In this document: positions 1 through 64,000 of the stretch, piece after piece
How the letters are laid out: every line of letters begins with the position of its first letter
How positions within the stretch are numbered: position 1 is the first letter of the stretch
Assembly (NCBI RefSeq): GCF_050320075.1
Contig: NZ_CP190018.1
Length of the DNA: 64,000 bases
Origin: Escherichia coli
GTDB lineage: Bacteria; Pseudomonadota; Gammaproteobacteria; Enterobacterales; Enterobacteriaceae
Reading direction: 5' to 3' (one strand)
Made by a program: the position numbers and the translations under genes
Notes under the pieces: model-generated
Database searches by the model: none
The model's input: the letters and a program-made list of their open reading frames with translations, nothing else
Told to the model about the DNA's origin: nothing

Positions 1-2011
1 CATTGTGGAATTTGCTGGTGATGATGAGGCGCTGATTGACGAGCGAGTTAATGCACTCTGTGTGCGGCTTGATGAGCTGATTGCCAGCCAACAGGCGGGG
101 GTGATTGGCTGGCAGGTGTGCCGCGATCTGGCGGGTGTTGAACGTATCTATGCGATGCGCAAAAAAGCTGTCGGCCTGCTCGGTAATGCCAAAGGAGCAG
201 CCAAGCCAATTCCGTTTGCTGAGGATACCTGCGTACCGCCGGAACATCTGGCCGATTATATTGCTGAATTTCGCGCGCTGCTCGACAGCCACGGCTTAAG
301 CTACGGTATGTTCGGTCACGTCGACGCAGGTGTCTTGCACGTCCGTCCTGCGCTGGATATGTGCGATCCGCAACAAGAGATTTTGATGAAGCAAATCTCT
401 GATGACGTAGTGGCGCTTACCGCGAAATACGGTGGTTTGTTGTGGGGCGAGCACGGCAAAGGTTTTCGCGCTGAATACAGCCCGGCGTTTTTCGGTGAGG
501 AACTTTTTGCAGAACTGCGCAAAGTGAAAGCGGCATTTGACCCGCATAACCGACTCAACCCAGGGAAGATTTGCCCGCCAGAAGGTCTCGATGCGCCGAT
601 GATGAAAGTGGACGCGGTGAAGCGCGGTACATTCGATCGGCAGATCCCCATTGCGGTACGCCAGCAGTGGCGCGGTGCGATGGAGTGTAACGGCAACGGT
701 TTATGCTTCAACTTTGATGTCCGTAGTCCGATGTGTCCGTCGATGAAGATCACCCAGAACCGGATTCATTCACCGAAAGGGCGCGCAACGCTGGTGCGTG
801 AATGGCTGCGCTTGTTGGCGGATCGCGGCGTTGACCCACTCAAACTAGAACAAGAACTGCCTGAATCCGGCGTCAGTTTGCGGACGTTAATTGCCCGCAC
901 GCGCAATAGCTGGCATGCGAATAAAGGCGAATACGACTTCTCACACGAAGTCAAAGAGGCAATGTCGGGCTGTCTGGCCTGTAAAGCGTGTTCGACCCAG
1001 TGCCCCATCAAAATTGATGTGCCGGAGTTTCGCTCTCGTTTTCTGCAGCTCTATCACACCCGTTATTTACGCCCGCTTCGCGACCACCTCGTTGCTACGG
1101 TCGAGAGCTACGCACCGCTGATGGCACGCGCGCCGAAAACCTTTAACTTCTTCATTAACCAGCCGCTGGTGCGCAAACTCTCGGAAAAACATATCGGCAT
1201 GGTTGATTTGCCACTGCTGTCAGTCCCCTCGCTACAACAACAAATGGTGGGGCATCGCTCGGCGAATATGACGCTGGAACAGCTTGAAGCTCTCAATGCA
1301 GAGCAGAAAGCGCGCACGGTGTTGGTGGTGCAGGACCCCTTTACCAGCTATTACGATGCACAAGTGCTGGCGGATTTTGTCCGTCTGGTTGAAAAATTAG
1401 GATTCCAGCCTGTGTTACTGCCATTTTCGCCAAATGGCAAAGCCCAGCATATCAAAGGCTTTCTTAATCGTTTTGCGAAGACGGCGAAAAAGACGGCGGA
1501 TTTCCTCAACCGTATGGCGAAGCTGGGGATGCCAATGGTGGGCGTCGATCCGGCGCTGGTACTTTGTTATCGCGATGAATATAAACTGGCGCTGGGCGAG
1601 GAACGTGGCGAGTTTAACGTCTTACTGGCGAATGAATGGCTGGCAAGCGCACTTGAGTCACAGCCAGTGGCTACAGTCAGCGGTGAATCATGGTATTTCT
1701 TTGGTCACTGTACCGAAGTTACCGCTTTGCCGGGCGCGCCAGCACAATGGGCCGCGATATTTGCCCGTTTTGGCGCGAAACTGGAAAATGTCAGCGTGGG
1801 TTGCTGCGGCATGGCAGGGACTTACGGACATGAAGCGAAAAACCATAAAAATTCGCTCGGGATCTATGAGTTATCCTGGCATCAGGCGATGCAGCGACTG
1901 CCGCGTAATCGCTGTCTGGCGACCGGATATTCCTGCCGTAGCCAGGTAAAACGGGTCGAAGGCACGGGGGTACGCCATCCTGTGCAGGCTTTACTGGAGA
2001 TTATTAAATGA
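1..2011 (+). CDS. ydiJ: FAD-linked oxidoreductase YdiJ, C-terminal part only (5' end lies upstream of the window)
   Basis: ORF open from window edge to stop at 2009-2011; CxxCxxCxxxCP 4Fe-4S motif (CLACKACSTQCP); ATGA overlap with next gene. Confidence 0.85.
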   Translation, partial: IVEFAGDDEALIDERVNALCVRLDELIASQQAGVIGWQVCRDLAGVERIYAMRKKAVGLLGNAKGAAKPIPFAEDTCVPPEHLADYIAEFRALLDSHGLSYGMFGHVDAGVLHVRPALDMCDPQQEILMKQISDDVVALTAKYGGLLWGEHGKGFRAEYSPAFFGEELFAELRKVKAAFDPHNRLNPGKICPPEGLDAPMMKVDAVKRGTFDRQIPIAVRQQWRGAMECNGNGLCFNFDVRSPMCPSMKITQNRIHSPKGRATLVREWLRLLADRGVDPLKLEQELPESGVSLRTLIARTRNSWHANKGEYDFSHEVKEAMSGCLACKACSTQCPIKIDVPEFRSRFLQLYHTRYLRPLRDHLVATVESYAPLMARAPKTFNFFINQPLVRKLSEKHIGMVDLPLLSVPSLQQQMVGHRSANMTLEQLEALNAEQKARTVLVVQDPFTSYYDAQVLADFVRLVEKLGFQPVLLPFSPNGKAQHIKGFLNRFAKTAKKTADFLNRMAKLGMPMVGVDPALVLCYRDEYKLALGEERGEFNVLLANEWLASALESQPVATVSGESWYFFGHCTEVTALPGAPAQWAAIFARFGAKLENVSVGCCGMAGTYGHEAKNHKNSLGIYELSWHQAMQRLPRNRCLATGYSCRSQVKRVEGTGVRHPVQALLEIIK

Positions 2012-2418
2012 TATGGAAACGAAAAATCACCCTGGAAGCACTGAATGCCATGGGTGAAGGAAACATGGTGGGGTTGCTGGATATTCGCTTTGAACATATT
2101 GGTGATGACACCCTTGAAGCGACAATGCCAGTAGACTCGCGGACAAAGCAGCCTTTCGGGTTGCTGCATGGAGGGGCATCCGTGGTACTGGCCGAAAGTA
2201 TCGGTTCCGTTGCCGGTTATTTATGTACCGAAGGTGAGCAAAAGGTGGTTGGTCTGGAAATCAATGCTAACCACGTCCGCTCGGCACGAGAAGGGCGGGT
2301 GCGCGGCGTATGCAAACCGTTGCATCTCGGTTCGCGTCACCAGGTCTGGCAGATTGAAATCTTCGATGAGAAAGGGCGTTTGTGCTGTTCGGCACGATTG
2401 ACGACCGCCATTTTGTGA
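2008..2418 (+). CDS. menI: 1,4-dihydroxy-2-naphthoyl-CoA thioesterase (hotdog fold), 136 aa
   Basis: 136-aa ORF recognised as MenI/YdiI; start overlaps ydiJ stop. Confidence 0.9.
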   Translation: MIWKRKITLEALNAMGEGNMVGLLDIRFEHIGDDTLEATMPVDSRTKQPFGLLHGGASVVLAESIGSVAGYLCTEGEQKVVGLEINANHVRSAREGRVRGVCKPLHLGSRHQVWQIEIFDEKGRLCCSARLTTAIL

Positions 2419-2517
2419 CGTTGTCACCAGAAAAGTGTGACGCATATTGCTTTTGGTCATTATCTGCACAGTAAACGGTGGTATACTGTGCAGGTCTTGT
2501 CTAAAAGCGAGGATGCT

Positions 2518-2706
2518 ATGTCTACTCAACTTGATCCCACCCAGCTGGCCATTGAATTTTTACGCCGTGACCAAAGCAATCTTTCACCTGCCCAATATCT
2601 CAAACGTCTGAAACAACTAGAACTTGAATTTGCTGACCTGCTTACTCTCTCTTCTGCTGAATTAAAAGAAGAAATCTACTTTGCCTGGCGTCTGGGCGTG
2701 CATTGA
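2518..2706 (+). CDS. ydiH: small protein YdiH, 62 aa
   Basis: Internal ATG at 2518 of track ORF 2437..2706 gives the 62-aa protein MSTQLDPTQLAIEF...; position between menI and sufA. Confidence 0.7.
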   Translation: MSTQLDPTQLAIEFLRRDQSNLSPAQYLKRLKQLELEFADLLTLSSAELKEEIYFAWRLGVH

Positions 2707-2899
2707 TCCTGACTTGATGCCGCAATTTCGCCAAATCGACCTTGATTAACCTCCGTCCAGGTTCGATGGCCTTCTTAATACTGCTTATCTACCCGCCTGA
2801 TATTGTTCAAAAATAATACTAATCGCAGTTTGTGTTAAAACGGCGGGTTAGCTTTATGAGATTATTCTTATCGCCCCTTCAAGAGCTAAGCCACTGAGA

Positions 2900-2972
2900 G
2901 TGCCGGAGATAAGCGCCGGATGGGGTAGAAACCCTTAAGCCTGTGTCGCACAGACTTAAGGGTTTTCTTATT
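2900..2972 (+). ncRNA. candidate small RNA ending at an intrinsic terminator in the ydiH-sufA spacer; possibly RydB; 5' end not determined
   Basis: Orphan hairpin plus U-tract about 220 bp downstream of ydiH with no ORF; an sRNA is known in this spacer in K-12 but I cannot recall its sequence. Confidence 0.3.
2930..2972 (+). terminator. Rho-independent terminator: 10-bp perfect stem AACCCTTAAG/CTTAAGGGTT followed by TTTTCTTATTT
   Basis: Inverted repeat 2930-2939 / 2955-2964 then T-rich tract, read directly. Confidence 0.6.
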
Positions 2973-3189
2973 TCTGAACGCTGCACTTTTTTACCTATCT
3001 CTTAAATAGTCATTTTCAATACAACTTTTTCTTTTTCATCACAGCCTTAATGCTCCTTAGATAATAATCATTATCTAACAATGAGATACCTAATTCTTAG
3101 CGTGCCTGTTAACCCACACATCAGGGTCTATGCTTATTAAAAGCAGGAAAAAAGCATGTTTTACGGTAAAGCCCCTGCGTTTGCTGGGT

Positions 3190-3210
3190 TGAACTGATAA
3201 TCATTATCAC
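3190..3210 (+). promoter_or_regulatory. Fur box in the sufA promoter region
   Basis: GATAATCATTATC at 3196-3208 matches the 3' 13 nt of Fur consensus GATAATGATAATCATTATC; about 45 bp upstream of sufA ATG. Confidence 0.7.
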
Positions 3211-3254
3211 TAACATGCTGTTATACGCTGAAAGCGATGAAGTGAGGTAAATCG

Positions 3255-3623
3255 ATGGACATGCATTCAGGAACCTTTAATCCACAGGATTTCGCCTGGC
3301 AGGGCTTAACGCTGACACCCGCAGCCGCTGTCCACATCCGCGAGCTGGTGGCAAAGCAGCCGGGTATGGTCGGCGTGCGCTTAGGCGTGAAGCAAACGGG
3401 CTGCGCGGGCTTTGGCTATGTGCTCGACAGTGTTAGCGAGCCGGACAAAGACGATCTGCTGTTTGAACACGACGGCGCGAAGCTGTTTGTCCCGCTGCAA
3501 GCGATGCCGTTTATTGATGGCACGGAAGTCGATTTTGTTCGTGAAGGACTTAATCAGATATTCAAATTTCACAACCCTAAAGCCCAGAATGAATGTGGCT
3601 GTGGCGAAAGCTTTGGGGTATAG
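3255..3623 (+). CDS. sufA: Fe-S cluster A-type carrier SufA, 122 aa
   Basis: 122-aa ORF with C-terminal CGCGESF motif; first gene of suf cluster. Confidence 0.95.
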
Positions 3624-3631
3624 GCGGTACT

Positions 3632-5119
3632 ATGTCTCGTAATACTGAAGCAACTGACGATGTCAAAACCTGGACCGGCGGCCCGCTGAATTATAAAGAA
3701 GGATTCTTCACCCAGTTAGCCACCGATGAGCTGGCAAAGGGGATAAACGAAGAGGTGGTGCGCGCAATTTCGGCGAAGCGTAATGAGCCGGAGTGGATGC
3801 TGGAGTTTCGTCTCAACGCCTATCGCGCATGGCTGGAGATGGAAGAACCGCACTGGTTGAAAGCGCACTACAACAAGCTGAATTATCAGGATTACAGCTA
3901 CTACTCAGCACCATCGTGCGGTAATTGTGACGACACTTGTGCGTCTGAACCCGGCGTGGTGCAGCAAACTGGCGCGAACGCCTTTTTAAGTAAAGAGGTG
4001 GAGGCGGCGTTTGAGCAGTTGGGCGTTCCCGTGCGGGAAGGCAAAGAGGTGGCGGTGGACGCCATTTTCGACTCTGTTTCGGTTGCCACCACTTATCGCG
4101 AAAAACTGGCGGAGCAGGGAATTATTTTCTGTTCCTTTGGCGAGGCGATCCACGATCACCCGGAACTGGTGCGTAAATATCTCGGCACCGTGGTGCCGGG
4201 GAATGACAACTTCTTTGCCGCACTTAATGCGGCGGTAGCCTCTGACGGTACGTTTATTTATGTGCCTAAAGGCGTGCGCTGCCCGATGGAACTTTCCACC
4301 TATTTTCGTATTAACGCGGAAAAAACCGGGCAGTTTGAGCGCACCATTCTGGTGGCCGACGAAGACAGCTACGTTAGCTACATTGAAGGCTGTTCCGCTC
4401 CGGTGCGTGACAGCTATCAGTTACACGCGGCGGTGGTGGAAGTCATCATCCATAAAAACGCCGAGGTGAAATATTCCACGGTACAAAACTGGTTCCCTGG
4501 CGATAACAACACCGGCGGTATTCTCAACTTCGTCACCAAGCGTGCTTTGTGCGAAGGCGAAAACAGCAAAATGTCATGGACGCAATCAGAAACCGGGTCA
4601 GCGATTACGTGGAAATATCCCAGCTGTATTTTGCGCGGCGATAACTCCATTGGTGAGTTTTACTCAGTGGCGCTGACCAGCGGTCATCAGCAAGCGGATA
4701 CCGGCACCAAGATGATCCACATCGGTAAAAACACTAAATCGACCATTATCTCGAAAGGGATCTCTGCCGGACATAGTCAGAACAGTTATCGCGGCTTAGT
4801 GAAAATCATGCCGACGGCAACCAATGCGCGCAATTTCACTCAGTGCGACTCAATGCTGATTGGCGCTAATTGTGGGGCGCATACCTTCCCGTATGTCGAA
4901 TGTCGCAATAACAGCGCACAACTGGAGCACGAGGCAACAACATCACGTATTGGTGAAGATCAACTGTTTTACTGCCTGCAACGCGGGATCAGCGAAGAAG
5001 ACGCCATCTCGATGATTGTTAACGGTTTCTGCAAAGACGTGTTCTCAGAACTGCCGCTGGAATTTGCCGTTGAAGCACAAAAACTCCTCGCCATCAGTCT
5101 TGAACACAGCGTCGGATAA
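3632..5119 (+). CDS. sufB: Fe-S cluster assembly scaffold SufB, 495 aa
   Basis: Internal ATG at 3632 ([10 protein letters not shown]...) gives 495 aa; track ORF extends 13 codons upstream into sufA. Confidence 0.92.
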
Positions 5120-5128
5120 GGAATAAAC

Positions 5129-5875
5129 ATGTTAAGTATTAAAGATTTACACGTCAGCGTGGAAGATAAAGCTATCCTGCGTGGATTAAGCCTCGACGTT
5201 CGTCCCGGCGAAGTTCACGCCATTATGGGGCCAAACGGTTCTGGCAAAAGTACCTTATCGGCAACGCTTGCCGGGCGAGAAGATTATGAGGTGACGGGCG
5301 GCACGGTTGAGTTCAAAGGCAAAGATTTGCTTGCGCTGTCGCCGGAAGATCGTGCAGGTGAAGGCATCTTTATGGCCTTCCAGTATCCGGTGGAAATTCC
5401 CGGCGTCAGTAACCAGTTTTTCCTGCAAACGGCACTTAATGCGGTGCGCAGCTATCGCGGCCAGGAAACGCTCGACCGCTTTGATTTTCAGGATTTGATG
5501 GAAGAGAAAATCGCTCTCCTGAAGATGCCGGAAGATTTATTAACCCGTTCGGTAAACGTTGGTTTTTCCGGCGGCGAGAAAAAGCGCAACGATATTTTTC
5601 AAATGGCGGTGCTGGAACCGGAGTTATGCATTCTTGATGAGTCGGACTCCGGGCTGGATATTGACGCATTAAAAGTGGTTGCCGATGGCGTGAACTCGCT
5701 GCGTGACGGCAAGCGCTCATTCATCATTGTTACGCACTACCAACGCATTCTCGACTACATCAAGCCTGATTACGTCCATGTGCTGTATCAGGGACGAATT
5801 GTGAAATCCGGAGATTTCACGTTGGTCAAACAACTGGAGGAGCAGGGTTATGGCTGGCTTACCGAACAGCAGTAA
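5129..5875 (+). CDS. sufC: Fe-S cluster assembly ATPase SufC, 248 aa
   Basis: Walker A GPNGSGKST; ABC signature FSGGEKKR. Confidence 0.95.
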   Translation: MLSIKDLHVSVEDKAILRGLSLDVRPGEVHAIMGPNGSGKSTLSATLAGREDYEVTGGTVEFKGKDLLALSPEDRAGEGIFMAFQYPVEIPGVSNQFFLQTALNAVRSYRGQETLDRFDFQDLMEEKIALLKMPEDLLTRSVNVGFSGGEKKRNDIFQMAVLEPELCILDESDSGLDIDALKVVADGVNSLRDGKRSFIIVTHYQRILDYIKPDYVHVLYQGRIVKSGDFTLVKQLEEQGYGWLTEQQ

Positions 5876-7121
5876 CGCGCTGCAACAGTGGCATCACTTG
5901 TTTGAAGCTGAAGGGACAAAACGCTCACCGCAAGCACAGCAGCATTTACAACAATTGCTGCGTACCGGACTGCCGACACGGAAACATGAAAACTGGAAAT
6001 ATACGCCGCTGGAAGGGCTGACCAATAGCCAGTTTGTCAGCATTGCGGGAGAGATATCCCCACAGCAGCGTGATGCCTTAGCGTTAACGTTAGACGCCGT
6101 GCGGCTGGTGTTTGTTGATGGACGTTACGTGCCCGCGCTGAGCGATGCAACTGAAGGCAGCGGATATGAAGTGAGCATTAACGACGACCGTCAGGGGTTA
6201 CCCGACGCTATTCAGGCGGAAGTGTTTCTGCATTTGACGGAAAGCCTGGCACAAAGCGTGACGCATATCGCCGTGAAGCGCGGTCAACGACCGGCAAAGC
6301 CATTGCTGTTAATGCATATAACCCAGGGCGTGGCAGGTGAAGAGGTGAACACTGCCCATTACCGACATCATCTGGATCTGGCGGAAGGTGCCGAAGCAAC
6401 GGTGATCGAACATTTTGTCAGCCTTAATGATGCTCGTCATTTTACTGGGGCACGGTTCACTATCAATGTCGCAGCGAACGCCCACTTGCAGCATATCAAG
6501 CTGGCGTTTGAAAACCCGCTCAGTCACCACTTTGCCCATAACGATTTGTTGCTGGCAGACGATGCCACCGCATTTAGCCACAGTTACCTGCTGGGTGGCG
6601 CAGTGTTACGACACAACACCAGTTCGCAACTCAATGGCGAAAACAGCACGCTGCGGATCAATAGCCTGGCGATGCCGGTGAAAAACGAGGTGTGTGATAC
6701 CCGTACCTGGCTGGAACACAATAAAGGTTTTTGTAACAGCCGACAGTTGCACAAAACTATCGTCAGCGACAAAGGCCGCGCGGTATTTAACGGTTTGATC
6801 AACGTCGCGCAGCACGCCATCAAAACGGATGGTCAGATGACCAACAATAATCTGCTGATGGGCAAACTGGCGGAAGTGGATACGAAACCACAGCTGGAAA
6901 TCTATGCAGATGATGTGAAATGCAGCCACGGCGCGACGGTGGGGCGTATTGATGACGAACAGATGTTTTATCTGCGCTCGCGCGGGATCAATCAGCAAGA
7001 TGCCCAGCAGATGATCATCTACGCCTTTGCTGCTGAACTGACGGAAGCACTGCGTGATGAGGGGCTTAAACAGCAGGTGCTGGCCCGAATCGGTCAACGA
7101 CTGCCAGGAGGTGCAAGATGA
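5850..7121 (+). CDS. sufD: Fe-S cluster assembly protein SufD, 423 aa
   Basis: 423-aa ORF overlapping sufC 3' end by 26 nt; suf operon context. Confidence 0.93.
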
Positions 7122-8338
7122 CTTTTTCCGTCGACAAAGTGCGGGCCGACTTTCCGGTGCTTTCGCGTGAGGTAAACGGTTTGCCGCTGGCTTATCTCGA
7201 CAGCGCCGCCAGTGCACAGAAACCGAGCCAGGTGATTGACGCCGAGGCCGAGTTTTATCGTCATGGCTACGCGGCGGTGCATCGCGGTATTCATACCTTA
7301 AGCGCCCAGGCGACCGAGAAAATGGAGAACGTGCGCAAGCGGGCATCGCTGTTTATTAATGCCCGTTCGGCGGAAGAGCTGGTGTTCGTCCGCGGCACGA
7401 CGGAAGGGATCAATCTGGTCGCCAATAGCTGGGGTAACAGCAATGTGCGGGCGGGCGATAACATCATCATCAGTCAGATGGAGCACCACGCTAACATTGT
7501 TCCCTGGCAGATGCTTTGCGCACGCGTTGGCGCAGAGCTGCGTGTGATCCCGCTCAATCCCGACGGTACGTTGCAACTGGAGACGCTACCTACGCTGTTT
7601 GATGAGAAAACTCGCCTGCTGGCAATTACTCATGTCTCCAACGTGCTGGGAACGGAAAATCCGCTGGCGGAAATGATCACGCTTGCGCATCAGCATGGCA
7701 CAAAAGTACTGGTGGATGGCGCTCAGGCGGTGATGCATCATCCGGTGGACGTTCAGGCGCTGGATTGCGATTTTTACGTGTTCTCCGGGCATAAACTGTA
7801 TGGCCCCACTGGGATTGGCATTCTTTATGTCAAAGAAGCCTTGTTGCAGGAGATGCCGCCGTGGGAAGGGGGCGGTTCTATGATCGCCACCGTCAGCCTG
7901 AGTGAAGGCACTACCTGGACCAAAGCACCTTGGCGGTTTGAAGCCGGTACACCCAATACCGGGGGCATCATTGGTCTTGGCGCGGCGCTGGAGTATGTGT
8001 CGGCGCTGGGGCTTAATAATATAGCCGAGTATGAACAGAATCTGATGCACTACGCGCTATCACAGCTGGAATCTGTACCGGATCTCACTCTCTATGGTCC
8101 CCAGAACAGACTTGGCGTTATTGCTTTTAATCTTGGTAAACACCACGCCTATGATGTTGGCAGTTTTCTCGATAATTACGGCATTGCTGTGCGTACCGGA
8201 CATCACTGCGCTATGCCATTAATGGCCTATTACAACGTTCCTGCCATGTGTCGGGCGTCGCTGGCTATGTATAACACCCATGAAGAAGTGGATCGTCTGG
8301 TGACCGGCCTGCAACGTATTCACCGTCTGCTGGGATAA
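7118..8338 (+). CDS. sufS: cysteine desulfurase SufS (PLP-dependent), 406 aa
   Basis: 406-aa aminotransferase class V protein; ATGA overlap with sufD. Confidence 0.95.
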
Positions 8339-8350
8339 CAGGGAGGCACT

Positions 8351-8767
8351 ATGGCTTTATTGCCGGATAAAGAAAAATTGCTGCGTAATTTTTTACGCTG
8401 CGCCAACTGGGAAGAGAAATATCTCTACATTATTGAGCTGGGCCAGCGTCTGCCAGAATTACGCGACGAAGACAGAAGCTCACAAAATAGCATTCAGGGC
8501 TGCCAGAGTCAGGTGTGGATTGTCATGCGCCAGAATGCGCAGGGAATTATTGAATTGCAGGGCGACAGCGATGCGGCGATTGTGAAAGGGCTTATTGCGG
8601 TCGTCTTTATTCTCTACGATCAGATGACGCCGCAGGATATTGTCAATTTCGATGTGCGTCCGTGGTTTGAAAAAATGGCGCTCACTCAACATCTCACCCC
8701 ATCTCGTTCACAAGGTCTGGAAGCGATGATTCGCGCAATTCGCGCCAAAGCCGCTGCACTTAGCTAA
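8351..8767 (+). CDS. sufE: sulfur acceptor SufE, 138 aa
   Basis: 138-aa ORF directly after sufS. Confidence 0.93.
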
Positions 8768-8915
8768 ACTAAAGGAACAGCTTTCATCCGGTTGGCTCAC
8801 ATTGCCGGATGGTCAATGTTTACACTGACCTGCACAGGAGTGTTTTGGTTTCAGGTGAACATAAGCGCCATCCGACGTTTCAGCGTGAGTCTCCGGCAAA
8901 TACAGGAGGTTTACA

Positions 8916-9920
8916 ATGAAACGCGCGTCTTTGCTTACACTCACGCTTATCGGCGCTTTTAGCGCCATCCAGGCTGCCTGGGCGGTTGATTATCCGCTAC
9001 CTCCAACCGGAAGCCGACTGGTTGGGCAAAATCAAACGTATACGGTGCAAGAAGGGGATAAAAACCTTCAGGCCATCGCCCGACGTTTTGATACTGCGGC
9101 AATGTTGATCCTTGAAGCCAATAACACTATCGCCCCGGTGCCAAAACCTGGTACGACGATAACTATTCCTTCGCAACTGTTATTACCTGATGCGCCGCGT
9201 CAGGGGATTATCGTTAACCTGGCAGAGCTGCGCCTTTATTATTATCCGCCGGGAGAAAATATCGTGCAGGTCTATCCGATAGGTATTGGTTTGCAGGGGC
9301 TGGAAACGCCAGTGATGGAAACGCGTGTGGGGCAGAAAATCCCTAACCCAACCTGGACGCCTACGGCGGGCATTCGTCAGCGTTCGCTGGAGCGTGGCAT
9401 TAAATTACCGCCAGTCGTTCCTGCCGGGCCAAATAACCCGCTAGGACGTTACGCACTGCGCCTCGCGCATGGTAATGGCGAATACCTCATTCATGGCACC
9501 AGTGCGCCGGACAGCGTCGGTTTGCGCGTCAGTTCGGGCTGTATTCGCATGAATGCGCCGGATATTAAAGCCTTATTCTCCAGCGTGCGGACGGGAACGC
9601 CGGTGAAAGTGATCAACGAACCGGTGAAATATTCCGTGGAACCGAACGGGATGCGTTATGTTGAAGTACATCGACCACTATCAGCAGAAGAACAGCAGAA
9701 CGTTCAGACAATGCCATACACACTGCCAGCAGGCTTTACGCAATTTAAAGACAATAAGGGTGTAGATCAGAAATTAGTCGATAAAGCGTTGTATCGTCGG
9801 GCAGGGTATCCGGTTGCGGTGAGCAGTGGAGCAACTCCCGCAGCCAGCAATGCGCCTTCAGTAGAGTCAGCGCAGAATGGTGAACCAGAGCAAGGGAATA
9901 TGTTACGCGCGACGCAGTAG
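8916..9920 (+). CDS. ldtE: L,D-transpeptidase LdtE (YnhG), 334 aa, signal peptide
   Basis: N-terminal signal peptide [20 protein letters not shown]; YkuD catalytic motif [20 protein letters not shown]. Confidence 0.9.
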
Positions 9921-9934
9921 CGGTAAATGGCAGG

Positions 9935-9966
9935 CAAAAAAATGGCGCACAATGTGCGCCATTTTT
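9935..9966. terminator. bidirectional intrinsic terminator shared by ldtE (+) and lpp (-)
   Basis: AAAAAAATGGCGCACAATGTGCGCCATTTTT: palindromic stem flanked by A-tract and T-tract. Confidence 0.8.
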
Positions 9967-9982
9967 CACTTCACAGGTACTA

Positions 9983-10231
<249 letters not shown>

Positions 10232-10264
10232 CTAGATTGAGTTAATCTCCATGTAGCGTTACAA

Positions 10265-10293
10265 GTATTACACAAACTTTTTTATGTTGAGAA
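10265..10293 (-). promoter_or_regulatory. lpp promoter: -35 TTCTCA, 17-bp spacer, -10 TAATAC (minus strand)
   Basis: Reverse complement of 10288-10293 is TTCTCA and of 10265-10270 is TAATAC; matches my memory of the lpp promoter. Confidence 0.65.
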
Positions 10294-10473
10294 TATTTTT
10301 TTGATGGGAAGGCACTTATTTTTGATCGTTCGCTCAAAGAAGCATCGAACGCTGGGTTTTAGATAAAAAAATTGAGAGAAAACAGGATGCTTCCATCGGA
10401 TTCATCTTAGATAAAGTGAGATTATATAGTGAAATCCGATTTGATTTTTTATTGCTTCTGGTTATCGATTAAA

Positions 10474-10500
10474 TAAAAAAAGCGCCCATCAGGGCGCTTC
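10474..10500 (-). terminator. pykF intrinsic terminator
   Basis: Minus strand reads GCGCCC-TGAT-GGGCGC followed by TTTTTTT, about 30 bp after the pykF stop. Confidence 0.8.
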
Positions 10501-10529
10501 GATATACAAATTAATTCACAAAAGCAATA

Positions 10530-11942
10530 TTACAGGACGTGAACAGATGCGGTGTTAGTAGTGCCGCTCGGTACCAGTGCACCAGAAACCATAACTACGA
10601 CGTCACCTTTGTGTGCCAGACCGCTCTGCAGAGCCAGTTCTTTACCCAGACGGTAGAAATCATCAGTAGAAGTGATCTCTTTAACCAGCTGCGGCACAAC
10701 GCCTTTGCTCAGTACCAACTGATGAGCCGTTTTTTCGTTGGTGGTCAGTGCCAGGATGGTGGCATCCGGGAAGTATTTACGTACTGCGCGAGCAGATTTA
10801 CCGCCCTGGGTAGCAACCACGATCAGCGGGGCATCCAGTTTTTCAGCAGTTTCAACGGCACCACGGCATACCGCTTCGGTAATGCGCAGTTTACGGTTGT
10901 CATTGTTGAACTCGAGACGGCTGTTCATCACGCGGTCGGTACGTTCGCAGATGGTCGCCATGATAGAAACCGCTTCCAGCGGGTATTTACCTTTTGCGGA
11001 TTCACCAGACAGCATCACTGCGTCAGTACCGTCGAGGATGGCGTTTGCAACGTCACCGGCTTCTGCGCGAGTCGGGCGTGGGTTTTTGATCATGGAATCC
11101 AGCATCTGGGTCGCAGTGATAACGACTTTACGTGCACGGATACATTTTTCGATCATCATCTTCTGGGCGAAGATAACTTCTTCTACCGGGATTTCTACAC
11201 CCAGGTCGCCACGCGCAACCATGATGCCGTCAGAGGCTTCGAGGATTTCGTCGAAGTTGTTGAGGCCTTCCTGGTTTTCGATTTTGGAGATGATGTGGAT
11301 GTTTTCGCCGCCGTGCGCTTTCAGGTGCTCACGGATTTCGATAACGTCAGAACGCTTACGAATAAAGGAAGCAGCGACAAAGTCTACGCCTTGTTCGCAA
11401 CCAAAGATCAGGTCCTGTTTGTCTTTTTCAGCCAGTGCTGGCAGGGCAATGGAAACGCCAGGCAGGTTCACACCTTTGTTTTCACCCAGGTCGCCGTTGT
11501 TCAGCACTTTACAGATAACTTTGTTACCTTCAATGGCAGTAACTTCCATACCGATCAGACCATCGTCAACCAGTACGGTGTTGCCAACAGACAGGTCAGT
11601 AGTGAAACCTTCATACGTTACCGCAACCATTTCGCTGTTGCCGATAACAGATTTATCAGTGGTGAAAGTAAAGGTCTGACCCGCTTTCAGAGAAACGTCG
11701 TTACCGCCTTCCAGTTTCATGGTGCGGATTTCCGGACCTTTGGTATCAAGCAGGATAGCGGCGGTTTTACCAGTTTTGCTCATCACGTTGCGCAGATTCT
11801 GAATGCGCTGACCGTGTTCTGCATAGTCACCATGAGAGAAGTTCAGACGCATAACGTTCATGCCAGCGTCCAGCATTTTAGCTAACATCTCTTCAGATTC
11901 GGTTTTCGGTCCGATGGTGCAAACAATTTTGGTCTTTTTCAT
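10530..11942 (-). CDS. pykF: pyruvate kinase I (FBP-activated), 470 aa
   Basis: Internal ATG at 11942 ([20 protein letters not shown]...) gives 470 aa; track ORF is extended upstream to 542 aa. Confidence 0.95.
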
Positions 11943-12498
11943 GACAGTCTTAGTCTTTAAGTTGAGAAGGATGGGAGAAACTTGCTTTCTGGGCGCACTG
12001 CCGGAAAGCGAATCCGGTATTACGAAAGTGGTGGTGCCTCGCTCTAAGGATAGGTGACATCGAAAAAGCGTGCAGAGGAATGTGTGCTTGTGTCTCAGCC
12101 CAACGTGAGTGCCTGTTTTTGAGTCGTTGAGTTCTACAGTCCAAAGTGCTGAAACCATTCAAGAGTCAATTGGCGCGCATTATACGCTGAAATTAATCCA
12201 AAAGGAAAACAAAAACAGCGTTTCAAAAAATATACAACTTGTAAGACAATAAATTGTTATCAAAGATTTAACGTTCCAGGGAAAAGGTTACGCAAAAACT
12301 TCGCTGTTTGCGCAACGTCTGGTGCCGGGGTTGTCACTGTGAAGATAAGTGAAAGTTCATCCGGTGTATAAATACATCATCGCTCAATTGCTACAGTTAA
12401 AATAATTTATCGCGTTATTTGTCTGATTTTGTTTGATTTTTGTCTAATTGGTTAGATTGATATATGCTGATAGTTGGCATGATAAATAGGTATAAAGA

Positions 12499-12708
12499 AT
12501 GGGAAATCGGACAAAAGAGGATGAACTGTACCGAGAAATGTGCAGAGTTGTCGGTAAAGTTGTGCTGGAAATGCGCGATCTGGGGCAGGAACCAAAGCAT
12601 ATTGTTATCGCAGGCGTATTACGTACAGCATTAGCCAATAAACGCATTCAGCGCAGTGAGCTGGAAAAGCAGGCGATGGAAACCGTCATTAACGCACTGG
12701 TAAAATGA
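12499..12708 (+). CDS. fumD: small protein YdhZ (fumarase D), 69 aa
   Basis: 69-aa ORF MGNRTKEDELYREMCRVVGK... between pykF and ydhY. Confidence 0.8.
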   Translation: MGNRTKEDELYREMCRVVGKVVLEMRDLGQEPKHIVIAGVLRTALANKRIQRSELEKQAMETVINALVK

Positions 12709-12948
12709 CCATTCAGGATGAGGCGATAAGCTTCATCCTGATATTCTTGCTTCAGTTGCGGTCCAGTTAATCATTCTAAATAACAACTGCTGAAATTATA
12801 CGAATTTCGGTATGTATTTTAATTTATAGCGATAATGTTATTTTTATTTTCTGCAATGAACGTCACAAATAATTGTCGCTTAAGTTAAATTTATTTCAAA
12901 TGATAATAAATATCAGTTCACTTATAATTTCTTGCTTTGTAATTTTAA

Positions 12949-12962
12949 TTGATAACGATCAA
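12949..12962 (+). promoter_or_regulatory. FNR box TTGAT-AACG-ATCAA upstream of ydhY
   Basis: Perfect match to FNR consensus TTGAT-N4-ATCAA, about 200 bp upstream of ydhY ATG in an AT-rich region. Confidence 0.75.
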
Positions 12963-13163
12963 TGTTAAGGGCTCAGAATAATCACATTATTTTTTCTCCT
13001 AATCATAAAGGATTAGTTTATCGGCGTTAAATCTTTTCTCATACACTATCGGGTTAGGGAAAATATCTGGTGTTGGGGACAGAGTCAGCAGCGTATTAGT
13101 TGAATGCTTAATATCAGACTGCTGAATTGTCAGCACTGTGTTTGCGAAGAGGATGCGAAATAA

Positions 13164-15913
<2,750 letters not shown>

Positions 15914-15916
15914 GGA

Positions 15917-16564
15917 ATGGGTGAGATGAACCATCAGGATGAATTGCCGTTAGCGAAAGTCAGCGAAGTTGATGAGGCGAAGCGGCAATGGTTGCAGGGG
16001 ATGCGTCACCCCGTTGATACGGTAACCGAACCAGAACCTGCTGAAATCCTGGCAGAGTTCATTCGTCAGCATTCTGCGGCTGGGCAGCTGGTGGCGCGCG
16101 CCGTGTTTCTTTCGCCACCCTATTCGGTTGCAGAAGAGGAACTGTCAGTTTTGCTGGAAAGCATTAAGCAGAACGGAGACCACGCGGATATCGCTTGTTT
16201 GACGGGAAGCCAGGATGATTACTATTACTCAACTCAGGCCATGAGTGAAAACTACGCGGCGATGTCTTTGCAAGTTGTGGAGCAGGACATTTGTCGCGCC
16301 ATTGCACACGCCGTTCGTTTTGAGTGCCAGACGTATCCTCGTCCTTACAAAGTCGCCATGCTGATGCAAGCGCCATATTACTTCCAGGAAGCGCAGATCG
16401 AATCCGCGATCGCCGCGATGGATATTGCACCTGAATATGCTGATATACGGCAGGTGGAGTCATCGACGGCGGTGTTGTACTTGTTTAGCGAGCGATTTAT
16501 GACCTATGGCAAGGCGTATGGCTTATGCGAATGGTTCGAGGTAGAGCAGTTTCAGAACCCCTGA
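15917..16564 (+). CDS. ydhW: uncharacterised protein YdhW, 215 aa
   Basis: 215-aa ORF within ydhYVWXUT. Confidence 0.85.
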   Translation: MGEMNHQDELPLAKVSEVDEAKRQWLQGMRHPVDTVTEPEPAEILAEFIRQHSAAGQLVARAVFLSPPYSVAEEELSVLLESIKQNGDHADIACLTGSQDDYYYSTQAMSENYAAMSLQVVEQDICRAIAHAVRFECQTYPRPYKVAMLMQAPYYFQEAQIESAIAAMDIAPEYADIRQVESSTAVLYLFSERFMTYGKAYGLCEWFEVEQFQNP

Positions 16565-16627
16565 AATTTCAGGGAGATGTCATGGATAGGGTGGACAGTT
16601 GCAGCCACTGCATTAGGGGATAATCAG

Positions 16628-17296
16628 ATGTCCTTCACTCGACGCAAATTTGTTCTGGGGATGGGAACAGTAATCTTTTTTACTGGTTCTGCGTCTTCTC
16701 TGTTAGCGAACACGAGGCAAGAAAAGAAAGTTCGGTATGCCATGATTCATGACGAGTCACGGTGCAATGGCTGTAATATTTGCGCCCGCGCATGCCGTAA
16801 AACTAACCACGTCCCCGCTCAGGGAAGCCGTTTATCGATAGCACACATTCCAGTCACCGATAACGACAACGAAACGCAGTATCACTATTTTCGCCAGTCA
16901 TGCCAGCACTGTGAAGATGCTCCTTGCATCGACGTATGCCCGACAGGGGCGTCGTGGCGTGATGAGCAGGGGATCGTGCGGGTAGAAAAATCGCAGTGCA
17001 TCGGCTGCAGTTATTGCATTGGCGCTTGTCCTTACCAGGTTCGCTACCTTAACCCTGTCACTAAAGTGGCAGATAAATGTGATTTCTGCGCTGAGTCCCG
17101 ACTGGCAAAAGGCTTTCCGCCCATTTGCGTCAGCGCCTGTCCGGAACACGCATTGATCTTTGGTCGCGAAGATAGCCCAGAAATTCAGGCGTGGTTGCAG
17201 GAAAATAAATACTATCAATATCAGCTACCTGGTGCCGGGAAACCGCACCTGTATCGCCGGTTCGGTCAACATTTGATTAAAAAGGAAAATGTATGA
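16628..17296 (+). CDS. ydhX: Tat-signal ferredoxin-like 4Fe-4S protein YdhX, 222 aa
   Basis: Internal ATG at 16628; twin-arginine motif MSFTRRKFVLGMG; multiple CxxCxxCxxxCP motifs. Confidence 0.88.
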   Translation: MSFTRRKFVLGMGTVIFFTGSASSLLANTRQEKKVRYAMIHDESRCNGCNICARACRKTNHVPAQGSRLSIAHIPVTDNDNETQYHYFRQSCQHCEDAPCIDVCPTGASWRDEQGIVRVEKSQCIGCSYCIGACPYQVRYLNPVTKVADKCDFCAESRLAKGFPPICVSACPEHALIFGREDSPEIQAWLQENKYYQYQLPGAGKPHLYRRFGQHLIKKENV

Positions 17297-18078
17297 ACCC
17301 GTCGCAACATGCTGAACAGTTTCAGAGCCAGTTGGCGAACTATGTGCCACAGTTCACTCCCCAATTTTGGCCGGTGTGGTTGATCATTGCCGGACTATTG
17401 CTGGTAGGGATGTGGTTTGTGCTGGGGCTGCATGCCTTGCTTCGTGCTCGTGGCGTGAAGAAATCAGCCACCGACCATGGTGAGAAGGTTTATCTTTACA
17501 GCAAAGCGGTCAGATTATGGCACTGGTCGAATGCGTTACTCTTTGTATTGTTGCTGGCAAGTGGGCTGATAAATCACTTTGCGCTGGTGGGCGCAACTGC
17601 GGTTAAAAGTCTGGTTGCGGTGCATGAAGTTTGCGGATTTTTGTTACTGGCATGTTGGCTCGGCTTTGTTCTGATCAATGCCGTTGGGGGTAATGGTCAC
17701 CATTATCGCATTCGTCGTCAGGGGTGGCTGGAGCGAGCGGCAAAACAAACGCGATTCTATTTGTTTGGCATTATGCAGGGGGAAGAACATCCTTTCCCGG
17801 CAACAACACAGTCTAAATTTAATCCCTTACAGCAGGTTGCCTATATTGGTGTCATGTATGGATTGCTGCCGTTGTTACTATTGACGGGGCTGCTGTGTCT
17901 CTATCCGCAAGCCGTGGGAGATGTGTTTCCTGGCGTAAGATACTGGTTATTGCAGGCGCATTTTGCTCTGGCATTTATAAGCCTCTTTTTTATCTTCGGT
18001 CATCTTTATCTTTGCACCACGGGGCGTACGCCACACGAAACCTTTAAAAGCATGGTCGATGGCTATCACCGGCACTAA
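17293..18078 (+). CDS. ydhU: PhsC/cytochrome b-like membrane subunit YdhU, 261 aa
   Basis: 261-aa polytopic membrane protein; ATGA overlap with ydhX. Confidence 0.88.
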   Translation: MNPSQHAEQFQSQLANYVPQFTPQFWPVWLIIAGLLLVGMWFVLGLHALLRARGVKKSATDHGEKVYLYSKAVRLWHWSNALLFVLLLASGLINHFALVGATAVKSLVAVHEVCGFLLLACWLGFVLINAVGGNGHHYRIRRQGWLERAAKQTRFYLFGIMQGEEHPFPATTQSKFNPLQQVAYIGVMYGLLPLLLLTGLLCLYPQAVGDVFPGVRYWLLQAHFALAFISLFFIFGHLYLCTTGRTPHETFKSMVDGYHRH

Positions 18079-18081
18079 CGA

Positions 18082-18894
18082 ATGATCATTACACGAGCAG
18101 ACCTGCGAGAATGGCGTATCGGAGCGGTGATGTATCGCTGGTTCCTGCGCCATTTCCCACGCGGCGGTAGTTATGCCGATATTCATCATGCACTGATTGA
18201 GGAAGGATATACGGACTGGGCGGAGAGTCTGGTTGAGTATGCGTGGAAAAAATGGCTGGCGGATGAAAACTTCGCGCATCAGGAAGTTTCCTCTATGCAA
18301 AAATTGGCCACAGATCCCGGAGAGAGACCATTTTGCAGTCAGTTTGCCCGCAGCGACGATCATGCTCGCATCGGCTGTTGTGAGGATAATGCCAGAATCG
18401 CAACCGCTGGGTATGCCGCGCAAATTGCCAGTATGGGTTATAGCGTGCGGATTGGAAGTGTCGGCTTTAACAGTCACATTGGCAGCTCCGGTGAACGCGC
18501 ACGGGTTGCTGTAACCGGTAATTCTTCGCGGATAAGCAGCGCTGGAGATAGTAGTCGGATTGCGAATACCGGAATGCGAGTACGCGTTTGTACATTGGGT
18601 GAACGGTGTCATGTCGCCAGTAATGGTGACCTGGTGCAAATCGCCAGCTTTGGCGCAAACGCCAGAATTGCCAACAGCGGCGACAATGTACACATCATTG
18701 CCAGCGGTGAAGATTCAACAATAGTGAGCACGGGCGTGGTCGACTCAATTATTCTCGGGCCAGGGGGAAGCGCCGCACTGGCATATCATGACGGCGAAAG
18801 AGTTCGCTTCGCCGTCGCCATTGAAGGTGAAAACAATATTCGAGCCGGAGTCCGCTATCGTCTTAATGAACAGCATCAGTTTGTTGAGTGCTGA
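18082..18894 (+). CDS. ydhT: uncharacterised protein YdhT, 270 aa, central nonapeptide repeat region
   Basis: 270-aa ORF; periodic I-A-S-x-G-x-x-x-R repeats in the central region. Confidence 0.85.
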   Translation: MIITRADLREWRIGAVMYRWFLRHFPRGGSYADIHHALIEEGYTDWAESLVEYAWKKWLADENFAHQEVSSMQKLATDPGERPFCSQFARSDDHARIGCCEDNARIATAGYAAQIASMGYSVRIGSVGFNSHIGSSGERARVAVTGNSSRISSAGDSSRIANTGMRVRVCTLGERCHVASNGDLVQIASFGANARIANSGDNVHIIASGEDSTIVSTGVVDSIILGPGGSAALAYHDGERVRFAVAIEGENNIRAGVRYRLNEQHQFVEC

Positions 18895-18905
18895 TAGCTT
18901 TACCT

Positions 18906-20510
18906 TTAATCAAACGAAAGACGCCTACGTGCACGGGAGGCAGGTTTTACGACAGCCCGAGCCATCGCCTCACCAATTTCTGCACATGCCGTAAGTCCCT
19001 GAACGAAAGGCTGGTCGTGCATTAACCAGGGCAACGCGCCGAACGCTACGCGCCCACGAATATCTTCGGGTTGCTGTAACGTATAATCTTCGCCAACATC
19101 AGGGTTTTTATCCCCTGTTTTCTGTAATTGTTCGCGTAGTCCAGGGAAAGGAATATCTTTCACTTTAAGCGGACGCTGCCCACGGGCATCAATAAAAACG
19201 TCAAACGAGTAGCTGTTGTCTTCCGTTTTCAGGACGGTGCGCGACTCATTAATTTCCATTTCGTAGTCTTCACCGAGGGCGAGAATATGAATGATTCCCG
19301 CTTCACGTAAGGCCAGTAGTCGACGAATAGACTCTGAAGGGATTGCCGCATAATTATCGATGAAAACCCGGGCAAGGCCTTTACTGAACCGTTTATGGTC
19401 GTGTTCATTCAGATGTGGAACAATTTCCTGTACTGCTTCATGCAGGCGCAGAATGACATAACGCCAGGGAACAGTATGTTTTTCTCGTTTATTGCGTTCG
19501 ACTTCCTGGAGATTTTTTTCTGCCCAGTCAAATGGGTCGCGTTGTTTGCGCTCGGCAAACCAGGCTTGAGCAAAGGAATCGACATTCAGGCTCTCTAAGG
19601 CTATGCGTTGGCTCCAGCCTGGATCAGCAAACTTGATTTCCTCTACTATCAATCTAAATACCCGATCCAAAAGGCCATATTCGCCTTTTTGAATCTCAGC
19701 ATTTAATGCTTGATCAGTGACGATGTGTAAGGGCTCGTAGGGAATAGGGCAATAGAAATCGGCTTCGGGTAAAATACCCGTGCGCGACATTAACGTAATA
19801 TTTAGCTTTTCACTTGCGTTATCGCGGTGAAAAATGACGTGTTGTTTATCATCTTCAATGAACGAACCATGCTGAATAGCCACTGCCATTGCCGCATCCA
19901 GTCCGCTCAAGGATGTTCCCATAATACCCACGTTACACGCATCGACCTTTGCTTCCATCAGGCCTGACCACGGGCTGGGAAAGTACGTTCTGGTTGCTTC
20001 TTCTTCATCAGGCCAGACGTGACCCGTGGCAATCACCGCTAAATCAAACGTCTCGCTGGGTAAATCCTGATTTGTAGCGAGCATGACGCCAGCATTTGTA
20101 ATTTGCAGATCGGTAACCTGGCATGATTCATAAACAGCCACCGCAAATTTTTGCTGTCGTGCCTGGTCTACTAATCGTAAAAATTGATCGCGGAAATATT
20201 CGCCCAGCAGAATTCGCGGTAAAAACTGACGATCGTGCAAGGTTTCTTTTTTAACGCCATAACGCTGGAGATGGCTGGCTTCTTGCTTTTGTAGCCATTC
20301 GAGATACGTACAATAAATCGGCGGTATTTCAATACTGGCAATATTTGCCAGCATCAGTTTTGAGTTTTCCTCATCACTGTATGGCATCCCGACACCGGCT
20401 TCGTCAGCCTGCTCGAAGATAGAAATAGAAAGTGGAGTTTGTTGCTGTAGAAGCGAGAATAAGGTGTAGATCCCCGTAGGCCCGGCACCCACAATAGCAA
20501 TTTTTTTCAT
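18906..20510 (-). CDS. ydhS: FAD/NAD(P)-binding protein YdhS, 534 aa
   Basis: N-terminal Rossmann motif IAIVGAGPTG. Confidence 0.88.
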   Translation of the reverse strand: MKKIAIVGAGPTGIYTLFSLLQQQTPLSISIFEQADEAGVGMPYSDEENSKLMLANIASIEIPPIYCTYLEWLQKQEASHLQRYGVKKETLHDRQFLPRILLGEYFRDQFLRLVDQARQQKFAVAVYESCQVTDLQITNAGVMLATNQDLPSETFDLAVIATGHVWPDEEEATRTYFPSPWSGLMEAKVDACNVGIMGTSLSGLDAAMAVAIQHGSFIEDDKQHVIFHRDNASEKLNITLMSRTGILPEADFYCPIPYEPLHIVTDQALNAEIQKGEYGLLDRVFRLIVEEIKFADPGWSQRIALESLNVDSFAQAWFAERKQRDPFDWAEKNLQEVERNKREKHTVPWRYVILRLHEAVQEIVPHLNEHDHKRFSKGLARVFIDNYAAIPSESIRRLLALREAGIIHILALGEDYEMEINESRTVLKTEDNSYSFDVFIDARGQRPLKVKDIPFPGLREQLQKTGDKNPDVGEDYTLQQPEDIRGRVAFGALPWLMHDQPFVQGLTACAEIGEAMARAVVKPASRARRRLSFD

Positions 20511-20597
20511 TGTTACTTACCTGTACGCATTCTTTCGAATTTAGTGTTATCAGATAAGTTTGGTTGAAATTTTTAGAATTTGAGAAATTTCAGACAG

Positions 20598-20623
20598 GGA
20601 TGAAAAGGGCGCTAACCGCCCTT
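20598..20623 (-). terminator. probable ydhR terminator
   Basis: Hairpin AAGGGCG-CTAAC-CGCCCTT; minus strand followed by TTTTC. Confidence 0.4.
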
Positions 20624-20635
20624 GGTTAAAATCTG

Positions 20636-20941
20636 TCAGGCGAGTTTTGCCTGATTGATTTGACTCAGTGGCTCATTGACATCGAAAACTTTGGCGACAA
20701 CTTCCTCAACGCCGAGATTTTTCAGTCGGGCAGTATGTTTTTCCAGATAGGCAAGGGCGCTTTTTTCATCAGTGAAAAGGTAGATCCCACCGGCTTCGTG
20801 GTTCTTTTCACTTTCTGTCCATACCTTCCACAGAAAACCAGGTTCCTGATTAATCGACTCAGCAAGCGGTTCAAGCTGCTCAGCCATTGCGTCGCCAAAT
20901 GGGCCATTAAAAGCAAAATGAAGTTGTAACAAAGTTGCCAT
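20636..20941 (-). CDS. ydhR: putative monooxygenase YdhR, 101 aa
   Basis: 101-aa ORF adjacent to the tRNA-Val pair. Confidence 0.85.
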
Positions 20942-21048
20942 AGCGATTCTCCTTCTGATAACGCATACGAAGACAGTGTAAATCTTTTAATGTATTGGAT
21001 ACAGAGAAGAAACAGAGGGAAAAAGGAGAAGACCAGATTAAGAAAATC

Positions 21049-21125
21049 TGGTGCGTCCGAGTGGACTCGAACCACCGACCCCCACCATGTCAAGGTGGTG
21101 CTCTAACCAACTGAGCTACGGACGC
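21049..21125 (-). tRNA. valW: tRNA-Val (anticodon GAC), 77 nt with encoded CCA
   Basis: Reverse complement reads GCGTCCGTAGCTCAGTTGGTTAGAGCACCACCTTGACATGGTGGGGGTCGGTGGTTCGAGTCCACTCGGACGCACCA; anticodon loop TTGACAT. Confidence 0.95.
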
Positions 21126-21129
21126 AGGA

Positions 21130-21206
21130 TGGTGCGTTCAATTGGACTCGAACCAACGACCCCCACCATGTCAAGGTGGTGCTCTAACCAACTGAGCTAT
21201 GAACGC
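21130..21206 (-). tRNA. valV: tRNA-Val (anticodon GAC), 77 nt with encoded CCA
   Basis: Reverse complement reads GCGTTCATAGCTCAGTTGGTTAGAGCACCACCTTGACATGGTGGGGGTCGTTGGTTCGAGTCCAATTGAACGCACCA; 4-bp spacer to the other copy. Confidence 0.95.
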
Positions 21207-21513
21207 AACGTTGTAGGTGACAACGGGGACGAATATTAGCGGCAGAGTGGGAAGGTGGCAAGAGGCAAAACGTATTTTTCTGCGGTATTTCGACCGTTTG
21301 CAGAGCTTTTAAGCAAATTGGCTATATTTTGTTGATTTGCAAGGGCGATTTTTATTCAGGATCGCATTTACATCTGACACAACCCAATAATCTGTGTATC
21401 AGAGTTTAAACAGAGTTGTTTGCCACCATCTCAAATCTGTCGTGGATAAATCCTTCGTAGCCTTTACACTTAGGTAGCAATAAAGGCACACAGATGCAGC
21501 AAAGGAATAAATC

Positions 21514-22770
21514 ATGGGATCTGATGCGAAAAACTTGATGAGCGACGGGAACGTGCAAATTGTTAAGACCGGCGAGGTCATTGGCGTGACGCAACTTACT
21601 GAAGGTGAGTTAATTGTTGAAGCTGGCGGAAGAGCCGAAAATACCGTGGTCACGGGGGCTGGCTGGTTGAAAGTGGCAACCGGTGGGATCGCCAAATGCA
21701 CACAGTACGGCAACAATGGCACGCTATCGGTCAGCGACGGTGCCATTGCCACAGATATTGTTCAGTCCGAGGGAGGCGCAATTAGTCTCTCTACGCTCGC
21801 TACGGTTAATGGCCGCCATCCCGAAGGTGAATTCAGCGTTGATAAAGGTTATGCCTGCGGTTTGTTGCTGGAAAATGGCGGTAACCTGCGTGTACTGGAA
21901 GGCCATCGCGCGGAAAAAATTATTCTCGATCAAGAGGGTGGCCTGTTGGTCAATGGGACAACCTCAGCGGTCGTGGTAGATGAAGGTGGTGAATTGTTGG
22001 TGTATCCAGGTGGGGAAGCCAGCAATTGTGAGATTAATCAGGGCGGCGTTTTTATGCTGGCGGGGAAAGCCAGTGATACATTGCTTGCTGGTGGCACCAT
22101 GAATAATCTCGGTGGTGAAGACTCTGACACTATTGTTGAGAATGGATCCACTTATCGTCTGGGGACGGATGGTCTTCAGCTCTACAGTTCCGGTAAGACG
22201 CAAAACCTGTCCGTTAATGTGGGTGGTCGGGCTGAAGTGCATGCCGGTACGCTGGAAAATGCGGTAATACAAGGTGGGACAGTGATCCTGTTGTCACCCA
22301 CCAGCGCGGACGAAAATTTTGTCGTAGAGGAAGATCGCGTACCGGTTGAACTGACCGGTAGTGTTGCATTACTGGACGGCGCTTCAATGATTATTGGCTA
22401 TGGCGCAGATCTGCAACAATCAACGATTACTGTACAGCAGGGCGGTGTGTTGATTCTCGACGGCAGTACGGTAAAAGGTGACAGTGTCACTTTCAGTGTT
22501 GGTAACATCAATCTCAATGGCGGAAAACTGTGGCTGATCACTGATGCGGCAACGCAGGTGCATCTGAAAGTGAAACGCCTGCGTGGAGAGGGAGCCATTT
22601 GCCTGCAAACCAGTGCGAAAGAAATTTCACCTGACTTCATCAATGTGAAAGGGGAAGTTACCGGGGATATACACGTTGAGATAACAGATGCCAGTCGGCA
22701 AACTCTGTGTAACGCACTGAAACTACAGCCAGACGAAGACGGGATTGGCGCAACGCTCCAGCCTGCGTAA
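21514..22770 (+). CDS. ydhQ: autotransporter-adhesin-related beta-helix repeat protein YdhQ, 418 aa
   Basis: 418-aa Gly/Thr/Val-rich repeat protein; no N-terminal signal peptide or C-terminal beta-barrel evident. Confidence 0.85.
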   Translation: MGSDAKNLMSDGNVQIVKTGEVIGVTQLTEGELIVEAGGRAENTVVTGAGWLKVATGGIAKCTQYGNNGTLSVSDGAIATDIVQSEGGAISLSTLATVNGRHPEGEFSVDKGYACGLLLENGGNLRVLEGHRAEKIILDQEGGLLVNGTTSAVVVDEGGELLVYPGGEASNCEINQGGVFMLAGKASDTLLAGGTMNNLGGEDSDTIVENGSTYRLGTDGLQLYSSGKTQNLSVNVGGRAEVHAGTLENAVIQGGTVILLSPTSADENFVVEEDRVPVELTGSVALLDGASMIIGYGADLQQSTITVQQGGVLILDGSTVKGDSVTFSVGNINLNGGKLWLITDAATQVHLKVKRLRGEGAICLQTSAKEISPDFINVKGEVTGDIHVEITDASRQTLCNALKLQPDEDGIGATLQPA

Positions 22771-22776
22771 AAACAC

Positions 22777-22810
22777 AGGCGCAACCCGTGAAGGTTGCGC
22801 CTTGTCTTTA
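22777..22810. terminator. bidirectional terminator between convergent ydhQ and mdtK
   Basis: AGGCGCAACC-CGTGAA-GGTTGCGCCT followed by TGTCTTTA on plus; A-rich upstream gives a T-tract on minus. Confidence 0.7.
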
Positions 22811-24205
<1,395 letters not shown>

Positions 24206-24398
24206 TTATATGAGAGACTAAAAAGCCGCCTGAATGGGCAGCAAAAAGAAGAAGCAGGGGAAATTCAGTCTATTGTAGCGAGGATTTATTAATTCTCCAG
24301 TGAAAAAATAGCCATTCTTGCCCCTTCACTGGTAAGGGCGTTTTCCACCTGCTATTGTGCTGAACAGAATGTCTTAACTGATTTCAGGAGTTGTAAGT

Positions 24399-25040
24399 AT
24401 GTTTACGGGGATTGTACAGGGCACCGCAAAACTGGTGTCGATTGACGAGAAACCAAATTTTCGCACGCATGTGGTGGAGTTACCCGACCACATGCTGGAC
24501 GGCCTGGAAACCGGTGCGTCCGTGGCGCATAACGGTTGCTGCCTGACCGTAACGGAAATTAACGGCAACCATGTCAGTTTTGACCTCATGAAAGAAACGT
24601 TACGCATTACCAATCTTGGCGATTTAAAAGTGGGGGATTGGGTAAACGTTGAGCGTGCGGCGAAATTCAGCGATGAAATTGGCGGACACTTAATGTCAGG
24701 TCATATTATGACCACCGCTGAAGTCGCGAAAATATTAACCTCGGAAAATAATCGCCAGATCTGGTTTAAAGTCCAGGATAGTCAGTTGATGAAATATATC
24801 CTGTACAAAGGATTTATTGGCATCGACGGTATTAGCCTGACCGTCGGCGAAGTCACGCCAACGCGTTTTTGCGTCCATTTAATTCCGGAAACACTGGAAC
24901 GCACGACTCTTGGGAAGAAAAAACTCGGCGCACGCGTCAACATTGAAATCGATCCACAAACTCAGGCAGTGGTAGATACGGTAGAACGAGTGCTGGCGGC
25001 ACGAGAAAATGCCATGAATCAACCAGGTACAGAAGCCTGA
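24399..25040 (+). CDS. ribC: riboflavin synthase alpha chain, 213 aa (ribC in E. coli nomenclature, ribE elsewhere)
   Basis: [21 protein letters not shown]...; two lumazine-binding repeats. Confidence 0.93.
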
Positions 25041-25046
25041 TCTGAA

Positions 25047-25069
25047 ATCGCCCCCGGAGAGGGGGCGAT
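25047..25069. terminator. hairpin between convergent ribC and cfa (weak, no clear U-tract)
   Basis: ATCGCCCCC-GGAGA-GGGGGCGAT inverted repeat. Confidence 0.4.
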
Positions 25070-25079
25070 AGAATAGCCT

Positions 25080-26228
25080 TTAGCGAGCCACTCGAAGGCC
25101 GTTTTCAACACCGCGTGAGAACACGACCTGCCAGAGCTGAATATCACGGGCGCGGAAAGCACCTGCACAGGCATTCAGATAATAGGTAAACATCCGTTTA
25201 AAGCGTTCACTGTAGTTATCCGCAATTTCTGGCCATGCGGCGAGGAATCGTTCATACCACGCCATCAACGTAGTATCGTAATCAGCACCGAAGTTATGCC
25301 AGTCTTCCATCACAAAGTGGGGTTCGCTGGACTGAGCAATCTGGCGTACAGAGGGCAGGCAACCGTTCGGAAAAATATATTTATTAATCCAGGGATCAAC
25401 ATTCAGATCGGTTTTTTTCGAACCGATAGTATGGAGCAGGAATATGCCTTCCGGTTTCAAATTACGATCCACCACCGCAAAATAAGTATCGTAATTTTTC
25501 GGTCCGACGTGCTCGAACATCCCCACAGAAACAATACGATCAAACTGGTCGTTCAGGTCACGATAATCTTGCAGCAAAATGGTGACATCCAGGCCTTCGC
25601 AGCGTTCCTGAGCCATTTTTTGCTGTTCGGCAGAAATGGTGACGCCAACCACGCTTACGTCATAATTAGATGCCATGTAGTGCGCCAGTCCGCCCCAGCC
25701 GCAGCCAATATCCAGTACGCGCATCCCTGGTTTTAACTGCAATTTTTCACAAATCATTTTGAGCTTCGCCTGCTGGGCAGATTCCAGATTATCGGCATCT
25801 TTCCAGTAAGCGCAGGAATATTGCATGAAGGGATCAAGCATGCGGCTGAACAAGTCATTACCCAAATCGTAATGCTCTTTGCCGACTATCCAGGCACGTT
25901 TTTTACTCTGCAGATTGAAGAGACGAGCGCCGGCAATACGCAGCGTGTCTTTGAAATGATGGGGGAGTTGGTTCTCGAGACCTGCGCGTAAGACTTTGCT
26001 AAAAAACATATCCAGTCGGTCACATTCCCACCAGCCATCCATATAACTTTCGCCTAACCCCAACGATCCTTCCTGCAGAACGCGTTTAAAAAAATCGGGG
26101 TTTTTCACATGAATATCCGCCGGGGCAGAACCGTTAATGGCTATACCGGCACGGCTAAGTAATTCGTTGGCGATACGGTACCAGTTGTCATCCGGTACAC
26201 TGACTTCTTCTATACACGATGAACTCAT
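25080..26228 (-). CDS. cfa: cyclopropane-fatty-acyl-phospholipid synthase, 382 aa
   Basis: SAM-binding motif VLDIGCGWGG. Confidence 0.95.
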   Translation of the reverse strand: MSSSCIEEVSVPDDNWYRIANELLSRAGIAINGSAPADIHVKNPDFFKRVLQEGSLGLGESYMDGWWECDRLDMFFSKVLRAGLENQLPHHFKDTLRIAGARLFNLQSKKRAWIVGKEHYDLGNDLFSRMLDPFMQYSCAYWKDADNLESAQQAKLKMICEKLQLKPGMRVLDIGCGWGGLAHYMASNYDVSVVGVTISAEQQKMAQERCEGLDVTILLQDYRDLNDQFDRIVSVGMFEHVGPKNYDTYFAVVDRNLKPEGIFLLHTIGSKKTDLNVDPWINKYIFPNGCLPSVRQIAQSSEPHFVMEDWHNFGADYDTTLMAWYERFLAAWPEIADNYSERFKRMFTYYLNACAGAFRARDIQLWQVVFSRGVENGLRVAR

Positions 26229-26518
26229 AGTTTCTCCATCACTGGTCGGTGATCAGAACCTTAAAACAGCGTAGACGCTTTTTGGGCTTTGTGAGAAATC
26301 TCGCAGAAAAAACCGCGAGTCTATAATCCGACGTAGAACAGAGGGAAAGGAGGAACCCTTGCCGAAATGACCATCCATAGCGAGTCGGGAACGATCCTGT
26401 CCCCGTAAAAACATAATATTTATCGTAGCTTTAACAACTCGAAATTAGTATAGGCCGCTAATTTCAATCATACAACAAAATTTTGTTAGCAGCCTAAGTA
26501 TAAGCATATCGATATAGA

Positions 26519-27730
26519 TCAGTGTGATTCGCTATGAGCGACTTCGGCATTGCCATGATTCTGGCAGTCTACTTCTTCACAACGTTGCATCATGTAACCC
26601 AGAGCAACCAGCACTACTGTTGATAACATCACGCTGGTGGTGGTGAGCAATGGCGTGCTGATACTGATAAGCCAGGAAACTACCAGACTTGCGAGGAAGC
26701 ACAGACCCAGTTGTAGAGTGTTCTGCAACGCTGCGGCGCGACCAGTTGCATGTGGGAAGGGACGCAGCGCCTGGGCGACAACAATCGGGTAGATCGCGCC
26801 ATTGGCAATCGCCATCACACAGAATGGGATCAGGATTTCGACTAGCGACACATGGCTAATGAAGCCCGCAGCCCAGGTCGCAATGACGCTGACAGCAAAC
26901 AGTACCAGCAACCACGGTAATAACTGCTTGCCTTGCCATTTCTGCAGTGCGGCGCGACAGCCATAACCACCAATCAGAAACGCGATAGTTTGCGGGACAT
27001 AACTTAAACCAATAACTGCCGGGCTGTAGCCCATTTCACTAAGGATGAACGGTGAGCCGGTCAGCCATGCAAAAAAACTGGCTGAACAGGCCGCATATAT
27101 CAGCACGTTGCCGCGATAGGTTTTAGAACGTAGCAGGTCGGTAAAGGTCAGACCATCCTGACTATTGTTACGGGCCTTCGTCGTGGGTTTGAGCCAGAAA
27201 ATAGGCAGAATCAGCACCACGGTAATGGCAAACAGGGTGGCGAAAATCGCCTGCCAGGAAAAATGGACCAGCAGCCAGCTTCCTAACAGAGGAGCCAGTG
27301 CCGGAGATAGACCCACCAGCGGCATGATGGTCGCAAAAATACGGTTAACTTTCTGTGAAGGATAATAATCCGTCACTAACGCTTGCCAGATAACCGCCGC
27401 GGCGCAGACACCCACAGCCTGTACAAAACGCAATACCAGCAGCGTAGCGGCGTTTTCTACCCACAGCATCCCCAGACTACCTAACGCAAAAATTGTCAGG
27501 CCGATTAATAATACCGGTTTACGACCATAACGGTCGGAGAGCGGCCCCCACAGAAGCTGGGCTGCGGCAAAACCGGCAAGGAACAGACTAAGGCTGGCAC
27601 TGACAGCAGACGCAGGCGTTTGCAGGTCGGCCTGTATGGCGGCGAAAGCAGGCAGATACATATCGGTTGCCAGAAAACCGAGTACGCTCAAACCCGCCAG
27701 CCAGACTAAAAATCTTTTCCCAGGTTGCAT
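26519..27730 (-). CDS. punC: MFS transporter PunC (YdhC), 403 aa
   Basis: 403-aa 12-TM MFS protein divergent from a LysR regulator. Confidence 0.88.
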
Positions 27731-27842
27731 GTATATTCTCTAAATCTCTCAATTAAACACCGCCGCAAAGTGTAGGGAGTGAAATTAGTGTTGTGAAACG
27801 GTAATATTTGATGACTGGTTTCAAAAATTTTGCAGGCAGACT

Positions 27843-28775
27843 ATGTGGTCAGAATATTCACTCGAAGTTGTTGATGCGGTAGCGCGTAATGGTAGTTTTA
27901 GCGCTGCGGCACAGGAGTTGCATCGCGTTCCTTCTGCGGTCAGCTATACCGTGCGTCAGCTGGAAGAGTGGCTGGCGGTGCCGCTGTTTGAACGACGTCA
28001 CCGTGATGTGGAACTGACCGCTGCCGGGGCGTGGTTTCTCAAAGAAGGGCGCTCTGTTGTCAAAAAAATGCAGATCACCCGGCAGCAATGTCAGCAGATA
28101 GCGAACGGCTGGCGCGGTCAGTTAGCTATCGCAGTGGATAATATTGTCAGGCCGGAACGTACACGGCAGATGATCGTTGATTTTTATCGCCATTTTGATG
28201 ATGTCGAACTCCTTGTCTTTCAGGAAGTGTTCAACGGTGTCTGGGATGCGCTTTCCGACGGGCGCGTGGAACTGGCGATTGGCGCAACACGCGCGATTCC
28301 GGTAGGCGGTCGTTATGCCTTCCGCGATATGGGGATGCTAAGCTGGAGTTGCGTTGTTGCCAGTCACCACCCGCTGGCGTTGATGGATGGCCCGTTCAGC
28401 GATGATACGTTGCGCAACTGGCCGTCGTTGGTGCGCGAAGACACCTCGCGAACGCTACCTAAACGTATTACCTGGTTGCTGGATAACCAAAAAAGACTTG
28501 TCGTGCCTGACTGGGAATCATCGGCAACCTGTATCTCTGCAGGATTATGCATAGGGATGGTGCCAACACATTTCGCCAAACCGTGGCTTAATGAGGGGAA
28601 GTGGGTGGCACTAGAACTGGAAAACCCCTTCCCGGATTCGGCATGTTGTCTGACATGGCAGCAAAATGATATGTCGCCTGCGTTAACCTGGTTGCTTGAG
28701 TATCTCGGCGATAGTGAGACGCTGAATAAGGAGTGGCTGCGGGAGCCGGAAGAGACTCCCGCAACGGGTGATTAA
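27843..28775 (+). CDS. punR: LysR-family transcriptional regulator PunR (YdhB), 310 aa
   Basis: N-terminal [36 protein letters not shown]; 3' end overlaps purR stop by 4 nt. Confidence 0.88.
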
Positions 28776-29797
28776 CGACGATAGTCGCGGAACGGGCCGT
28801 CAGCCACGGAGCGGCGTTCAATCAACCGCGGATGCACTTCAATGGATTGCGGTTCTTCGCGTTTATTGACGATACGATCCAACAGCATATTGAACGCAGT
28901 TTCGCCCAGCGAATCTTTTGGCTGATGGATCGTGGTCAGCGCCGGCGTAAAATAGCGGGCGTTGCGCACGTTATCATACCCGATCAGCGAAACATCCTGC
29001 GGGACGCGCAGACCCATTTCATCAGCAGCACAAAGTGCGCCCATTGCCATGATATCGCCACCACAGAAGACGGCAGTAGGGCGATGCGGCTGCGACAGGA
29101 TTTGCTGCATGGCGCGATAACCGGATTCAGGTTCAAAGTCACCCTGCACAATCCAGCTTTCCGGCACTTTGATCATCGCTTCTTCCATCGCCTTCATAAA
29201 ACCGGCAAGGCGGCCTGCGCCGGTGTTACGTTCCAGTGGGCCAGGGATAACGCCGATTTCGCGGTGACCGCGTTCAATCAGATAACGCCCGGCCATGTAG
29301 CCGCCTTCGAACGCGTTATCAATGACCGCATCGGTGAAGTCAGCTTTTGCTTCACCCCAGTCCATCACCACCATCGGGATATGGCGATACTCTTCCAGCA
29401 TCGCCAGCAACGGCTCTGGGTACTCAGAACACATCACCAGCAGACCATCGACGCGTTTTTGCGCCATCATCGACAGATAAGCCCGCTGTTTCTCAAGATT
29501 GTTCCACGCATTGCCCAGAATCAGGGTGTAACCTTTCTGGAAGCAATTTTTTTCAACCGCTTCAATGATCTCGGCAAAATAGGCCGCTTCGCTGCTGGTC
29601 GCCAGCAAACCGATAGACTTGGTGTGGTTAACCTTCAGACTACGCGCCACCGCGCTAGGGGAGTAGTGTAATTCTTTGATCGCTGCCCACACGGCGTTGC
29701 GCGTTTCTTCAGCGACGAAACGTGTTTTGTTGATCACGTGTGACACAGTTGTAGTGGAAACGTTTGCTCGTTTCGCTACATCTTTTATTGTTGCCAT
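28772..29797 (-). CDS. purR: purine repressor PurR (LacI family), 341 aa
   Basis: [55 protein letters not shown]... Confidence 0.97.
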
Positions 29798-29841
29798 TCC
29801 ATTTCACTCCAGACCCTAACTTCAGCTCCTGCAAAATCGCA

Positions 29842-29857
29842 AGGTAAACGTTTGCCT
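29842..29857 (-). promoter_or_regulatory. PurR operator (PUR box) in the purR leader
   Basis: Minus strand reads AGGCAAACGTTTACCT, matching ANGCAAACGTTTNCNT; 45-60 bp upstream of purR ATG. Confidence 0.6.
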
Positions 29858-30066
29858 TTACACACCTTACGCACAACAAAAGTGTTGCGGTACGCCGGAA
29901 AAACGACACGGAGCGTCAGGAAGGGGTCAATGGCCAGTACGCAAATAGTGTAAGCGTGGAATTTTGGCCGATCTTGACGAAAAGGGGAAGTGGTAAAAAC
30001 ACTTATCATTATAAATGACGGGAGATTTTTTCATCACAGTGTGTAAAAATGCGTAATATCACTTTT

Positions 30067-30075
30067 TGTGTGGTA
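30067..30075. repeat. IS1 target-site duplication, left copy TGTGTGGTA
   Basis: Identical 9-mer directly flanks both ends of the element. Confidence 0.9.
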
Positions 30076-30098
30076 GGTGATGCTGCCAACTTACTGAT
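30076..30098. repeat. IS1 left terminal inverted repeat
   Basis: GGTGATGCTGCCAACTTACTGAT. Confidence 0.9.
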
Positions 30099-30130
30099 TT
30101 AGTGTATGATGGTGTTTTTGAGGTGCTCCA

Positions 30131-30406
30131 GTGGCTTCTGTTTCTATCAGCTGTCCCTCCTGTTCAGCTACTGACGGGGTGGTGCGTAACGGCAAAAGCA
30201 CCGCCGGACATCAGCGCTATCTCTGCTCTCACTGCCGTAAAACATGGCAACTGCAGTTCACTTACACCGCTTCTCAACCCGGTACGCACCAGAAAATCAT
30301 TGATATGGCCATGAATGGCGTTGGATGCCGGGCAACTGCCCGCATTATGGGCGTTGGCCTCAACACGATTTTCCGCCATTTAAAAAACTCAGGCCGCAGT
30401 CGGTAA
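30131..30406 (+). CDS. insA: IS1 InsA (DNA-binding inhibitor; N-terminal part of InsAB' transposase), 91 aa
   Basis: [43 protein letters not shown]... zinc-finger and HTH. Confidence 0.97.
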
Positions 30407-30828
30407 CCTCGCGCATACAGCCGGGCAGTGACGTCATCGTCTGCGCGGAAATGGACGAACAGTGGGGATACGTCGGGGCTAAATCGCGCCAGCGCTGGCT
30501 GTTTTACGCGTATGACAGGCTCCGGAAGACGGTTGTTGCGCACGTATTCGGTGAACGCACTATGGCGACGCTGGGGCGTCTTATGAGCCTGCTGTCACCC
30601 TTTGACGTGGTGATATGGATGACGGATGGCTGGCCGCTGTATGAATCCCGCCTGAAGGGAAAGCTGCACGTAATCAGCAAGCGATATACGCAGCGAATTG
30701 AGCGGCATAACCTGAATCTGAGGCAGCACCTGGCACGGCTGGGACGGAAGTCGCTGTCGTTCTCAAAATCGGTGGAGCTGCATGACAAAGTCATCGGGCA
30801 TTATCTGAACATAAAACACTATCAATAA
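30325..30828 (+). CDS. insB: IS1 InsB reading frame, 167 aa; expressed as InsAB' by -1 frameshift
   Basis: [16 protein letters not shown]...; overlaps insA in the -1 frame. Confidence 0.95.
30382..30388 (+). other. IS1 programmed -1 ribosomal frameshift slippery site AAAAAAC
   Basis: A6C heptamer in the insA/insB overlap, read directly. Confidence 0.85.
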
Positions 30829-30843
30829 GTTGGAGTCATTACC
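30821..30843. repeat. IS1 right terminal inverted repeat
   Basis: Reverse complement GGTAATGACTCCAACTTATTGAT is an imperfect match to the left repeat. Confidence 0.9.
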
Positions 30844-30852
30844 TGTGTGGTA
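30844..30852. repeat. IS1 target-site duplication, right copy TGTGTGGTA
   Basis: Identical to 30067-30075. Confidence 0.9.
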
Positions 30853-30872
30853 ATAAAAAAGGAGAAAACTTG

Positions 30873-30962
30873 ATGAGCACCGACCTTAAATTTTCACTGG
30901 TAACAACGATTATCGTCCTCGGTTTGATCGTGGCCGTGGGTTTGACTGCCGCGCTGCACTGA
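30873..30962 (+). CDS. ynhF: small hydrophobic protein YnhF, 29 aa
   Basis: ATG at 30873 preceded by GGAG; single-TM peptide MSTDLKFSLVTTIIVLGLIVAVGLTAALH; not in the ORF track because it is shorter than the track cut-off. Confidence 0.7.
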   Translation: MSTDLKFSLVTTIIVLGLIVAVGLTAALH

Positions 30963-31127
30963 TTTCCTCTCGAGGGAGCGCGTTCTCCCTCGCATCTCCT
31001 TCCTGTTTGTTAGCAAAATGGCAAAAGTGTTTTCTCTTTTTGTTATTTTCATTTTTTTGTGATTGCTGTCATGCTTTCGCCACTTTAATGAATATCGCGT
31101 AATGACGCGAAGAGGTGGAGATAAGGC

Positions 31128-32297
31128 ATGAAAATTAACTATCCGTTGCTGGCGCTGGCGATTGGCGCGTTTGGTATCGGGACAACGGAGTTCTCGCCAA
31201 TGGGCTTGTTGCCCGTCATTGCGCGCGGTGTGGATGTCTCGATTCCCGCTGCCGGAATGTTAATCAGTGCCTATGCAGTTGGCGTAATGGTTGGCGCGCC
31301 GCTGATGACGCTTCTACTTTCTCATCGTGCCCGCCGCAGTGCGTTGATTTTCCTGATGGCGATTTTCACGCTCGGCAATGTACTTTCCGCCATCGCGCCG
31401 GATTATATGACTCTGATGCTTTCACGCATTTTGACCAGCCTGAATCACGGAGCATTTTTTGGTTTGGGTTCAGTTGTGGCCGCAAGCGTGGTGCCAAAAC
31501 ATAAACAGGCCAGCGCAGTTGCCACTATGTTTATGGGGTTAACCCTGGCAAATATCGGTGGCGTGCCGGCGGCGACCTGGTTGGGTGAAACCATCGGCTG
31601 GCGGATGTCATTTCTGGCAACGGCGGGGCTGGGAGTGATTTCAATGGTAAGTCTGTTCTTCTCATTACCTAAAGGTGGCGCAGGGGCGCGACCTGAAGTG
31701 AAAAAAGAGCTGGCGGTATTAATGCGTCCGCAGGTGCTGTCTGCATTGCTGACGACGGTACTGGGAGCTGGTGCAATGTTTACCCTCTACACCTATATCT
31801 CTCCGGTACTGCAAAGTATTACCCACGCAACGCCGGTGTTCGTTACGGCAATGCTGGTGCTGATTGGTGTCGGATTCTCTATTGGTAACTATCTCGGCGG
31901 CAAACTGGCAGATCGTTCAGTTAACGGCACGTTGAAAGGCTTTTTGTTGCTGCTGATGGTGATTATGCTGGCAATCCCGTTCCTGGCCCGCAATGAGTTC
32001 GGCGCAGCTATTAGCATGGTGGTGTGGGGCGCTGCAACCTTTGCGGTCGTACCGCCGTTACAGATGCGCGTGATGCGTGTCGCCAGTGAAGCGCCAGGTC
32101 TGTCTTCATCAGTCAATATTGGTGCCTTTAATCTTGGAAATGCGCTGGGAGCAGCTGCTGGTGGTGCGGTAATTTCCGCTGGGCTGGGATACAGTTTTGT
32201 GCCGGTGATGGGGGCGATAGTCGCGGGACTGGCATTATTGCTGGTGTTTATGTCAGCCAGAAAACAACCTGAGGCAGTTTGCGTTGCCAACAGCTAA
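31128..32297 (+). CDS. ydhP: MFS transporter YdhP, 389 aa
   Basis: 389-aa 12-TM MFS protein. Confidence 0.9.
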   Translation: MKINYPLLALAIGAFGIGTTEFSPMGLLPVIARGVDVSIPAAGMLISAYAVGVMVGAPLMTLLLSHRARRSALIFLMAIFTLGNVLSAIAPDYMTLMLSRILTSLNHGAFFGLGSVVAASVVPKHKQASAVATMFMGLTLANIGGVPAATWLGETIGWRMSFLATAGLGVISMVSLFFSLPKGGAGARPEVKKELAVLMRPQVLSALLTTVLGAGAMFTLYTYISPVLQSITHATPVFVTAMLVLIGVGFSIGNYLGGKLADRSVNGTLKGFLLLLMVIMLAIPFLARNEFGAAISMVVWGAATFAVVPPLQMRVMRVASEAPGLSSSVNIGAFNLGNALGAAAGGAVISAGLGYSFVPVMGAIVAGLALLLVFMSARKQPEAVCVANS

Positions 32298-32298
32298 T

Positions 32299-32331
32299 TA
32301 AACAAAAACGCAGAAGGATAACCTTCTGCGT
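32299..32331. terminator. intrinsic terminator between convergent ydhP and sodB; T-tract on the sodB (minus) side
   Basis: ACGCAGAAGG-ATAA-CCTTCTGCGT; minus strand continues TTTTTGTTTAATT. Confidence 0.7.
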
Positions 32332-32442
32332 TACAGTTGCTGGCAACGTGCGATTTATCTTGCCGGATGCGGTGTTAACGCTTCATCCGAGTTGGCATGG
32401 TAAGCGAAGCGCATCAGGCAATGTTGCATTTGCCATCAGTTA

Positions 32443-33024
32443 TTATGCAGCGAGGTTTTTTGCTACGAATTCCCAGTTCACCAGCGCCCAGAAGTGCTCC
32501 AGATAGCCAGGACGTGCATTGCGATAGTCGATGTAATAAGCGTGTTCCCAGACATCAACGGTCAGCAGTGGAGTCGCATCGGTGGTCAGCGGAGTACCCG
32601 CGTTAGAGGTTGAAACGATAGCCAGTTTGCCATCGCTGTTTTTCACCAGCCAGGTCCAGCCAGAACCAAAGTTTTTGATTGCTGCATCAGTAAACTGTGC
32701 TTTGAAATCGGCAAAGCTGCCAAAAGATGCGGCGATAGCTTCAGCGACTTTTCCAGTCGGTTCGCCACCCGCGTTCGGTGCCAGGCAGTTCCAGTAGAAA
32801 GTATGGTTCCAGACCTGAGCTGCGTTGTTGAATACGCCACCTTCAGAGCTGCGAATAATCTCTTCCAGTGATTTACCTTCAAACGCGGTACCTTTAATCA
32901 GGTTGTTCAGGTTAGTGACATAAGTCTGATGATGCTTGCCGTAGTGATACTCGATAGTTTCCGCAGAAATGTGCGGTGCCAGAGCATCTTTAGCATATGG
33001 TAGTGCAGGTAATTCGAATGACAT
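32443..33024 (-). CDS. sodB: iron superoxide dismutase SodB, 193 aa
   Basis: [40 protein letters not shown]... Confidence 0.97.
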
Positions 33025-33151
33025 TGCTACTCTCCTTTATTATTAATTTGCATACGTACAATAGCCTTATTGTGCGTATGGATAGGGTAGCAAATTAAAA
33101 GGTGAGACAAAAGATGAACTTACCCTGTTGCCGTAACAACAGGGTAAAGTT

Positions 33152-33979
33152 TTAGCGAAGTGTTTTTGGAGTCATTACCCGGCGAGCGCCAACATAGTGG
33201 CGCTGCCAGTAGTCTTCACTGAGAGAAGTGATTTGAATTTCCTGACCCGTACGCGGTGACTGAATAAATTTGCCGTTGCCGACATACACGCCGACATGAT
33301 CGGCTGTACCGCGTCCCTGAGTACGGAAGAAGACCAGGTCGCCGTTTTTCAGCTCACTACGTTCGATAGGTGCTGCATCACGCAGGTGATACATTTCATT
33401 CGCCGTACGCGGAATACGAATTTTCACCAAATCTTTATAAGCGTAATAAACCAGGCCGCTGCAATCAAAACCGGTACGCGGTGAGCTGCCACCCCAACGA
33501 TATGGCTTACCAATTTGCTGCATCAGTTTATTCATTGCCACTTTTGTGGCTTTTTGCACCTTCGCTTTGTGTGCGTCGGCAAGGGTTCCTGACGCGGCAT
33601 TTTTGACTTTCACACAATGCGATTTATAGCCCTTACGTTTGGTACACTTTTCGGTAAAGCTGGCTGAGGCCGTTTTATTGACGGCGTGTTTGCTGCGAGT
33701 TTTGGCGTTTTTAGAAGCGGTAATGGAAGATTTTTTAACGGAAGAAGCGGTTTTGCTTTTGGTCGTACTTTTACTGGCGGCTTTTTTCGCTGTTTTCTGG
33801 CTGGCTTTCTGGGTCTTTTTGGTGGTTGCCGTGCTTTTCTTTTTATCTGCTTTTTTGGTGATATGAGTGGTAGCAGAACTCTCCCTGGCTTGCTTTGAAG
33901 CATGGGCCATAGGTGTTAAAGGCAGGGTGGTAAAAAGTAAAGCACAGAGCGTGATCGAAATACGGTTTATCCGCACCAC
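33152..33979 (-). CDS. mepH: NlpC/P60 peptidoglycan endopeptidase MepH (YdhO); start codon uncertain
   Basis: Signal peptide, Lys/Thr/Ser-rich linker, C-terminal NlpC/P60 domain (FDCSGLVYYAY, H near C-terminus). Confidence 0.85.
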   Translation of the reverse strand: MVRINRISITLCALLFTTLPLTPMAHASKQARESSATTHITKKADKKKSTATTKKTQKASQKTAKKAASKSTTKSKTASSVKKSSITASKNAKTRSKHAVNKTASASFTEKCTKRKGYKSHCVKVKNAASGTLADAHKAKVQKATKVAMNKLMQQIGKPYRWGGSSPRTGFDCSGLVYYAYKDLVKIRIPRTANEMYHLRDAAPIERSELKNGDLVFFRTQGRGTADHVGVYVGNGKFIQSPRTGQEIQITSLSEDYWQRHYVGARRVMTPKTLR

Positions 33980-34313
33980 TGAGCGTCCCTCTGTTAAGGC
34001 AGGTCTATCATGCCTGCGTCTGATTTACAAAACTTGATGATTCTAATGCATAGAAGAAGAGAAAGTTAATAGCTTTTATTGTTAAAAAATACGTTTCGTC
34101 GGCGAGCGCAAAAAAATGCAGCAGTGAAAGCTAAAAATGGTTATAAATACGCCAGTTTGCCGTGCATAAGGGAAGAAACGAATATTTGAAATGCAACAAA
34201 TAGAGCAAAGGGATAAAATAGCAAAAGCGTGATGAAAATGTTATTTTCCGATGCCGCACTGACCCGCTACAATGTCAGATTACTGCCGTAAAGAAGTTTG
34301 AGGAAGCAAGACA

Positions 34314-34661
34314 ATGAGCACCACTATCGAAAAAATCCAACGCCAGATTGCTGAAAACCCGATCCTGCTGTACATGAAAGGTTCACCGAAACTGCCGAGC
34401 TGCGGTTTCTCTGCCCAGGCAGTCCAGGCGCTTGCCGCATGTGGCGAACGTTTTGCCTATGTTGATATTCTGCAGAATCCGGACATTCGTGCGGAACTGC
34501 CGAAATATGCTAACTGGCCGACTTTCCCGCAACTGTGGGTTGACGGCGAGCTGGTCGGCGGTTGTGATATCGTGATCGAAATGTATCAGCGTGGCGAACT
34601 GCAGCAGCTGATCAAAGAAACTGCCGCTAAATACAAGTCTGAAGAGCCGGACGCGGAATAA
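34314..34661 (+). CDS. grxD: monothiol glutaredoxin Grx4, 115 aa
   Basis: CGFS active site in ...PKLPSCGFSAQAV... Confidence 0.95.
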   Translation: MSTTIEKIQRQIAENPILLYMKGSPKLPSCGFSAQAVQALAACGERFAYVDILQNPDIRAELPKYANWPTFPQLWVDGELVGGCDIVIEMYQRGELQQLIKETAAKYKSEEPDAE

Positions 34662-34677
34662 TCCGTCCTGCAGTACT

Positions 34678-34710
34678 GACGGATGCGAACGGGCATCCGT
34701 CAGTTCTTTA
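34678..34710 (+). terminator. probable grxD terminator
   Basis: GACGGATGC-GAACGG-GCATCCGTC followed by AGTTCTTTATC. Confidence 0.5.
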
Positions 34711-34711
34711 T

Positions 34712-37700
34712 CTATCCCCAATCCAGCCCTTGTGGCGAACTTGAAAATCCCGCCTCACGCAGCAGCGTAAACATCGGCGTTTGCCGGACCGGTAGATCAT
34801 TCACTTCTGTTAGCGTAAAGCGCAGCCGTGGTTCGCGACGCAGTGCGGTGGTCAGCGCCTGGAAAATCTCTGGGGCGAGTAATTCATCTTTTTCCTGCCA
34901 GACCAGCATTTTTTTGCCGCCTTGCGCCAGATAGAGTAACAATTTGCCGCCAGAAACGACCACCAGCGCACCCGCCCGACGCGTTGGAACCAGCGTTGCC
35001 GGATGTGCAGGCCAGGGCAGAAGATTTCCCCACACATTAGCCGGATCGTTGGCGGAGAGCGCCACTGGTGTATAGTGGCGCGTTTGCGTGGCTTGTGTCG
35101 CCAGATCGCGCAATCGGTCAATAGTCAGACGTTCAGCGAATTGCGCACCCCCCAGACCTTCTACAAAACGACCTCGCATAATTCGCCCGGAGTCTTCCAT
35201 ACTTCGACAAAGCGTTTGCATCGATGGAAACCCGCCAGGGATATTTTCGGCTATCACCGCCTGACGACTGATGATGCCGTAGCGGTCGAGCATATTTTCC
35301 GCCAGCGCCAGCATCCTTTCGGTATCGTTTAGTGGCTCCACCTGCAATAACGACCAGCGTCCAGCAAGATTTGGTGTGTTGTAAGATACCCGTGGCGAGA
35401 CGGGTTGTGCATAGACAGGACGCCCACGACGAGCCCGGTGACTGCGGCGAGTCGAGGTGCGTGCGTTGGAACTGCTGCGGGTGAGGGCGCGTAACGGTGC
35501 CCAAATGTCGCTGGTGATGACGCCTTGCCAGACCAGCGCCCATAACGCCTCTTGCATGGCTGAGGGATCAACCGATTCGCCGATTTTATCGCGTATCCGT
35601 TGGCTGATTTGTTGTGCAAACCAGGCTCCTCCGTCAGCCAGAACAGCGATTATCGCTTGCTGCAGCGCCGAACGATTCGCCTGATCTGCTTCGGCGGGAG
35701 TGAACGATTCTGCGGCATATTCCTGTAGATGCAGTGCCACCAGACCGTCATCTTCACCCAGCTTTTTTTGCCCCGACCAGATAACCGCACCGGTTGCCAG
35801 TAATTCATCGAGCATTTCTGGCGAATAGTCGCGTACGCGGGCAGGCAGGATCTGGCTTTCCCAGAGTGAGGCGGGTAAACCAACGCCAGCAAGCTGTTCG
35901 ATCACCCGCATCACGCCATCCACGCCCTCATAAACGCCTGGCGATGTTGAGGCAAAGAGTGCCGGGCTACCATCGGTGGCGGGTAATACGCCCTGACGTT
36001 CCAGCAGCAATCGCGCATAGGTCGTGGCCGCAACGGGACGTGTCGCTTCTCTGGCGGCTTGCAGCGAGCGCAAACGCAGACGACGAAATACTTCATCGCT
36101 CACCCAGATGTCTTGTTGCAGATTCATCACCAGCCCCTGTTCGCGCAGTTGCTGAAGTTGCTCTTCGACAATGGCAATACCGAGACTAAACTCATGAGCC
36201 AGTTGTTCAGACGTGACCAGAGCATGAGCCCGGAGATAGCGCAGAAAGAGGTCGCGAAGCGGGTAACTGACTCGGTGCAAATAAATCTCTGGCAGTGACT
36301 CTGGTAGTCGTACGCCGAGAGCATCGCGCAGCCTGGCGGCATCATCCATACAGGCAAGACGCTCCTGCCCGCTAATCATGGTCGGGAAGATTCGTTTTAC
36401 TGCAAGAAGATTTTCCAGATACGACGCAATCTCTTCACTGCTGCCTGTATGTCGTTGCGCCAGGTCTTCAACGGTCATTGGCCCCAGTTCGCGCAGCAGG
36501 TCGAACAATCCTTCTTCACCTTTCGCTCTTCTGCCAGGAGCCAGTCGTTGCAACTCTTCTTCCACCTGGCGAATGACCTGCGGGTCGAGTAATTCCCCCG
36601 GATCGACCTGTCCGAGTAGATTGCGCAGTAACTCGCTGTCCAGCGACAGTACGGATGCCCGGCGCTCTGCCAGCGGGGCGTCGCTCTGGTACATAAATTC
36701 CGCGACATAGCCGAACAATAAACTGGCGGCGAAAGGCGAAGGCGTAGTGGTCGTTACATCGGATATTTGAATTTCGCCACCGTTCAGGCGACGCATCAAA
36801 CGTTCCAGCGCGGGAAGATCATAAACATCTTGCAGACATTCGCGTAGTGTTTCGAGAATGACCGGAAAATCCGGATATCCCTGAGCGATTTCCAGCAACT
36901 GACTGGCGCGCAGCCGTTGTTGCCAGAGCGGGGTGCGATGGCCCGGCGTGCGGCCCGGCATTAATAATGCCCGCGCGGAGCATTCGCGAAAACGGGCGGC
37001 GAAAAGTGCCGAGCTGCCTACCGCCTCGCGGACAATTTGCAGCAACTTTTCTGGTTCAAACAAAAAAATCGCGGCATCAGGCAATTTACCATCGGTGTCA
37101 GGAATGCGCGCAACAATGCCGTCATCACTGGCAACCACAGACGCGTCAGCGCCCCATAGTGCATGTATTCGCCCGGCAATCGCCAGCGCCCAGGGTTCAT
37201 GCACCCGTCTTCCATAGGGAGAGTGCAAAATAATACGCCAGTCACCAATTTCATCACGGCACCGTTCGAGGACCAGATGACGACTACCTGGAACGATGCC
37301 CGTCGCGTTGCGCTGCTCGTCAATCAACCCCTGAATATTGGCGATCGTATTTTCTTCTGCCAACCACGGGGGAATAGTCCCGGAAAAGAACGCGCCATCC
37401 GCCAGTAAATGGAGAAAATCGCCGATCATCTCGCCTAATTCTGCCGGACGTCCGTTACCTTCACCACGCCAGAAGGGAAGGCGGGCAGAACGACCTGGAG
37501 CAGGAGTCACAATCACCTGATCGCGGGTGATTTGCTGGATCCGCCATGAGGTAGCGCCGAGAGTGATAATGTCGTTCACCCGCGACTCATATACCATCTC
37601 CTCATCCAGTTCACCCACCCGCCGCGAACCGGCCTGTTCTTCACCTTCGGGTAATAACACGCTATACATGCCACGATCCGGAATGGTGCCGCCGCTGGTA

Positions 37701-39326
37701 ACCGCCAACAATTGAGCGCCAGGTCGGGCGGTCAATATCCCGGTCTCCCGGTTCCAGACCAGTTTGGGGCGAAAAGCAGAAAAATCGCCAGAGGGATAGC
37801 GCCCGGAAAGCATATCCAGCGTGGCGTCAAAAACACGTCTTGGCAGATCTTTCCACGGTGCGGCACGGCGTACGCGGGAGTACCATTCGTCTACCTGTAA
37901 TGCATCCATCGCCGCGGCGGCAACGGTTTGCTGCGCAAGGACGTCGAGTGGATTATGCGGCGGTGTCAGGTTTTCCAGCCTGCCTGCGAACATACACTCT
38001 ACAATGACTGCGGAATCGACTAAGTCACGCCTGGTTCGGGGGAAAAAAAGCCCTTTGGAGATACCACCTACCTGGTGTCCGGCACGTCCAATGCGTTGTA
38101 ACCCACTGGCAACAGAAAGCGGCGTTGCCACCTGAATCACCAGATCCACCGCGCCCATATCAATCCCCAGTTCGAGACTGGAGGTTGCGACCACGCAGCG
38201 TAATTCACCCGATTTCAGCGCCTGTTCGGTGATTGCTCGTTGTTCTTTAGAGACGGAGCCGTGGTGTGAGCGGGCAATAAAAATGTCGCTATTTTGTACA
38301 CGGTTAGAGGTTGCGCCGGAGGTCGACTCGAAATGGACCGCATCAACGGCGATAGACGGGGAACGCTGTAAGCGTGCGGCGTAAAGCTCATTCAATCGTG
38401 CCGTCAGTTTTTCCGCCAGCCCGCGTGAATTAGTAAAGACAATGGTCGAGCGATGGCGCAAAACTTCATCAAGGATACCCGTTTCAATATATGGCCAGAT
38501 GGAGCCTTCCCGGCCGGCATGGCTGTCTTCGCCGGTGCCGCTGGCGACCGATGAGACATCATCCATATTGGCGACCGGTACGACAATCCGTATCTGCGGA
38601 TGGCGCATTGCGGGCGGGTTGACTACCGTAACCGGGCGATCGCCGCCAAGAAATGCTGCCACATCGCTGGCTGAACGCACAGTGGCAGAAAGGCCAATTC
38701 GCTGTGCTGAGGTGTGGAGCTGCGCATCGAGCCGCTCCAGACTTAACGCCAGATGCGCACCACGTTTACTGCCTGCTACCGCGTGGACTTCATCAATAAT
38801 TACCGTTTCGACGCCGCGTAGCGTTTCGCGCGCGGGAGGTCAGCATCAGATAGAGTGATTCGGGTGTGGTGATCAGAATATCCGGCGGATTACGGGTGAG
38901 TTTGCTGCGTTCCTGTGCAGGCGTATCGCCAGTACGGATCCCCACGCGAAGATTGACTTCCGTTTCGCCGCGCCGCCGCCGTTCATCGGCAATACCCTGT
39001 AACGGGATCTGCAAGTTGCGCTGAACGTCGGTGCCCAGAGCTTTGATCGGTGAAATATAGAGGATGCGTGAGGTTTTACGCTTATGCGCCTCGCGGGTAT
39101 CTTCGCCGCCTTCGCGGAAGAGCTGATCGAGGGCGTAGAGAAATGCTGCCAGCGTTTTCCCGGAGCCAGTCGGTGCAATCACCAGCGCATGTTCGCCTCG
39201 CGCCGCCACATGCCAGGTTTGCGACTGGACAGCGGTCGGCTGTTTAAAGGCGCGAAGAAACCAGTCGCGGGTCGCCGGTGAAAACACGTCCGGCAGGGGC
39301 GATGAAGGGTTTAGATTATCTGCCAT
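34712..39326 (-). pseudogene. lhr: lhr (large ATP-dependent helicase) interrupted by a frameshift: N-terminal 177-codon ORF 38793..39326, remainder open in another frame from about 38839 to 34712
   Basis: Walker A APTGSGKT in the upstream ORF; DEVH motif II and the rest of the helicase in a different frame; junction in CGCGCGCG at 38827-38834. Confidence 0.75.
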
Positions 39327-39418
39327 TAACGCTATTCCCCGTGAATATCATGCATGATGCGTGGAATAGCCTCACTATAGATGCCTGAATCATTGCATGT
39401 CATCAGGCATCGACTCGA

Positions 39419-40066
39419 TTACACCTCTTCGGCGGCAGGTAGCGGCCAGCCTCCCAGACGTTTCCAGCGGTTGACGATTTCACAAAACAGCACAGCAGTG
39501 CGTTCGGTGTCGTACAGCGCGGAGTGCGCCTGGGTGCTGTCGAAGTCCATGCCAGCGGTCTGGCAAGCCTTTGACAATACGGTTTGTCCGAGTGCCAGCC
39601 CGGCAAGTGCAGCAGTGTCAAAAGTGGCGAAAGGGTGGAACGGGTTACGTTTCAGTGAGGCGCGTTCTGCGGCGGCCATCATAAAGCTGTGATCGAAATT
39701 GGCGTTGTGCGCCACCATAATGGCGCGGTTACAGCCGCTCGCTTTAATGCCTTTACGTACAACTTTAAAAATTTCGTGCAGCGCCTCGTATTCGCTGACC
39801 GCGCCGCGATCGGGATCGTTCGGGTCAATGCCGTTGAAGGCGAGGGCCTCTGGCTGCAAATTTGCGCCGACAAATGGTTCGACGTGGAAATGTAATGTGG
39901 TGTCCGGCATCAGCCAGCCTTGTTCATCCATTTTCAGGGTGATGGCGGCAATCTCAAGCAGCGCATCGGTTTTGGCGTTAAATCCGGCTGTTTCAACATC
40001 GATCACAACAGGATAAAAACCACGAAAACGGTCGCACAGACCGGTAAGTTGAGCGTTATCGGACAT
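39419..40066 (-). CDS. rnt: ribonuclease T, 215 aa
   Basis: DEDDh exonuclease motifs (VIDVETAGF...). Confidence 0.95.
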
Positions 40067-40168
40067 CTGATTCTCTTAATACGGATAAATTGCAGCGCGC
40101 ATTATGACAAATATTACTTGTCGATGCAGTAAAGATGCGGGCGCGAGGAGTTCACGCCCGGCAGGAGA

Positions 40169-40576
40169 TTAGTTGCCCAGACCGCGACCGGCGTCTTTCT
40201 CTTCGATTAACTCAATTTTGTAACCGTCCGGATCTTCCACAAACGCGATAACCGTAGTACCGCCTTTTACCGGACCCGCTTCACGGGTGACGTTACCCCC
40301 GTTTTGACGGATTTTTTCGCACGCTTCAGCGGCGTTATCAACGCTAAGCGCGATGTGACCATAAGCAGTGCCGAGTTCGTATTTATCCACGCCCCAGTTG
40401 TAGGTCAGTTCAATCACCGCTTCTTCGGTTTCCGGGCCGTAGCCAACAAACGCCAGTGAGTATTTGTATTCCGGGTTTTCGCTGGTACGCAGCAGTTTCA
40501 TGCCCAGCACTTTGGTATAAAAATCGATGGAGCGTTGCAAATCGCCAACGCGCAGCATGGTATGAAGAAGACGCAT
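40169..40576 (-). CDS. gloA: glyoxalase I (lactoylglutathione lyase), 135 aa
   Basis: [30 protein letters not shown]... Confidence 0.95.
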
Positions 40577-40656
40577 CTTTATATCCTCAAAATGGCTAAC
40601 AGATTCAAAATGTTGTTTTAGTATAGCGGCGGCTTTGCGCCGCTCGCAATGTTGGA

Positions 40657-41754
40657 TTACAGCGTCGGGTAATCCGTGTAGCCTTCCGCACCGCCGCCAT
40701 AGAAACTTTCAGCACGCTGTGGATTAAGCTCAGCTTTGCGCTGCAAGCGGGCGACCAGATCCGGGTTCGCAATCCAGTCACGACCAAATGCCACCGCATC
40801 AATTAACCCTTTGCCAATCAGCGTTTCGGCTTTTTCTACCGTGTATGCACCTGCGCCGATAATCGGACCGTGGAAACGGGCGCGTACTTTTTCGCGGAAC
40901 GCATCAGTATACGGTTCACCTCCCGCCCAATCTGGTTCTGACATATGCAGATAAGCAATGCCGCGTTTACCCAGTTGTTCAATCAGATACAGTGCATCGG
41001 CTTCTTCATTCGGGCCGTTATCCGTGTTCTGGAAAGTACCGATTGGCGAAACGCGAATGCCAATGCGATCGGCCCCCCATTCTTCAATCCCTGCATCGAC
41101 CACTTCCAGCACCAGACGTGCGCGATTTTCCACGCTGCCGCCGTACTGATCGGTACGATGGTTTGAAGAAGGAGAAAGGAACTGATGCAGCAAATAACCA
41201 TGAGCAGAGTGGAGCTCTACCAGATCAAAACCGGCTTCACGCGCGTTAGCAATGGCCTGACGGAAATCATTGACGATACCCGGAATCTCTTCCAGTTCAA
41301 GCGCACGCGGCATGGATGTTTCAACACGGATCGCCTGACCATTTTCATCGCGCAGAGAAGTACGTGTTCCCGCGCTAAGTGCGGAAGGCGCTACCGGTGC
41401 CTGACCGCCAGGTTGCAGGCTGGCGTGAGAAATGCGTCCGGTGTGCCACAGCTGTACGGCCATATGACCATTTTCAGCATGAACGCCAGCGGTAATTTTT
41501 TTCCATGCGGCAATTTGTTCCGGACTATGGATGCCAGGTGCACCAGCATACCCTTTTGCCTGGGCAGAAATTTGCGTGGCTTCGCTAATAATCAAACCGG
41601 CACTGGCACGTTGGCGATAGTATTCCGCCATCAACGGGGTAGGGATGTCACCCGGTTCAATACTGCGCAGACGCGTCAGCGGTGCCATAAAAATACGGTT
41701 TGCCGCCGTGATCGCGCCCACTTTCAGTGGGGAATACAGTTTTTCAGATGACAT
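40657..41754 (-). CDS. nemA: N-ethylmaleimide reductase (Old Yellow Enzyme family, FMN), 365 aa
   Basis: 365-aa OYE-family protein immediately downstream of nemR. Confidence 0.95.
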
Positions 41755-41790
41755 AAAGGCTCCCGGTCGTCTGGTGATAAAAAATGCCTG

Positions 41791-42390
41791 CTAAACGGCA
41801 GGCGTCGCAATAATGGTTTTTACATGTGCCAGCGCGTTTTCCAGTGGCTCGGAATTGCGCGAAATTTTGGCCTGCAGATTCGCACCCAGCCATAGTGCGT
41901 AAAGCACTTGTGCCTGTTGCAGCGGTTCGCCACAAAAGGTTAAACAATGGCTATCACGGCCATTTTCCAGCGCCTGCGAGAGCAGAACGATCACGCCGCG
42001 AGCGCCTTTATCCATCGCGCTACGCATATCTTCTGACAGATCGCACACTTCGGCAGAGAGTTTTACTGTCAGGCAACCACTGATGGTTCCATGTTGGCAA
42101 AACTGGTTCAGTGTTTGCTGGTAATAAGCCAGTATGCGGTCGCGGTAGTTACCTTCGCCGGATTGCAGCAACTCAGTCAGTCGCTGGTGATATGCGGCGT
42201 AATGGCGCTCAAGCATGGCAACGCCAAACGCTTCTTTAGAGCGAAAGTAGTGATAGAAGGACCCTTTCGGCACTTCAGCAGTTTTTAGTAATTCGCTTAG
42301 CCCCATCCCGGTGAATCCACGTTGCAGGCAAAGTTGCTCGCCCGTCGCCAGGAGATGTTCGCGAGTATCATGTTCGGTGTGTTTGTTCAT
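41791..42390 (-). CDS. nemR: TetR-family electrophile-sensing repressor NemR, 199 aa
   Basis: N-terminal TetR HTH; operator palindrome directly upstream. Confidence 0.93.
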   Translation of the reverse strand: MNKHTEHDTREHLLATGEQLCLQRGFTGMGLSELLKTAEVPKGSFYHYFRSKEAFGVAMLERHYAAYHQRLTELLQSGEGNYRDRILAYYQQTLNQFCQHGTISGCLTVKLSAEVCDLSEDMRSAMDKGARGVIVLLSQALENGRDSHCLTFCGEPLQQAQVLYALWLGANLQAKISRNSEPLENALAHVKTIIATPAV

Positions 42391-42404
42391 GCGTTGGAGT
42401 GTAG

Positions 42405-42420
42405 TAGACCAGTCGGTCTA
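42405..42420. promoter_or_regulatory. NemR operator palindrome TAGACC-N4-GGTCTA
   Basis: TAGACCAGTCGGTCTA, perfect 6-bp inverted arms, 15-30 bp upstream of nemR ATG. Confidence 0.8.
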
Positions 42421-42492
42421 GTGCAAGCAAAGTTGCTACTTTGGGCATTAACAGCTTCAATAATGGTAATAATCTTATTTGAGGAGGGCGAA

Positions 42493-42732
42493 GTGGCGGA
42501 GCAATTAGAGTTTTTTCCCGTCCAGAGCCCGTGCCGGGGAATTTGCCAGTCTGACGAACGCGGGTTTTGTCGCGGCTGTTTTCGTAGTCGGGATGAGCGT
42601 TTTAACTGGAATAAAATGAGCGATGGCGAAAAACAAGAGGTGCTGCGCCTTTGTCGGCAGCGATTAATGCGCAAATTACGCGCAAATAAGCCAGCGTCAT
42701 CAGACGAACCGGAGCAACCATCACTCTTTTGA
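42493..42732 (+). CDS. ydhL: DUF1289 Cys-rich small protein YdhL, 79 aa, probable GTG start
   Basis: GTG at 42493 gives MAEQLEFFPVQSPCRGICQSDERGFCRGCFRS...; track ORF is extended upstream. Confidence 0.7.
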   Translation: MAEQLEFFPVQSPCRGICQSDERGFCRGCFRSRDERFNWNKMSDGEKQEVLRLCRQRLMRKLRANKPASSDEPEQPSLF

Positions 42733-42780
42733 GCCTAATCTTGCGTATACTCCTCTCATATCTGATAAGAGGAAGCGATT

Positions 42781-43677
42781 ATGGTTCAGCGTATTACTAT
42801 TGCGCCGCAAGGCCCGGAGTTTTCCCGTTTTGTGATGGGCTACTGGCGATTGATGGACTGGAATATGTCCGCCCGCCAGCTGGTCAGTTTTATTGAAGAG
42901 CATCTGGATCTCGGCGTGACCACCGTGGACCATGCTGATATTTATGGTGGCTATCAGTGCGAAGCGGCGTTTGGCGAGGCACTGAAACTGGCACCTCACC
43001 TGCGTGAACGGATGGAAATCGTCAGTAAATGCGGTATCGCGACGACCGCGCGTGAAGAAAACGTCATTGGTCATTACATCACTGACCGCGATCACATCAT
43101 TAAGAGCGCCGAACAGTCGCTAATTAATCTCGCGACCGATCATCTGGATCTGCTGTTAATCCACCGACCAGACCCGTTAATGGATGCCGATGAAGTGGCG
43201 GACGCGTTTAAACATCTGCATCAGAGCGGCAAAGTGCGTCATTTTGGCGTATCGAACTTTACGCCTGCGCAATTTGCGCTTTTGCAATCACGCCTGCCGT
43301 TTACCCTTGCCACTAATCAGGTGGAAATATCCCCGGTACATCAGCCGTTACTGTTGGATGGCACGCTCGACCAACTGCAACAACTGCGTGTTCGTCCGAT
43401 GGCGTGGTCCTGCCTTGGTGGTGGTCGTCTGTTTAATGATGATTATTTCCAGCCGCTGCGTGATGAACTGGCTGTGGTGGCGGAGGAGTTAAACGCGGGC
43501 TCGATTGAACAGGTGGTTTACGCCTGGGTATTACGTTTACCGTCGCAGCCGCTGCCAATTATCGGCTCAGGTAAAATTGAGCGCGTACGGGCAGCTGTCG
43601 AAGCTGAAACACTGAAAATGACCCGTCAACAATGGTTCCGTATCCGTAAAGCGGCATTGGGTTACGACGTACCGTAA
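42781..43677 (+). CDS. ydhF: aldo-keto reductase-family oxidoreductase YdhF, 298 aa
   Basis: 298-aa ORF with AKR-type fold. Confidence 0.9.
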   Translation: MVQRITIAPQGPEFSRFVMGYWRLMDWNMSARQLVSFIEEHLDLGVTTVDHADIYGGYQCEAAFGEALKLAPHLRERMEIVSKCGIATTAREENVIGHYITDRDHIIKSAEQSLINLATDHLDLLLIHRPDPLMDADEVADAFKHLHQSGKVRHFGVSNFTPAQFALLQSRLPFTLATNQVEISPVHQPLLLDGTLDQLQQLRVRPMAWSCLGGGRLFNDDYFQPLRDELAVVAEELNAGSIEQVVYAWVLRLPSQPLPIIGSGKIERVRAAVEAETLKMTRQQWFRIRKAALGYDVP

Positions 43678-43757
43678 GCACTTTTAGGAATAGCCGCCGT
43701 TCAAAAATGTGTCACTGGTTTACACTTATTCAGGAATGCACAATGAACGGAGGTCCT

Positions 43758-44279
43758 ATGAAACGTTTTAGTCTGGCCATTCTGGCGCTGGTTGTTGCGA
43801 CCGGCGCACAAGCTGCCAGTGAAAAAGTCGAGATGAACCTCGTCACGTCGCAAGGGGTTGGGCAGTCAATTGGTAGCGTCACCATTACTGAAACCGATAA
43901 AGGTCTGGAGTTTTCGCCCGATCTGAAAGCATTACCCCCCGGTGAACATGGCTTCCATATTCATGCCAAAGGAAGCTGCCAGCCAGCCACCAAAGATGGC
44001 AAAGCCAGCGCCGCGGAATCCGCAGGCGGGCATCTTGATCCACAAAATACCGGTAAACATGAAGGGCCAGAAGGTGCCGGGCATTTAGGCGATCTGCCTG
44101 CACTGGTCGTCAATAATGACGGCAAAGCTACCGATGCCGTCATCGCACCTCGTCTGAAATCACTGGATGAAGTCAAAGACAAAGCACTGATGGTCCATGT
44201 TGGCGGCGATAATATGTCCGATCAACCTAAACCGCTGGGCGGTGGCGGTGAACGCTATGCCTGTGGTGTAATTAAGTAA
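43758..44279 (+). CDS. sodC: periplasmic Cu,Zn superoxide dismutase SodC, 173 aa
   Basis: Internal ATG at 43758 (MKRFSLAILALVVATGAQA signal peptide); His-rich metal ligands. Confidence 0.93.
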   Translation: MKRFSLAILALVVATGAQAASEKVEMNLVTSQGVGQSIGSVTITETDKGLEFSPDLKALPPGEHGFHIHAKGSCQPATKDGKASAAESAGGHLDPQNTGKHEGPEGAGHLGDLPALVVNNDGKATDAVIAPRLKSLDEVKDKALMVHVGGDNMSDQPKPLGGGGERYACGVIK

Positions 44280-46292
44280 TTAAGAGGCCAGCGTACCTTG
44301 CGGTGGTGCTTGCTCAAGTTGCGAAAGCGAGCAGTACAGCCGCCAGACAATTGCCGCCAGCTCACGGGCGGCAGGTTGATGATGGCGGGCAAGGCTGTCG
44401 CAAATCCGCTGTAATTCTTCAAGTGTGGCCGCCAGTGATTTTTGCTGAACGCCACGCTCACTCATCACTCCGCGCAACAGTGAAATACAGTTATCCCGTA
44501 CTCGTGATAACGGATCGGAACGCGATTCCCAGTCGCGTAATTGCCAGACAACATGAGAACAGTTCAGCAGCACTACACCCCAGCGTAATAACCAACGGCG
44601 AGCCAGCGCATCCTGGCTGTTACTCAACTGACTGACGTGATGATAAGTGAGCGATTCAAATTCGCTTTCACTCAGTGTTGGATGGCGGCTTAGCTGATCG
44701 ACAAAATCCCGGCGCAGCGCGCGAATATGACGACGGCTTTTACGAGCACCCGACCCTGGACGCAAAATGGCGAACGCTAACCACGCCAGCGCAACGCCAA
44801 CGATTTTTGCCAGATTATCGTTAAGAAAATCAGCAAAATCATACACCGGGGGATTAGTGACAGCGATAAACGAACCCATAAAAACAATCAGTTGCCCCCA
44901 CAGTGCGGCAAATTTGGGCATCTGCAATTTAAGAAGCTGCATTGTCGCCAGCAGTGGAAAGAGAAACAGTAAAAATTGCCACAGATCGCTAATCTGGACC
45001 ATCAGGCCAAATTTGACCACAAAGCTGAATAGCGAAAGTAACACCAGAGTGCGCATCAGTAGTGACAACGACTTAAACGGTGCTGCGACGGCGGAGTAGA
45101 GTACGCAGCTAATTGCTGCCAGCGTTAATGCATTGGCACCGGCATCCCATTGCGAAGCAATACTCCATGCGCCAATCATCATCAACGTACAAAATGTACG
45201 CAGTCCGCTCCACATAGCTTCGGCGTTATCGGTATGACGAGCCAGGCCGGATGTCCGTGGGAGTCTGGTATGATCATCCACACCGCTTTGCAGACGATGT
45301 AATTCCTGACTACTTTGCAGATAAAGGCGGCAAAAATAACGTAGTCGCTGCCAGAAGGCGACGTGCCGGTAGTCGGCGACGTTGGTCGGGCGTAGCGGGG
45401 CGATAATACGTGCGACGGTGTAAACATCTGTTTGCGAACTGGCGAGCGCCGTCAGCAGCTGTTCGAGAATTTCTCGTGTGGCACATGGCGGTGAGGGCCA
45501 GTTGAGCAACATACGTCGCAGGCTGGAGATGACACTGGTCATACGTAATTGCTGGTGGAGCAGCGCATTAAGGCGTGCGTTTTGCTGGCGAAAACGATAG
45601 TGGCTCCAGAAAGCCTGGATACGGAGCAAATTCATGGTCAGTATCTGTCCAATCACCCCCTCATGTGCTGCACGAATGGCATCGGTTGTTTCAGGCTGCC
45701 AGAGTAAACTGGCATGTTCCAGTAATCGGGCGTGCATGTTTTTCAATGCGGTTAAAAGGGCAGTAGCATCGGAACTGCTCGGCAGGATCATCATCATCAT
45801 GCCGCCGCACAAAATACCGACAATCACCTCGCAAACGCGCGCCTGAGCGATATCCCACAGCTGGCTGGCCTCAGTAATATTAACCATCGGAAAGGCGATG
45901 ATGGCAGCCGTGTAGCCCGCCAGTTGAAATGCATACGCGACATTATTCGTGAAGTGCGCACAGGCCCAGGTACAAAAGCCAAGCCACGCCGCCATGCTCA
46001 AAAGAAAAAACCACGGCTCATTGAGCGTATGTCCGGCAAGAAGCAGTGCCGCAATGGCTCCGAGCAAACTGCCAGCGATGCGTCCGAGGCTTTTGCTGAT
46101 GACACCGCCAACGGTGGGAAAGCTAACCACGGCAGCCGAGGTCATCGCCCAATAGGGTTCATCCAGATTTAAATAATAGGCAACCGTCAGCGCCAGACAC
46201 ATGGCAATGGTATTGCGTAACGCATAACGCCATTGCGCCAGCGTGGCCCTGAACCAGGGCAAATTGCGCAAGGACCATGACGATGCGTTCAT
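44280..46292 (-). CDS. ydhK: FUSC-family inner membrane protein YdhK, 670 aa
   Basis: 670-aa polytopic membrane protein; 1-nt overlap with ydhJ. Confidence 0.9.
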
Positions 46293-47149
46293 TATTGACC
46301 TACGGCAATGCTACAGGTGGTGCCCGACACCAGCGTGACATCGCCTGGGACTTTATCCAGCGCAAAGCGGACGGGAACGCGTTGGGCAAGTCGAACCCAG
46401 GGGACGTTAGGTTTCACATCCGGAATAAGGCTTGAGTCACTTTCAACGCTCTGATCATAAATCGCCCGACCGATACTGGAAACGTGACCCTGTAACGTTT
46501 TGTTATCACTATAGAGGGTAATTTGTGCTGGTGCACCTTCGCGGATATGGCGCAACTTGGTTTCTTCAAAATAACCAATGACGTAAAACGAGTGGCTGTC
46601 GACAAGGGCAAACAGCGGTTTCCCGGTGTCAGCGTAATCGCCGATGCGGGTAGTGAGGTTAGTCACCCATCCACTCACCGGGGCGCGAATTTCCGTTTGC
46701 GCCAGTTGCCATTGTGCCTGTTTCAGCGTCGCCTGTGCGGCATCAACACTGGCCTGCATCGCTTTAACATTGAGGTTAGCGGTATCGAGTTCTTCGGCAG
46801 AAATAAAATTTTGTGAGAGATGACGACGACGATTCGCTTCGTTATTGGCTTTTGCGAGGTCAGATTGCGCTTTCGCCAGCTGAGCCTGTGCGTTCAGCTC
46901 AGCGATCTGAAAGGGCGTTTTATCGATCGTGAGCAGAAGATCCCCCGCGTTAACCAGTTGGTTGTCTTTTATATTCAGCTCAACAATACGTCCCGACACC
47001 TGAGGGGTGATAGAAACCTGTTCAGCGCGTATTTTCCCGTCGCGTGTCCACGGAGATTGCATGTAATAATTCCACAGCCACCATCCGGCAAGAACCGCAA
47101 CTACCGCTACAATGATTGTTGAGAAATACTTAATTGTTTTAATTGACAT
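46292..47149 (-). CDS. ydhJ: HlyD-family membrane fusion protein YdhJ, 285 aa
   Basis: Internal ATG at 47149 ([25 protein letters not shown]...); coiled-coil and biotinyl-lipoyl-like region. Confidence 0.88.
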
Positions 47150-47151
47150 AG

Positions 47152-47388
47152 TTACCACGCAATCAGTATTGCCAGGGCAAGGCAAACGCAAATCGCAAAC
47201 AGCGATAAATCCATTAACAAGGGATGCCAGATGTCACCGGCGTAGATCCAGCCACGAAGCAGGCGGTGTACGACAAGCCAGATGACGAATCCAAACGCGA
47301 AGGCTTTGAAAAACGGAGGAAAGTAGACGGACGCACCGAACACCAGATCTTGTAAGGGCAATCCTGTTGCATTGAGCATAAACTTCAC
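47152..47388 (-). CDS. ydhI: DUF1656 small membrane protein YdhI, 78 aa
   Basis: 78-aa two-TM protein upstream of ydhJK. Confidence 0.88.
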
Positions 47389-47560
47389 AAAGTAGATTCC
47401 TTTACGACCGAATATATTGCGTTAGATTAATAAATATTCTTTAAGTGCGAAAAATTTACGCGCAATTTCTGAAAAATATGTCTGACGGTAACCAAATGCA
47501 GCAATACATTTGTTTTAGCAATACAATTGCTGCACACTATTCTAAAAGCCGCATAATATC

Positions 47561-47572
47561 TTAGCAAGCTAA
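47561..47572. promoter_or_regulatory. SlyA binding palindrome TTAGCAAGCTAA
   Basis: Exact 12-bp palindrome about 10 bp upstream of the slyA start. Confidence 0.75.
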
Positions 47573-47582
47573 TTATAAGGAG

Positions 47583-48023
47583 ATGAAATTGGAATCGCCA
47601 CTAGGTTCTGATCTGGCACGGTTGGTGCGCATATGGCGTGCTCTGATAGACCATCGCCTGAAACCGCTGGAGTTAACACAAACCCATTGGGTTACGTTAC
47701 ACAATATCCATCAGTTACCTCCAGACCAGTCGCAAATTCAACTGGCAAAAGCGATTGGCATCGAGCAGCCATCACTGGTCCGTACTCTGGACCAACTGGA
47801 AGAAAAAGGGTTAATTTCGCGTCAAACTTGTGCCAGCGATCGTCGGGCTAAACGTATTAAACTGACGGAAAAGGCAGAGCCGCTGATCAGCGAAATGGAA
47901 GCTGTTATTAACAAAACCCGCGCGGAAATTTTACATGGCATCTCCGCAGAGGAACTGGAACAACTGATTAAGCTCATCGCAAAACTTGAGCATAATATCA
48001 TTGAGTTACAGGCCAAAGGGTGA
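47583..48023 (+). CDS. slyA: MarR-family regulator SlyA (ATG at 47583; alternative TTG at 47589)
   Basis: [43 protein letters not shown]... Confidence 0.93.
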
Positions 48024-48034
48024 AATGAAGGGGG

Positions 48035-48060
48035 CGTGTGGTCAGTAACCTGACCACACG
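48035..48060. terminator. bidirectional hairpin between convergent slyA and slyB
   Basis: CGTGTGGTCAG-TAAC-CTGACCACACG, 11-bp perfect stem. Confidence 0.6.
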
Positions 48061-48069
48061 CAAACTTAT

Positions 48070-48537
48070 TTAGCGCGGGGAAACGGTCACCTGACTGCCA
48101 TTGCTGGCCAGTACGACACGTTGGCCCGGAGAGAAACGAGTGTTGCCTTGTTTCTGTACCACCATGATGGTATTACCATCGTCTTTACGAATTTCCAGCT
48201 CGACACCCTGCGTTTTGTTCATTGCACTCTGTACGCCCTGACCGGCTACGCCACCTGCAACAGCACCTGCTGCAGTAGCCAGAGAACGCCCGGTTCCGCC
48301 ACCAACAGTATTCCCCAGGAAACCACCAAGAACAGCACCGCCAATTGCGCCGATAACGTTGGAATCATCACCGCCCTGAATCTGTACCGGACGTACGTTA
48401 ACGATGGTGCCATAGCTGACATTCTGTACTTGTTTCGCTTCAGAAGCGGTATAAACATCCCCTGACAGGGTGTCGTTATTAACACAACCGACAAGAGACA
48501 GACCTACCATTGAAACAACCAATACGCGTTTAATCAT
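48070..48537 (-). CDS. slyB: outer membrane lipoprotein SlyB, 155 aa
   Basis: Lipobox LVGC; Gly-rich glycine-zipper region. Confidence 0.93.
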   Translation of the reverse strand: MIKRVLVVSMVGLSLVGCVNNDTLSGDVYTASEAKQVQNVSYGTIVNVRPVQIQGGDDSNVIGAIGGAVLGGFLGNTVGGGTGRSLATAAGAVAGGVAGQGVQSAMNKTQGVELEIRKDDGNTIMVVQKQGNTRFSPGQRVVLASNGSQVTVSPR

Positions 48538-48810
48538 TGAAAAATCTCCTGTTCACCATGAAACGCCACGCAAGCATCCCTCATGGTCAAAGTATATGGC
48601 ATATGTGAATCCATGGTTACATGTTCTACCAAATATGAGCAAATCATAATGAAAGTAGGATCAACCAATTATAAACAAAATATTCATGATGATTATTGAT
48701 TTGAAGATAATGTTTTACTACCAACGGTAAAAATCGGTCATTCCGCATAGTATTCACGAAAAGTTTATGTTTGAGTGGTGCGCAAACGTCAGATTGAAAA
48801 AGGATGAACT

Positions 48811-49920
48811 ATGAAATCGGGCCGCTTTATTGGCGTTATGTCAGGCACCAGCCTTGATGGTGTTGATGTTGTGTTGGCGACAATTGATGAACACCGGGTC
48901 GCACAGCTGGCAAGTTTGAGCTGGCCGATCCCGGTGTCTCTGAAACAGGCTGTACTGGATATTTGCCAGGGCCAGCAGCTTACACTTTCGCAGTTTGGAC
49001 AGCTTGATACTCAACTCGGGCGACTTTTTGCTGATGCGGTCAATGCCTTGCTTAAGGAACAAAACCTGCAGGCGAGAGATATCGTTGCGATCGGCTGTCA
49101 CGGTCAAACCGTCTGGCATGAACCGACGGGCGTGGCACCACACACTTTACAGATTGGCGATAACAATCAAATTGTGGCACGCACCGGAATTACGGTTGTC
49201 GGTGATTTTCGCCGTCGCGATATTGCCTTGGGAGGACAAGGCGCACCGCTGGTACCTGCGTTCCATCATGCGCTGCTGGCTCACCCAACCGAGCGACGAA
49301 TGGTGCTCAATATTGGCGGCATCGCAAATCTGTCACTGCTCATTCCTGGGCAGCCGGTTGGGGGCTACGATACCGGTCCTGGTAACATGCTGATGGATGC
49401 CTGGATCTGGCGTCAGGCAGGTAAACCTTACGATAAAGATGCCGAGTGGGCACGGGCGGGTAAAGTCATTCTCCCACTGCTGCAAAATATGCTTAGCGAC
49501 CCGTATTTCTCGCAACCTGCACCGAAAAGTACCGGACGCGAATACTTTAACTACGGCTGGCTGGAGCGCCATTTGCGCCATTTTCCGGGTGTTGATCCCC
49601 GAGATGTACAGGCGACACTGGCAGAACTCACCGCCGTGACCATTTCTGAACAAGTTTTGTTGAGCGGTGGCTGCGAACGATTGATGGTATGTGGTGGAGG
49701 AAGTCGTAATCCGCTACTCATGGCGCGTCTGGCGGCATTACTGCCAGGCACAGAAGTCACCACCACCGATGCCGTTGGCATTAGTGGCGATGACATGGAA
49801 GCATTGGCTTTCGCCTGGCTTGCCTGGCGGACGCTGGCGGGATTACCAGGAAATCTGCCTTCCGTCACTGGCGCAAGCCAGGAGACGGTACTCGGGGCTA
49901 TTTTCCCCGCTAACCCGTGA
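48811..49920 (+). CDS. anmK: anhydro-N-acetylmuramic acid kinase, 369 aa
   Basis: [23 protein letters not shown]... Confidence 0.93.
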
Positions 49921-50017
49921 TATCAGAGTTAACTGAATTTTTCTTACCGCGTCTGCCGTTACACTTGGAACGTTAGGGAGGGCGTATTGCCCTCCAGACC
50001 AGGAAAGTCTTCGGGAT

Positions 50018-50347
50018 ATGTCTATGAAAAAACTGTTACTGATCTGTTTGCCGGTCCTTCTCACCGGCTGTAGCGCGTTCAATCAACTGGTTGAGCGCAT
50101 GCAAACCGATACGCTGGAATACCAGTGTGATGAAAAACCGTTGACGGTCAAACTGAATAATCCGCGCCAGGAAGTCAGTTTTGTTTACGATAATCAACTA
50201 CTGCATCTCAAACAGGGCATTTCTGCGTCTGGTGCACGTTACACCGACGGGATCTATGTTTTCTGGTCGAAAGGCGAGGAAGCGACTGTCTATAAACGCG
50301 ACCGCATCGTCTTGAATAACTGTCAGTTACAAAATCCACAGCGTTGA
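50018..50347 (+). CDS. mliC: membrane-bound lysozyme inhibitor of C-type lysozyme, 109 aa
   Basis: Lipoprotein signal LTGCSAF. Confidence 0.9.
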
Positions 50348-50405
50348 GATTTTTCCAGGGGCGGCGCACAATAGCGTCACCCACTGACAATCCGTAAAGA
50401 AAACC

Positions 50406-51062
50406 ATGTCTGATAACGACGAATTGCAGCAAATCGCGCATCTGCGCCGTGAATACACCAAAGGCGGATTACGCCGCCGCGATCTTCCCGCCGATCCATT
50501 AACCCTTTTTGAACGCTGGCTCTCTCAGGCGTGTGAAGCCAAACTGGCGGACCCTACCGCGATGGTGGTCGCTACCGTGGATGAACATGGTCAGCCTTAT
50601 CAGCGCATCGTTTTACTCAAACATTACGACGAAAAAGGCATGGTGTTTTACACCAACCTCGGCAGCCGTAAAGCACATCAAATCGAAAATAATCCGCGCG
50701 TTAGCCTGCTGTTCCCGTGGCATACCCTTGAGCGCCAGGTGATGGTGATCGGTAAAGCGGAACGACTTTCGACTCTCGAAGTGATGAAATATTTTCATAG
50801 TCGTCCCCGTGATAGCCAGATTGGTGCATGGGTTTCGAAGCAGTCCAGTCGCATTTCTGCCCGCGGTATCCTTGAAAGTAAATTCCTGGAGCTGAAGCAG
50901 AAGTTTCAACAGGGCGAAGTGCCATTGCCGAGTTTTTGGGGCGGTTTTCGCGTCAGCCTTGAACAGATTGAGTTCTGGCAGGGCGGTGAGCATCGCCTGC
51001 ATGACCGCTTTTTGTACCAGCGTGAAAATGATGCGTGGAAGATTGATCGTCTTGCCCCCTGA
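50406..51062 (+). CDS. pdxH: pyridoxine/pyridoxamine 5'-phosphate oxidase, 218 aa
   Basis: 218-aa FMN-binding split-barrel protein. Confidence 0.95.
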
Positions 51063-51190
51063 AAAGATGCAAAAATCTTGCTTTAATCGCTGGTACTCCT
51101 GATTCTGGCACTTTATTCTATGTCTCTTTCGCATCTGGCGAAAAGTCGTGTACCGGCAAAGGTGCAGTCGTTATATACATGGAGATTTTG

Positions 51191-52465
51191 ATGGCAAGCA
51201 GTAACTTGATTAAACAATTGCAAGAGCGGGGGCTGGTAGCCCAGGTGACGGACGAGGAAGCGTTAGCAGAGCGACTGGCGCAAGGCCCGATCGCGCTCTA
51301 TTGCGGCTTCGATCCTACCGCTGACAGCTTGCATTTGGGGCATCTTGTTCCATTGTTATGCCTGAAACGCTTCCAGCAGGCGGGCCACAAGCCGGTTGCG
51401 CTGGTAGGCGGCGCGACGGGTCTGATTGGCGACCCGAGCTTCAAAGCTGCTGAGCGTAAGCTGAACACCGAAGAAACTGTTCAGGAATGGGTGGACAAAA
51501 TCCGCAAGCAGGTTGCCCCGTTCCTCGATTTCGACTGTGGAGAAAACTCTGCTATCGCGGCGAACAACTATGACTGGTTCGGCAATATGAATGTGCTGAC
51601 CTTCCTGCGCGATATTGGCAAACACTTCTCCGTTAACCAGATGATCAACAAAGAAGCGGTTAAGCAGCGTCTCAACCGTGAAGATCAGGGGATTTCGTTC
51701 ACTGAGTTTTCCTACAACCTGTTGCAGGGTTATGACTTCGCCTGTCTGAACAAACAGTACGGTGTGGTGCTGCAAATTGGTGGTTCTGACCAGTGGGGTA
51801 ACATCACTTCTGGTATCGACCTGACCCGTCGTCTGCATCAGAATCAGGTGTTTGGCCTGACCGTTCCGCTGATCACCAAAGCAGACGGCACCAAATTTGG
51901 TAAAACTGAAGGCGGCGCAGTCTGGTTGGATCCGAAGAAAACCAGCCCGTACAAATTCTACCAGTTCTGGATCAACACTGCGGATGCCGACGTTTACCGC
52001 TTCCTGAAGTTCTTCACCTTTATGAGCATTGAAGAGATCAACGCCCTGGAAGAAGAAGATAAAAACAGCGGTAAAGCACCGCGCGCCCAGTATGTACTGG
52101 CGGAGCAGGTGACTCGTCTGGTTCACGGTGAAGAAGGTTTACAGGCGGCAAAACGTATTACCGAATGCCTGTTCAGCGGTTCCTTGAGTGCGCTGAGTGA
52201 AGCGGACTTCGAACAGCTGGCGCAGGACGGCGTACCGATGGTTGAGATGGAAAAAGGCGCAGACCTGATGCAGGCGCTGGTCGATTCTGAACTGCAACCT
52301 TCCCGTGGTCAGGCGCGTAAAACTATCGCCTCCAATGCCATCACCATTAACGGTGAAAAACAATCCGATCCTGAATACTTCTTTAAAGAAGAAGATCGTC
52401 TGTTTGGTCGTTTTACCTTACTGCGTCGCGGCAAAAAGAATTACTGTCTGATTTGCTGGAAATAA
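51191..52465 (+). CDS. tyrS: tyrosyl-tRNA synthetase, 424 aa
   Basis: Internal ATG at 51191 ([15 protein letters not shown]...); HIGH motif as HLGH; KMSKS-type KFGKT. Confidence 0.95.
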
Positions 52466-52480
52466 TGCATTAAGTGGAAA

Positions 52481-52513
52481 GGGGGAGTGAGAAATCACTC
52501 CCCCTGGTTTTTA
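52481..52513 (+). terminator. tyrS intrinsic terminator
   Basis: GGGGGAGTGA-GAAA-TCACTCCCCC followed by TGGTTTTTA. Confidence 0.85.
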
Positions 52514-52523
52514 TACAGGGAAC

Positions 52524-53387
52524 ATGATGAAAAATATTCTCGCTATCCAGTCTCACGTTGTTTATGGTCATGCGGGTAACAGTGCGGCAGAGTTTCCGAT
52601 GCGCCGCCTGGGCGCGAACGTCTGGCCGCTGAACACCGTTCAATTTTCTAATCACACCCAATACGGCAAATGGACTGGCTGCGTGATGCCGCCCAGCCAT
52701 TTAACCGAAATTGTGCAAGGCATTGCCGCCATTGATAAATTACACACCTGTGATGCCGTATTAAGTGGCTATCTGGGTTCGGCGGAGCAGGGTGAACATA
52801 TTCTCGGTATCGTTCGTCAGGTGAAAGCAGCAAATCCGCAGGCGAAATATTTTTGCGATCCGGTAATGGGTCATCCGGAAAAAGGCTGTATCGTTGCACC
52901 GGGTGTCGCAGAGTTTCATGTGCGGCACGGTTTGCCTGCCAGCGATATCATTGCGCCGAATCTGGTTGAGCTGGAGATACTCTGTGAGCATCCGGTAAAT
53001 AACGTCGAAGAAGCGGTTCTGGCAGCGCGTGAACTCATTGCGCAAGGGCCACAAATTGTGTTGGTTAAACACCTGGCGCGGGCTGGCTACAGCCGTGACC
53101 GTTTTGAAATGCTGCTGGTTACCGCCGATGAAGCCTGGCATATCAGCCGTCCGCTGGTGGATTTTGGTATGCGCCAGCCGGTAGGTGTTGGTGATGTGAC
53201 GAGCGGTTTACTGCTGGTGAAACTGCTTCAGGGGGCAACGCTGCAGGAGGCCCTGGAACATGTGACCGCTGCAGTATACGAAATCATGGTGACCACCAAA
53301 GCAATGCAGGAATATGAGCTGCAAGTGGTTGCTGCTCAGGATCGTATTGCCAAACCAGAACATTATTTCAGCGCAACAAAGCTCTGA
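52524..53387 (+). CDS. pdxY: pyridoxal kinase 2, 287 aa
   Basis: [30 protein letters not shown]... Confidence 0.93.
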
Positions 53388-53399
53388 AATATCTCATTT

Positions 53400-53423
53400 C
53401 GGCCCACAACGACCTGTGGGCCG
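53400..53423. terminator. hairpin between convergent pdxY and gstA
   Basis: CGGCCCACA-ACGACC-TGTGGGCCG. Confidence 0.45.
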
Positions 53424-53430
53424 ATGGCTA

Positions 53431-54036
53431 TTACTTTAAGCCTTCCGCTGACAGCGCGTCTTGTACTTCCGGACGTTCAGCCATACGTTGCATAAATGCC
53501 GCAATGTGCTCTAACCCTTCCAGATTCAGTTTCACCGCGTATGCCCAGCGCAGAACCGTAAACAGATAGGCATCAGCAATTGTAAATCGTTGCCCGCAGA
53601 TCCAGTGCTCATCCTTCAGAGCATCGTTCACATATTGCAGCTTCTTCTCCAGCTGCGCGCGAACTGTTGGTTTGTACTCTTCCGGTGTATCAGGGCGAAA
53701 CAGAGGTGTGAAGCCTTTATGCAGCTCGGTGGCGATGTAATTCAGCCATTCGATGGTTTTATAGCGGGAAATACTGTTTACCGGTGCCAGCAACTGGCGG
53801 TCGGGGACGCTGTCGGCAAGATACTGCATAATCGCTACGCCTTCCGTCAGCAAAGTACCATCGTCCAGCAGCAATGCAGGTACCTGTCCCTTAGGGTTAA
53901 CGGCAAAGTAATCGTCACCGTTTTCGAGACGTTTTTTCATTAAATCCACACTGACGAGCGTAAAATCCTTTCCGCTCTCACGCAGGGTGATATGGGAAGC
54001 GAGAGAGCAGGCGCCCGGTTTGTAGAACAATTTCAT
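53431..54036 (-). CDS. gstA: glutathione S-transferase, 201 aa
   Basis: [27 protein letters not shown]... Confidence 0.95.
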
Positions 54037-54083
54037 CGGTAACTCCTTTTGTCTGTGGTTTAAAGTATGGTAGTGCGTTGCTG

Positions 54084-54120
54084 AACAAAAAAAAAGCCGC
54101 TAACGAAAAGTTAGCGGCTT
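54084..54120 (-). terminator. dtpA intrinsic terminator
   Basis: Minus strand reads AAGCCGCTAAC-TTTTC-GTTAGCGGCTT followed by TTTTTTTTTG. Confidence 0.85.
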
Positions 54121-54141
54121 GTAAAAGAGTTTCCCTGAATT

Positions 54142-55644
54142 TTACGCTACAGCAGCTTTCGCCGCTTTGTCTGCAGCGTCATCCTGCGTCATGCGGTGCA
54201 GTTTCGGCGCGGTCAGCAGCATCAGTACAGCAATAACGGCAGTAGCGACACCAATCTGCAAGAATACGCGACCATAGACTTCCAGTGACATCAGCGGATC
54301 GGTAACGTTATCCGGCACAGCCATCATACCCGCAACATAACCACCAATCAGGTTTGCACCGGCAGTGGTCAGGAACCAGCTACCCATAATGAAGCCCATC
54401 AGACGCTGCGGAACGAGTTGTGCAACCATTGCCAGACCCAGACCAGAGATCATAAGTTCCCCGATACTCTGCAGGCCATAGCTTGCGACCAGCCAGCTTA
54501 CAGACACGATACCTGCGTCAGACGCGAATTTTGCACCCAGCGGCAGAATCAGGAACGCACCAGAACACATCACCATACCGATTGCAAACTTAGTTGGCAT
54601 CGGCAGGGTATCGCCCATCTTGTTATAGATAGCGGCCAGAATCGGGCTACCAATGATGATCCAGAACGGGTTCAGTGCCTGATACTGCTCAGGTTCTACG
54701 GCCAGGCCCAGAATGGTGTGTTCAACGTTACGAATCGCAAAGAAGTTCAGTGACGTTGGCATCTGGCTGTACAGCACGAAGAAGATAATGGCTTCGAGCA
54801 TCAGGATGAAGGCAACGATCATTTTACGACGCGCAGCACCTTTCATCGCGAAGGCTTCTTTACCGAAGATAACCACAATACCGAAGGCAACAACGCCCAG
54901 CGCCATACGCGCAACTTCCTGATTGTGCAGCAGCCAGGTGGCGATAGCGATCAGTGCCACAACACCAATAATGGTCAGCAGCAGGTTACGGTAGTTGATA
55001 GGCTCGAAGTCTGGTTTTGAACCGTACTGTTTAACCCAGCGTTGGCAGAAGGCGAAGTTAACGATAGTGATCAGCAGGCCTACAACGCTCAACGCAAACG
55101 CAACACTCCAGCCGTATTTCGCGGCCAGCCACGGGGTGGCGATCATAGAGAAGAAAGAGCCGATGTTGACGGACATGTAGTACATGGTGAATGCACCGTC
55201 CAGACGCGGGTCGTTTTTCTCATAGCATGTAGAAAGCAGAGAAGACGGGTTAGCTTTAAACAGGCCGTTACCGACCGCAATAGCCGCCATACCCATATAA
55301 ACGATACCGGCGTCGTGACCAGACCAGGCAACCAGAGCATAACCAATCGCCAGCACAATAGCGCCAAGCATAATTACGCGTTTAGTACCCAGTACCTTGT
55401 CACCTAACCAGCCGCCGATAGCGACCAGACCATAAACCAGGGCACTAAAGGAAGAGAAAAGGGTGATTGAATCCGCTTCAGACATACCCAGTTGTTTAAC
55501 CAGGTAAACAGCCATAATTCCTTGTAGGCCGTAATAACCAAAACGTTCCCATAACTCAATCGAGAAGATGAGATAGAACGCCTTCGGTTGTTTGAAAGCG
55601 TTCAAACTGACGCTTTCAGTTGGTTTTTGGTTTGCAGTGGACAC
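54142..55644 (-). CDS. dtpA: proton-dependent di/tripeptide permease DtpA (TppB/YdgR), 500 aa
   Basis: 500-aa POT/PTR2-family transporter. Confidence 0.93.
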
Positions 55645-56254
55645 TTTTACCTCTTTTTTTACATCCCATATTAACGGGGGTGCTTTCTCGCGTTATGCCT
55701 AAAAAACATACGCGCAATTGTTATAGTGGGAGGGGAAACGGCAGGTAATGTTCACTATCTTGCACTTTCAGACAAGTCCTTTGTAATAATCTGTTACATA
55801 TAACTGAGGCGGGGAATTCAACCATTCCGGGAAATGTTATCCAGCGTTAAATTTTTCAAAAAACGTAACGGCAGATTTTTTCACTACCCTGAGAGGGGGA
55901 TGATGGCTTAACGGCGATATGTTCTGCTATTTAGCGTTTTTCCTAGTGAGATAGTCCAGTTTCTGAAAAATAGCCAGTGTAATGTTTTGTAGGTCAATAT
56001 TTGTTGCGTGTGTAAATTTAAATGATTTTAACCTAGTTCTTGCAATGTTTTTACATTGCCACAGCATCGTGATCTTGATCACGAATGAATAGAAAATTTC
56101 GCTATTAAAAAAACAATTAACCTGCATTTTTGGTTAGCCACAAACGGATTACCTGATGATAACGCTAAGCAATGGCATCATTGACGTTAAAAAGATGTTT
56201 TAAAAGAGGATAAAGAAAGGTTATCAATGGGGTAATCGGTGTTACCCCTTTTCT

Positions 56255-56890
56255 TCAGATGTCAACTTTCTCTTTGTATTCACAAAGATCTTCAATAATA
56301 CAAGAGCCACAGCGAGGCTTGCGGGCAATACAGGTATAACGCCCGTGCAGGATCAACCAATGGTGGCAGTCGACTTTAAACTCTGCCGGAACCACTTTCA
56401 GTAGCTTTTCTTCTACCTGTTCGACGTTTTTCCCCGGCGCAAATTGAGTACGATTACAAACGCGGAAAATGTGCGTGTCGACAGCAATAGTCGGCCAGCC
56501 GAATGCAGTGTTTAATACGACGTTGGCTGTTTTACGACCTACACCAGGCAGGGCTTCAAGCGCAGCACGATCTTCCGGAACCTCGCCATTATGCTGTTCC
56601 AGTAAGATACGGCAGGTTCTGATGATATTTTCTGCTTTGCTGTTATAAAGCCCAATGGTTTTGATATAGGTTTTCACCCCTTCGACGCCCAGTTCAAGCA
56701 TCGCTGCAGGTGTATTAGCCACCGGGTAGAGTTTCGCCGTCGCCTTATTAACACTGACATCGGTCGCCTGAGCGGAAAGCAGTACGGCAATCAGCAATTC
56801 AAAAGGCGAACTGAAATTAAGCTCGGTGGTGGGATGAGGATTGTTCTCACGCAGGCGAGTGAGGATCTCCAGGCGTTTTGCTTTGTTCAT
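56255..56890 (-). CDS. nth: endonuclease III (HhH-GPD DNA glycosylase, 4Fe-4S), 211 aa
   Basis: C-terminal Cys cluster C-x6-C-x2-C-x5-C; 1-nt overlap with rsxE. Confidence 0.95.
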   Translation of the reverse strand: MNKAKRLEILTRLRENNPHPTTELNFSSPFELLIAVLLSAQATDVSVNKATAKLYPVANTPAAMLELGVEGVKTYIKTIGLYNSKAENIIRTCRILLEQHNGEVPEDRAALEALPGVGRKTANVVLNTAFGWPTIAVDTHIFRVCNRTQFAPGKNVEQVEEKLLKVVPAEFKVDCHHWLILHGRYTCIARKPRCGSCIIEDLCEYKEKVDI

Positions 56891-57585
56891 CAGACATTCC
56901 CTGTTTCACCGTTTGGCAATGCACGTTCGGCAGCTGCTTCAGTACGGCGCTTTTTCATTCTTTCATCAATCAGGTATTTCCCTGCCAGCATCAGTCCCAG
57001 GCCAATAAATGCACCTGGTGGCAGCATCGCCAGCAGGAAAGGGGAGTCGGTGTGGAAAATTTCCACGCGTAATACTTTTGCCCAGCTACCTAACAGCGCA
57101 TCTGCACCGTCAAACAACGTGCCATTGCCGATAATTTCGCGTAGTGAACCCAGCACGAACATGGCGCAGGTTGCGCCCATACCAATTGAAAAGCCGTCCA
57201 GTGCCGAAAGCGCCGGACCTTTTTTGGCGGCGAAGGCTTCAGCGCGGCCCACAACGATACAGTTAGTGACAATCAGCGGAATAAAAATCCCTAATGATTG
57301 ATACAGGCCAAAGGCGTAGGCGTTGATCAGCATCTGTACAGCGCTGACCACCGAGGCGATGATCATCACGTAAATGGGAATGCGGATCTCGGCTGGCGTC
57401 CAGTGACGCAGCGTCGAAATGGTCAAGTTGGTCAGCGTCAGTACCAGCGTAGTCGCAAGTCCTAAACCCAGAGCGTTAGTGGCAGTGGACGTGACCGCCA
57501 ATAGCGGACAGAGGCCGAGCAGCTGGACCAGCGCAGAGTTGTTTTTCCACAACCCCTGAACAATAACGTCTTTAATTTCGCTCAC
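56890..57585 (-). CDS. rsxE: Rsx/Rnf electron transport complex subunit E, 231 aa
   Basis: 231-aa membrane protein in rsxABCDGE context. Confidence 0.93.
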
Positions 57586-57588
57586 GCT

Positions 57589-58209
57589 TTATTCTCCACA
57601 GGCAGGAAGTTGAGAAAGTTGTGACGGTAACGTCTGAGCGTACAATCCGGCGCGTTTTACCGCATTAACCACCGCGCGCGGAGTAATCGTCGCGCCGGTG
57701 AACTGGTCGAAATCACCACCATCTTTCTTCACCGCCCAGTGCGCATCATCCGCACCACTGATTTTTTTACCCGCAAAATGGGTGATCCAGTCAGAAAGGC
57801 GCAGTTCGATTTTATCGCCAAGCCCTGGCGTTTCGTGGTGCTCTGTCACGCGCGTGCCAAGTACCGTGCCGTTAAAATCGGCTCCCACCAGCAGCTGAAT
57901 CGCACCGGAATAGCCATCTGGCGCGGTTGTTTCCAGAACGGCGGCTACCGGTTTGTCATCCTGTTTGGCGATGTAAACCCGATGCTCACCTTTACCTAAC
58001 TCTGGCGCAGTTACCAGATAGCAACTCTGTGCCAGCGCATTGTTATAGCGTTCGGCTGGCAGCACCTGATCAAATAACGCTTTTTGTTGCAGACTGGCCT
58101 GTTCAGCAATCGTCGTTTTGGTCATCTGGTTGATGGCCGCAGTTAACCCTGTAGAACCCGCTGCAAATAGTGCCAACGTAATGCCGTGTTTTCGGATAGT
58201 TTTCAGCAT
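57589..58209 (-). CDS. rsxG: Rsx/Rnf complex subunit G (FMN-binding), 206 aa
   Basis: 206-aa ORF with N-terminal membrane anchor. Confidence 0.93.
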
Positions 58210-58212
58210 GGT

Positions 58213-59271
58213 TTACCCTTTGCGATGGCCGTAGACGCGCGGACGCGTGTAGTAATCGATCAGAGGAACCGTGATGTTCGCCAGCAGGACGGCAAAAGCC
58301 ACGCCGTCAGGATAGCCGCCGAAACTGCGGATCAACCAGACTAATAAGCCCGCCAGCGCGCCGAAAATAAGACGACCACGATTGGTCGTAGAAGCGGTAA
58401 CCGGGTCAGTCAAAATAAAGAATGCGCCGAGCATAGTCGCACCAGACAGCAGATGAATTTGGGGTGATGCCAGTGTTTCTGGTGAGAACAACCAGCCCAA
58501 CGTTGCGCATAACGCCAGCGTTACTAAGAAGCTGAGGGGAATATGCCAGCGAATCGCTTTCTGCCATAGCAACCACACGCCGCCAGCCAGCCAGGCGAGA
58601 TTTACCCATTGCCAACCAGCGCCCGCCAGAATACCGCTGTAGATCGGATATTGCATAATCTGTTCAACCGAATGACCGGCACGGACAGAGGTTTTAAATG
58701 TATCCAACGGTGTCGCCTGACTAATGCCATCAATACCTAAGCGTAGCGTGTTCATATCACCACCACTGGGGGTATGTCCGCTGAAAATAACCTGTATGGC
58801 GTCGATAAAACCAGGGATGTTGACCGCAATTTCATGTGGCGGTAACCAGCTGGTCATCTGCACCGGGAAGGAGATCAGTAAGACCACATAACCAATCATT
58901 GCCGGATTAAACGGGTTTTGCCCCAGACCGCCATACAACTGTTTAGCGATGATCACCGCAAACACCGTACCCAGTACGACCATCCACCATGGCGCGAGGG
59001 GGGGAATACTTACCGCCAGCAATAAGCCTGTCAGCAATGCTGAGTTATCTTTCAACGTTGCGGCTACCGACTGCTTGCGTAGTTTGAGTACGAGAGCTTC
59101 GGCTAACAGAGCACTGACCGACGCCAACAGGATCTGAACGAGAGTACCCCAACCAAAAAACCACAGTTGCGCTGCGATTCCTGGCACGGCTGCGAGCAAC
59201 ACCAACAGCATAATGCGCGATGTCTGGCGCTGGTTATGGGTATAAGGGGAGCTAGCTATTCTGAATACCAT
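58213..59271 (-). CDS. rsxD: Rsx/Rnf complex subunit D, 352 aa
   Basis: 352-aa polytopic membrane protein. Confidence 0.93.
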
Positions 59272-61968
<2,697 letters not shown>

Positions 61969-61969
<1 letters not shown>

Positions 61970-62550
61970 TACAACTTCACCAAACCACTAAAGCCCATAA
62001 AGGCCAGAGACATAAGACCTGCGGTAATTAACGCAATGGCATTACCGCGAAAAGGTGCCGGGACATCAGCCACAGCAAGGCGTTCGCGGATGGCGGCGAA
62101 GAGCACCATCACCAGCGAGAAACCGACAGCGGCGGAAAAACCGTACAGCGCCGACTGCAAGAAATTGTGCCCGAGATTGATATTCAGCAACGCCACGCCG
62201 AGCACTGCACAGTTGGTGGTGATAAGCGGCAAAAAAATCCCCAGCAGACGGTAAAGCACCGGGCTGGTTTTGCGCACCACCATCTCGGTGAACTGCACAA
62301 CCACAGCAATCACCAGAATAAACGCCAGGGTGCGCAGGTAAATCAGATTAAGCGGGATCAAAATCCACGTATCGATAAGCCAGGCGCAAATAGACGCCAG
62401 CGTCATCACAAACGTTGTTGCCAGCCCCATGCCCATCGCGGTTTCCAGCTTTTTGGAAACTCCCATAAACGGACAGAGACCGAGAAACTTGACCAGTACA
62501 AAGTTATTGACCAGTACAGTTCCGACAAACAGTAACAGGTAGTCAGTCAT
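61969..62550 (-). CDS. rsxA: Rsx/Rnf complex subunit A, 193 aa
   Basis: 193-aa membrane protein; 1-nt overlap with rsxB. Confidence 0.93.
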
Positions 62551-62626
62551 TTTTCGGCCTGAAATAAAAAAGCCGCCTATTATCCGTTAATCCAGAGCAG
62601 GCGACAACAGGTTAACTGTAAGGTTA

Positions 62627-63067
62627 TTACGGATTCACAAACGTCGCTTTCACCCGCGACGAGCGTTTAAAATAGGGGACGATCAATGCGGTTGCCAACA
62701 AAGTAAACAGTAACTGGCGAACGGCTATGCCATCTTCCACGGGTGAAAAAGCGAACGCTTTTACTGCCAGCAATACGGAAATAAGCAGCCAGATAATATA
62801 GTGTTTAGGAACACAACGCCGACGTTTAAAGAAAGCGATGGTCAACCACAGTGTGTAATACCACATGGCGATAGCGGTAATAAAAGAAACGCCCCATAAG
62901 ATTTGTGTCGTCAGTGCTTGTTCGCCGAGCGTTTGAAATGTTTGCGGAGAAGATAACGCAGCGGTATACAGCAACAACGCCAGCGTCGTACTTAACAGAG
63001 CGACTAAAAGCCAGGCCAATGGGCCAAGCAACCAGCCTCCAATACGTTGTGGCGTTGTGGTGGTCAT
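62627..63067 (-). CDS. ydgK: inner membrane protein YdgK, 146 aa
   Basis: Internal ATG at 63067 (MTTTTPQRIGGWLLGPLAWLL...). Confidence 0.8.
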   Translation of the reverse strand: MTTTTPQRIGGWLLGPLAWLLVALLSTTLALLLYTAALSSPQTFQTLGEQALTTQILWGVSFITAIAMWYYTLWLTIAFFKRRRCVPKHYIIWLLISVLLAVKAFAFSPVEDGIAVRQLLFTLLATALIVPYFKRSSRVKATFVNP

Positions 63068-63152
63068 AGGTTCTCCAGAATAGCGACGCAAACAGGCAAA
63101 TCTAATTTTTGGGGCGTTATTATAAGGCTTTTATAACCGATCGCTACTTTCT

Positions 63153-63368
63153 TTATTGGACATAGTGCCAGACGGACTTCGGTACCTGGCCGAGGTCAAA
63201 CAAACGCCCGCCAGAAACCAGCTCTGCGCGACGGTGATCGGCAGCACGATACATATTGATCAGTTCCTGATCGTCCGTCAGGGTGTAATTAAGATGGTCG
63301 TAGAGTTTTTCCAGACTTTCGAGTGAACTGATTTTGCGAAATTTTAATAAGTAGTCCTGAACAGTCAT
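63153..63368 (-). CDS. cnu: Hha-family nucleoid-associated protein Cnu (YdgT), 71 aa
   Basis: [58 protein letters not shown]... Confidence 0.9.
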
Positions 63369-63640
63369 AAAAGGTCCATAAAATAATTAATACCAAAGGG
63401 GTAGGTATTATTAGTGATGATAAAATTTCACCAAAAGTGAACGCTTGTGTTATTACAATAATAAGAATGCGCTGATGGCAAATATTCAGGGATGAAAAAC
63501 TGCTCTGAAAAGAGTAACGCGCTTTACTATCTCTGACAATCACCAACAACATCGAACAAGATAATAAATTCCTGGTTTAATATCCGACAAGTGAAAACAT
63601 GCACCCGGACGGGCAGCATGTCGCTCTACAAGCACAGAGC

Positions 63641-63766
63641 TTACTTGTGTTGTACCGTAGTACTCTGTTCAGGTGGCTGATAGTTGTCAATGTGACTCGC
63701 CACGCCAAGAAGAATGACTGAAACGACAAGAACGATCCAACCTGTTAATTCAATAAGACGATTCAT
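63641..63766 (-). CDS. blr: small membrane protein Blr, 41 aa
   Basis: Internal ATG at 63766 gives MNRLIELTGWIVLVVSVILLGVASHIDNYQPPEQS..., single TM. Confidence 0.65.
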   Translation of the reverse strand: MNRLIELTGWIVLVVSVILLGVASHIDNYQPPEQSTTVQHK

Positions 63767-64000
63767 TACAGCCCACATCTCTGTTGATTGATCCATTAAC
63801 TTCAGGGGGTAAATGTTACTTAGCAATAATAGCTCCAGCAAGATTTTTACTGAGGTTTTTGCGATATTTAGCTTTTGTCGTTGGAAAATTCGCTATTTTT
63901 TTGACTTAAGTTAAACAACATCCCTTATTGCTGGCAGGTTATTAAACTGTTGAGCGAGGGTAAAGGATAGTGTCAAATAGCCATCATACTTCAATGAGAG

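Follow-up and report, generated by a model that had tools for sequence, protein, structure and literature searches.

The hairpin and T-rich run at positions 2928-2973 of the window (the whole 64-kb stretch of Escherichia coli DNA analysed here, numbered from its first letter) most probably form the Rho-independent terminator of the rydB transcription unit, whose precursor RNA would be shortened to the 61-nt small RNA RydB; we put the probability of this reading at roughly 80%. The hairpin is best seen as the terminator of a short-lived precursor, and not as the 3' end of the mature sRNA. RydB itself is an already described small RNA, with a gene known since 2001, and the hairpin is the terminator expected for it. 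What remains of note is the mature form that lacks this terminator, together with the invariance of the lower stem of the hairpin.

Support for the terminator reading comes from the strong stem with an immediate T-run, which lies on the strand of the upstream genes, and from the position of the hairpin, which starts 2-3 nt past the Rfam core of RydB, at the last base of the K-12 annotation. Furthermore, the RepRanger paper tags rydB with a Rho-independent terminator, and in the Salmonella annotation rydB has 105 nt (1450415-1450519), which would be long enough to include the hairpin.

RydB and the hairpin that follows it

The window runs in reverse orientation to K-12, with a mean column identity of 99% in the alignment; positions 2861-2975 are identical to K-12 in that alignment, and 2700-3260 are 100% identical to strain YZLc1-3. 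The annotated genes around the hairpin all lie on the + strand: ydiJ (ending at 2011), menI (2008-2418) and ydiH (2519-2706) upstream, and sufA (3255-3623) downstream, followed in the gene list by sufB. The hairpin stem lies 224 nt from the end of ydiH, and the T-run 282 nt from the start of sufA, in agreement with the distances of about 220 and 280 bp estimated in a first-pass annotation of this DNA. That annotation was also right in attaching no ORF to the hairpin, as the only ORFs that overlap it are mechanical ones of 20-35 aa.

Rfam family RF00118 (rydB) matches the + strand at 2873-2933 over the whole of its 61-position model, scoring 81.6 bits where the gathering threshold is 50 (E = 1.2e-18). 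The RefSeq annotation of rydB in E. coli K-12 (b4430, also tpe7 and IS082; 68 nt, NC_000913.3 1764713..1764780 complement, between ydiH and sufA) maps by alignment to 2861-2928, in the same spacer and on the same + strand. Both identifications bear out the earlier suggestion that a candidate sRNA in this spacer was possibly RydB, as well as the strand chosen for it. The interval proposed for the sRNA, 2900-2972, has to be corrected: RydB spans 2873-2933 and thus lies mostly upstream. G2928, where pairing in the hairpin begins, is the last base of the K-12 annotation, and the hairpin lies beyond both the annotated gene and the Rfam model, save for its first 5-6 nt. What had been described as an orphan intrinsic terminator has the anatomy of one and adjoins the known rydB gene, 2-3 nt past the core.

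The hairpin arms as read from the sequence, AACCCTTAAG (2930-2939) and CTTAAGGGTT (2955-2964), form the perfect 10-bp stem that was first noticed, and a repeat search extends them to 2929-2945 and 2949-2965, that is 17 nt with 94% complementarity, a 3-nt loop and C2940/A2954 as the sole mismatch. The complete stem-loop (2928-2966, + strand) comprises a lower stem (2928-2939/2955-2966), the C2940/A2954 mismatch, an upper stem (2941-2945/2949-2953) and the loop UCG. The T-run TTTTCTTATTT (2963-2973, + strand; 8 T of 11), likewise confirmed, comes directly after GGG, and GAAA at the base of the stem is paired with the first four T of the run. Folded as RNA, positions 2926-2974 reach -22.0 kcal/mol compared with -7.4 +/- 2.4 in 200 dinucleotide shuffles (z = -6.05), and no shuffle folded as well (0/200). 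Perfect 10-bp arms with a T-rich tail are found at four sites in the 64-kb window, the lpp terminator among these, and at none in 20 mononucleotide shuffles of the window. An intrinsic terminator is made of a stable stem-loop and a U-rich tract directly 3' of it, and the hairpin displays both on the + strand; the tail on the - strand is only TTTCT. A simple terminator scan of the window, whose model requires a perfect stem and a loop of at most 8, did not list the hairpin at 2928-2966, though both the fold and the repeat search confirm it. As we read the stated rules of the scan, the hairpin was missed because its internal mismatch breaks the perfect-stem model.

Of 5426 complete E. coli genomes, 5421 contain the block 2857-2975, which covers the rydB promoter, gene and terminator; in 4376 its identity is 99% or more, and it occurs once per genome (median one place). 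PGAP annotates no feature over this block in 12 of 12 rows sampled from the 5421 genomes, and of two records opened in full, the curated K-12 record is the one that names rydB.

Ends, structure and predicted promoter of RydB

By homology to Salmonella, the 5' end of RydB is probably G2873, the first position of the Rfam model. Indeed, the S. Typhimurium TSS table places the primary TSS of RydB at the G of GCCCC (sRNA_P42), with a promoter string (-50 to +1) given as ...TTTATGAGATTATTCTTATG and ending in ...GAGATTATTCTTATG. The 3' end has been mapped by Term-seq in E. coli (Adams et al. 2021, PMC7815308), where the dominant rydB end, labelled primary, is K-12 position 1764708(-), which corresponds to 2933 in the window. 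The reads at 1764708 amount to 2,174,030 and 4.14 million in the two displayed rows; lpp has 175,710 reads in the table of the first of these rows, so that the RydB signal is about 12 times that of lpp (PMC7815308). The Term-seq tables for three conditions (PMC7815308) contain three rydB entries, all at 17647xx, and none at 17645, 17646, 17648, 17649 or 17650; these tables hold dominant ends only, and a minor or short-lived end in the T-run is compatible with them. The first-pass annotation had predicted a discrete transcript ending at about 2970, and had named its absence as evidence against a small RNA here. The dominant Term-seq end is at 2933, and among the dominant ends listed none is near 2970; taken literally, that absence is what is seen for steady-state RNA.

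The mapped 3' end falls between C2933 and C2934, 8 nt past P1 (GGGGU, 2922-2926), which places it 5-6 nt into the hairpin's 5' arm. From the published ends, the 5' end being assigned by homology, the RydB that accumulates would be 2873-2933, an RNA of 61 nt with the same span as the Rfam model. RefSeq rydB (2861-2928) is offset from these mapped ends by 12 and 5 nt. In view of this disagreement, 2873-2933 is preferable to the annotated 68 nt for cloning or deletion; moreover, a deletion that takes out the hairpin may also let transcription run towards the sufA control region. In the original northern blots, RydB is said to have appeared as a band of about 60 nt.

Mature RydB (2873-2933, + strand, 61 nt) contains the closing helix P1, formed by 2873-2877 and 2922-2926, a pair of internal hairpins and the 3' tail UAGAAACC, the E. 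coli RNA ending in ...AAACC. Thermodynamic folding of the 61-nt core yields no signal (z = -0.01), so that its structure is backed only by the covariation in P1, whose two outer pairs show 30 and 21 double changes among 98 sequences. A pairing of the leader CTTATC (2867-2872) with the P3 loop GAUAAG, seen by eye, was dropped because the mapped TSS leaves CTTATC outside the RNA.

A predicted extended -10 element, TGaGATTAT (2857-2865, + strand), precedes the gene with no clear -35, and from comparative sequence we infer that it functions as the rydB promoter element. Of 102 non-redundant RydB-like loci, 58 have a hexamer resembling a -10 (with A at position 2 and T at position 6) at 6-8 nt upstream of the start of P1. 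In the type-1 copies of Escherichia, Citrobacter, Salmonella and most Pantoea, A2, T6 and the upstream TG look constant by eye. The dyad TGAGATTATTCTTA (2857-2870), which overlaps the rydB -10, fits the RcsB-box pattern TNRGAN4TCYNA. In type-2 copies (described below), TAAGAATAATCTTA-like dyads occur further upstream, at about -32 to -19 (e.g. L089, L072). A 2024 preprint reports an effect of RcsB on a rydB promoter fusion.

Conservation of the hairpin and proposed maturation of a precursor

The homologous hairpin was aligned in 25 sequences from Escherichia, Salmonella, Citrobacter, Silvania and Leclercia, and it is conserved as a structure, with covariation. Over its 18 pairs, 93.6% of the cells are standard pairs and six pairs show changes on both sides; the observed pairing and covariation values were reached by none of 500 shuffles, and partner columns that had been slid paired at only 19-65%. 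The upper stem and the loop vary freely in sequence and length, with compensatory changes in the upper stem. The lower stem, GAAACCCTTAAG/CTTAAGGGTTTT, is almost invariant over the five genera, a single compensated change being found in Leclercia (CCCTCAAG/CTTGAGGG); because it is nearly invariant, it says little on whether structure or sequence is conserved. GU pairs at the stem base are present in 25/25 and 17/25 sequences. Such pairs exist only in the + strand RNA, being A-C mismatches on the other strand, and they argue against a role at the DNA level or on the minus strand. All 25 aligned relatives have a T-rich run after the stem. The Rho-independent terminators of enterobacterial sRNAs likewise consist of a stem-loop and T-run directly after a short, self-promoted non-coding gene, with compensatory changes.

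If the hairpin is the rydB terminator, RNA polymerase would start at G2873 from the extended -10 promoter and would transcribe the structured RydB core of 53 nt (through 2925) and, 2-3 nt further on, the hairpin. The RNA would be released in the T-run at about 2968-2972, giving a primary transcript of about 96-100 nt. This precursor of about 100 nt would not accumulate and would be shortened to the very abundant 61-nt RydB ending at 2933. Both steps, termination at the T-run and the origin of the 2933 end by processing, are what we infer from the mapped ends and the hairpin. A point against this reading is that a 3' hairpin of -22 kcal/mol normally protects an RNA, so that its removal would need an endonuclease. 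One route to 2933 would be a double-strand-specific cut of the stem with RNase III geometry (2933/2934 and 2962/2963); another would begin with an endonuclease opening the RNA, after which 3'-5' trimming would stall 8 nt past P1.

Several further observations count against the terminator reading. No dominant 3' end lies in the T-run in the three Term-seq conditions, for which dominant ends only are tabulated. The stem is moderately G+C rich (7 G-C in 17 pairs) and the T-run TTTTCTTATTT is interrupted. Some relatives, namely Citrobacter sp. R56, C. koseri and Klebsiella oxytoca, have a hairpin with no T-run, or no clear hairpin directly past the core.

It is possible, with a probability well below that of the terminator reading, that the hairpin is chiefly a processing signal, in which an RNase III-type cut in the stem makes the 2933 end and termination takes place here or further downstream. 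The dominant 3' end does fall within the 5' arm, with 13 base pairs between it and the loop, and in the geometry of the predicted fold the paired cut given above would leave the 2-nt 3' overhang typical of RNase III. The near-invariance of the lower stem in five genera, next to an upper stem and loop that are free to vary, suggests a sequence constraint beyond pairing. However, for a substrate of E. coli RNase III a stem of 17 bp containing a mismatch is short, and an end 8 nt past a stable helix fits 3'-5' exonuclease stalling at P1 equally well. In addition, rydB has no entry in the one RNase III cleavage data set searched, the supplementary files of the Gordon 2017 study. A processing signal would in any case be compatible with a terminator role for the same hairpin.

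We also consider, as a speculative and rather doubtful proposal, that the hairpin is a conserved maturation signal whose invariant lower stem (GAAACCCTTAAG/CTTAAGGGTTTT) directs an in-helix cut releasing 61-nt RydB, and that RydB is a compact structured RNA binding a protein or ligand, belonging to a multi-copy Enterobacterales family, and not a base-pairing sRNA. The usual Hfq-binding sRNAs keep their terminator hairpin and U-tail in the mature form, as the Hfq-binding module. In contrast, the abundant RydB, ending at 2933, is without terminator hairpin and T-run, and as an abundant RNA of this kind it does not look like a classical Hfq-type regulator. In E. coli tRNA precursors and 6S RNA, the 3' terminator is lost by endonuclease cleavage and exonuclease trimming. 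RydB is like these in being a structured, abundant RNA with a mature 3' end a few nt past its closing helix, upstream of a DNA-encoded terminator hairpin.

In Salmonella, RydB showed only a 2.5-fold enrichment in Hfq co-IP (4 versus 10 reads), and one paper lists it as Hfq-independent. According to a 2024 preprint, RydB has no known targets or transcription factors; a paraquat array paper describes it as SoxR-dependent. It has further been published that RydB is ppGpp-repressed in Salmonella, and that rydB deletion affects persistence.

The RydB-like family and the neighbouring genes

RydB loci were gathered from one genome per species with the invariant P3 sequence as an exact search pattern, so that the invariance of P3 is by construction. 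RydB-like cores are present in other Enterobacterales, including Pantoea, Erwinia, Rouxiella, Serratia, Kosakonia, Atlantibacter, Sodalis, Raoultella and others. Two or three copies per genome, with unrelated genes as neighbours, are found in Pantoea, Erwinia, Rouxiella, a Serratia sp., Raoultella and some Enterobacter (L011/L036/L037, L021/L022, L029/L030, L034/L035, L045/L046, L056/L057, L062/L063, L075/L076, L110/L111 and others). Fourteen RydB-like loci were tested with the Rfam rydB model, and all but L007 score above its gathering score. Copies of the type-2 form (CCCCTTACAGAGCTAACGCC...) have an extra covarying hairpin inside P2; the idea that they make up an undescribed family was rejected, as they score above the Rfam rydB gathering threshold.

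The nearest downstream ORF is sufA in 16 instances, all of the type-1 form (Escherichia, Citrobacter and relatives). The remaining copies lie beside LysR-type regulators, a PphA-like phosphatase, dehydrogenases and other genes, several of which are divergent. At 10 type-2 loci (e.g. L077), represented by a Pantoea sp., the ORF closest downstream resembles, by eye, a PphA-type phosphatase. In Atlantibacter (L043, 3936-4000 and 4271-4416), a type-2 RydB-like gene and the SraC/RyeA-SdsR/RyeB locus are about 270 nt apart.

Many RydB-like cores of other genera are followed, roughly 5-50 nt on, by an unrelated hairpin with a T-run, as judged by eye from the printed flanks. The hairpin is swapped for unrelated ones in genera whose cores still exceed the Rfam gathering score. 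Compared across Enterobacterales, the RydB core appears to be a stand-alone, self-promoted RNA gene with an exchangeable terminator module, and this layout supports the E. coli hairpin as such a module.

Two further observations concern the sequences past the core. An AACC shortly after P1, mostly 9-11 nt past the P3 anchor, is found in 17 of 75 loci against 5.6 +/- 2.1 in shuffles, the loci being phylogenetically non-independent; it recurs even beside unrelated downstream hairpins (L012, L013, L018, L021, L029, L074, L082, L114, L116 and others). In Sodalis, Acerihabitans and related genomes (L007, L041, L042, L084, L089, L116), a conserved stretch, CAGAAAAGCGCATCGGCNACTTACCTCCTCG...GAGGGAGTAC..., lies about 50-110 nt past the RydB-like core, after gene and terminator, and folds into a hairpin; two of these loci, L007 and L042, were scanned and the stretch matched no Rfam family at gathering score.

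The wider family also bears on the possibility that the hairpin serves mainly to terminate the ydiH mRNA and that RydB is cut from the ydiH 3' UTR, with no promoter of its own, which we regard as improbable. It is true that ydiH, rydB and the hairpin share one strand, that no dominant Term-seq 3' end lies between the ydiH stop and rydB, and that the sole terminator-like site in this stretch (2753-2769) is weak. However, RydB-like genes exist with no ydiH nearby, and most family members have the -10 element 6-8 nt before P1 whatever the upstream gene. Moreover, the Salmonella table gives the RydB 5' end as a primary TSS (sRNA_P42), and a signal some 12 times as strong as that of lpp is unlikely to come from the tail of a gene with poor expression. 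The terminator is likely common to the ydiH and rydB units: as rydB terminator, the hairpin would also stop ydiH read-through, and would keep upstream transcription out of the sufA regulatory region just downstream.

There is very little to make us expect that RydB and the hairpin work as a riboswitch-like attenuator, the core sensing a signal that sets read-through into sufABCDSE. The core is strongly conserved with the terminator within 3 nt of it, and the RydB 5' end with the 5' strand of P1, GCCCCUUCAAG (2873-2883), resembles the terminator 5' arm AACCCUUAAG (2930-2939), so that alternative pairings can be drawn. Yet these reach only -8.1 and -7.3 kcal/mol against -16.4 for the terminator arms, and the terminator persists when the 5' end is forced unpaired. 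The sufA gene lies 282 nt on and has its own predicted promoter (3038-3065) and a Fur-box-like palindrome. In other genera, the cores adjoin unrelated, often divergent genes in 2-3 copies per genome, with terminators at variable distances, and no consistent co-oriented set of downstream genes is found across the family. Equally remote is the idea that the palindrome acts as DNA, as a protein-binding site or REP-like element: it is near-perfect, contains CTTAAG and, going by the upstream activating region of sufA reported by Lee et al. 2004, would lie about 15-20 bp before that region, but its upper stem and loop vary in sequence and length with pairing kept, G-U pairs are common in it, all relatives have the T-run, and the block is found once per genome.

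Upstream of ydiH, the stretch from its predicted promoter (2421-2448) to its start codon (2519) contains an imperfect 28-nt inverted repeat at 2449-2508, with the core CTGCACAGTA ... TACTGTGCAG. This repeat may be an operator or a hairpin of the 5' UTR; its Rfam match to mir-1278 is at chance level (E 0.73). Upstream of sufA, the hexamers of the predicted promoter at 3038-3065 (ATCACA-16-GATAAT) agree with the sufABCDSE promoter of a published list. A Fur-box-like palindrome at 3057-3078 (TTAGATAAT/ATTATCTAA, around GATAATAATCATTATC) overlaps this promoter match, and a second sequence like a Fur-box palindrome (TGATAATCATTATCA) is located closer to the sufA start.

Follow-up and report, generated by a model that had tools for sequence, protein, structure and literature searches.

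The suf locus and its regulatory region

The DNA analysed here, a 64,000-nucleotide stretch of the Escherichia coli chromosome referred to below as the window, carries the gene order ydiJ-menI-ydiH-rydB-sufABCDSE. When a 601-nt query taken around the suf promoter was compared with 5426 complete E. coli genomes, it matched 5421, including two at 100%; sufA and ydiH are annotated beneath the matches. On its upstream side, the suf regulatory region is bounded by rydB, and an Rfam search of the region returned nothing besides this small RNA gene, a mir-1278 match (E = 0.1) being noise. Directly after rydB, on the same strand as suf, lies a hairpin followed by a T-run, CCCTTAAGCCTGTGTCGCACAGACTTAAGGGTTTTC (approximately 2929-2965). 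Together, rydB and the hairpin occupy 2873-2965 and stop about 30 bp short of the OxyR block; the hairpin was absent from the output of a simple terminator scan. The features on which the analysis rests are as follows, with negative positions counted from the sufA transcription start site (TSS).

2873-2933, plus strand: rydB small RNA gene (Rfam RF00118, 81.6 bits, E = 1.6e-19; annotated in K-12)
2994-3035, unstranded: OxyR-site block CCTATCTCTTAAATAGTCATTTTCAATACAACTTT, with CTAT-N7-ATAG (phylogenetic footprint; literature site far upstream)
3057-3075 (-166 to -148), unstranded: distal Fur-like motif TTAGATAATAATCATTATC, read here as the probable AT-rich 5' arm of an IHF site
3068, unstranded: common E. 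coli single-nucleotide polymorphism (SNP) at a central base of the distal motif (window T, K-12 C, a single strain G)
3076-3088, plus strand: IHF core-like element TAACAATGAGATA, two mismatches to WATCAANNNNTTR (orthologous to a perfect core in most other Enterobacteriaceae)
3166-3193, unstranded: IscR type-2 site region (ORE-III) AAGCCCCTGCGTTTGCTGGGTTGAA, adjoining the Fur box (cross-genus conservation)
3189-3223, plus strand: sufA core promoter, with -35 TTGAAC at 3189-3194, a 16-bp spacer, -10 TAACAT at 3211-3216 and the TSS at A 3223 (hexamers read by eye; TSS from published offsets)
3195-3209 (21-mer 3192-3212), unstranded: proximal Fur operator TGATAATCATTATCA, a perfect 7-1-7 inverted repeat (matrix score, conservation, published tables)
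3255-3623, plus strand: sufA coding sequence, first gene of sufABCDSE (open reading frame list; sufA annotation in E. coli genomes)

Conservation was assessed on the sufA loci of 80 Enterobacteriaceae species, with spacer scores computed over 81 sequences. In the cross-genus alignments, the core promoter block was found to be invariant and the IHF core block to be conserved. Three elements of the region, ORE-I, ORE-II and ORE-III, reportedly lie at -236 to -196 (2987-3027), -156 to -127 (3067-3096) and -56 to -35 (3167-3188), respectively (Lee et al. 2004), and these positions agree with the conserved blocks once the TSS is set at 3223. The actions of Fur, IscR, IHF and OxyR at the suf promoter are taken from the literature. 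The OxyR site (ORE-I) lies far upstream of the promoter (PMC8593673), and IHF binds ORE-II and bends the DNA so that OxyR reaches the promoter (PMC8300815; PMC8593673; PMC7229158). At ORE-III, the binding of apo-IscR and that of Fur are mutually exclusive (PMC8300815).

A further block, CAGGGTCTATGCTTATTAAAAG (3122-3145; -101 to -80 from the sufA TSS), was the strongest conserved upstream block among approximately 72 non-Escherichia Enterobacteriaceae, above the OxyR and IHF blocks, and includes the quasi-palindrome TGCTT-N5-AAGCA at 3131-3145. Comparison of 3122-3143 by eye with NsrR, IHF, ArcA and marbox sites gave no convincing match. The block bears a weak resemblance to an NsrR half-site and was matched to no regulator reported for suf; NsrR has been reported as a suf repressor.

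The proximal Fur operator and the sufA core promoter

The original prediction described two Fur boxes in this region, one at the promoter and one further upstream, and both motifs are present where they were placed. The proximal one, GATAATCATTATC, was found at 3196-3208, inside the inverted repeat at 3195-3209. For scoring, a symmetric 21-bp Fur matrix was used that had been built from 18 sites in ChIP-bound, Fur-repressed promoters (PMC10219339 Table S6), with sufA left out. On this matrix, the proximal 21-mer (3192-3212) reached 20.2 bits, compared with a leave-one-out median of 18.9 bits for real sites. The site is a perfect TGATAATnATTATCA, and its sequence match is on a par with validated E. 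coli Fur sites. It was also the sole match in a consensus search of the whole window that allowed up to three mismatches to GATAATGATAATCATTATC. Furthermore, the box lies at a constant distance from the ATG in 79 of the 80 species loci, with 0-2 mismatches to the 7-1-7 consensus.

Published data converge on the same position. According to PMC10219339 Table S6, the sufA Fur site is centred at -53 when counted from the start codon and at -21 when counted from the TSS. The "Fur site mutation" published by the Kiley laboratory, carried in a reporter, is a 3-bp change, -26 ATA -24 to TAT (PMC12594620), whose target maps to the ATA at 3197-3199, inside the proximal box. Because both the -53/-21 offsets and the -26 to -24 numbering of the ATA fit, the TSS was assigned to A 3223, 32 nt upstream of the ATG; the operator accordingly spans -28 to -14, between the -35 and -10 elements. 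An information-theory scan by Chen et al. 2007 reported a single sufA cluster, of 21.3 bits with three sites in 31 bp, at -53, and this cluster is the proximal site, which is likewise tabulated as the sufA Fur site with ChIP-seq support (PMC10219339). Conserved, tabulated from ChIP and containing the 3-bp mutation, the proximal motif is the well-known, published and mutationally validated suf Fur operator, and on this textbook site the original prediction was correct. It is the sufA operator of Patzer & Hantke 1999, Lee et al. 2003 and 2008, Outten et al. 2004, and Mettert & Kiley 2014.

The window is identical to K-12 across 3149-3270, so there is no difference from the known E. coli operator at the proximal site; the closest changes relative to K-12, at 3148 and 3068, fall outside the box. 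Position 3148, located in an A-run between the 3122-3145 conserved block and the IscR site, is tri-allelic: the window carries A, three strains (K-12, Sakai and KO11FL) carry C, and CFT073 and 042 carry T.

Elsewhere in the window, the top match to the Fur matrix (21.0 bits) was AAATGATAATAAATATCAGTT at 12898-12918, situated 256 nt upstream of ydhY (a 208-aa open reading frame at 13164-13790). Its counterparts are a cluster that Chen et al. 2007 predicted at -255 of ydhY and, in KO11FL and 042, the ChIP-exo peaks assigned to the ydhY operon (Gao et al. 2023, PMC10164565).

The distal motif: sequence, alleles and Fur occupancy

The distal motif, TTAGATAATAATCATTATC, is 84% A+T. Compared with GATAATGATAATCATTATC, the 19-mer has five mismatches, and hence 14 matches out of 19, one fewer than the 15 that had been claimed for it. 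Its inner 5-1-5 core, ATAATCATTAT, is perfect, and it has an exact 12-mer, ATAATCATTATC, in common with the proximal operator (3064-3075 and 3197-3208). At up to one mismatch this 12-mer occurs three times in the window against 0.12 expected, and in 2000 dinucleotide-preserving shuffles of the 225-bp spacer, no 12-mer common to spacer and promoter arose, the longest shared stretch being 10. On these two grounds the repeat is real in this strain. Identity with the proximal box depends on position 3068, since the C found there in K-12 MG1655 changes the 12-mer to GATAATAACCATTATC.

Judged as a Fur site, the motif is only borderline. With the T allele of the window it scored 11.0 bits, which is lower than all but one of the 18 training sites and ranks fifth by the Fur matrix in the 64-kb window; the C allele of K-12 scored 9.3 bits and the G allele 7.7 bits. 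Shuffles of the AT-rich 225-bp spacer attained at least 11 bits in 5.5% of cases and at least 9.3 bits in 12%. Fur clusters typically have flanking sites at 6-bp offsets, and the motif has none (-5.9 and -18.3 bits at +/-6). Judged by its score, the shuffles and the 14/19 consensus count, the motif falls short of the level of validated Fur sites.

The allele at 3068 divides the species. An 81-mer with the T of the window was found in 1977 of 5419 complete E. coli genomes (36%) and the corresponding K-12 81-mer with C in 3248 (60%), while the aligned column contains T mostly in other Escherichia species and C mostly in other genera. As a Fur-like site, the distal motif is missing outside Escherichia among the 80 Enterobacteriaceae species and varies inside the genus, its counterpart being GATAAGAATCATTATT in E. 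albertii and GGTAATAATCATTATC in E. whittamii, with T, C or G at 3068 in E. coli strains. The GATAATAAT half is genus-specific and differs among E. albertii, E. whittamii and E. coli strains; across genera, the only part that is kept is CATTAT (3069-3074). The top Fur score in the orthologous spacers had a median of 6.3 bits, and at least 11 bits was reached in 7 of the 81 sequences.

Distal upstream Fur sites at ftnA reportedly counter H-NS (Nandal et al. 2010), and the suf region resembles multi-Fur-site promoters in that two Fur-like motifs lie within one regulatory region. In known Fur clusters, however, sites overlap or adjoin one another at 3- or 6-bp spacing within approximately 25-106 bp (Chen et al. 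2007), whereas the suf motifs are 133 bp apart (centre to centre, about 12.7 helical turns), and the distal one is weak, isolated and associated with no listed in vivo Fur peak. Two other relationships between the motifs were considered and rejected. Duplication of the promoter would account for the TAACA.TG that follows both motifs, yet other genera display a promoter-unrelated IHF consensus at the distal position. Fur-Fur looping between the motifs is disfavoured by the spacing of about 12.7 turns and by the lack of distal occupancy.

In vivo occupancy was evaluated from the Fur ChIP-exo peaks that Gao et al. 2023 (PMC10164565) published for nine strains of E. coli; the peaks were mapped onto the fetched loci. 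Peaks flank the proximal box in eight strains. For the strains below, the allele at 3068 is given together with the peak positions, counted in nt upstream from the start codon of sufA.

CFT073: T, distal motif as in the window (genome positions 1920706-1920721); peaks at 31-43 and 65-77
042: T, distal motif as in the window (genome positions 1933894-1933909); peaks at 30-42 and 63-75
Sakai: T, distal motif as in the window; single peak at approximately 66-78
KO11FL: C; peaks at 28-40 and 64-76
MG1655 and W3110: C; single peak at 63-75

In CFT073, 042 and KO11FL, the two peaks of each pair fall on either side of the proximal box, itself located 46-60 nt upstream of the ATG. The Sakai peak was calibrated against ydiE, because it had been published in an older coordinate version; the distance from the suf peak to the ydiE peak is 25,132 bp in Sakai, equal to that in MG1655 and W3110, and the sufA and ydiE start codons are 25,227 bp apart in K-12, compared with 25,230 bp in Sakai, which puts the Sakai peak beside the proximal box too. 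The thresholded peak lists for MG1655, W3110, KO11FL, 042, CFT073 and Sakai contain no Fur peak at the distal motif (180-195 nt upstream of the ATG), as follows from peak numbers that run consecutively to the next locus, ydiE. The published maps thus show, for the three strains with the distal sequence of the window, Fur at the proximal site only, in lists that are thresholded and come from one laboratory and one growth regime, so that a weak second peak could escape. In these data, the likeness of the T allele to a Fur box has no detectable effect on Fur occupancy.

An alternative reading makes the distal motif a real but weak auxiliary Fur site, chiefly in T-allele strains; Fur bound there would exclude IHF or loop to the proximal Fur and thereby damp OxyR/IHF-dependent induction when iron is plentiful. 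The exact 12-mer in common with the real operator, the perfect 5-1-5 core and the fifth rank in the window all speak for such a site, as do validated sites with similar half-sites (TAATAAT in fhuA, GATAACC in fecI; PMC10219339). Since real sites with TAATAAT or GATAAC half-sites exist, weak in vitro binding of Fur to the distal motif is possible at high Fur concentration, and binding of Fur and IHF there would be mutually exclusive, because the motif overlaps the predicted IHF arm. Against an auxiliary site stand a score that is exceeded by nearly all real sites and is attained by chance in the shuffles, the isolation of the motif from neighbouring sites at 6-bp offsets, its poor conservation with the weaker C allele prevailing in E. 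coli, a spacing that is out of phase for simple looping, and the absence of a listed ChIP-exo peak in the three T-allele strains. We regard an auxiliary Fur site as unlikely. Its most specific form, in which the IHF arm of T-allele genomes (about one third of E. coli, including Sakai, CFT073 and 042) doubles as a weak Fur site and gates OxyR-dependent suf induction by iron, is very unlikely. If it were true, competition between Fur and IHF at high iron would represent a strain-specific rewiring by a single SNP that thresholded ChIP-exo calling had missed.

The distal motif as the probable 5' arm of the suf IHF site

The position of the distal motif points to IHF, which had been named as the alternative to a second Fur site. 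The motif runs up to the base just ahead of the IHF core-like element, so that an AT-rich stretch lies 5' of that core and no more than about 20 bp from it. IHF wraps approximately 20 bp of usually AT-rich DNA 5' of its core (for example at lambda H'), and the IHF dependence of suf is established in E. coli K-12. In most loci from outside Escherichia, a perfect WATCAANNNNTTR is present at a constant offset from the proximal 21-mer (-116). This offset corresponds to 3076 in the window, where TAACAATGAGATA agrees with seven of the nine specified positions. The two core mismatches occur throughout Escherichia, while most other genera have a perfect core. Relative to the suf IHF site described as ORE-II (Lee et al. 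2004; reviewed in PMC8300815 and PMC8593673), the distal motif of the window abuts and overlaps the element, contributing a tract of very high A+T content just 5' of the core; the Escherichia element differs from that of most Enterobacteriaceae in its degenerate core and in a 5' arm that has drifted into a Fur-box look-alike, with T at 3068 completing the 12-mer identity.

On this comparative evidence, the distal motif is most likely the 5' arm of the IHF site and not a Fur operator. For the region as a whole, the explanation in which we have considerable confidence is that it is the known sufABCDSE regulatory region, with the proximal box as its single functional Fur operator and the distal motif as the 5' arm of the ORE-II IHF site. 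Against this explanation, the shared exact 12-mer exceeds what composition would predict (none in 2000 shuffles), and the Escherichia IHF core is degenerate. The degenerate core may reflect drift of the binding site for which the AT-rich arm compensates; speculatively, the very high A+T content of the arm may help to hold IHF affinity. Of the two Fur boxes originally envisaged, the proximal one is upheld. The distal one, with the cooperative or secondary repression proposed for it, is not supported, given its low score, its lack of conservation, the SNP at a central base and ChIP-exo maps in which Fur lies only by the proximal site. Fur at the proximal box alone, with the distal motif belonging to IHF, is the result that had been named beforehand as counting against a second Fur site; the suf architecture itself was already known.

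Two further explanations for the distal motif were weighed. In the first, the GATAAT at 3060-3065 would be the -10 element of a secondary promoter, ATCACA-16-GATAAT, directed toward sufA, with the Fur-like sequence as its own operator at -10 to +4. This exact pair (3038-3065) was returned by a consensus scan, and it is listed as a constitutive sigma-70 promoter of the rydB-sufA spacer in the RNA polymerase SELEX-chip survey of Shimada et al. 2014. The scan, however, yielded two promoter-like sites against 1.3 expected, which is chance level, and the SELEX-chip call is the best motif within a broad peak, under which the real promoter, 160 bp away, falls as well. In addition, the hexamers are not conserved (GATAAG in E. 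albertii, GGTAAT in E. whittamii, unrelated sequence in other genera), the only TSS in the consulted literature is the one 32 nt upstream of the ATG (PMC10219339; PMC12594620), and the Fur ChIP-exo lists contain no peak there, so that a secondary promoter is very unlikely. Equally hard to credit is a motif without function that owes its appearance to chance AT-richness, with IHF making its contacts elsewhere: its Fur score is inside the shuffle range, its 5' half lacks conservation and 3068 varies between strains, but CATTAT and the adjoining core form a conserved footprint at a constant distance from the promoter in most genera, and reviews put the IHF site between the OxyR site and the promoter (PMC8300815; PMC8593673).

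According to the literature, and in keeping with the sequence, the region operates as follows. Fe-Fur occupies the 7-1-7 box that separates the -35 from the -10 hexamer; it blocks RNA polymerase and occludes the adjacent IscR site, competing with the activator apo-IscR bound immediately upstream. Upon loss of iron or oxidation, Fur leaves and apo-IscR activates transcription. Peroxide stress adds activation by OxyR, which sits about 200 bp upstream, some 60 bp beyond the IHF site, and is brought to the promoter through the IHF bend at ORE-II. In the reading favoured here, the arm of that IHF site in Escherichia happens to read GATAATAA(T/C)CATTATC, the T allele giving the 12-mer identity with the real Fur box.

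Altogether, reading the sequence without other information recovers the known suf Fur operator, and the distal motif illustrates that a good-looking second Fur box can arise as a by-product of an AT-rich IHF site. The sole, small novelty lies in the common T/C SNP at 3068, which alters the Fur-likeness of the IHF arm. The ChIP-exo data argue against a regulatory effect of this SNP; if it had one, it would amount to a modest strain-level tuning of how iron and peroxide signals are integrated at suf.

Follow-up and report, generated by a model that had tools for sequence, protein, structure and literature searches.

Between fumD and ydhY in Escherichia coli lies a tract of DNA that is poorer in G+C than any other part of the 64-kb window (the whole stretch of DNA that was analysed). 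Does this tract regulate the ydhYVWXUT operon, whose first gene lies downstream, and, if so, through which proteins? The operon encodes a conserved enterobacterial anaerobic oxidoreductase without an assigned substrate, a molybdo-pterin, iron-sulphur enzyme complex whose catalytic subunit, YdhV, has an unusual bis-Mo-MPT cofactor. Identifying the inducing signals, namely anoxia, iron sufficiency, probably molybdate, and the absence of nitrate, narrows the conditions in which the function should be sought, and may also help to account for the differences among laboratory strains, some of which express the operon whereas others do not. The tract forms the upstream regulatory region of the ydhYVWXUT promoter, and the bulk of its biology has already been published.

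The fumD-ydhY intergenic region is 455 bp long. A stretch of about 1 kb around the tract was present in 5425 of 5426 complete genomes and was 100% identical to that of strain YZLc1-3. In the intergenic region, K-12 differed from the window by only four substitutions and one 1-bp indel, the latter in the 5'UTR; thus, published K-12 coordinates could be mapped to within a base. The features that frame the tract are the following.

12499-12708, forward strand: fumD (ydhZ), from the annotation
12713-12741, forward strand: terminator-like hairpin of fumD (ydhZ) with a 12-bp stem including 6 G-C pairs (scan), followed by a T-rich tail, at the upstream edge of the intergenic region
12767-13021, unstranded: full AT-rich segment (maximal-scoring), 23.5% G+C, of which the tract at 12780-12962 is the upstream two thirds
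13164-13790, forward strand: ydhY coding sequence, gene 1 of ydhYVWXUT

In the alignment, all orthologues had an equivalent of the fumD hairpin with a different sequence. No Rfam match was obtained in 12400-13400 at E up to 1, and the small open reading frames of the region were just frames of 21-45 codons without support.

The published FNR site and the core promoter are placed as follows.

12949-12962, unstranded: FNR box TTGATAACGATCAA, a perfect TTGAT-N4-ATCAA, centred at -42.5 as a class II activator site, 96% conserved
12985-12990, forward strand: -10 hexamer CATTAT of the ydhY promoter (-13 to -8), a conserved block
12998, forward strand: deduced transcription start (+1)

Tables 1 and S6 of Myers 2013 list the FNR site TTGATCGTTATCAA at 1752702 (U00096.2) and at position -42.5; this site maps exactly onto 12949-12962, and the transcription start was therefore placed at 12998. 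The anaerobic sigma-70 ChIP-seq peak in Myers 2013, at 1752666, also falls on 12998; sigma-70 occupancy goes up from 47 to 177 when oxygen is absent. According to Myers 2013, who cite Partridge 2008 and give an FNR ChIP peak, ydhYVWXUT is directly activated by FNR, and published data thus establish this activation. In vitro, the ydhY promoter is favoured by the sigma-S holoenzyme (Maciag 2011). The promoter combines the perfect box with the conserved -10 hexamer CATTAT, as FNR class II promoters do, and an ATTTTA block that adjoins the box, at 12942-12947, is also conserved.

The preliminary description had reported an AT-rich tract of about 180 bp upstream of ydhY, marked by A and T runs and ending in an FNR box. 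The tract is real: the G+C content of 12780-12962 (183 bp) is 23.0%, against 50.7% for the whole window, and is the lowest in 64 kb. Windows of 183 bp with a value this low make up 0.04% of all, every one of them at this tract; elsewhere, a value of 30% or less occurs solely at 48589 (29.5%). As the FNR box occupies 12949-12962, the end given for the tract is exactly the last base of the box. The AT-rich segment (12767-13021) is longer than first described, extending to about +24 and including the FNR box and the core promoter. Runs of A and T did not survive as a feature, being no more frequent than composition predicts: the tract has four homopolymer runs of at least four bases, all of them T runs, against 4.9 +/- 1.9 in shuffled sequences. 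TpA steps were not enriched in the tract (23 vs 27), and AA/TT phasing at 9.5-11.5 bp was absent (P = 0.34).

AT-rich DNA is generally bound by H-NS, and binding of nucleoid proteins to the tract had also been proposed at the outset. Published H-NS ChIP data bear this out. The H-NS ChIP-chip results in Table S3 of Myers 2013 include an extended region at 1750995-1753982 (U00096.2), which maps to 11683-14670 and covers the tract. Shavkunov 2013 (PMC3661553) placed 1752593_318 (ydhY/ydhZ), which maps to 12754-13072 and corresponds to the AT-rich segment, among 78 'promoter islands'; every ChIP study compared there showed H-NS on it, and it carried a GIST genomic island flag. Binding of H-NS here is found in the data of Grainger, Oshima, and Kahramanoglou, as summarized in published work. 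Given this published occupancy, the general idea of nucleoid-protein binding was right, and it was already documented.

H-NS also limits the occupancy of this promoter by FNR. In the FNR ChIP-chip data of Myers 2013, the mean log2 IP/input at ydhY is 0.29 in the wild type and 1.82 in the hns stpA strain, marked as significant, and the authors read this class of sites as one at which FNR binding is limited by H-NS. Overproduction of SlyA, a known H-NS antagonist, raised ydhY-T 2.5-fold (Curran 2017). These published H-NS data concern occupancy, and in the searchable literature we found no report of a rise in ydhY expression upon hns deletion. Matches to the H-NS high-affinity motif in the tract were not above chance (2 vs 1.6 and 7 vs 4.7 in shuffled sequences), and consensus scans for IHF, Fis, SlyA, and ArcA gave none above shuffles. 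A simple scan for promoter-like sites found 5 against 3.3 +/- 2.0 in composition-matched shuffles, which is not significant.

For comparison with orthologues, YdhY was searched with one genome per species, which returned 30 loci, and 23 distinct intergenic regions from Escherichia and Citrobacter were aligned. The fumD gene lies upstream at a similar spacing in both genera. Mean column identities in the 23-sequence alignment were as follows.

12780-12840: 0.60, with indels
12841-12900: 0.73
12901-12948: 0.89
FNR box: 0.96
7-2-7 site (13000-13015, described below): 0.97

Regulation of the operon by Fur is evident from published expression data. In fur mutants, ydhY RNA was down 14-fold to 150-fold in the sets of Banerjee et al. 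and Gao 2023. In Banerjee et al., the RNA ratios of ydhY in CFT073 are 0.072 (fur-/wt), 1.0 (ryhB-/wt), and 0.109 (double mutant), and the fur-/wt ratio of ftn is 0.165. From the fur and ryhB ratios, Fur therefore activates ydhY independently of RyhB, like ftn. Gao 2023 reported log2 changes in fur mutants of -7.3 in W3110, -4.7 in 042, and -2.9 in BL21; in the same study, the fur effect in KO11 was +1.08, and the operon was not expressed in MG1655. Together with the Fur ChIP signal at the locus, these published data establish Fur-dependent, RyhB-independent activation. As a model for activation by Fur, Beauchene 2015 cited the ftnA mechanism, in which silencing by H-NS is reversed by Fur.

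The position at which Fur acts was less straightforward to assign, because a Fur-like sequence and one set of ChIP signals lie apart.

12896-12920, unstranded: Fur-like box, two overlapping 19-mers (-102 to -78), with the core GATAAT-A-AATATC at 12902-12914 (-96 to -84)
13034-13049, unstranded: Fur ChIP-exo peak position in 042, W, and BL21(DE3), in the 5'UTR (+37 to +52), about 130-150 bp downstream of the Fur-like box

Compared with the Fur consensus GATAATGATAATCATTATC, the box scored 14/19 at 12896-12914 and 13/19 at 12902-12920, with 11/12 in the 6-1-6 core. The sufA Fur box, which lies elsewhere in the 64-kb window and served as a control, scored 15-16/19 in the same scan. Taken alone, the E. 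coli match is marginal (P of about 0.05 in tract shuffles). The block AATGATAATAAAT at 12899-12911 is the sole run of at least 6 columns with at least 87% identity inside the tract, and this block is near-invariant across Escherichia and Citrobacter, every column having at least 87% identity. Scores of the orthologous box were 15/19 (Citrobacter) and 16/19 (Leminorella and Limnobaculum, of the Budviciaceae), and its spacing to the FNR box, 47-49 bp, is kept in other families too.

The Fur ChIP-seq peak maximum in CFT073 is at 1910890 in Banerjee et al. Because no indels distinguish the intergenic region of CFT073 from that of the window, this position maps to 12890, which is 6 bp from the Fur-like box. 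In contrast, Gao 2023 placed the ChIP-exo peaks of 042, W, and BL21(DE3) at 115-130 bp before the ATG of ydhY, and no Fur-like 19-mer scoring at least 12/19 was found in 13000-13163. At sufA, the ChIP-exo positions of Gao 2023 enclose the known Fur box with an accuracy of about 12 bp; thus, the discrepancy between ChIP-exo and ChIP-seq at ydhY is not a coordinate shift. Our attempt to reconcile the two failed, as the exo peaks fall reproducibly at +37 to +52 in DNA without a Fur-like sequence. This conflict lowers the confidence in the exact Fur site, not in regulation by Fur. We infer a candidate Fur site at 12896-12920 and, as a candidate step, relief of H-NS silencing by Fur.

Further upstream, in the less conserved part of the tract, we found a palindrome that resembles the operators of the molybdate-responsive regulator ModE.

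12806-12833, unstranded: candidate ModE operator TTCGGTATGTA-TTTTAA-TTTATAGCGAT, centred at -178.5, 17/20 to the consensus

The E. coli ModE consensus is ATCGNTATATA-N6-TATATANCGAT (Rodionov 2004; PMC545781). With 17/20, the palindrome outscores every other match in the 64 kb, where the second highest is 14/20, and a score of at least 17 arose in 1 of 10,000 tract shuffles (P of about 1e-4). Established operators scored in the same way gave 16 (modA), 16 (moaA), 17 (dmsA), and 18 (napF). Of 22 Escherichia and Citrobacter loci, 20 had an orthologous site with a score of 15-18, whose distance to the centre of the FNR box is 136 bp in Escherichia and 143-149 bp in Citrobacter, and Limnobaculum allomyrinae also has a 17/20 site upstream. 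Within the palindrome, the consensus positions carry 1.41 bits and the N positions 0.75 bits (Mann-Whitney P = 0.003); variability is greatest at the two isolated N positions (0.21 and 0.51 bits), and the CG dinucleotides are 96-100% conserved. The flanks at 12780-12805 and 12834-12861 carry 0.50 and 0.74 bits, respectively. YdhV is a molybdo-pterin enzyme with a bis-Mo-MPT cofactor; therefore, control by molybdate would make sense. We found no paper on control of the ydhY operon by ModE in the searchable literature. Judged by its sequence and conservation, the palindrome is a probable and apparently unreported candidate for a ModE site in the tract.

It is possible, although we consider it rather doubtful, that the palindrome is not a ModE operator but two paired nucleation sites for H-NS or a site at which some other dimeric regulator binds. 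The high-affinity motif of H-NS is TCGATATATT / TCGATAAATT, and each half of the palindrome (TCGnTATATA) resembles this motif. The region is bound by H-NS, and the silence of the searchable literature on a link between ModE and ydhY also fits this reading. On the other hand, the two halves of the palindrome form an inverted repeat around a spacer fixed at 6 bp, its CG dinucleotides are conserved, its most variable positions are exactly the N positions of the ModE consensus, and its score equals those of real ModE operators. That the operon encodes a molybdoenzyme also speaks for ModE. We consider the chances about even that the palindrome is a working ModE operator, in which case the ydhY promoter would have four inputs: FNR would convey oxygen, NarL and NarP would convey nitrate and nitrite, Fur would convey iron by counteracting H-NS, and ModE would convey molybdate.

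Several papers cite Partridge 2008 as a study of how NarL and NarP repress ydhYVWXUT in response to nitrate and nitrite. The repression named in the preliminary description is thus in the literature; the idea of an operator in the AT-rich tract was not supported, because heptamers are not enriched there and a good 7-2-7 site lies downstream.

13000-13015, unstranded: NarL/NarP 7-2-7 site TAATCAT-AA-AGGATTA (TAATCATAAAGGATTA), at +3 to +18, with 2 mismatches to TACYYMTNNAKRRGTA, outside the tract

No perfect TACYYMT heptamer occurs in the 455-bp intergenic region, and heptamers with one mismatch number 7 there, against 7.9 +/- 2.7 in dinucleotide shuffles. Two of the latter lie inside the tract, at -93 to -87 and -80 to -74; of these, one coincides with the Fur-like block on the reverse strand, whereas conservation is lacking for the other (CACTTAT). 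Inside 12787-12948, there is no 7-2-7 pair with up to 4 mismatches, and weak 7-2-7-like matches with 5 mismatches overlap the FNR box. The site at 13000-13015 is found in nearly all Escherichia and Citrobacter orthologues, at 51-52 bp from the FNR box start and with 97% identity over the 23 sequences; the Limnobaculum site, TACCCCCTTAGAGGTA, is nearer to the consensus (1 mismatch) and has the same spacing. As this is the only good pair and is conserved, the nitrate-regulator site is placed just downstream of the transcription start, outside the tract. From its position at +3 to +18, a bound regulator could block polymerase directly. A 7-2-7 site close to the ydhY start has reportedly been described by Partridge et al.

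We regard it as improbable that the tract is itself the NarL/NarP operator, with phosphorylated NarL on degenerate heptamers upstream of or overlapping the FNR box blocking FNR or RNA polymerase. NarL gives extended footprints on AT-rich DNA at other promoters, and this reading could also draw on the NarL/NarP repression that is, according to citing papers, the subject of Partridge 2008, on the two one-mismatch heptamers in the tract, and on the 5-mismatch matches on the FNR box. However, the number of heptamers is that of shuffled DNA and none is perfect, the two tract heptamers are part of the Fur-like block on its opposite strand and an unconserved sequence, and the downstream pair is a far better match with near-complete conservation.

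The view that the tract has no function of its own, being an AT-rich spacer left from horizontal acquisition of the operon to which H-NS binds passively, is quite improbable in our judgment. It would agree with the GIST flag, with the poor conservation and indels of 12780-12805 and 12834-12861, and with the general binding of H-NS to AT-rich DNA. Against it stand the near-invariant blocks inside the tract, the Fur ChIP and regulation data, and the maintenance of AT-richness despite sequence turnover. The G+C content of the orthologous tracts is 23-32% in the 23 Escherichia and Citrobacter sequences, against 41-50% in the adjacent 5'UTR; the low value is thus not a quirk of one strain. Even in columns with less than 70% identity, A+T amounts to 69% in the tract, compared with 52% in the 5'UTR; thus, composition is conserved beyond sequence. 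As judged from the alignment, selection for an H-NS-type substrate would fit this pattern better than neutral drift. Moreover, the order of AT tract, Fur-like box, FNR box, and 7-2-7 site recurs in Leminorella and Limnobaculum, where the genomic context is different and lacks fumD.

We find it very improbable that the tract acts mainly through DNA structure, as a UP-element-like or curved sequence that would dock the alpha C-terminal domain upstream of FNR or set the promoter geometry, because, although this domain is known to bind upstream of the activator at class II promoters and ATTTTA adjoining the FNR box is conserved, the excess of A/T runs and the helical phasing are absent, the conserved flank is short and readable as an extended FNR consensus, and this reading would account for neither of the conserved blocks further upstream (-90 and -178).

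The reading that we favour, with fair though not high confidence, is a joint one, in which H-NS silencing is relieved by Fur, FNR activates, NarL and NarP repress from downstream, and ModE probably contributes. In this model, the low G+C content would be a maintained property that makes the tract a substrate for the silencers H-NS and StpA, with specific operators embedded in it. An H-NS filament over about 3 kb, centred on the tract, would limit the access of FNR to -42.5, as published ChIP data indicate. Iron-loaded Fur on the conserved box at about -90 would relieve this silencing; here the activation is published, and the site and the anti-silencing step are our proposal. FNR would then act as a class II activator under anoxia, in agreement with published work. 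Nitrate and nitrite would repress through NarL and NarP at the 7-2-7 site at +3 to +18, and not in the tract, as sequence and conservation suggest. The ModE-type palindrome at -178.5 would probably add a dependence on molybdate, fitting the molybdo-pterin enzyme YdhV.

Among known systems, the ftnA promoter of E. coli, at which Fe2+-Fur reverses H-NS silencing (Nandal et al. 2010, as cited in PMC4676285), is similar in that Fur is a RyhB-independent activator (fur-/wt ratios of 0.165 for ftn and 0.072 for ydhY in one table) and in that AT-rich DNA bound by H-NS carries a Fur-like site ahead of the core promoter. It differs in that anti-silencing at ydhY is only proposed, the ydhY promoter also needs FNR, and the ChIP-exo signal at ydhY maps elsewhere. 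In addition, ydhY has one proposed box at about -90, whereas several upstream sites have been described for ftnA. If the proposal holds, ydhY would be a compact second example, after ftnA, of Fur as an H-NS anti-silencer, here coupled to FNR.

The dmsA and frdA promoters, which are FNR class II promoters repressed by NarL/NarP, resemble ydhY in the perfect FNR box at -42.5 and in nitrate repression through heptamers near the start. In contrast to these promoters, ydhY has a single conserved 7-2-7 at +3 to +18, which could serve both NarL and NarP, and would receive an iron input and a probable molybdate input from an AT-rich upstream tract. The napF promoter reportedly combines FNR, NarP/NarL, and a far-upstream ModE operator. 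Both napF and ydhY would thus have an FNR-dependent promoter of an anaerobic molybdoenzyme operon with input from nitrate regulators and a ModE palindrome well upstream (18/20 in napF and 17/20 in ydhY). However, NarP activates from upstream at napF, whereas the regulators repress at ydhY, where the 7-2-7 is at +3 to +18, and the ModE-like site of ydhY is further off (-178.5) and a candidate only. As for the promoter islands, the ydhY region itself is the listed island 1752593_318. The description given for most islands is that of promoter-like signals clustered in DNA without transcription, whereas that of ydhY has a functional, regulated promoter and conserved blocks that resemble operators.

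As most of this picture is published, the gain is modest and consists of a located Fur box, a relocated NarL/NarP site, and the ModE prediction. The ModE prediction and the Fur ChIP discrepancy are the sole points that a specialist might not expect.

One further conserved element lies between the ModE-like palindrome and the Fur-like box.

12852-12867, unstranded: CRP-like element TGCAA-N6-TCACA, centred at about -138.5, conserved

In Citrobacter, it takes the form TGnGA-N6-TCACA. From its sequence, the element may be CRP-like, an assignment that we make with low confidence, and its position is atypical for CRP.

Published Fur ChIP-exo peaks from strains 042, W and BL21(DE3) all map to window positions 13034-13049, corresponding to +37 to +52 of the ydhY transcript, and the published Fur ChIP-seq maximum of strain CFT073 falls at 12890, about 150 bp upstream of these positions. 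In a consensus scan of 13000-13163, no sequence matched the Fur consensus at 12 or more of its 19 positions. The best scores within the window (14 to 16 of 19) were found at 3057-3075 and 3190-3214; these matches, which judging by their distance from ydhY lie at the sufA promoter, served as the positive control of the scan.

The AT-rich control region upstream of ydhYVWXUT (12780-12962) also contains two promoter-like sequences and a conserved CRP-like element:

12795-12822, minus strand (antisense): match to the sigma-70 consensus, 10 of 12, with a perfect TATAAT -10 element
12900-12928, plus strand: match to the sigma-70 consensus, 10 of 12, with a perfect TATAAT -10 element, overlapping the Fur-like box
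12852-12867: CRP-like element; the E. coli form is TGCAA-N6-TCACA, the Citrobacter form TGnGA-N6-TCACA

The two sigma-70-like matches fit the published label of this region as a 'promoter island' (Shavkunov 2013), and such matches were no more frequent than in shuffled sequences. The CRP-like element is centred near -138.5, an atypical position for CRP, and in three Citrobacter loci its left half is perfect (TGTGA) and its right half degenerate (TCCCA). Between this element and the Fur-like box (12890 to 12896 in the alignment of intergenic regions), Citrobacter carries about 11 additional bases that form the palindrome TGAAAT-N3-ATTTCA, which is absent from Escherichia in the same alignment. 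Elsewhere in the 64 kb, the sole other 183-bp stretch with a G+C content of 30% or less is 48589-48772 (29.5%).

In Citrobacter amalonaticus AUH_CA_2023_1 (L030, 1272 to 2500), the end of fumD lies about 1.2 kb upstream of ydhY rather than the usual 0.5 kb or so, and thus fumD and the control region of ydhY are separated by about 750 additional bases; beside ydhY, the FNR box, the NarL/NarP-type 7-2-7 site and the ModE-like site are retained. Besides the ydhY locus L008, the genome of Citrobacter sp. NCU1 carries a second, more divergent copy of ydhY on contig 92 (L024, 88% identity). The L024 locus has a G+C content of 45% and no fumD; its FNR box is perfect, its Fur-like match is weak, and neither the 7-2-7 site nor the ModE-like site is present.

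In the RNA-seq tables of Gao 2023, obtained with one protocol, ydhY is barely expressed in MG1655 (about 0.2-0.6 units), whereas the value in K-12 W3110 is about 100.

The 166-nt 5'UTR of ydhY gave no match to an Rfam family. Its final 24 bases before the ATG (13140-13163, GTTTGCGAAGAGGATGCGAAATAA) are near-invariant in Escherichia and Citrobacter, the conservation extending well past the length of a Shine-Dalgarno sequence, and upstream of this block lies one further feature:

13120-13135: small terminator-like hairpin, TGCTGAATTGTCAGCA

Compared with K-12, the 5'UTR in the window has one additional A, at 13029.

Follow-up and report, generated by a model that had tools for sequence, protein, structure and literature searches.

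Location and identity of the locus

Two tRNA-Val(GAC) genes, valV and valW, lie head to tail on the minus strand of a 64-kb stretch of Escherichia coli DNA (64,000 nt of contig NZ_CP190018.1), here called the window. ARAGORN detected exactly two tRNA genes in the window, both tRNA-Val(gac), at 21049-21125 and 21130-21206. Both genes have a length of 77 nt and encode the 3'-terminal CCA, and the full-model matches to the Rfam tRNA family RF00005 scored 70.1 bits for valV and 69.6 bits for valW, against a gathering score of 29. An initial annotation had described two 77-nt tRNA-Val(GAC) genes with encoded CCA and a 4-bp spacer, in agreement with ARAGORN, Rfam and the sequence. The core of the locus, in the order of transcription, is as follows.

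21206..21130, minus strand: valV, tRNA-Val(GAC), tRNAVal2B (ARAGORN; Rfam 70.1 bits; identical to K-12 b1665)
21126..21129, minus strand: intergenic spacer UCCU, 4 nt (AGGA on the plus strand, TCCT in sense)
21125..21049, minus strand: valW, tRNA-Val(GAC), tRNAVal2A (ARAGORN; Rfam 69.6 bits; identical to K-12 b1666)

Both genes read CTTGACAT around the anticodon (gac according to ARAGORN) and both end in ACGC-A-CCA, with A73 as the discriminator. We take the identity nucleotides for ValRS to be A35 and C36 of the GAC anticodon together with A73, and both genes carry them.

The genes were compared with the K-12 MG1655 record, in which valV (b1665) occupies 1746435-1746511 and valW (b1666) 1746516-1746592, in the orientation opposite to that of the window. 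Both genes and the spacer aligned at 100% identity. Over an alignment of 371 nt the promoter hexamers, the leader, the genes, the spacer and the proximal trailer were all identical, and the two sequences departed from each other at just three single bases of the flanks; one of these lies in the valW-ydhR spacer and the other two upstream of the -35 hexamer. Because this alignment is to annotated K-12, the upstream copy is assigned as valV and the downstream copy as valW. A 1.5-kb query around the site matched 5425 of 5426 complete E. coli genomes, several of them at 100%, and the annotation of an identical E. coli record and of K-12 gives the neighbourhood as ydhQ, two tRNA-Val genes, ydhR and ydhS. 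By sequence comparison the interval is identified as the E. coli valV-valW operon, with valV upstream and valW downstream, between ydhQ and ydhR; no evidence against this identification was met.

An apparent sequence polymorphism of the pair among E. coli was considered and rejected. A 158-nt query returned 3381 genomes at ≥99% identity and 2044 at 95-99%, and the lower band was an artefact of joining offset tandem BLAST pieces: an aligned genome reported at '97.5%' was identical to the window. Elsewhere in the window, Rfam matches above the gathering score were found for rydB (2873-2933, plus strand, 81.6 bits) and STnc550 (29798-30177, plus strand, 261.4 bits), both consistent with the E. 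coli suf / ydh region.

Differences between the two copies

The initial annotation had contrasted GCGTCCG with GCGTTCA and GGTGGTTCGAGTCCACTCGG with GTTGGTTCGAGTCCAATTGA without giving a strand; these strings are exact on the minus strand. Its statement that the copies are not exact duplicates is borne out by six differing columns of 77 (5, 7, 51, 65, 67 and 69), to which we add the pairwise compensation that was absent from it. Together the six make up three base pairs in which both partners are exchanged; the acceptor stem contains two of these and the T stem the third.

Pair 5:68: U-A in valV, C-G in valW
Pair 7:66: A-U in valV, G-C in valW
Pair 50:64: U-A in valV, G-C in valW

Either copy folds into a perfect cloverleaf, complete with a 7-bp acceptor stem, the D, anticodon and T arms and TTCGA in the T loop: ARAGORN calls both, and 21 of 21 stem pairs are standard in each (100% of cells paired). 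When the 3' partners were shifted by one to three columns the pairing was destroyed. A shuffle control on pairing was weak, as it comprised n=2 sequences only, and 65 of 500 shuffles reached the observed value; compensation is shown much more strongly by the differences across species, described below, which fall on paired columns.

The initial annotation had called the copies isoacceptor variants. They are variants, and since they share the GAC anticodon they are isodecoders (as defined in PMC1693877), not isoacceptors. Both are expressed, as the annotation had envisaged, since Val2A and Val2B were each purified from E. coli RNA with a specific probe (PMC1851638). The 3' half of valW is perfectly complementary to the Val2A probe, TGCGTCCGAGTGGACTCGAACCACCGACCC, and the 3' half of valV to the Val2B probe, TGCGTTCAATTGGACTCGAACCAACGACCC (PMC1851638); on the strength of this exact complementarity valW is assigned to tRNAVal2A and valV to tRNAVal2B. 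Both species are also quantified in tRNA abundance tables (PMC4535986).

Promoter, transcription and processing

Upstream of valV a consensus scan located one promoter, followed by the leader.

21233..21261, minus strand: sigma-70 promoter, -35 TTGCCA at 21261-21256, 17-nt spacer, -10 TAATAT at 21238-21233 (consensus scan)
21207..21226, minus strand: valV 5' leader, with U at -1 (published start sites, sequence, predicted fold)

The hexamers match the consensus at 9 of 12 positions, and a G+C-rich stretch, TCGTCCCC, follows the -10. A single promoter upstream of valV has been published, with 5/6 matches at -35 and 4/6 at -10 and with support from primer extension (PMC2190699), and the promoter found by the scan has exactly these hexamer scores. 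The reported transcription starts are two Cs, some 18-19 nt ahead of the 5' end of mature valV (PMC2190699). The corresponding C run in the window spans 21228-21225, of which 21226 and 21225 lie 7-8 nt after the -10, 1 nt off the published numbering. A 6-bp hairpin, CGUUGU-caccu-ACAACG, is predicted in the 19-20 nt leader at 21209-21225 (minus strand), ending 2 nt before the RNase P site.

The initial annotation had concluded that genes so close must be co-transcribed and processed, and published experiments bear this out with one promoter, a dicistronic precursor and separation by RNase P (PMC2190699; PMC4176162; PMC7049720). The spacer was described as 'only 4 nt in length (UCCU)' and as lacking an A/U-rich site for RNase E (PMC2190699), and the UCCU spacer in the window is equally short and free of such a site, which is why RNase E would not be needed. 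In K-12 the dicistronic precursor builds up in rnpA49 and not in rne-1 (PMC2190699; PMC7049720). RNase P cuts at both mature 5' ends and so parts the tRNAs independently of RNase E (PMC2190699; PMC4176162; PMC7049720), while PNPase and RNase II take off the sequence downstream of valW (PMC2190699). Co-transcription from the sigma-70 promoter and RNase P-dependent separation at UCCU date from experiments of 2007 (PMC2190699), 2014 and 2020, and the growth arrest of rnpA49 was accompanied by loss of the valV/valW tRNAs (PMC4176162; PMC7049720).

In the scheme that these experiments support for the window, one sigma-70 promoter, some 20 nt before valV, would give rise to a dicistronic precursor, in which a cut by RNase P at the valW 5' end would both mature valW and free pre-valV with a 4-nt UCCU trailer. 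Exonucleases acting 3' to 5' would then trim to the encoded CCA, with PNPase and RNase II clearing the trailer after valW. The products are two valine tRNAs reading GUC/GUU with anticodon GAC, and their genes represent an old tandem duplication.

The valV valW operon is the founding example of the RNase P-dependent, RNase E-independent operons, which were described by Mohanty, Agrawal and Kushner and also include leuQ leuP leuV, secG leuU, valU and lysT; its short pyrimidine spacer offers RNase E no A/U-rich site, and separation falls to RNase P (PMC2190699; PMC4176162; PMC7049720). It differs from valU and lysT at its 3' end, since those operons have recognised Rho-independent terminators that are removed by RNase P (PMC4176162), whereas valV-valW has been described as Rho-terminated with an unstructured trailer.

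The hairpin and trailer downstream of valW

Two features lie between the end of valW and ydhR.

21020..21052, minus strand: hairpin ACCAGAUU-uucuu-AAUCUGGU at 21052-21032, then CUUCUCCUUUUU at 21031-21020 (terminator-like scan, fold)
20942..21031, minus strand: valW-ydhR intergenic trailer, pyrimidine-rich and G-poor, ending at the ydhR ATG at 20941-20939 (composition)

The 5' arm of the hairpin, ACCAGAUU, includes valW's own ACCA 3' end, and the 3' arm is AAUCUGGU. The hairpin folds at -12.3 kcal/mol (z = -3.3), and none of 200 shuffles folded as well; the predicted fold of the whole precursor places it directly after the valW acceptor stem. An intrinsic terminator would have a G+C-rich stem-loop with an unbroken run of U directly behind it; here just 3 of the 8 stem pairs are G-C, and other bases interrupt the tail CUUCUCCUUUUU. 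The terminator-like scan of 20800-21600 found one such site against a shuffle mean of 0.9, which is no enrichment, so the case for the hairpin rests on its conservation across genera.

That conservation was assessed in the 112 distinct downstream sequences of the related loci listed in the array scan described below. Uninterrupted CACCA-anchored stems of ≥7 bp occurred in 25 of the 112, against a mean of 0.29 and at most 2 in composition-preserving shuffles. They comprised 10 different stem sequences, for which RNAalifold returned 9 pairs, 3 of them with double-sided changes. Among the listed loci the hairpin is kept, with compensatory changes, in Escherichia, Citrobacter, Enterobacter, Lelliottia, Pseudescherichia and Trabulsiella; it is absent in Kosakonia, Mangrovibacter, Siccibacter and others. 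The tails are U-rich in some genera (loci L020 and L049: CUUUUUCUU) and not in Enterobacter (CAAAUCCU). We regard the hairpin as a candidate weak intrinsic terminator or CCA-sequestering element that may affect processing.

The trailer contains 7-10 C and 2-3 G per 30 nt down to about 21000, a composition that in E. coli would be compatible with a Rho-loading site. Termination has been described as Rho-dependent, with ydhR not co-transcribed (PMC2190699), and the Rho-dependence was itself inferred from 'no predicted secondary structures' downstream of valW (PMC2190699). Once ACCA is included, the covarying hairpin is at odds with the published unstructured trailer, and a purely Rho-dependent model becomes less secure. 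Beyond that published inference, we found no literature on Rho-dependence, an effect of bicyclomycin or Term-seq mapping of 3' ends at valW. The precursor VWT was reported to be about 35 nt longer than VW1 (PMC2190699), which is roughly, not exactly, as expected for an end at the U tract. This terminator-containing transcript resists RNase P (PMC2190699), and terminators inhibit RNase P on other tRNA operons (PMC2241853); sequestration of the CCA by the predicted hairpin could be a reason for the resistance of VWT. A conserved CCA-anchored hairpin would bring valV-valW closer to the terminator-bearing valU and lysT operons.

Tandem Val(GAC) arrays in other Enterobacterales

Species-representative genomes were searched in one scan for a Val(GAC) 3' end, a spacer of 0-30 nt and the 5' part of the next gene, which gave at least 120 loci. 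From the matches listed 116 arrays were extracted, 89 with two copies, 25 with three and 2 with five. Like the pair in the window, the 2 to 5 copies of each array stand head to tail, encode their CCA and have U at -1. The spacers in the matches listed ran from 2 to 39 nt with 4 nt the commonest (40 of 145), a spread that is biased to E. coli-like arrays since the pattern fixed parts of both genes and a spacer of ≤30 nt. The base at -1 of the downstream copies was T (U) in 141 of 147 cases among the same matches. RNase P prefers U(-1), and the observed proportion fits this preference.

A valV-type gene followed by a valW-type gene was present in 57 of the 116 listed arrays. The hosts of these 57 span at least 20 genera within Enterobacteriaceae, among them Escherichia, Citrobacter, Enterobacter, Klebsiella, Kosakonia, Lelliottia, Leclercia, Cedecea, Mangrovibacter, Siccibacter, Franconibacter, Trabulsiella, Shimwellia and Phytobacter. 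Both genes were 100% identical to those of E. coli in 55 of these 57 arrays, an identity figure that the fixed search pattern biases upwards, with spacers of 3 to 18 nt; among the matches listed the valV/valW combination was specific to Enterobacteriaceae. Other families have other arrangements. Serratia, Rahnella, Photorhabdus, Xenorhabdus and Proteus (Yersiniaceae/Morganellaceae) carry identical valW-type copies with spacers of 20-30 nt, whereas Erwiniaceae pair a U5-A68/U7-A66 variant with the valW type, often with a third copy. The five-gene arrays belong to Proteus alimentorum (L063, 3919-4331) and Erwinia sp. ErVv1 (L072), and in the former the five genes do not differ from one another, nor do the four 29-nt spacers. 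This identity suggests recent amplification or ongoing homogenisation in Proteus, unlike the stable two-variant pair of Enterobacteriaceae.

Across all listed arrays the differences between adjacent copies fall almost entirely on the paired columns 5/69, 7/67, 51/65 and 52/64, a distribution that we read from the aligned genes as strong evidence of compensatory evolution.

Apparently collapsed and altered pairs in natural isolates

Two E. coli genomes, Q65 (NZ_CP180222.1; L004, 402-478) and EC7518 (NZ_CP085183.1; H23), have a single hybrid tRNA-Val at the site, a frequency of 2 in 5425 genomes. The hybrid takes its 5' end from valV and its 3' part from valW, with an in-register deletion of an 81-nt unit, and its predicted acceptor stem contains a U5-G68 wobble and an A7-C66 mismatch. 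It is either a real product of unequal crossover or an assembly collapse. In E. coli 14EC047 (NZ_CP024155.1; L005, 151-227) a one-sided change of valW C5 to T gives a U5-G68 wobble; this could be a compensatory intermediate or a short conversion tract from valV.

Interpretation

The two isodecoders are most likely functionally equivalent and supply gene dosage. Equivalence is argued from the Watson-Crick swaps, which keep the cloverleaf, the ValRS identity nucleotides and the predicted affinity for EF-Tu. Tuning of EF-Tu binding through the T-stem difference was considered as an alternative role and rejected, because U-A and G-C at pair 50-64 both have an average ddG of 0.0 kcal/mol (PMC3239215, Table 2). 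The unchanged sequences and order across many genera could also reflect distinct roles, such that selection keeps two molecules specialised in stability, modification, susceptibility to toxins or nucleases, or rate of processing. The valV-then-valW order of the 57 arrays, with both genes matching E. coli exactly in 55, speaks for such specialisation, as does the lack of homogenisation between copies 81 bp apart that share an identical core of 43 nt. We nevertheless hold it to be improbable: all of the differences keep the structure, no effect on EF-Tu is predicted for the T-stem change, and identical copies suffice for Serratia, Rahnella, Photorhabdus, Xenorhabdus and Proteus. Moreover, tRNA genes are nearly invariant within Enterobacteriaceae anyway and the search pattern inflates the identity figure, while selection against mismatched recombinants such as the Q65 hybrid is a simpler account of persistence. 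Persistence of two copies without homogenisation needs no special function, because recombinants would carry mismatches. A broader proposal, that the compensated differences are kept as a barrier to collapse or for the sake of two species and that the CCA hairpin additionally controls termination or the order of RNase P cuts, is somewhat less doubtful than specialisation and still unlikely. Any recombination between the copies gives a hybrid with mismatched stems, as in Q65 and EC7518, and on this proposal the compensated divergence would thereby hinder collapse or homogenisation.

Decay or silencing of one copy is hardly credible. Nothing speaks for it except that the copies differ. Their tRNA-model scores are similar, every change is compensated and 5425 genomes conserve the two genes. 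The mature tRNAs have each been purified (PMC1851638) and quantified (PMC4535986), and northern blots show that both need RNase P for maturation (PMC2190699; PMC7049720); isolation of both refutes a silent copy. It is also very unlikely, if a little less so, that the locus owes its importance to a plus-strand antisense small RNA homologous to HPnc0260. Its basis is a match at 20925-21087 (plus strand) to Rfam RF02194 (HPnc0260, a Helicobacter antisense RNA), which covers the full model and at 112.3 bits exceeds the gathering score of 59. Model positions 118-156, however, contribute about 68 of these bits, and this segment corresponds to a generic tRNA T-arm and acceptor end in reverse complement. 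Without these last 39 positions the match keeps 44.5 bits, less than the gathering score; HPnc0260 was consequently set aside, the hit being for the most part to antisense tRNA. The H. pylori transcript HPnc0260 (Nrr2) is repressed by NikR and runs divergently from ureA (PMC5385501), a context absent here. Rfam scans of Pectobacterium and Piscirickettsia have reported RF02194 as well, which points to generic matching of antisense tRNA, and in gamma-proteobacteria the model seems to respond to the 3' halves of tRNAs in antisense. No promoter-like site was found on the plus strand in a scan of 20800-21600.

Against these alternatives we consider it practically certain that the locus is the valV-valW operon, a dicistron separated by RNase P that arose by an old tandem duplication and whose products are most likely equivalent isodecoders.

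Conclusions

valV-valW is a textbook tRNA operon, and its identification here is correct and ordinary, the locus being already known in detail: it was the model substrate that established RNase P as the separator of some polycistronic tRNA transcripts. What is added is of minor novelty. The covarying hairpin that includes ACCA may be of interest to specialists in tRNA processing, and there are natural E. coli isolates in which the pair appears collapsed to a mismatched hybrid. To the same minor degree of novelty belongs the persistence, across Enterobacteriaceae, of two isodecoders in the same order that share a core long enough to recombine.

Follow-up and report, generated by a model that had tools for sequence, protein, structure and literature searches.

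The window analysed here, a stretch of 64,000 nucleotides (64 kb) of Escherichia coli DNA, contains an open reading frame at 21514–22770 that starts with ATG and stays intact over 418 codons. Its product matches the NCBIfam YdhQ equivalog (NF007409 / PRK09945) with 932.4 bits, against a curated cut-off of 830 bits, residues 1–418 falling on profile positions 1–418 of 418. This match identifies the reading frame as the known E. coli gene ydhQ. The locus comprises the following features:

21049..21206, minus strand: valV-valW, a tRNA-Val(GAC) pair found by ARAGORN; divergent neighbour, context only
~21306..22810, no strand assigned: Escherichia-specific segment of ~1.5 kb, consisting of ydhQ flanked by 208 bp on its upstream and 40 bp on its downstream side (limits of homology to outgroups)
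21502..21506, plus strand: Shine-Dalgarno sequence AAGGA, 7 nt 5´ of the ydhQ ATG (read directly)
21514..22770, plus strand: ydhQ coding sequence, 418 codons and stop, predicted AIDA-repeat beta-helix protein (ORF, NCBIfam, Pfam, AlphaFold2)
21514..21549, plus strand: N-terminal peptide MGSDAKNLMSDG, predicted to be disordered, near-invariant in orthologs, no signal peptide (pLDDT, alignment)
21586..22293, plus strand: AIDA/Ag43-type beta-helix rungs, approximately aa 25–260 (NF033177 on aa 25–230; PDB sequence matches to Ag43 and TibA)
22291..22350, plus strand: acidic loop LSPTSADENFVVEEDRVPVE / SPTSADENFVVEEDRVPVE, aa 260–279 (low pLDDT, alignment)
22498..22722, plus strand: truncated autochaperone/Pertactin-like region, aa 329–403, equal to profile positions 1–78 of 121 (Pfam)
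22777..22802, both strands: putative bidirectional terminator common to the convergent ydhQ and mdtK, a G+C-rich hairpin with T-runs on both strands

A longer N-terminus of YdhQ is impossible because an in-frame TAA lies at 21508–21510, two codons 5´ of the ATG; the upstream frames are rich in stops. The gene is monocistronic, with valVW divergent on one side and mdtK convergent on the other, the two stop codons being 40 bp apart. It has no partner gene, and there is no transport gene among its neighbours. The hairpin between the stops is unlike the mdtK terminators of the outgroups and is new, having taken the place of those. A simple scan of the plus strand upstream of ydhQ gave no convincing sigma-70 promoter candidate. 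A role in anti-phage defence or a phage origin was considered and rejected: PADLOC has no match for ydhQ, and the PHROG families matched by the protein carry no functional annotation (best phrog_21473, 947 positions, which we presume may be an Ag43-like prophage protein).

A sequence-only reading of this DNA had described the protein as Gly/Thr/Val-rich, with repeated motifs of adhesin type. Gly is indeed the leading residue (15.1%), but Leu (10.5%) is more frequent than Thr (8.1%), with Val at 9.6%. The repeats are genuine, and the quoted motifs hold only approximately, as in NGTLSVSDGA and GGLLVNGT. The domain search proposed by the same reading returned, besides the YdhQ equivalog, the Pfam family AIDA (PF16168) in four stretches (E=7.4e-29) and a partial Pertactin match (PF03212; E=2.7e-6, profile positions 1–78 of 121 only). 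The strand-loop-strand (“O-heptosylation target”) repeat TIGR04415 is matched at E=1.7e-11 and stands, with Ag43, AIDA-I and BafA, among the partial and weak NCBIfam matches. These profile matches put the repeat character of YdhQ far beyond chance. BLOSUM autocorrelation of YdhQ has peaks near multiples of 18 residues (z 4.1 at lag 36, 3.3 at lag 54) and an extra peak at lag 27 (z 3.3). With a pI of 4.42 and a net charge of –27, the protein is very acidic.

Given an alignment of orthologs and autotransporter segments (alignment A1), AlphaFold2 returned a continuous all-beta solenoid with a pLDDT of 91.1 and a pTM of 0.88, in which only residues 1–11 and 267–273 fall below a pLDDT of 50. A Foldseek search of the PDB with this model placed Ag43 (7koh, 7ko9, 4kh3, 7kob) and TibA (4q1q) at the top, with E 5e-11 to 8e-8; IgA1 protease, UpaB and pertactin came next. 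A PDB search by sequence returned the same families. YdhQ is thus confidently predicted to be a beta-solenoid. The predicted fold is repetitive, as the sequence-only reading requires.

Two elements of the protein set YdhQ apart from its secreted relatives. The acidic loop at aa 260–279 is an insertion relative to the autotransporter homologs of alignment A1 that is kept in all orthologs, and sequence windows over it have dN/dS of 0.08–0.11. The N-terminal peptide is close to invariant at the protein level, codons 1–13 having a pN of 0.022 at a pS of 0.25. The most conserved block is found at aa 95–146, and dN/dS is 0.04–0.06 over codons 81–140. At the other end, the C-terminus lies 15 residues past the Pertactin-like region. 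In alignment with full-length autotransporters, YdhQ corresponds to the last ~420 residues of the passenger and ends at the “...TGGGxAxFxLA” position, short of the final autochaperone hairpins, linker and barrel, in keeping with the missing C-terminal barrel that the sequence-only reading had expected from such a comparison.

HMMER, run against 1.84 billion cluster representatives, recovered a single cluster of full-length YdhQ and, in addition, short YdhQ fragments. All other relatives are at most 46% identical; the full-length ones among them are at most 38% identical and are large autotransporter-like proteins of 1000–6000 aa. A wider family of barrel-less proteins of ~420 aa (P0061, P0102, P0121, P0122, P0127) was considered and rejected, since its candidate members have signal peptides, out-of-frame tails or abrupt barrel-less ends and are fragments of full autotransporters.

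The absence of a hydrophobic leader, seen already in the sequence-only reading, is borne out by several measures. The first 30 residues of YdhQ are acidic, with two K/R against four D/E. Over the first 50 residues the Kyte-Doolittle(15) value peaks at 1.11, which is not hydrophobic. Pfam has no match to an ESPR, no Sec, Tat or lipoprotein signal was found, and neither was a cleavable signal peptide, SignalP 6.0 being negative on YdhQ (PMC13101318). That reading was also right about the translocator. In YdhQ, Pfam has no match to the Autotransporter barrel (PF03797), for which the nearby mdtK stop leaves only the 40-bp gap, nor to AC_1 (PF18883) at E<=1, while full-length relatives match PF03212 over positions 2–120. 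A tblastn search of the whole 64-kb window with autotransporter linkers and barrels, i.e. the part following the autochaperone, gave no real match, only a single one of 29 residues at E=0.58. In blastx of the ydhQ flanks (307 bp upstream, 93 bp downstream) against 107 autotransporter homologs nothing fell below E=1.2, and hidden leader or barrel remnants flanking the gene were rejected on this ground.

Compared with type Va secretion systems, YdhQ has the beta-helical passenger and lacks the signal peptide, the complete autochaperone, and the linker with 12-stranded barrel (PF03797). Because three of the four defining features are absent, we regard it as a passenger homolog and not as a member of the secretion family. 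With SAAT adhesins, which lie at the surface and aggregate cells by associating head to tail, it shares the AIDA-type strand-loop-strand repeats, at a score below equivalog level and without their export parts. Judged from its sequence, YdhQ cannot be a self-exporting adhesin or autotransporter in the mechanistic sense.

The gene is nearly universal in its species. Of 5426 complete E. coli genomes, 5420 carry ydhQ at >=95% identity, and in all genomes listed the annotation reads “ydhQ: AIDA repeat-containing protein”. The 2.4-kb locus is 100% identical to that of E. coli strain 746. The cluster at 90% identity holds 8778 sequences, with 418 aa in all members listed. Orthologs of 418 aa are found in E. 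albertii (80% identity), E. marmotae (82%) and E. ruysiae/whittamii-type and other Escherichia (86–89%). The deepest lineage encodes 419 aa at 71% identity and is syntenic, with the valVW promoter upstream and, downstream, an MdtK that is 95% identical to that of the window. In every Escherichia lineage sampled, the length of 418–419 codons, the positions of start and stop, and the synteny are kept.

Pairwise comparison between Escherichia lineages (Nei-Gojobori) gives ydhQ a dN/dS of 0.06–0.14 at a dS of 0.41 to >1.1. The neighbouring genes have between-lineage values of 0.08–0.12 (ydhS), mostly 0.06–0.09 (ydhR) and 0.01–0.02 (mdtK, below ydhQ). Between E. coli and E. albertii, 101 of the 279 differences in ydhQ are nonsynonymous, where neutrality would predict a fraction of 0.75 (binomial P=5.5e-43), and a neutral sequence would be expected to carry ~42 stops over the same distance, with a probability of ~3e-19 of having none. 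In sliding windows of 40 codons, dN/dS is 0.04–0.26 throughout, the truncated autochaperone region included. Within E. coli, all eight alleles taken from different lineages are intact, with a piN/piS of 0.138; in the same eight-allele comparison ydhS has 0.138, ydhR 0.24 and mdtK 0.033. Positively selected sites in ydhQ have been claimed from 92 wastewater E. coli genomes (PMC9110714). We rejected diversifying selection within the species on the overall piN/piS of the eight alleles, which is a gene-wide and not a site-level figure. The marks of a pseudogene, namely a disrupted frame, dN/dS near 1 and a patchy distribution, are not seen in ydhQ, and a decaying pseudogene is excluded by the dN/dS, the stop-free frame, the sliding windows and the intact alleles. 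These data indicate that ydhQ is a working protein-coding gene that is maintained by purifying selection throughout the genus.

The history of the locus was followed in 80 Enterobacteriaceae loci retrieved via MdtK. The mdtK stop and the tRNA-Val genes are ~160–230 bp apart in Enterobacter, Lelliottia, Leclercia, most Citrobacter, Salmonella arizonae, Kosakonia and others, and ~1.6 kb apart in Escherichia, where ydhQ occupies the gap. Homology of the window to Enterobacter, Salmonella, Citrobacter, Lelliottia and Kosakonia has two limits, 21269–21305 towards the valVW promoter and the stop codon of mdtK; the 208 bp of the Escherichia-specific segment that precede ydhQ are AT-rich and non-coding. 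Elsewhere the slot between mdtK and valVW holds a TetR regulator with an SDR (Pseudescherichia) or Asr with a LOG-family protein (Klebsiella), and in ~75 outgroup Enterobacteriaceae loci no full-length autotransporter was found there. In-situ decay of a full-length autotransporter was rejected on this evidence. The one nearby autotransporter, in Kosakonia oryzendophytica L078 (at least 1828 aa), was likewise rejected as an ancestor, since it lies beyond the tRNA genes and is only 28% identical. As the outgroup slot has no autotransporter, the flanks no remnants of one and the window no barrel, truncation of ydhQ in place, from an ancestor visible in its relatives, did not occur. The comparison indicates that the gene arrived, or became fixed, already reduced, before the Escherichia species split.

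Type Va passengers are depleted of cysteine, and periplasmic disulfides block their translocation. YdhQ orthologs have 3–7 Cys per 418 aa (1.2%). Among ten full-length autotransporter relatives checked individually, nine (692–1534 aa) have 0–1 Cys and the tenth, P0151, has four in 1155 aa. The cysteine content of YdhQ therefore suggests release from the secretion constraint. Published experiments point the same way. YdhQ-pFAST fusions without a signal peptide fluoresce in the cytosol, and no extracellular enzyme (agarase) activity is seen with fusions to which no leader was added (PMC13101318). With an added signal peptide, YdhQ reportedly gives surface display (PMC13101318). The missing barrel is not addressed in this display paper of 2026, and leakage from the periplasm is a possible alternative for its display result. 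Taken with the sequence and the 3–7 cysteines, the published data support the cytoplasm as the probable location of YdhQ.

The native protein has been quantified by mass spectrometry (PMC6561319 Table 2). It figures in the set of 17 unannotated proteins from an RNA-interactome screen of E. coli (bioRxiv 10.1101/2023.07.03.547468) and co-purified with EF-Tu (PMC2672614); both observations are of a contaminant-prone kind and constitute weak evidence. A COG3468 list drawn from proteomes of extracellular vesicles also includes it. Early adhesion is said to need ydhQ in the part of PMC9110714 that cites Roux 2005. A strain deleted for ydhQ is in use as a neutral control (PMC6962156; GMT preprint), and the gene is dispensable under laboratory conditions.

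We favour, as the probable explanation, that YdhQ is a stand-alone, leaderless and soluble cytoplasmic beta-helix that derives from an autotransporter passenger, is kept by selection and acts as a binding scaffold. This explanation builds on the ancestry, architecture and fold of the protein, on its lack of an export signal and a translocator, on genus-wide conservation and selection, and on expression as documented in the literature. The ancestor would have been the C-terminal half of a passenger of AIDA-I/Ag43 type (type Va), comprising AIDA rungs and the first two-thirds of the autochaperone. When Escherichia was still one ancestral lineage, a piece of ~1.5 kb with only this part, its own ribosome-binding site and a terminator may have become fixed in the slot that separates mdtK from the valVW promoter, and purifying selection would thereafter have retained ydhQ as a protein-coding gene. 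The protein presumably folds and remains in the cytoplasm as a right-handed beta-helix, where, as its fold suggests, it could act as a rigid, very acidic binding scaffold (pI 4.4, net charge –27). Candidate functional sites are the N-terminal peptide MGSDAKNLMSDG, the acidic loop SPTSADENFVVEEDRVPVE at aa 260–279 and the uncapped, shortened C-terminal end, which are likely to be functional because they are conserved in orthologs and absent or different in secreted relatives.

The sequence-only reading had offered two accounts of the protein, a decayed autotransporter remnant or a cytoplasmic beta-helix protein. The latter fits all the evidence, namely no leader, no barrel, a confident beta-solenoid and published cytosolic behaviour. 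Of the former, the ancestry holds, by homology to the C-terminal half of AIDA/Ag43-type passengers, but the decay is contradicted by dN/dS, length and piN/piS. In its strict form, in which ydhQ is a non-functional and decaying stump with signal peptide and barrel deleted and the reading frame open by chance, this account draws on the truncated-passenger architecture (78 of 121 positions of Pertactin/autochaperone, neither signal peptide nor barrel), on the small look-alikes P0061 and P0102, which are frameshifted fragments of full autotransporters, and on a deletion without obvious laboratory phenotype. It is nevertheless hardly credible, and as stated it is refuted. The frame has kept its 418–419 codons in all lineages examined at dS up to >1.1, it is free of stops against a neutral probability of ~3e-19, and every 40-codon window is under purifying selection. 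In addition, the gene is present in nearly all E. coli genomes, all eight alleles are intact and the protein is seen by mass spectrometry. The flanks hold no autotransporter-like coding remains, and the slot has no full-length autotransporter in ~75 outgroup genomes.

Two further explanations accept a working protein. YdhQ might be a surface adhesin that promotes early adhesion after unconventional export, by another autotransporter, BAM or TAM, by lysis or vesicles, or by the flagellar apparatus. Homology to the self-associating Ag43, AIDA-I and TibA would fit, as would the early-adhesion defect in the secondary citation given in part of PMC9110714, the vesicle-proteome listing, display with an exogenous signal peptide, the conserved and disordered N-terminal peptide, and the positively selected sites claimed for the wastewater genomes. 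We consider it unlikely, however, as the gene has neither a signal nor an ESPR, no barrel occurs in it or in the window, no transport gene adjoins, and YdhQ is rich in cysteine, unlike secreted passengers. Fusions without a signal peptide stay in the cytosol and give no agarase activity outside, the display result has periplasmic leakage as a possible alternative, and the overall within-species piN/piS is typical of a constrained gene. An FlhDC gSELEX peak in the ydhQ-valV spacer also seems to favour an adhesin, but this site is in the ancestral valVW promoter part of the spacer and is conserved in genomes without ydhQ. The other explanation, by analogy with pentapeptide-repeat proteins, is that the acidic solenoid might be a cytoplasmic RNA-associated factor or a mimic of DNA or RNA. 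The net charge and pI, the RNA-interactome listing and the co-purification with EF-Tu would agree with this, but direct RNA binding is made less likely by an acidic surface, each of the two experimental hints is one isolated high-throughput result, and the Pfam and NCBIfam searches found no nucleic-acid-binding domain. Autotransporter passengers are generally acidic, so the charge of YdhQ is inherited and not diagnostic. We hold a role of this kind to be improbable.

The cytoplasmic scaffold can be put in a more specific form. YdhQ may be a domesticated passenger that lost both export devices at about the origin of Escherichia, became adapted to the reducing cytoplasm by gaining cysteines, the acidic loop and the N-terminal peptide, and took on an intracellular function specific to the genus. 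We give this version not quite an even chance. If true, a passenger of type V secretion would here have been exapted for a role without secretion, a case that, to our knowledge, nobody has so far described in these terms. Already known from the literature are ydhQ itself, how it is annotated and that it lacks a leader; what is added here is the genus-wide purifying selection, the history of the 1.5-kb insertion and the cysteine signature. YdhQ is not a new kind of system. The question shifts from whether it is a remnant to what a leaderless beta-helix of adhesin type does inside the cell. YdhQ is routinely called an “autotransporter adhesin” and treated as a biofilm gene (PMC9110714) or a surface-display anchor (PMC13101318), yet its deletion is used as a neutral control. 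An “AIDA repeat” annotation should accordingly not be taken as evidence of surface adhesion.

Several known systems may be set beside YdhQ. Bactofilins and pentapeptide-repeat proteins are leaderless intracellular beta-helices that work through their surface or their ends and not by catalysis. The likeness would be one of function, put forward as a hypothesis, with no sequence or family relation in the Pfam and NCBIfam searches. The closest match in the PDB is the alpha-domain of Ag43 (Flu/Cah), both by sequence (E 1.8e-25 to 3.6e-22, aa 26–212) and by fold (Foldseek E 5e-11 to 3e-8). The two proteins share AIDA-type rungs and a “...VxGxNxxGxFxVxxGxAxxxxLExGGxLxVL” unit, and positions 249–456 of the Ag43 profile NF033177 correspond to YdhQ 25–230. 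Ag43, a self-associating type Va protein located at the surface, possesses four export elements, namely signal peptide, complete autochaperone, linker and 12-stranded barrel; YdhQ is without all four, scores 88.8 bits against an Ag43 family cut-off of 1200 and has five Cys.

AIDA-I and TibA, the glycosylated SAAT adhesins, belong to the same repeat family (NF033176, E 1.9e-14; TibA 4q1q, E 3.3e-13 by sequence and 8.4e-8 by fold), with YdhQ scoring 52.1 bits against the AIDA-I equivalog cut-off of 1200. They are full autotransporters encoded beside a heptosyltransferase gene, plasmid- or island-borne and strain-specific, while ydhQ is chromosomal, present in nearly all sampled E. coli, monocistronic and devoid of export parts. 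The closest passenger module is that of P0026, a protein of 1534 aa with 38% identity to YdhQ; others are found in P0072, P0105, P0158 and P0167. These enterobacterial AIDA-type autotransporters are collinear with YdhQ, in the order AIDA rungs, “M(N/Q)NLGGxDxxT” segment and first part of Pertactin/autochaperone. They differ in having an ESPR or other signal peptide, a full autochaperone (AC_1/Pertactin 1–120) and, where the C-terminus is detectable, a PF03797 barrel. Because identity does not exceed 38%, no donor autotransporter can be named for ydhQ. Finally, E. coli K-12 has several disrupted autotransporter genes (yaiT, ycgH, ydbA, yejO), strain-variable pseudogenes that carry IS elements, frameshifts or deletions. 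Genes of this type resemble ydhQ in being derived from autotransporters and incapable of self-export, but ydhQ, unlike them, has an unbroken frame, has become fixed in the genus and is held by purifying selection.

Between mdtK and the promoter of the divergent tRNA-Val pair valVW lies a short spacer whose cargo varies across the Enterobacteriaceae. Escherichia has ydhQ there, Pseudescherichia vulneris a TetR regulator with a short-chain dehydrogenase, and Klebsiella pneumoniae the acid shock protein Asr with a LOG/lysine-decarboxylase-like protein. Phytobacter, Yokenella, Raoultella, Pseudocitrobacter and some Kosakonia (sp. S29) have insertions of 0.4-5 kb.

Window 21207-22810: variable spacer
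L074 7372-8880, L077 7372-9000 and others: variable spacer in retrieved comparison loci

A FlhDC site identified by genomic SELEX and published as “ydhQ/valV” (PMC9962212) falls at window 21257-21298, mostly within spacer sequence also conserved in genomes without ydhQ; the homology extends to 21269-21305, varying with the outgroup. The site belongs more plausibly to the valVW promoter than to ydhQ.

Window 21261-21233, minus strand: promoter-like site of valVW

In Escherichia sp. MOD1-EC7003, whose MdtK is 99% identical to that of the window, ydhQ is absent from the DNA directly downstream of mdtK, which contains a transposase ORF that reaches the contig end. Such loss or disruption of ydhQ, here associated with an IS element, is rare. 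In E. coli EC100, a deletion at the 5´ end has produced a rare allele whose 406-aa product carries MQQRNKS, translated from the former 5´ UTR, in place of the conserved first 18 residues. The few further variants in the database (370-402 aa) are mostly singleton clusters; one non-singleton cluster (398 aa, 207 members) is labelled partial.

L007 4722-5672: DDE_3/HTH_33 transposase ORF downstream of mdtK, Escherichia sp. MOD1-EC7003
L094 3447-4667: ydhQ allele with 5´ deletion, E. coli EC100

In E. albertii, ydhR comes directly after ydhT; this species lacks ydhS, the gene for a 534-aa FAD/NAD(P)-binding protein that E. coli, E. marmotae and others possess. In E. coli ATCC 25922, the ydhS annotation is 6 nt longer at the 3´ end than in the other strains, which suggests that the usual stop codon is altered.

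L001 3251-4432: ydhT followed directly by ydhR, E. albertii (compared with window 18082-20941)
L089 101-1711: ydhS, E. coli ATCC 25922

YdhQ has been used as an anchor for surface display and termed a “leaderless autotransporter”, with display reported upon addition of a signal peptide (PMC13101318, 2026). Because the paper makes no mention of YdhQ being without a beta-barrel, it leaves the mechanism of display, or leakage, unexplained. A full-length autotransporter ORF (at least 1828 aa) adjoins the tRNA-Val pair, on its 3´ side, in Kosakonia oryzendophytica, with the barrel end closest to the tRNAs.

L078 7864-13350: full-length autotransporter ORF, K. oryzendophytica

With an identity to YdhQ of only 28% and a position in a different slot, this ORF probably represents a tRNA-associated island of independent origin.

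Follow-up and report, generated by a model that had tools for sequence, protein, structure and literature searches.

In Escherichia coli, the genes of two regulators, the LysR-type punC activator PunR and the purine repressor PurR, run towards one another and finish on the same few nucleotides. The locus raises the question of where two transcripts with overlapping stop codons come to an end, and of whether such an arrangement couples the two regulators. We have followed this question in a stretch of 64,000 nucleotides of E. coli DNA (contig NZ_CP190018.1), which is referred to below as the window and whose numbering is used throughout.

Two regulator genes ending on one tetramer

The punR gene (ydhB) occupies positions 27843..28775 on the plus strand and encodes 310 amino acids; purR occupies positions 28772..29797 on the minus strand and encodes 341. 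Both were delimited by the list of open reading frames, the NCBIfam equivalog models and the RefSeq annotation, and the gene names, which had been proposed in a sequence-only reading of this DNA, are firm. PunR scored 528.9 bits against its equivalog (cut-off 345), with only residues 1–300 matched and the last 10 residues outside the 300-position family profile, and PurR scored 711.1 bits (cut-off 501) over its full length, residues 1–341. By these models and by the annotation, the pair consists of two genuine, convergent (tail-to-tail) protein-coding genes, with punC as the neighbouring divergent gene. Positions 28770-28777 read GATTAACG and contain the tetramer TTAA (28772-28775), in which the TAA of punR (28773-28775) overlaps that of purR (the complement of 28772-28774). 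The sequence and the ends of the reading frames agree on this point, so that the earlier statement of overlapping stops, with no intergenic DNA between the genes, was correct. A further open reading frame of 279 aa (28832-29671, plus strand) lies antisense across most of purR and resembles an ordinary shadow ORF.

The identical 4-nt overlap is annotated in the RefSeq record of strain CFSAN061763, with which the window shares 100% identity over 27700-29900, and the same overlap is found in the annotation of K-12 MG1655 (purR, 1737844..1738869; punR, 1738866..1739798). The region 27700-29900 was present in 5,424 of 5,426 complete genomes, and the 76-nt junction was preserved at an identity of at least 99% in 4,966 of 5,423 complete E. 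coli genomes and at 95–99% in the other 457. A real feature that is fixed in E. coli and already in the reference annotation, the overlap belongs to a class that has been well described. Lillo & Krakauer (2007, PMC2174442) gave [T/C]TA[A/G] as the minimal convergent stop overlap, to which the TTAA of purR and punR conforms, and tabulated the tetramers TTAA, CTAA, CTAG and TTAG. They counted 58 convergent overlaps in E. coli; 1,218 of 1,890 such overlaps from 58 species measured at least 5 nt, so about one third were shorter than that. The same authors noted that the terminators of overlapping convergent genes must sit in the coding sequence of the partner, and Rho-independent terminators were predicted within the partner's CDS at 21 of the 58 E. 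coli overlaps (PMC2174442).

The purR/punR overlap is an expected outcome and a member of this recognised, common class, with the same tetramer and two convergent genes ending on it. It shows no difference in kind from the other members, but adds a specific history, in which a stop codon probably left a hairpin loop, and in which the hairpin is conserved and the overlap is not. With dozens of convergent overlaps in E. coli, and with this one already annotated, its wider biological importance is slight. The locus does offer a tidy, compact illustration of the way in which convergent overlaps come about.

A conserved stem-loop in the last codons of punR

The earlier reading had further concluded that the shared stops leave no room for any terminator. 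This is wrong, because it presumes that a terminator can only lie between genes: within the last 14 codons of punR there is a stem-loop that is conserved and covaries, and at whose base the purR 3' end has been mapped. The GC-rich element spans 28736-28765 on the minus strand (5' arm, 28765-28754; loop, 28753-28748; 3' arm, 28747-28736), has 12 bp, begins 6 nt past the purR stop and lies wholly within punR codons 298–308. In this E. coli-type arrangement it is placed upstream of the punR stop (28773-28775) and not around it. Folded in the purR sense, the element reaches −23.2 kcal/mol (z = −6.2), and none of 200 dinucleotide shuffles was as stable. In E. coli the punR-sense fold is weaker (−15.9 to −17 kcal/mol, z = −1.8), since G-U pairs on one strand are A-C mismatches on the other. 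A search of 28400-29100 against Rfam gave no match at E ≤ 1.

Conservation was followed in a species set drawn from a PunR scan with one genome per species, which comprises the best 80 of 257 related loci, all from Enterobacteriaceae; both punR and purR are present in 78 of the 80, with 76 distinct junction sequences among them. Anchor-based folding of each sequence found the hairpin in all 76 distinct junctions of these best 80 loci, with z below −2 in every one (76/76), a median z of −4.3 and a mean energy of −20.5 kcal/mol. Several stem positions alternate between GC, AU, CG and UA among the 76 sequences from the best 80 of the 257 loci. Covariation was scored in a gapless, anchor-based subset of 33 sequences, picked by one loop-closing pair and thus carrying a mild selection bias. 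In this alignment, 88.8% of the cells were paired, compared with 79.7% in shuffles and 31–58% with slid partners; both sides had changed in 5 of 10 pairs, and the covariation score was 0.298 versus 0.133, a value reached by none of 500 shuffles of the 33 sequences. In a MAFFT alignment of the junctions RNAalifold recovered only 2 pairs, the 5' arms being out of register because the loop differs in length between lineages.

One of the arms lies in conserved punR codons; changes in it alter the protein (LREP, LRAP, LRTP or LRVP) and are matched by compensating changes in the opposite arm, which argues for selection on the structure and not on those residues. The two strands are close to symmetrical across the 78 sequences from the best 80 of the 257 loci: the fold is stronger in the purR sense in 37 and in the punR sense in 39, and G-U pairs number 49 versus 50, so that the covariation is neutral as to which transcript, or even whether the DNA, is the selected partner. 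The Escherichia hairpin favours the purR sense (−23.2 versus −15.9 kcal/mol). Of the two features of the junction it is the hairpin, and not the overlap, that is conserved.

The 3' end of the purR mRNA was taken from the Term-seq data of Adams et al. (2021, eLife, PMC7815308, supplementary file 1), in which it is listed as a ‘primary’ end and also flagged as ‘antisense ydhB’. In LB at OD 0.4 it was recorded at MG1655 position 1738907, with a read count of 1,560.89, and in M63 at the same OD it was recorded at 1738908 (889.975). The sequence column of that file holds the 3'-end nucleotide with 50 nt upstream (by our own count) and 10 nt downstream. Positions were transferred through the K-12 annotation, K-12 and the window being the same over this stretch, and 1738907 and 1738908 correspond to 28734 and 28733 on the minus strand (28733..28734). 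The purR 3' end thus falls 38–39 nt past the purR stop, 2–3 nt past the base of the stem and 5–6 nt past its 9-bp core, inside punR codons 298–310. An mRNA that includes its own stop codon cannot end before the overlap, and the earlier claim that each complete mRNA must enter the partner gene is borne out by this end, 38 nt beyond the purR stop and within punR.

The signal at the purR end is low (a count of about 1,560, compared with about 157,000 at ribC; PMC7815308). For ydhB (punR), no primary 3' end is listed in the three Term-seq conditions, and the table of Rho regions in supplementary file 2 of the same study has no entry for purR or ydhB, which lends Rho no support, although low expression could mask a signal (PMC7815308). 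Neither gene has an entry in the supplements of SMRT-Cappable-seq or of TERMITe.

Probable origin of the overlap by stop-codon movement

The state of the junction was determined by scanning for the in-frame stop from the start of each tblastn alignment in the best 80 of the 257 loci. Among the 78 species with both genes, the 4-nt overlap (−4) was found in 27, all with a PunR of 310 aa. Gaps of +1, +3 or +5 nt were found in 5 species (PunR of 307–309 aa), spacers of +14 to +22 nt in 45 (303 aa) and a spacer of +45 nt in one (303 aa); longer overlaps were found in none. PurR measures 341 aa in all 78 species of this set. With 51 of the 78 species lacking it, the overlap is not a conserved feature.

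In the species with a PunR of 303 aa the punR stop lies in the loop of the same hairpin, as in CGGGAGCCGG-AGTAA-CCGGCTCCCG. Codon 304 of the E. coli punR corresponds to the position of that stop in most other genera, and codons 304–310 (ETPATGD; 28752..28772, plus strand) are, by the comparison of the 78 species, a lineage-specific C-terminal extension, formed by the translated second arm of the hairpin and the spacer. Where the spacer measures 17 nt, the TAA of the TTAA follows the loop stop at a distance of 18 nt, which puts it in frame; loss of the loop stop then gives 303 + 1 + 6 = 310 residues, which is the length of PunR in all 27 overlapping species. The seven-residue tails are unrelated among lineages (ETPATGD, EAPAQQA, GLAPGED, ASVRKEA and others), and from their sequences they look like translated hairpin arm and spacer and not like a functional peptide.

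For the species with a spacer, loss of the loop stop was also simulated; it led to an overlap of −4 in 9 cases, a gap of 0–5 nt in 7 and an overlap of 39–972 nt in 30; with spacers of the Klebsiella type, punR would read through to overlap purR antisense by 636–972 nt. None of these long outcomes was seen in the 78 species from the best 80 of the 257 loci, and the complementary stop of the neighbour is thus the in-frame stop that is tolerated. Some Citrobacter have the 303-aa form with a 17-nt spacer and their relatives the 310-aa form, which suggests, as far as sequence comparison goes, that the state toggles between 303 and 310 by point mutation, with either loss or gain as its direction. 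The origin model of Lillo & Krakauer, based on stop-codon mutation, fits this toggle. The overlap probably arose when the punR stop left the hairpin loop for the first in-frame stop, which is that of purR on the other strand. More generally, a stop in a conserved hairpin loop may be lost or regained, upon which the complementary stop of the neighbour takes over and the added residues are those of the translated arm.

In the single species with a 45-nt spacer, Enterobacter sp. kpr-6, the purR stop and the conserved hairpin are separated by an additional hairpin (CCTGCAGCGTAAAACCGCAGG-like), and the junction can evidently accept added structure.

Barrier, terminator or interference

An intrinsic terminator has a U-rich tract of approximately 7–8 nt after its stem, and the RNA 3' end lies about 7–9 nt past the stem. 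The purR element resembles such a terminator in being a stable, GC-rich hairpin (12 bp, −23.2 kcal/mol, z = −6.2) shortly past the stop codon. It differs in what follows the stem: the stretch directly past it, CACUCCUU, has 3 U in 8 nt in place of a U-tract, this stretch varies with the punR codons among species, its U content is not conserved, and the Term-seq end lies 2–3 nt from the stem rather than 7–9 nt into a U-tract. The junction was not called in a scan for consensus promoters and terminators, which returned 5 terminator-like sites compared with 3.1 ± 2.2 in shuffles. On account of the U-poor tail, the position of the 3' end and the scan result, the site has no intrinsic-terminator signature.

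A sharp steady-state 3' end just past a stable, U-poor stem-loop is what a protective stem-loop would leave. Rho-dependent transcripts have been found with precise ends directly after stable, U-poor stem-loops, also within downstream coding regions, and these ends were attributed to trimming by PNPase and RNase II after diffuse termination downstream, in sequence that is mildly enriched in C over G (Dar & Sorek 2018, PMC6061677). The purR mRNA shares with these transcripts the sharp 3' end at a stable, U-poor stem-loop inside the coding sequence of the next gene. Downstream of the purR end (purR sense) the enrichment is only mild, with a C/G ratio of 1.57 over the first 75 nt, at about the 90th percentile of the window, which is weakly consistent with the model of Dar & Sorek. 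The likeness is one of 3'-end position, fold and sequence, whereas the table of Rho regions (PMC7815308) is without purR and ydhB.

Taking this together with the comparative data, we consider it probable that the TTAA overlap is an incidental by-product of stop-codon movement, and that the GC-rich stem-loop is the conserved element and sets the steady-state 3' end of purR. According to this scheme, most Enterobacteriaceae terminate punR translation in the hairpin loop, 14–22 nt before the stop of purR. Escherichia, most Citrobacter and several further lineages lack the loop stop, and, given a 17-nt spacer, the next in-frame stop of punR is the TAA that overlaps the purR stop on the other strand, by which punR would gain seven codons that translate the second arm of the hairpin. 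The hairpin, now within the last 14 codons of punR, would still set the purR 3' end 38 nt past the stop. RNA polymerase arriving from purR would pass the hairpin into antisense punR and would be released there diffusely, by Rho, by a weak stretch that contains U or, now and then, by a polymerase coming the other way, and 3'-5' exonucleases would then trim the purR RNA back to the hairpin, which would shield the mRNA. As the hairpin can form in both transcripts, it may serve punR likewise, or act as a bidirectional pause site or terminator.

The role of the hairpin is likely to be that of a U-poor 3'-end barrier or of a bidirectional terminator, and an exonuclease barrier that acts after release downstream is, in our ranking, the most likely of the mechanisms considered. 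The new content of these results is modest, namely that a covarying stem-loop marks the purR 3' end from inside punR, and the arrangement needs no special regulatory coupling of PurR and PunR.

Another possible explanation, to which we give a distinctly smaller chance, is that the hairpin belongs to the overlapping bidirectional terminators known from SEnd-seq, in which case the purR 3' end would come from termination and not from trimming. Hairpins in the nascent RNAs would pause polymerases arriving from either side, and head-on and trailing collisions would release them. Like the members of this class (Ju et al. 2019; bioRxiv 10.1101/2022.10.23.513370), the locus has a convergent pair, a hairpin that is common to both transcripts, and no canonical U-tract; unlike intrinsic terminators, they are hairpin-dependent and Rho-independent (bioRxiv 10.1101/2022.10.23.513370). 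The overall strand symmetry of the hairpin across species, the missing intrinsic-terminator U-tract and the lack of a listed Rho region for purR or ydhB (PMC7815308) all fit this explanation. However, the 3' end at purR/punR is mapped on one strand only, that of purR, the hairpin lies within a coding sequence and not between gene boundaries, and in E. coli the punR-sense hairpin falls well short of the purR-sense one in stability (−15.9 to −17 versus −23.2 kcal/mol). The low expression of purR and punR would, in addition, make collisions infrequent.

Comparably doubtful is a weak intrinsic (Rho-independent) terminator of purR, composed of the hairpin and the downstream CACUCCUUAUUC, the product of which would be nibbled back by a few nucleotides in vivo. 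It would agree with the strong GC-rich stem that begins 6 nt past the purR stop, with the 5 U found within 12 nt past the stem in E. coli (6–7 in many Citrobacter), and with the predicted Rho-independent terminators in the partner CDS at 21 of the 58 convergent overlaps of E. coli (PMC2174442). It is at odds with the 3' end, which lies 2–3 nt past the stem and not 7–9 nt into a U-tract, and with the fall of the U content to 3–4 in 16 nt in Klebsiella, Raoultella and Enterobacter, where the hairpin is kept; the site also failed the criteria of the terminator scan.

The reading that had been drawn from the overlap itself, namely that there is no terminator, that both polymerases read deep into the opposite gene, and that the resulting reciprocal transcriptional interference couples the purine repressor to the punC activator, appears very unlikely. 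In its favour, the convergent genes have no spacer, the purR RNA reaches at least 38 nt into punR, the consensus scan found no canonical terminator beyond chance on either strand (5 versus 3.1 ± 2.2), and PurR and PunR act on related pathways. Against it stand the conserved junction hairpin with its mapped, sharp purR 3' end, and the two thirds of related species (best 80 of 257 loci) that separate the genes yet keep the hairpin. As both are genes of regulators and the Term-seq count of purR is low, collisions between polymerases are presumably rare.

Expression data point the same way. The purR gene is autoregulated and should be derepressed, not lowered, under purine limitation. In purine-limited mutants the PunR protein rose more than 4-fold, and no other protein changed by more than 4-fold in all three mutants of the purine and histidine pathways (bioRxiv 10.1101/2023.06.22.546106); together with the expected derepression of purR, this is the opposite of simple mutual interference. 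Deletion of punR in MG1655 changed, by RNA-seq, the punC mRNA alone (PMC8376909). Papers on iModulons and on genetic interactions that mention ydhB contained nothing on the overlap. A PurR-box scan of the 64 kb (6 hits) recovered the known purR operator at 29842-29857, and near punR and punC it returned only two sites with 4 mismatches, 26980-26995 and 27610-27625, both inside punC and no better than sites elsewhere in the window; 27610-27625, the best PurR-box-like site close to punR, is no better than chance. Strong interference between purR and punR is thus unsupported, and what little evidence is at hand leans against it. The description of PunR as a regulator of purine efflux, which accompanied the interference claim, needs amendment too, since the primary paper describes PunC as an uptake transporter of purine nucleosides; a later preprint leaves a drug-efflux role of PunC open (bioRxiv 10.1101/2023.06.22.546106).

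Less probable still is that the output of PunR depends on 3'-end processing at the hairpin shared with purR, either through non-stop punR mRNA and its rescue by tmRNA or through mRNA pairing over at least 42 nt. If the punR mRNA were trimmed to the hairpin like that of purR, its stop codon would be lost, and the resulting non-stop message would call for tmRNA rescue. Were this true, the purine repressor and the activator of purine-nucleoside uptake would be linked post-transcriptionally, in the 310-aa and not in the 303-aa lineages. Least credible of all is that the two mRNA 3' ends pair as double-stranded RNA (at least 42 nt, 28734-28775) and are cut by RNase III, with cross-regulation of purR and punR as the result: by the mapped 3' end and the punR stop the mature purR RNA does overlap the coding end of punR, but a stable hairpin within the same RNA already occupies the region, and no change of purR mRNA was reported for the punR deletion (PMC8376909).

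The preferred reading, in which the hairpin sets the purR 3' end, has a practical side. Because of its position inside punR, the hairpin is probably removed in deletions of that gene, and the phenotypes of punR knockouts therefore need to be checked for effects on purR mRNA. The Keio design reportedly retains only the last 21 nt of a gene (28755-28775 in punR), and a deletion of this type would lose the loop and the purR-sense 3' arm.

Two observations were made at the other end of purR. The Term-seq data contain extra 3' ends at MG1655 1737833 and 1737952 (approximately 29808 and 29689 in the window, minus strand), both scored there as not Rho-dependent (PMC7815308). The first precedes the purR start codon by 11 nt and the second falls 108 nt within the gene; both are downstream of the PurR operator (29842-29857), and they could have come from processing or from premature termination in the autoregulated purR leader. 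Furthermore, a complete IS1 element of 768 bp (30076-30843; insA and insB ORFs at 30131-30406 and 30325-30828), flanked by the 9-bp direct repeat TGTGTGGTA (30067-30075 and 30844-30852), is inserted upstream of purR, 279 bp from its start. The otherwise identical strain CFSAN061763 lacks the element, and so, judging by annotated gene spacing, does K-12. The element sits about 20–30 bp upstream of the small gene cydH (ynhF; approximately 30871-30963) and may separate cydH from its own promoter.

Follow-up and report, generated by a model that had tools for sequence, protein, structure and literature searches.

An IS1 insertion in the cydH leader of an Escherichia coli strain beside an unchanged purR operator

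The palindrome in the purR leader of the present Escherichia coli strain is the long-known purR operator O1, unchanged in sequence, and there is nothing new in the operator itself. We are highly confident that this palindrome, purRo1, serves a normal autoregulation of purR, and that the IS1 element found upstream of it is a private insertion in the leader of the divergent gene cydH (ynhF) that most likely leaves purR essentially unchanged.

Genomic context

In the window, i.e. the whole 64-kb stretch of DNA that was analysed, the gene order is ydiJ-suf-lpp-pykF ... punC-punR-purR-(IS1)-cydH-ydhP-sodB ... rsx. The genes punR (+ strand) and purR (- strand) are convergent, and their 3' ends overlap by 4 nt (28772-28775). 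Near purR lies punC (ydhC), reported as the strongest adenine-induced gene (193-fold), and a purine-related cluster adjoins purR.

Compared with NZ_CP123240.1 (strain YZLc1-3, from chicken faeces, China), the window differs by two small indels, a 2-bp CG-repeat unit at 38835 in lhr and one A in an A7/A8 run at 9935, both outside the purR-IS1-cydH region. The lhr gene (34712-39326, - strand) is split in the window into ORFs of 177 and 1322 aa, while it is intact in the annotation of NZ_CP123240.1; the split may reflect a true frameshift or a difference between assembly versions.

The purR operators and control region

The features on the purR side of the insertion are as follows.

28772-29797, - strand: purR coding sequence, intact, 341 aa, annotated PurR (WP_000190982.1)
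29754-29769, - strand: purR operator O2, GAGCAAACGTTTCCAC, inside the purR coding sequence (ORF nt +29 to +44; transcript +187 to +202)
29798-29955, - strand: purR 5'UTR, 158 nt, from the published transcription start site (TSS) at 29955 to the ATG
29842-29857, - strand: purR operator O1, +99 to +114 of the purR transcript, 44 nt short of the ATG
29956-29997, - strand: purR core promoter region as predicted from the TSS, untouched by IS1
29966-29961 and 29989-29984, - strand: putative -10-like CAAAAT and weak -35-like TTCCCC of purR

The purR product is a canonical PurR, which matches the purine repressor chains of the PDB (e.g. 1bdi, 1pnr) over their full length with 768 bits. Its leader and promoter were delimited with the start sites published for K-12 (Kim 2012, Table S1), namely 1,735,710 (+) for purR, with a 158-nt 5'UTR, and 1,735,607 (-) for ynhF, with a 38-nt 5'UTR and 94 reads, about three times those of purR. 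Exact matches of the 51-nt flanking strings placed these at 29955 (-) for purR and 30058 (+) for cydH, the whole TSS geometry thus coming from one genome-wide K-12 dataset (Kim 2012); a Cappable-seq dataset had no entry for the TSS coordinates of purR or cydH. The two divergent start sites are 103 bp apart, and both are on the purR side of IS1. A consensus sigma-70 scan called neither of the two native promoters, which in the case of purR is consistent with a weak promoter. Over the 376 bp that comprise the 5' coding end of purR, both operators, the leader and the promoter, the sequence agrees with K-12 XL1-Blue and O157:H7 at 100% identity, and the identity is 95% or higher in each of the 5,424 matching E. 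coli genomes.

O1 reads AGGCAAACGTTTACCT on the minus and AGGTAAACGTTTGCCT on the plus strand. It is a PUR box, a 16-bp imperfect palindrome with a central CG as in the PurR consensus (ACGCAAACGTTTTCNT / ACGNAAACGTTTGCNT), and AGGTAAACGTTTGCCT shows one mismatch to the consensus of Cho 2011. The preliminary description had proposed a PUR box in the purR leader that matches the PurR operator strongly and serves purR autoregulation, and each of these points held: sequence and position were exact (29842-29857, 44 nt before the ATG at 29797), and the box was the top-scoring match in the 64-kb window, its 21.2 bits exceeding the 20.0-bit median of the known sites. The latter values were obtained with a weight matrix made from the PurR motifs that Cho et al. 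2011 tabulate for their ChIP-chip peaks, 27 in number once purR's own site had been excluded. The matrix was used in place of a mismatch search with the single consensus, which was uninformative because matches with three mismatches are expected about once per 64 kb by chance. A score equal to or above that of O1 was reached somewhere in 7 of 200 Markov-simulated 64-kb windows, and the position and conservation of O1 are the stronger evidence when set against its matrix score.

As for autoregulation, the identical 16-mer AGGTAAACGTTTGCCT is the purR motif in Table 1 of Cho 2011 (PMC3159470), under a PurR ChIP-chip peak at 1,735,528-1,736,095 (adenine-only, log2 enrichment 1.99), and RegulonDB includes the purR sites among those that were footprinted. 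Corepressor-dependent PurR binding has been documented for the identical K-12 sequence. Rolfes & Zalkin 1990 name two control sites in their title, and O1 is the upstream one of these.

The second site, O2, lies 88 bp from O1 (centre to centre). By sequence alone its matrix score, 11.1 bits, is at background level, and its conservation could not be used, since it lies in conserved coding sequence that overlaps the search pattern for the PurR N-terminus (see below); O2 is given as a purR site in PMC5110547. The two-operator layout is thus present, with O2 in the coding sequence and both boxes downstream of the TSS, the arrangement named in the title of Rolfes & Zalkin 1990. When set beside purRo1 and purRo2 of K-12 (Rolfes & Zalkin 1990; Meng, Kilstrup & Nygaard 1990), boxes, leader and promoter are identical here, at unchanged distances from the ATG and from the mapped TSS, so the operator unit is without differences. 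The sole difference is the IS1 that is located 121 bp upstream of the TSS in the present strain. Autoregulation through the two operators is reportedly two- to threefold and is said to require both of them in vivo. The affinity of O1 is reportedly about sixfold above that of O2, and binding is said to be non-cooperative.

Proposed autoregulation of purR

In the mechanism that we propose, a PurR dimer loaded with hypoxanthine or guanine would bind O1 in the leader and the weaker O2 in the coding sequence. Since both boxes are well downstream of the promoter, repression would most likely be exerted by a roadblock to the elongating RNA polymerase and not by promoter occlusion, and its outcome would be a mild negative feedback on PurR levels. 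A roadblock is most plausible by analogy with purB, where PurR acts from downstream of the promoter in this manner (He & Zalkin 1992, as cited in PMC6524683). As the purB operator is presented in that citation, it resembles purR in having its PUR box well downstream of the promoter, a geometry for which few-fold repression at the elongation stage would be expected; it differs in that purB has one box, in the coding sequence, whereas purR has a box in its leader and another in its coding sequence. The promoter, leader, O1, O2 and purR itself are all canonical in the present strain and, to judge from their sequence, should work normally.

Conservation of O1 across genera

A degenerate pattern for the PurR N-terminus was run against a species genome collection and found 120 loci, 112 of which were non-redundant and had enough flanking sequence; Citrobacter, Enterobacter, Klebsiella, Salmonella, Kluyvera, Cedecea, Kosakonia and other genera were covered. 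A strong PUR box was present 57-60 nt before the purR ATG in 108 of the 112 non-redundant loci (49-50 nt in two of them), and its core, CAAACGTTT, was nearly invariant across the Enterobacteriaceae loci. When the 330 nt upstream of purR were aligned with MAFFT, O1 was the best-conserved 16-nt window, with an identity to the E. coli base of 0.91 against 0.60-0.66 in the immediate flanks. The second best-conserved upstream block was the predicted -10 and TSS region of purR, and its conservation across genera lends independent support to a purR start at 29955.

The variation that does occur in O1 follows the logic of a protein-binding site. Among the 17 distinct variants, the changed pair positions comprised 23 that were broken, one that was kept and none that was compensatory. 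Changes at the outer positions break the palindromic pairing, the inner core varies only at A7/T10, as it does in validated PurR sites, and several variants bring a half-site closer to the PurR consensus. Because its variation breaks the palindromic pairing, O1 behaves as a protein operator and not as an RNA stem.

Four loci with the PurR N-terminal pattern have no O1 box. The O1 position is occupied by CGTAAAGTGCTTGCGC in Acerihabitans arboris and in two Enterobacterales MAGs; the remaining locus comes from an assembly labelled Faecalicatena and may represent either another gene of the LacI family or a contaminating contig.

Anatomy and distribution of the IS1 insertion

On the far side of the divergent promoters, the following features were found.

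30042-30058, + strand: cydH (ynhF) promoter with the -10 region TGTAAAAAT, extended -10-like, and the TSS at 30058; hexamers predicted
30058-30075, + strand: first 18 nt of the cydH leader, cut off by IS1
30067-30075: target-site duplication TGTGTGGTA, 9 bp, left copy
30076-30843, + strand: IS1, 768 bp, apparently intact, in the same direction as cydH
30844-30852: target-site duplication TGTGTGGTA, 9 bp, right copy
30853-30962, + strand: other 20 nt of the cydH leader, including the Shine-Dalgarno sequence AAGGAG, and the cydH ORF
30873-30962, + strand: cydH/ynhF ORF, 29 aa, intact, now 777 bp farther from its promoter

The element, the only copy of IS1 in the 64-kb window, has all the characteristics of its family, i.e. 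the length, the inverted repeats, insA and insB' with an A6C -1 frameshift, and a target duplication. Its terminal inverted repeats are 23 bp long and match at 18 of the 23 positions, insA encodes 91 aa, the A6C frameshift motif TTAAAAAACTC is at 30380, and insAB' is on the + strand; PGAP annotates an 'IS1-like element IS1B family transposase, programmed frameshift'. The flanking 9-bp direct repeat, TGTGTGGTA, is perfect, and the empty site in IS-free genomes and in K-12 has a single copy of it. The target is 67% AT. The first base of the element is 219 nt from the end of O1; counted from the TSS of purR it stands at -121, and counted from that of cydH at +19.

Of the 5,426 complete E. coli genomes, a single one has the configuration with IS1. 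A 120-bp probe for the empty site was uninterrupted in 5,423 of the 5,424 matching genomes, with the present strain as the exception. Judging by this distribution, the insertion is evidently a recent, strain-private transposition.

Other insertion sequences were seen in the same small region. The urinary isolate KE40 (NZ_CP141100.1) carries an IS5 between cydH and ydhP (locus 2284-3264), and NZ_CP178859.1 (labelled E. coli HB101) carries an IS30 at the 5' end of purR (locus 1287-2438), where the match to the window ends at 29778. This IS30 sits between O1 and O2, so that the promoter, O1, the ribosome-binding site and the initial codons are parted from the rest of purR; even so, PGAP annotates a slightly shortened purR there. 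The stretch around purR and cydH has therefore been struck independently by IS1, IS5 and IS30 in different strains.

Consequences of IS1 for purR

The preliminary description had placed IS1 about 220 bp from O1 and upstream of the purR promoter region, which is geometrically right (219 nt as measured, with the first base at -121 from the TSS). From there it went on to suggest that insertion-driven changes in purR expression would shift the whole purine regulon, and this we found to be unsupported, as IS1 lies beyond the divergent cydH promoter and leaves a 376-bp control region that is identical to K-12.

An effect of this kind could arise if IS1 altered purR transcription through an outward hybrid promoter or a changed upstream DNA context, thereby resetting the whole purine regulon. 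The inverted repeats of IS1 do contain an outward -35 element that can make a hybrid promoter when a good -10 follows in the flank at 16-18 bp (PMC8764528; Prentki 1986, as cited in PMC9330008), and at the purR-facing junction TTGGCA (5/6) of the left inverted repeat is followed after 17 nt by AAAAGT (3/6, with A2 and T6 retained). This candidate, the only route to an effect on purR that we found, is mediocre, however: it has 8 of 12 consensus matches and stays under the scan threshold, and the IS1 end from which it would act is 121 bp upstream of the purR TSS, past the divergent cydH promoter. At the cydH-facing junction the -35 is TTGGAG and the best total 7/12, the -10 candidates across both junctions matching at 3-4 of 6 positions. 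Given candidate hybrid promoters of 8/12 and 7/12, an outcome nearer to 'decreased' or 'unchanged' than to activation would be expected. In a study of ST131 (PMC8764528), IS1 raised, lowered or left unchanged the transcription of its neighbours depending on the -10, and having no effect was common. Moreover, the native purR promoter, leader, O1 and O2 are identical to those of K-12, and an additional purR transcript that started from IS1 would still have to cross O1 and O2, so that negative autoregulation would buffer it.

The insertion can also be set beside known cases of IS1 upstream of genes, in which the effects range from strong activation to lowered or unaltered expression (Prentki 1986; acrEF; afaA, osmB and ugd in ST131). 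The present element shares with them the same canonical 768-bp IS1 with a 9-bp duplication, an AT-rich, promoter-proximal target and outward -35-like hexamers in both inverted repeats. Unlike them, it lies inside a 5'UTR and not upstream of a promoter, and there is no good -10 on either side. We therefore regard a meaningful effect of IS1 on purR, and with it a reset of the purine regulon, as unlikely; IS1 most likely leaves purR autoregulation essentially unchanged, as its unaltered control region would suggest.

Consequences of IS1 for cydH

CydH (YnhF), an accessory subunit of cytochrome bd-I, is made when oxygen is low (PMC6853902; PMC8951039). Its promoter contains a block, GCATTTTTAC, that is conserved across genera, and its native 38-nt leader consists of ATCACTTTTTGTGTGGTA followed by ATAAAAAAGGAGAAAACTTG, between which IS1 has entered at +19. 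In this arrangement insA lies 73 nt past the cydH TSS and is read in the direction of cydH. Transcripts from 30058 would thus enter IS1 in the insA direction and cross 768 bp before they reached cydH. IS1 insertions are classically polar, via Rho-dependent termination. For both of these reasons, the expression of cydH is most likely lowered or deregulated by the insertion. The gene likeliest to be affected by IS1 is therefore most likely cydH, a point that was absent from the preliminary description.

A broader proposal is that IS1 rewires both genes, giving rise to a second purR transcript from TTGGCA/AAAAGT while the cydH promoter comes to drive insA/insAB' instead of cydH. If so, PurR would go up and the repression of the purine regulon would be tighter, CydH would be uncoupled from oxygen control, and expression of the IS1 transposase would become oxygen-responsive. 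We consider this combination unlikely as well. An insertion that acts mainly on cydH continues to be the preferred reading.

The chicken strain VTB96815v has another alteration at the cydH promoter, where 10 bp are tandemly duplicated (ACAGTGTGTA) directly over the -10 region (locus ~170-190, corresponding to ~30036-30045 of the window); it is unrelated to the target duplication of IS1.

Occupancy of the palindrome by GalR

The palindrome has also been linked to another regulator, and it might mainly be a GalR operator, or a LacI-family site shared between galactose and purine control, in place of a PurR site. A GalR ChIP-chip peak is on record at ynhF/purR, with a binding score of 9.5, validation by ChIP-qPCR and the proposed sites AGGCAAACGTTTACC and GTGGAAACGTTTGCT (PMC5110547), and according to the same study the GalR boxes overlap with the PurR operators that were described by Rolfes & Zalkin 1990 and by Meng et al. 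1990. GalR thus sits on both purR boxes in vivo, yet without detectable regulation (PMC5110547), and this binding is compatible with that of PurR, so that GalR is at most an additional occupant. O1 scores above the median of validated PurR sites, and PurR occupies it in vivo in response to adenine (PMC3159470). The binding of GalR without detectable regulation suggests LacI-family cross-occupancy of O1 and O2, in which GalR may be a second occupant but would not represent what the sites mainly do; GalR control in place of PurR control strikes us as improbable.

The palindrome, the purR leader and the RNA family STnc550

The same palindrome could in principle act at the level of RNA, as a hairpin either in STnc550 (RF02081, + strand) or in the purR 5'UTR (- strand). 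In favour of the former, the region matches RF02081, an enterobacterial sRNA candidate, far above the gathering score: positions 29798-30177 (+ strand) reach 261 bits against a gathering threshold of 48, and in the consensus structure of the family AGGUAAACGUUUGCCU is paired into a stem of 6 bp that closes a loop of 4 nt. In the present strain the match is split by IS1, which displaces the model positions beyond ~279 and leaves a second fragment at 30836-30879 (+). The IS-free locus (1699-2089) scores 396 bits and aligns to the model over its full length, which begins at the base adjoining the purR ATG and ends shortly after the cydH stop codon.

It is this extent that speaks against a structured RNA. 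The 388-nt model is the whole purR-cydH spacer plus the cydH ORF and takes in the promoters of both genes as well as the antisense strand of the purR leader. On the + strand, the one TSS that has been mapped, 30058, is ~200 nt downstream of O1, so O1 is outside the RNA that starts there. Nor is the pairing of O1 maintained across genera (23 positions broken, one kept, none compensatory). On the - strand, the purR leader folds no better than shuffled sequences (z = -0.52), and its minimum-energy structure lacks the palindrome hairpin. The reading of palindrome and leader as RNA structure was rejected on the fold score (z = -0.52) and on the pairing, and we give it very little credence. STnc550 looks like the mRNA of the small protein CydH together with non-transcribed DNA, and not like a structured sRNA; a text search of the literature for STnc550 found no paper.

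Besides, a moderately conserved part of the purR leader (29904-29918, - strand; +38 to +52) contains a weak hairpin, TGACGCTCCGTGTCG, that resembles a terminator and has TTTTT after it. Three terminator-like hairpins were seen in the scan against 1.7 expected, which is about the chance rate.

Lastly, a functionless chance match to the PurR consensus, for which one could cite the background of about one three-mismatch match per 64 kb and the 7 of 200 simulated windows with a score as high, has a practically negligible probability and is effectively refuted by the location of O1 in purR's own leader, its identity to the ChIP-bound site and its standing, at a fixed distance from the ATG, as the best-conserved block upstream of purR across genera.

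Conclusions

In summary, the purR operator of this strain is the known one, and O1 and O2 constitute a textbook case of a repressor that acts on its own gene via sites downstream of the promoter. As a minor point for the curation of RNA families, STnc550 appears to model a DNA operator palindrome, two promoters and a small-protein ORF as one sRNA. In a divergent promoter region such as this one, an insertion sequence that is annotated as 'upstream of purR' in fact interrupts the leader of the opposite gene, which corrects the logic of such annotations. Any change that the insertion brings about in the present strain would thus be likelier to concern the expression of cydH than purine regulation.
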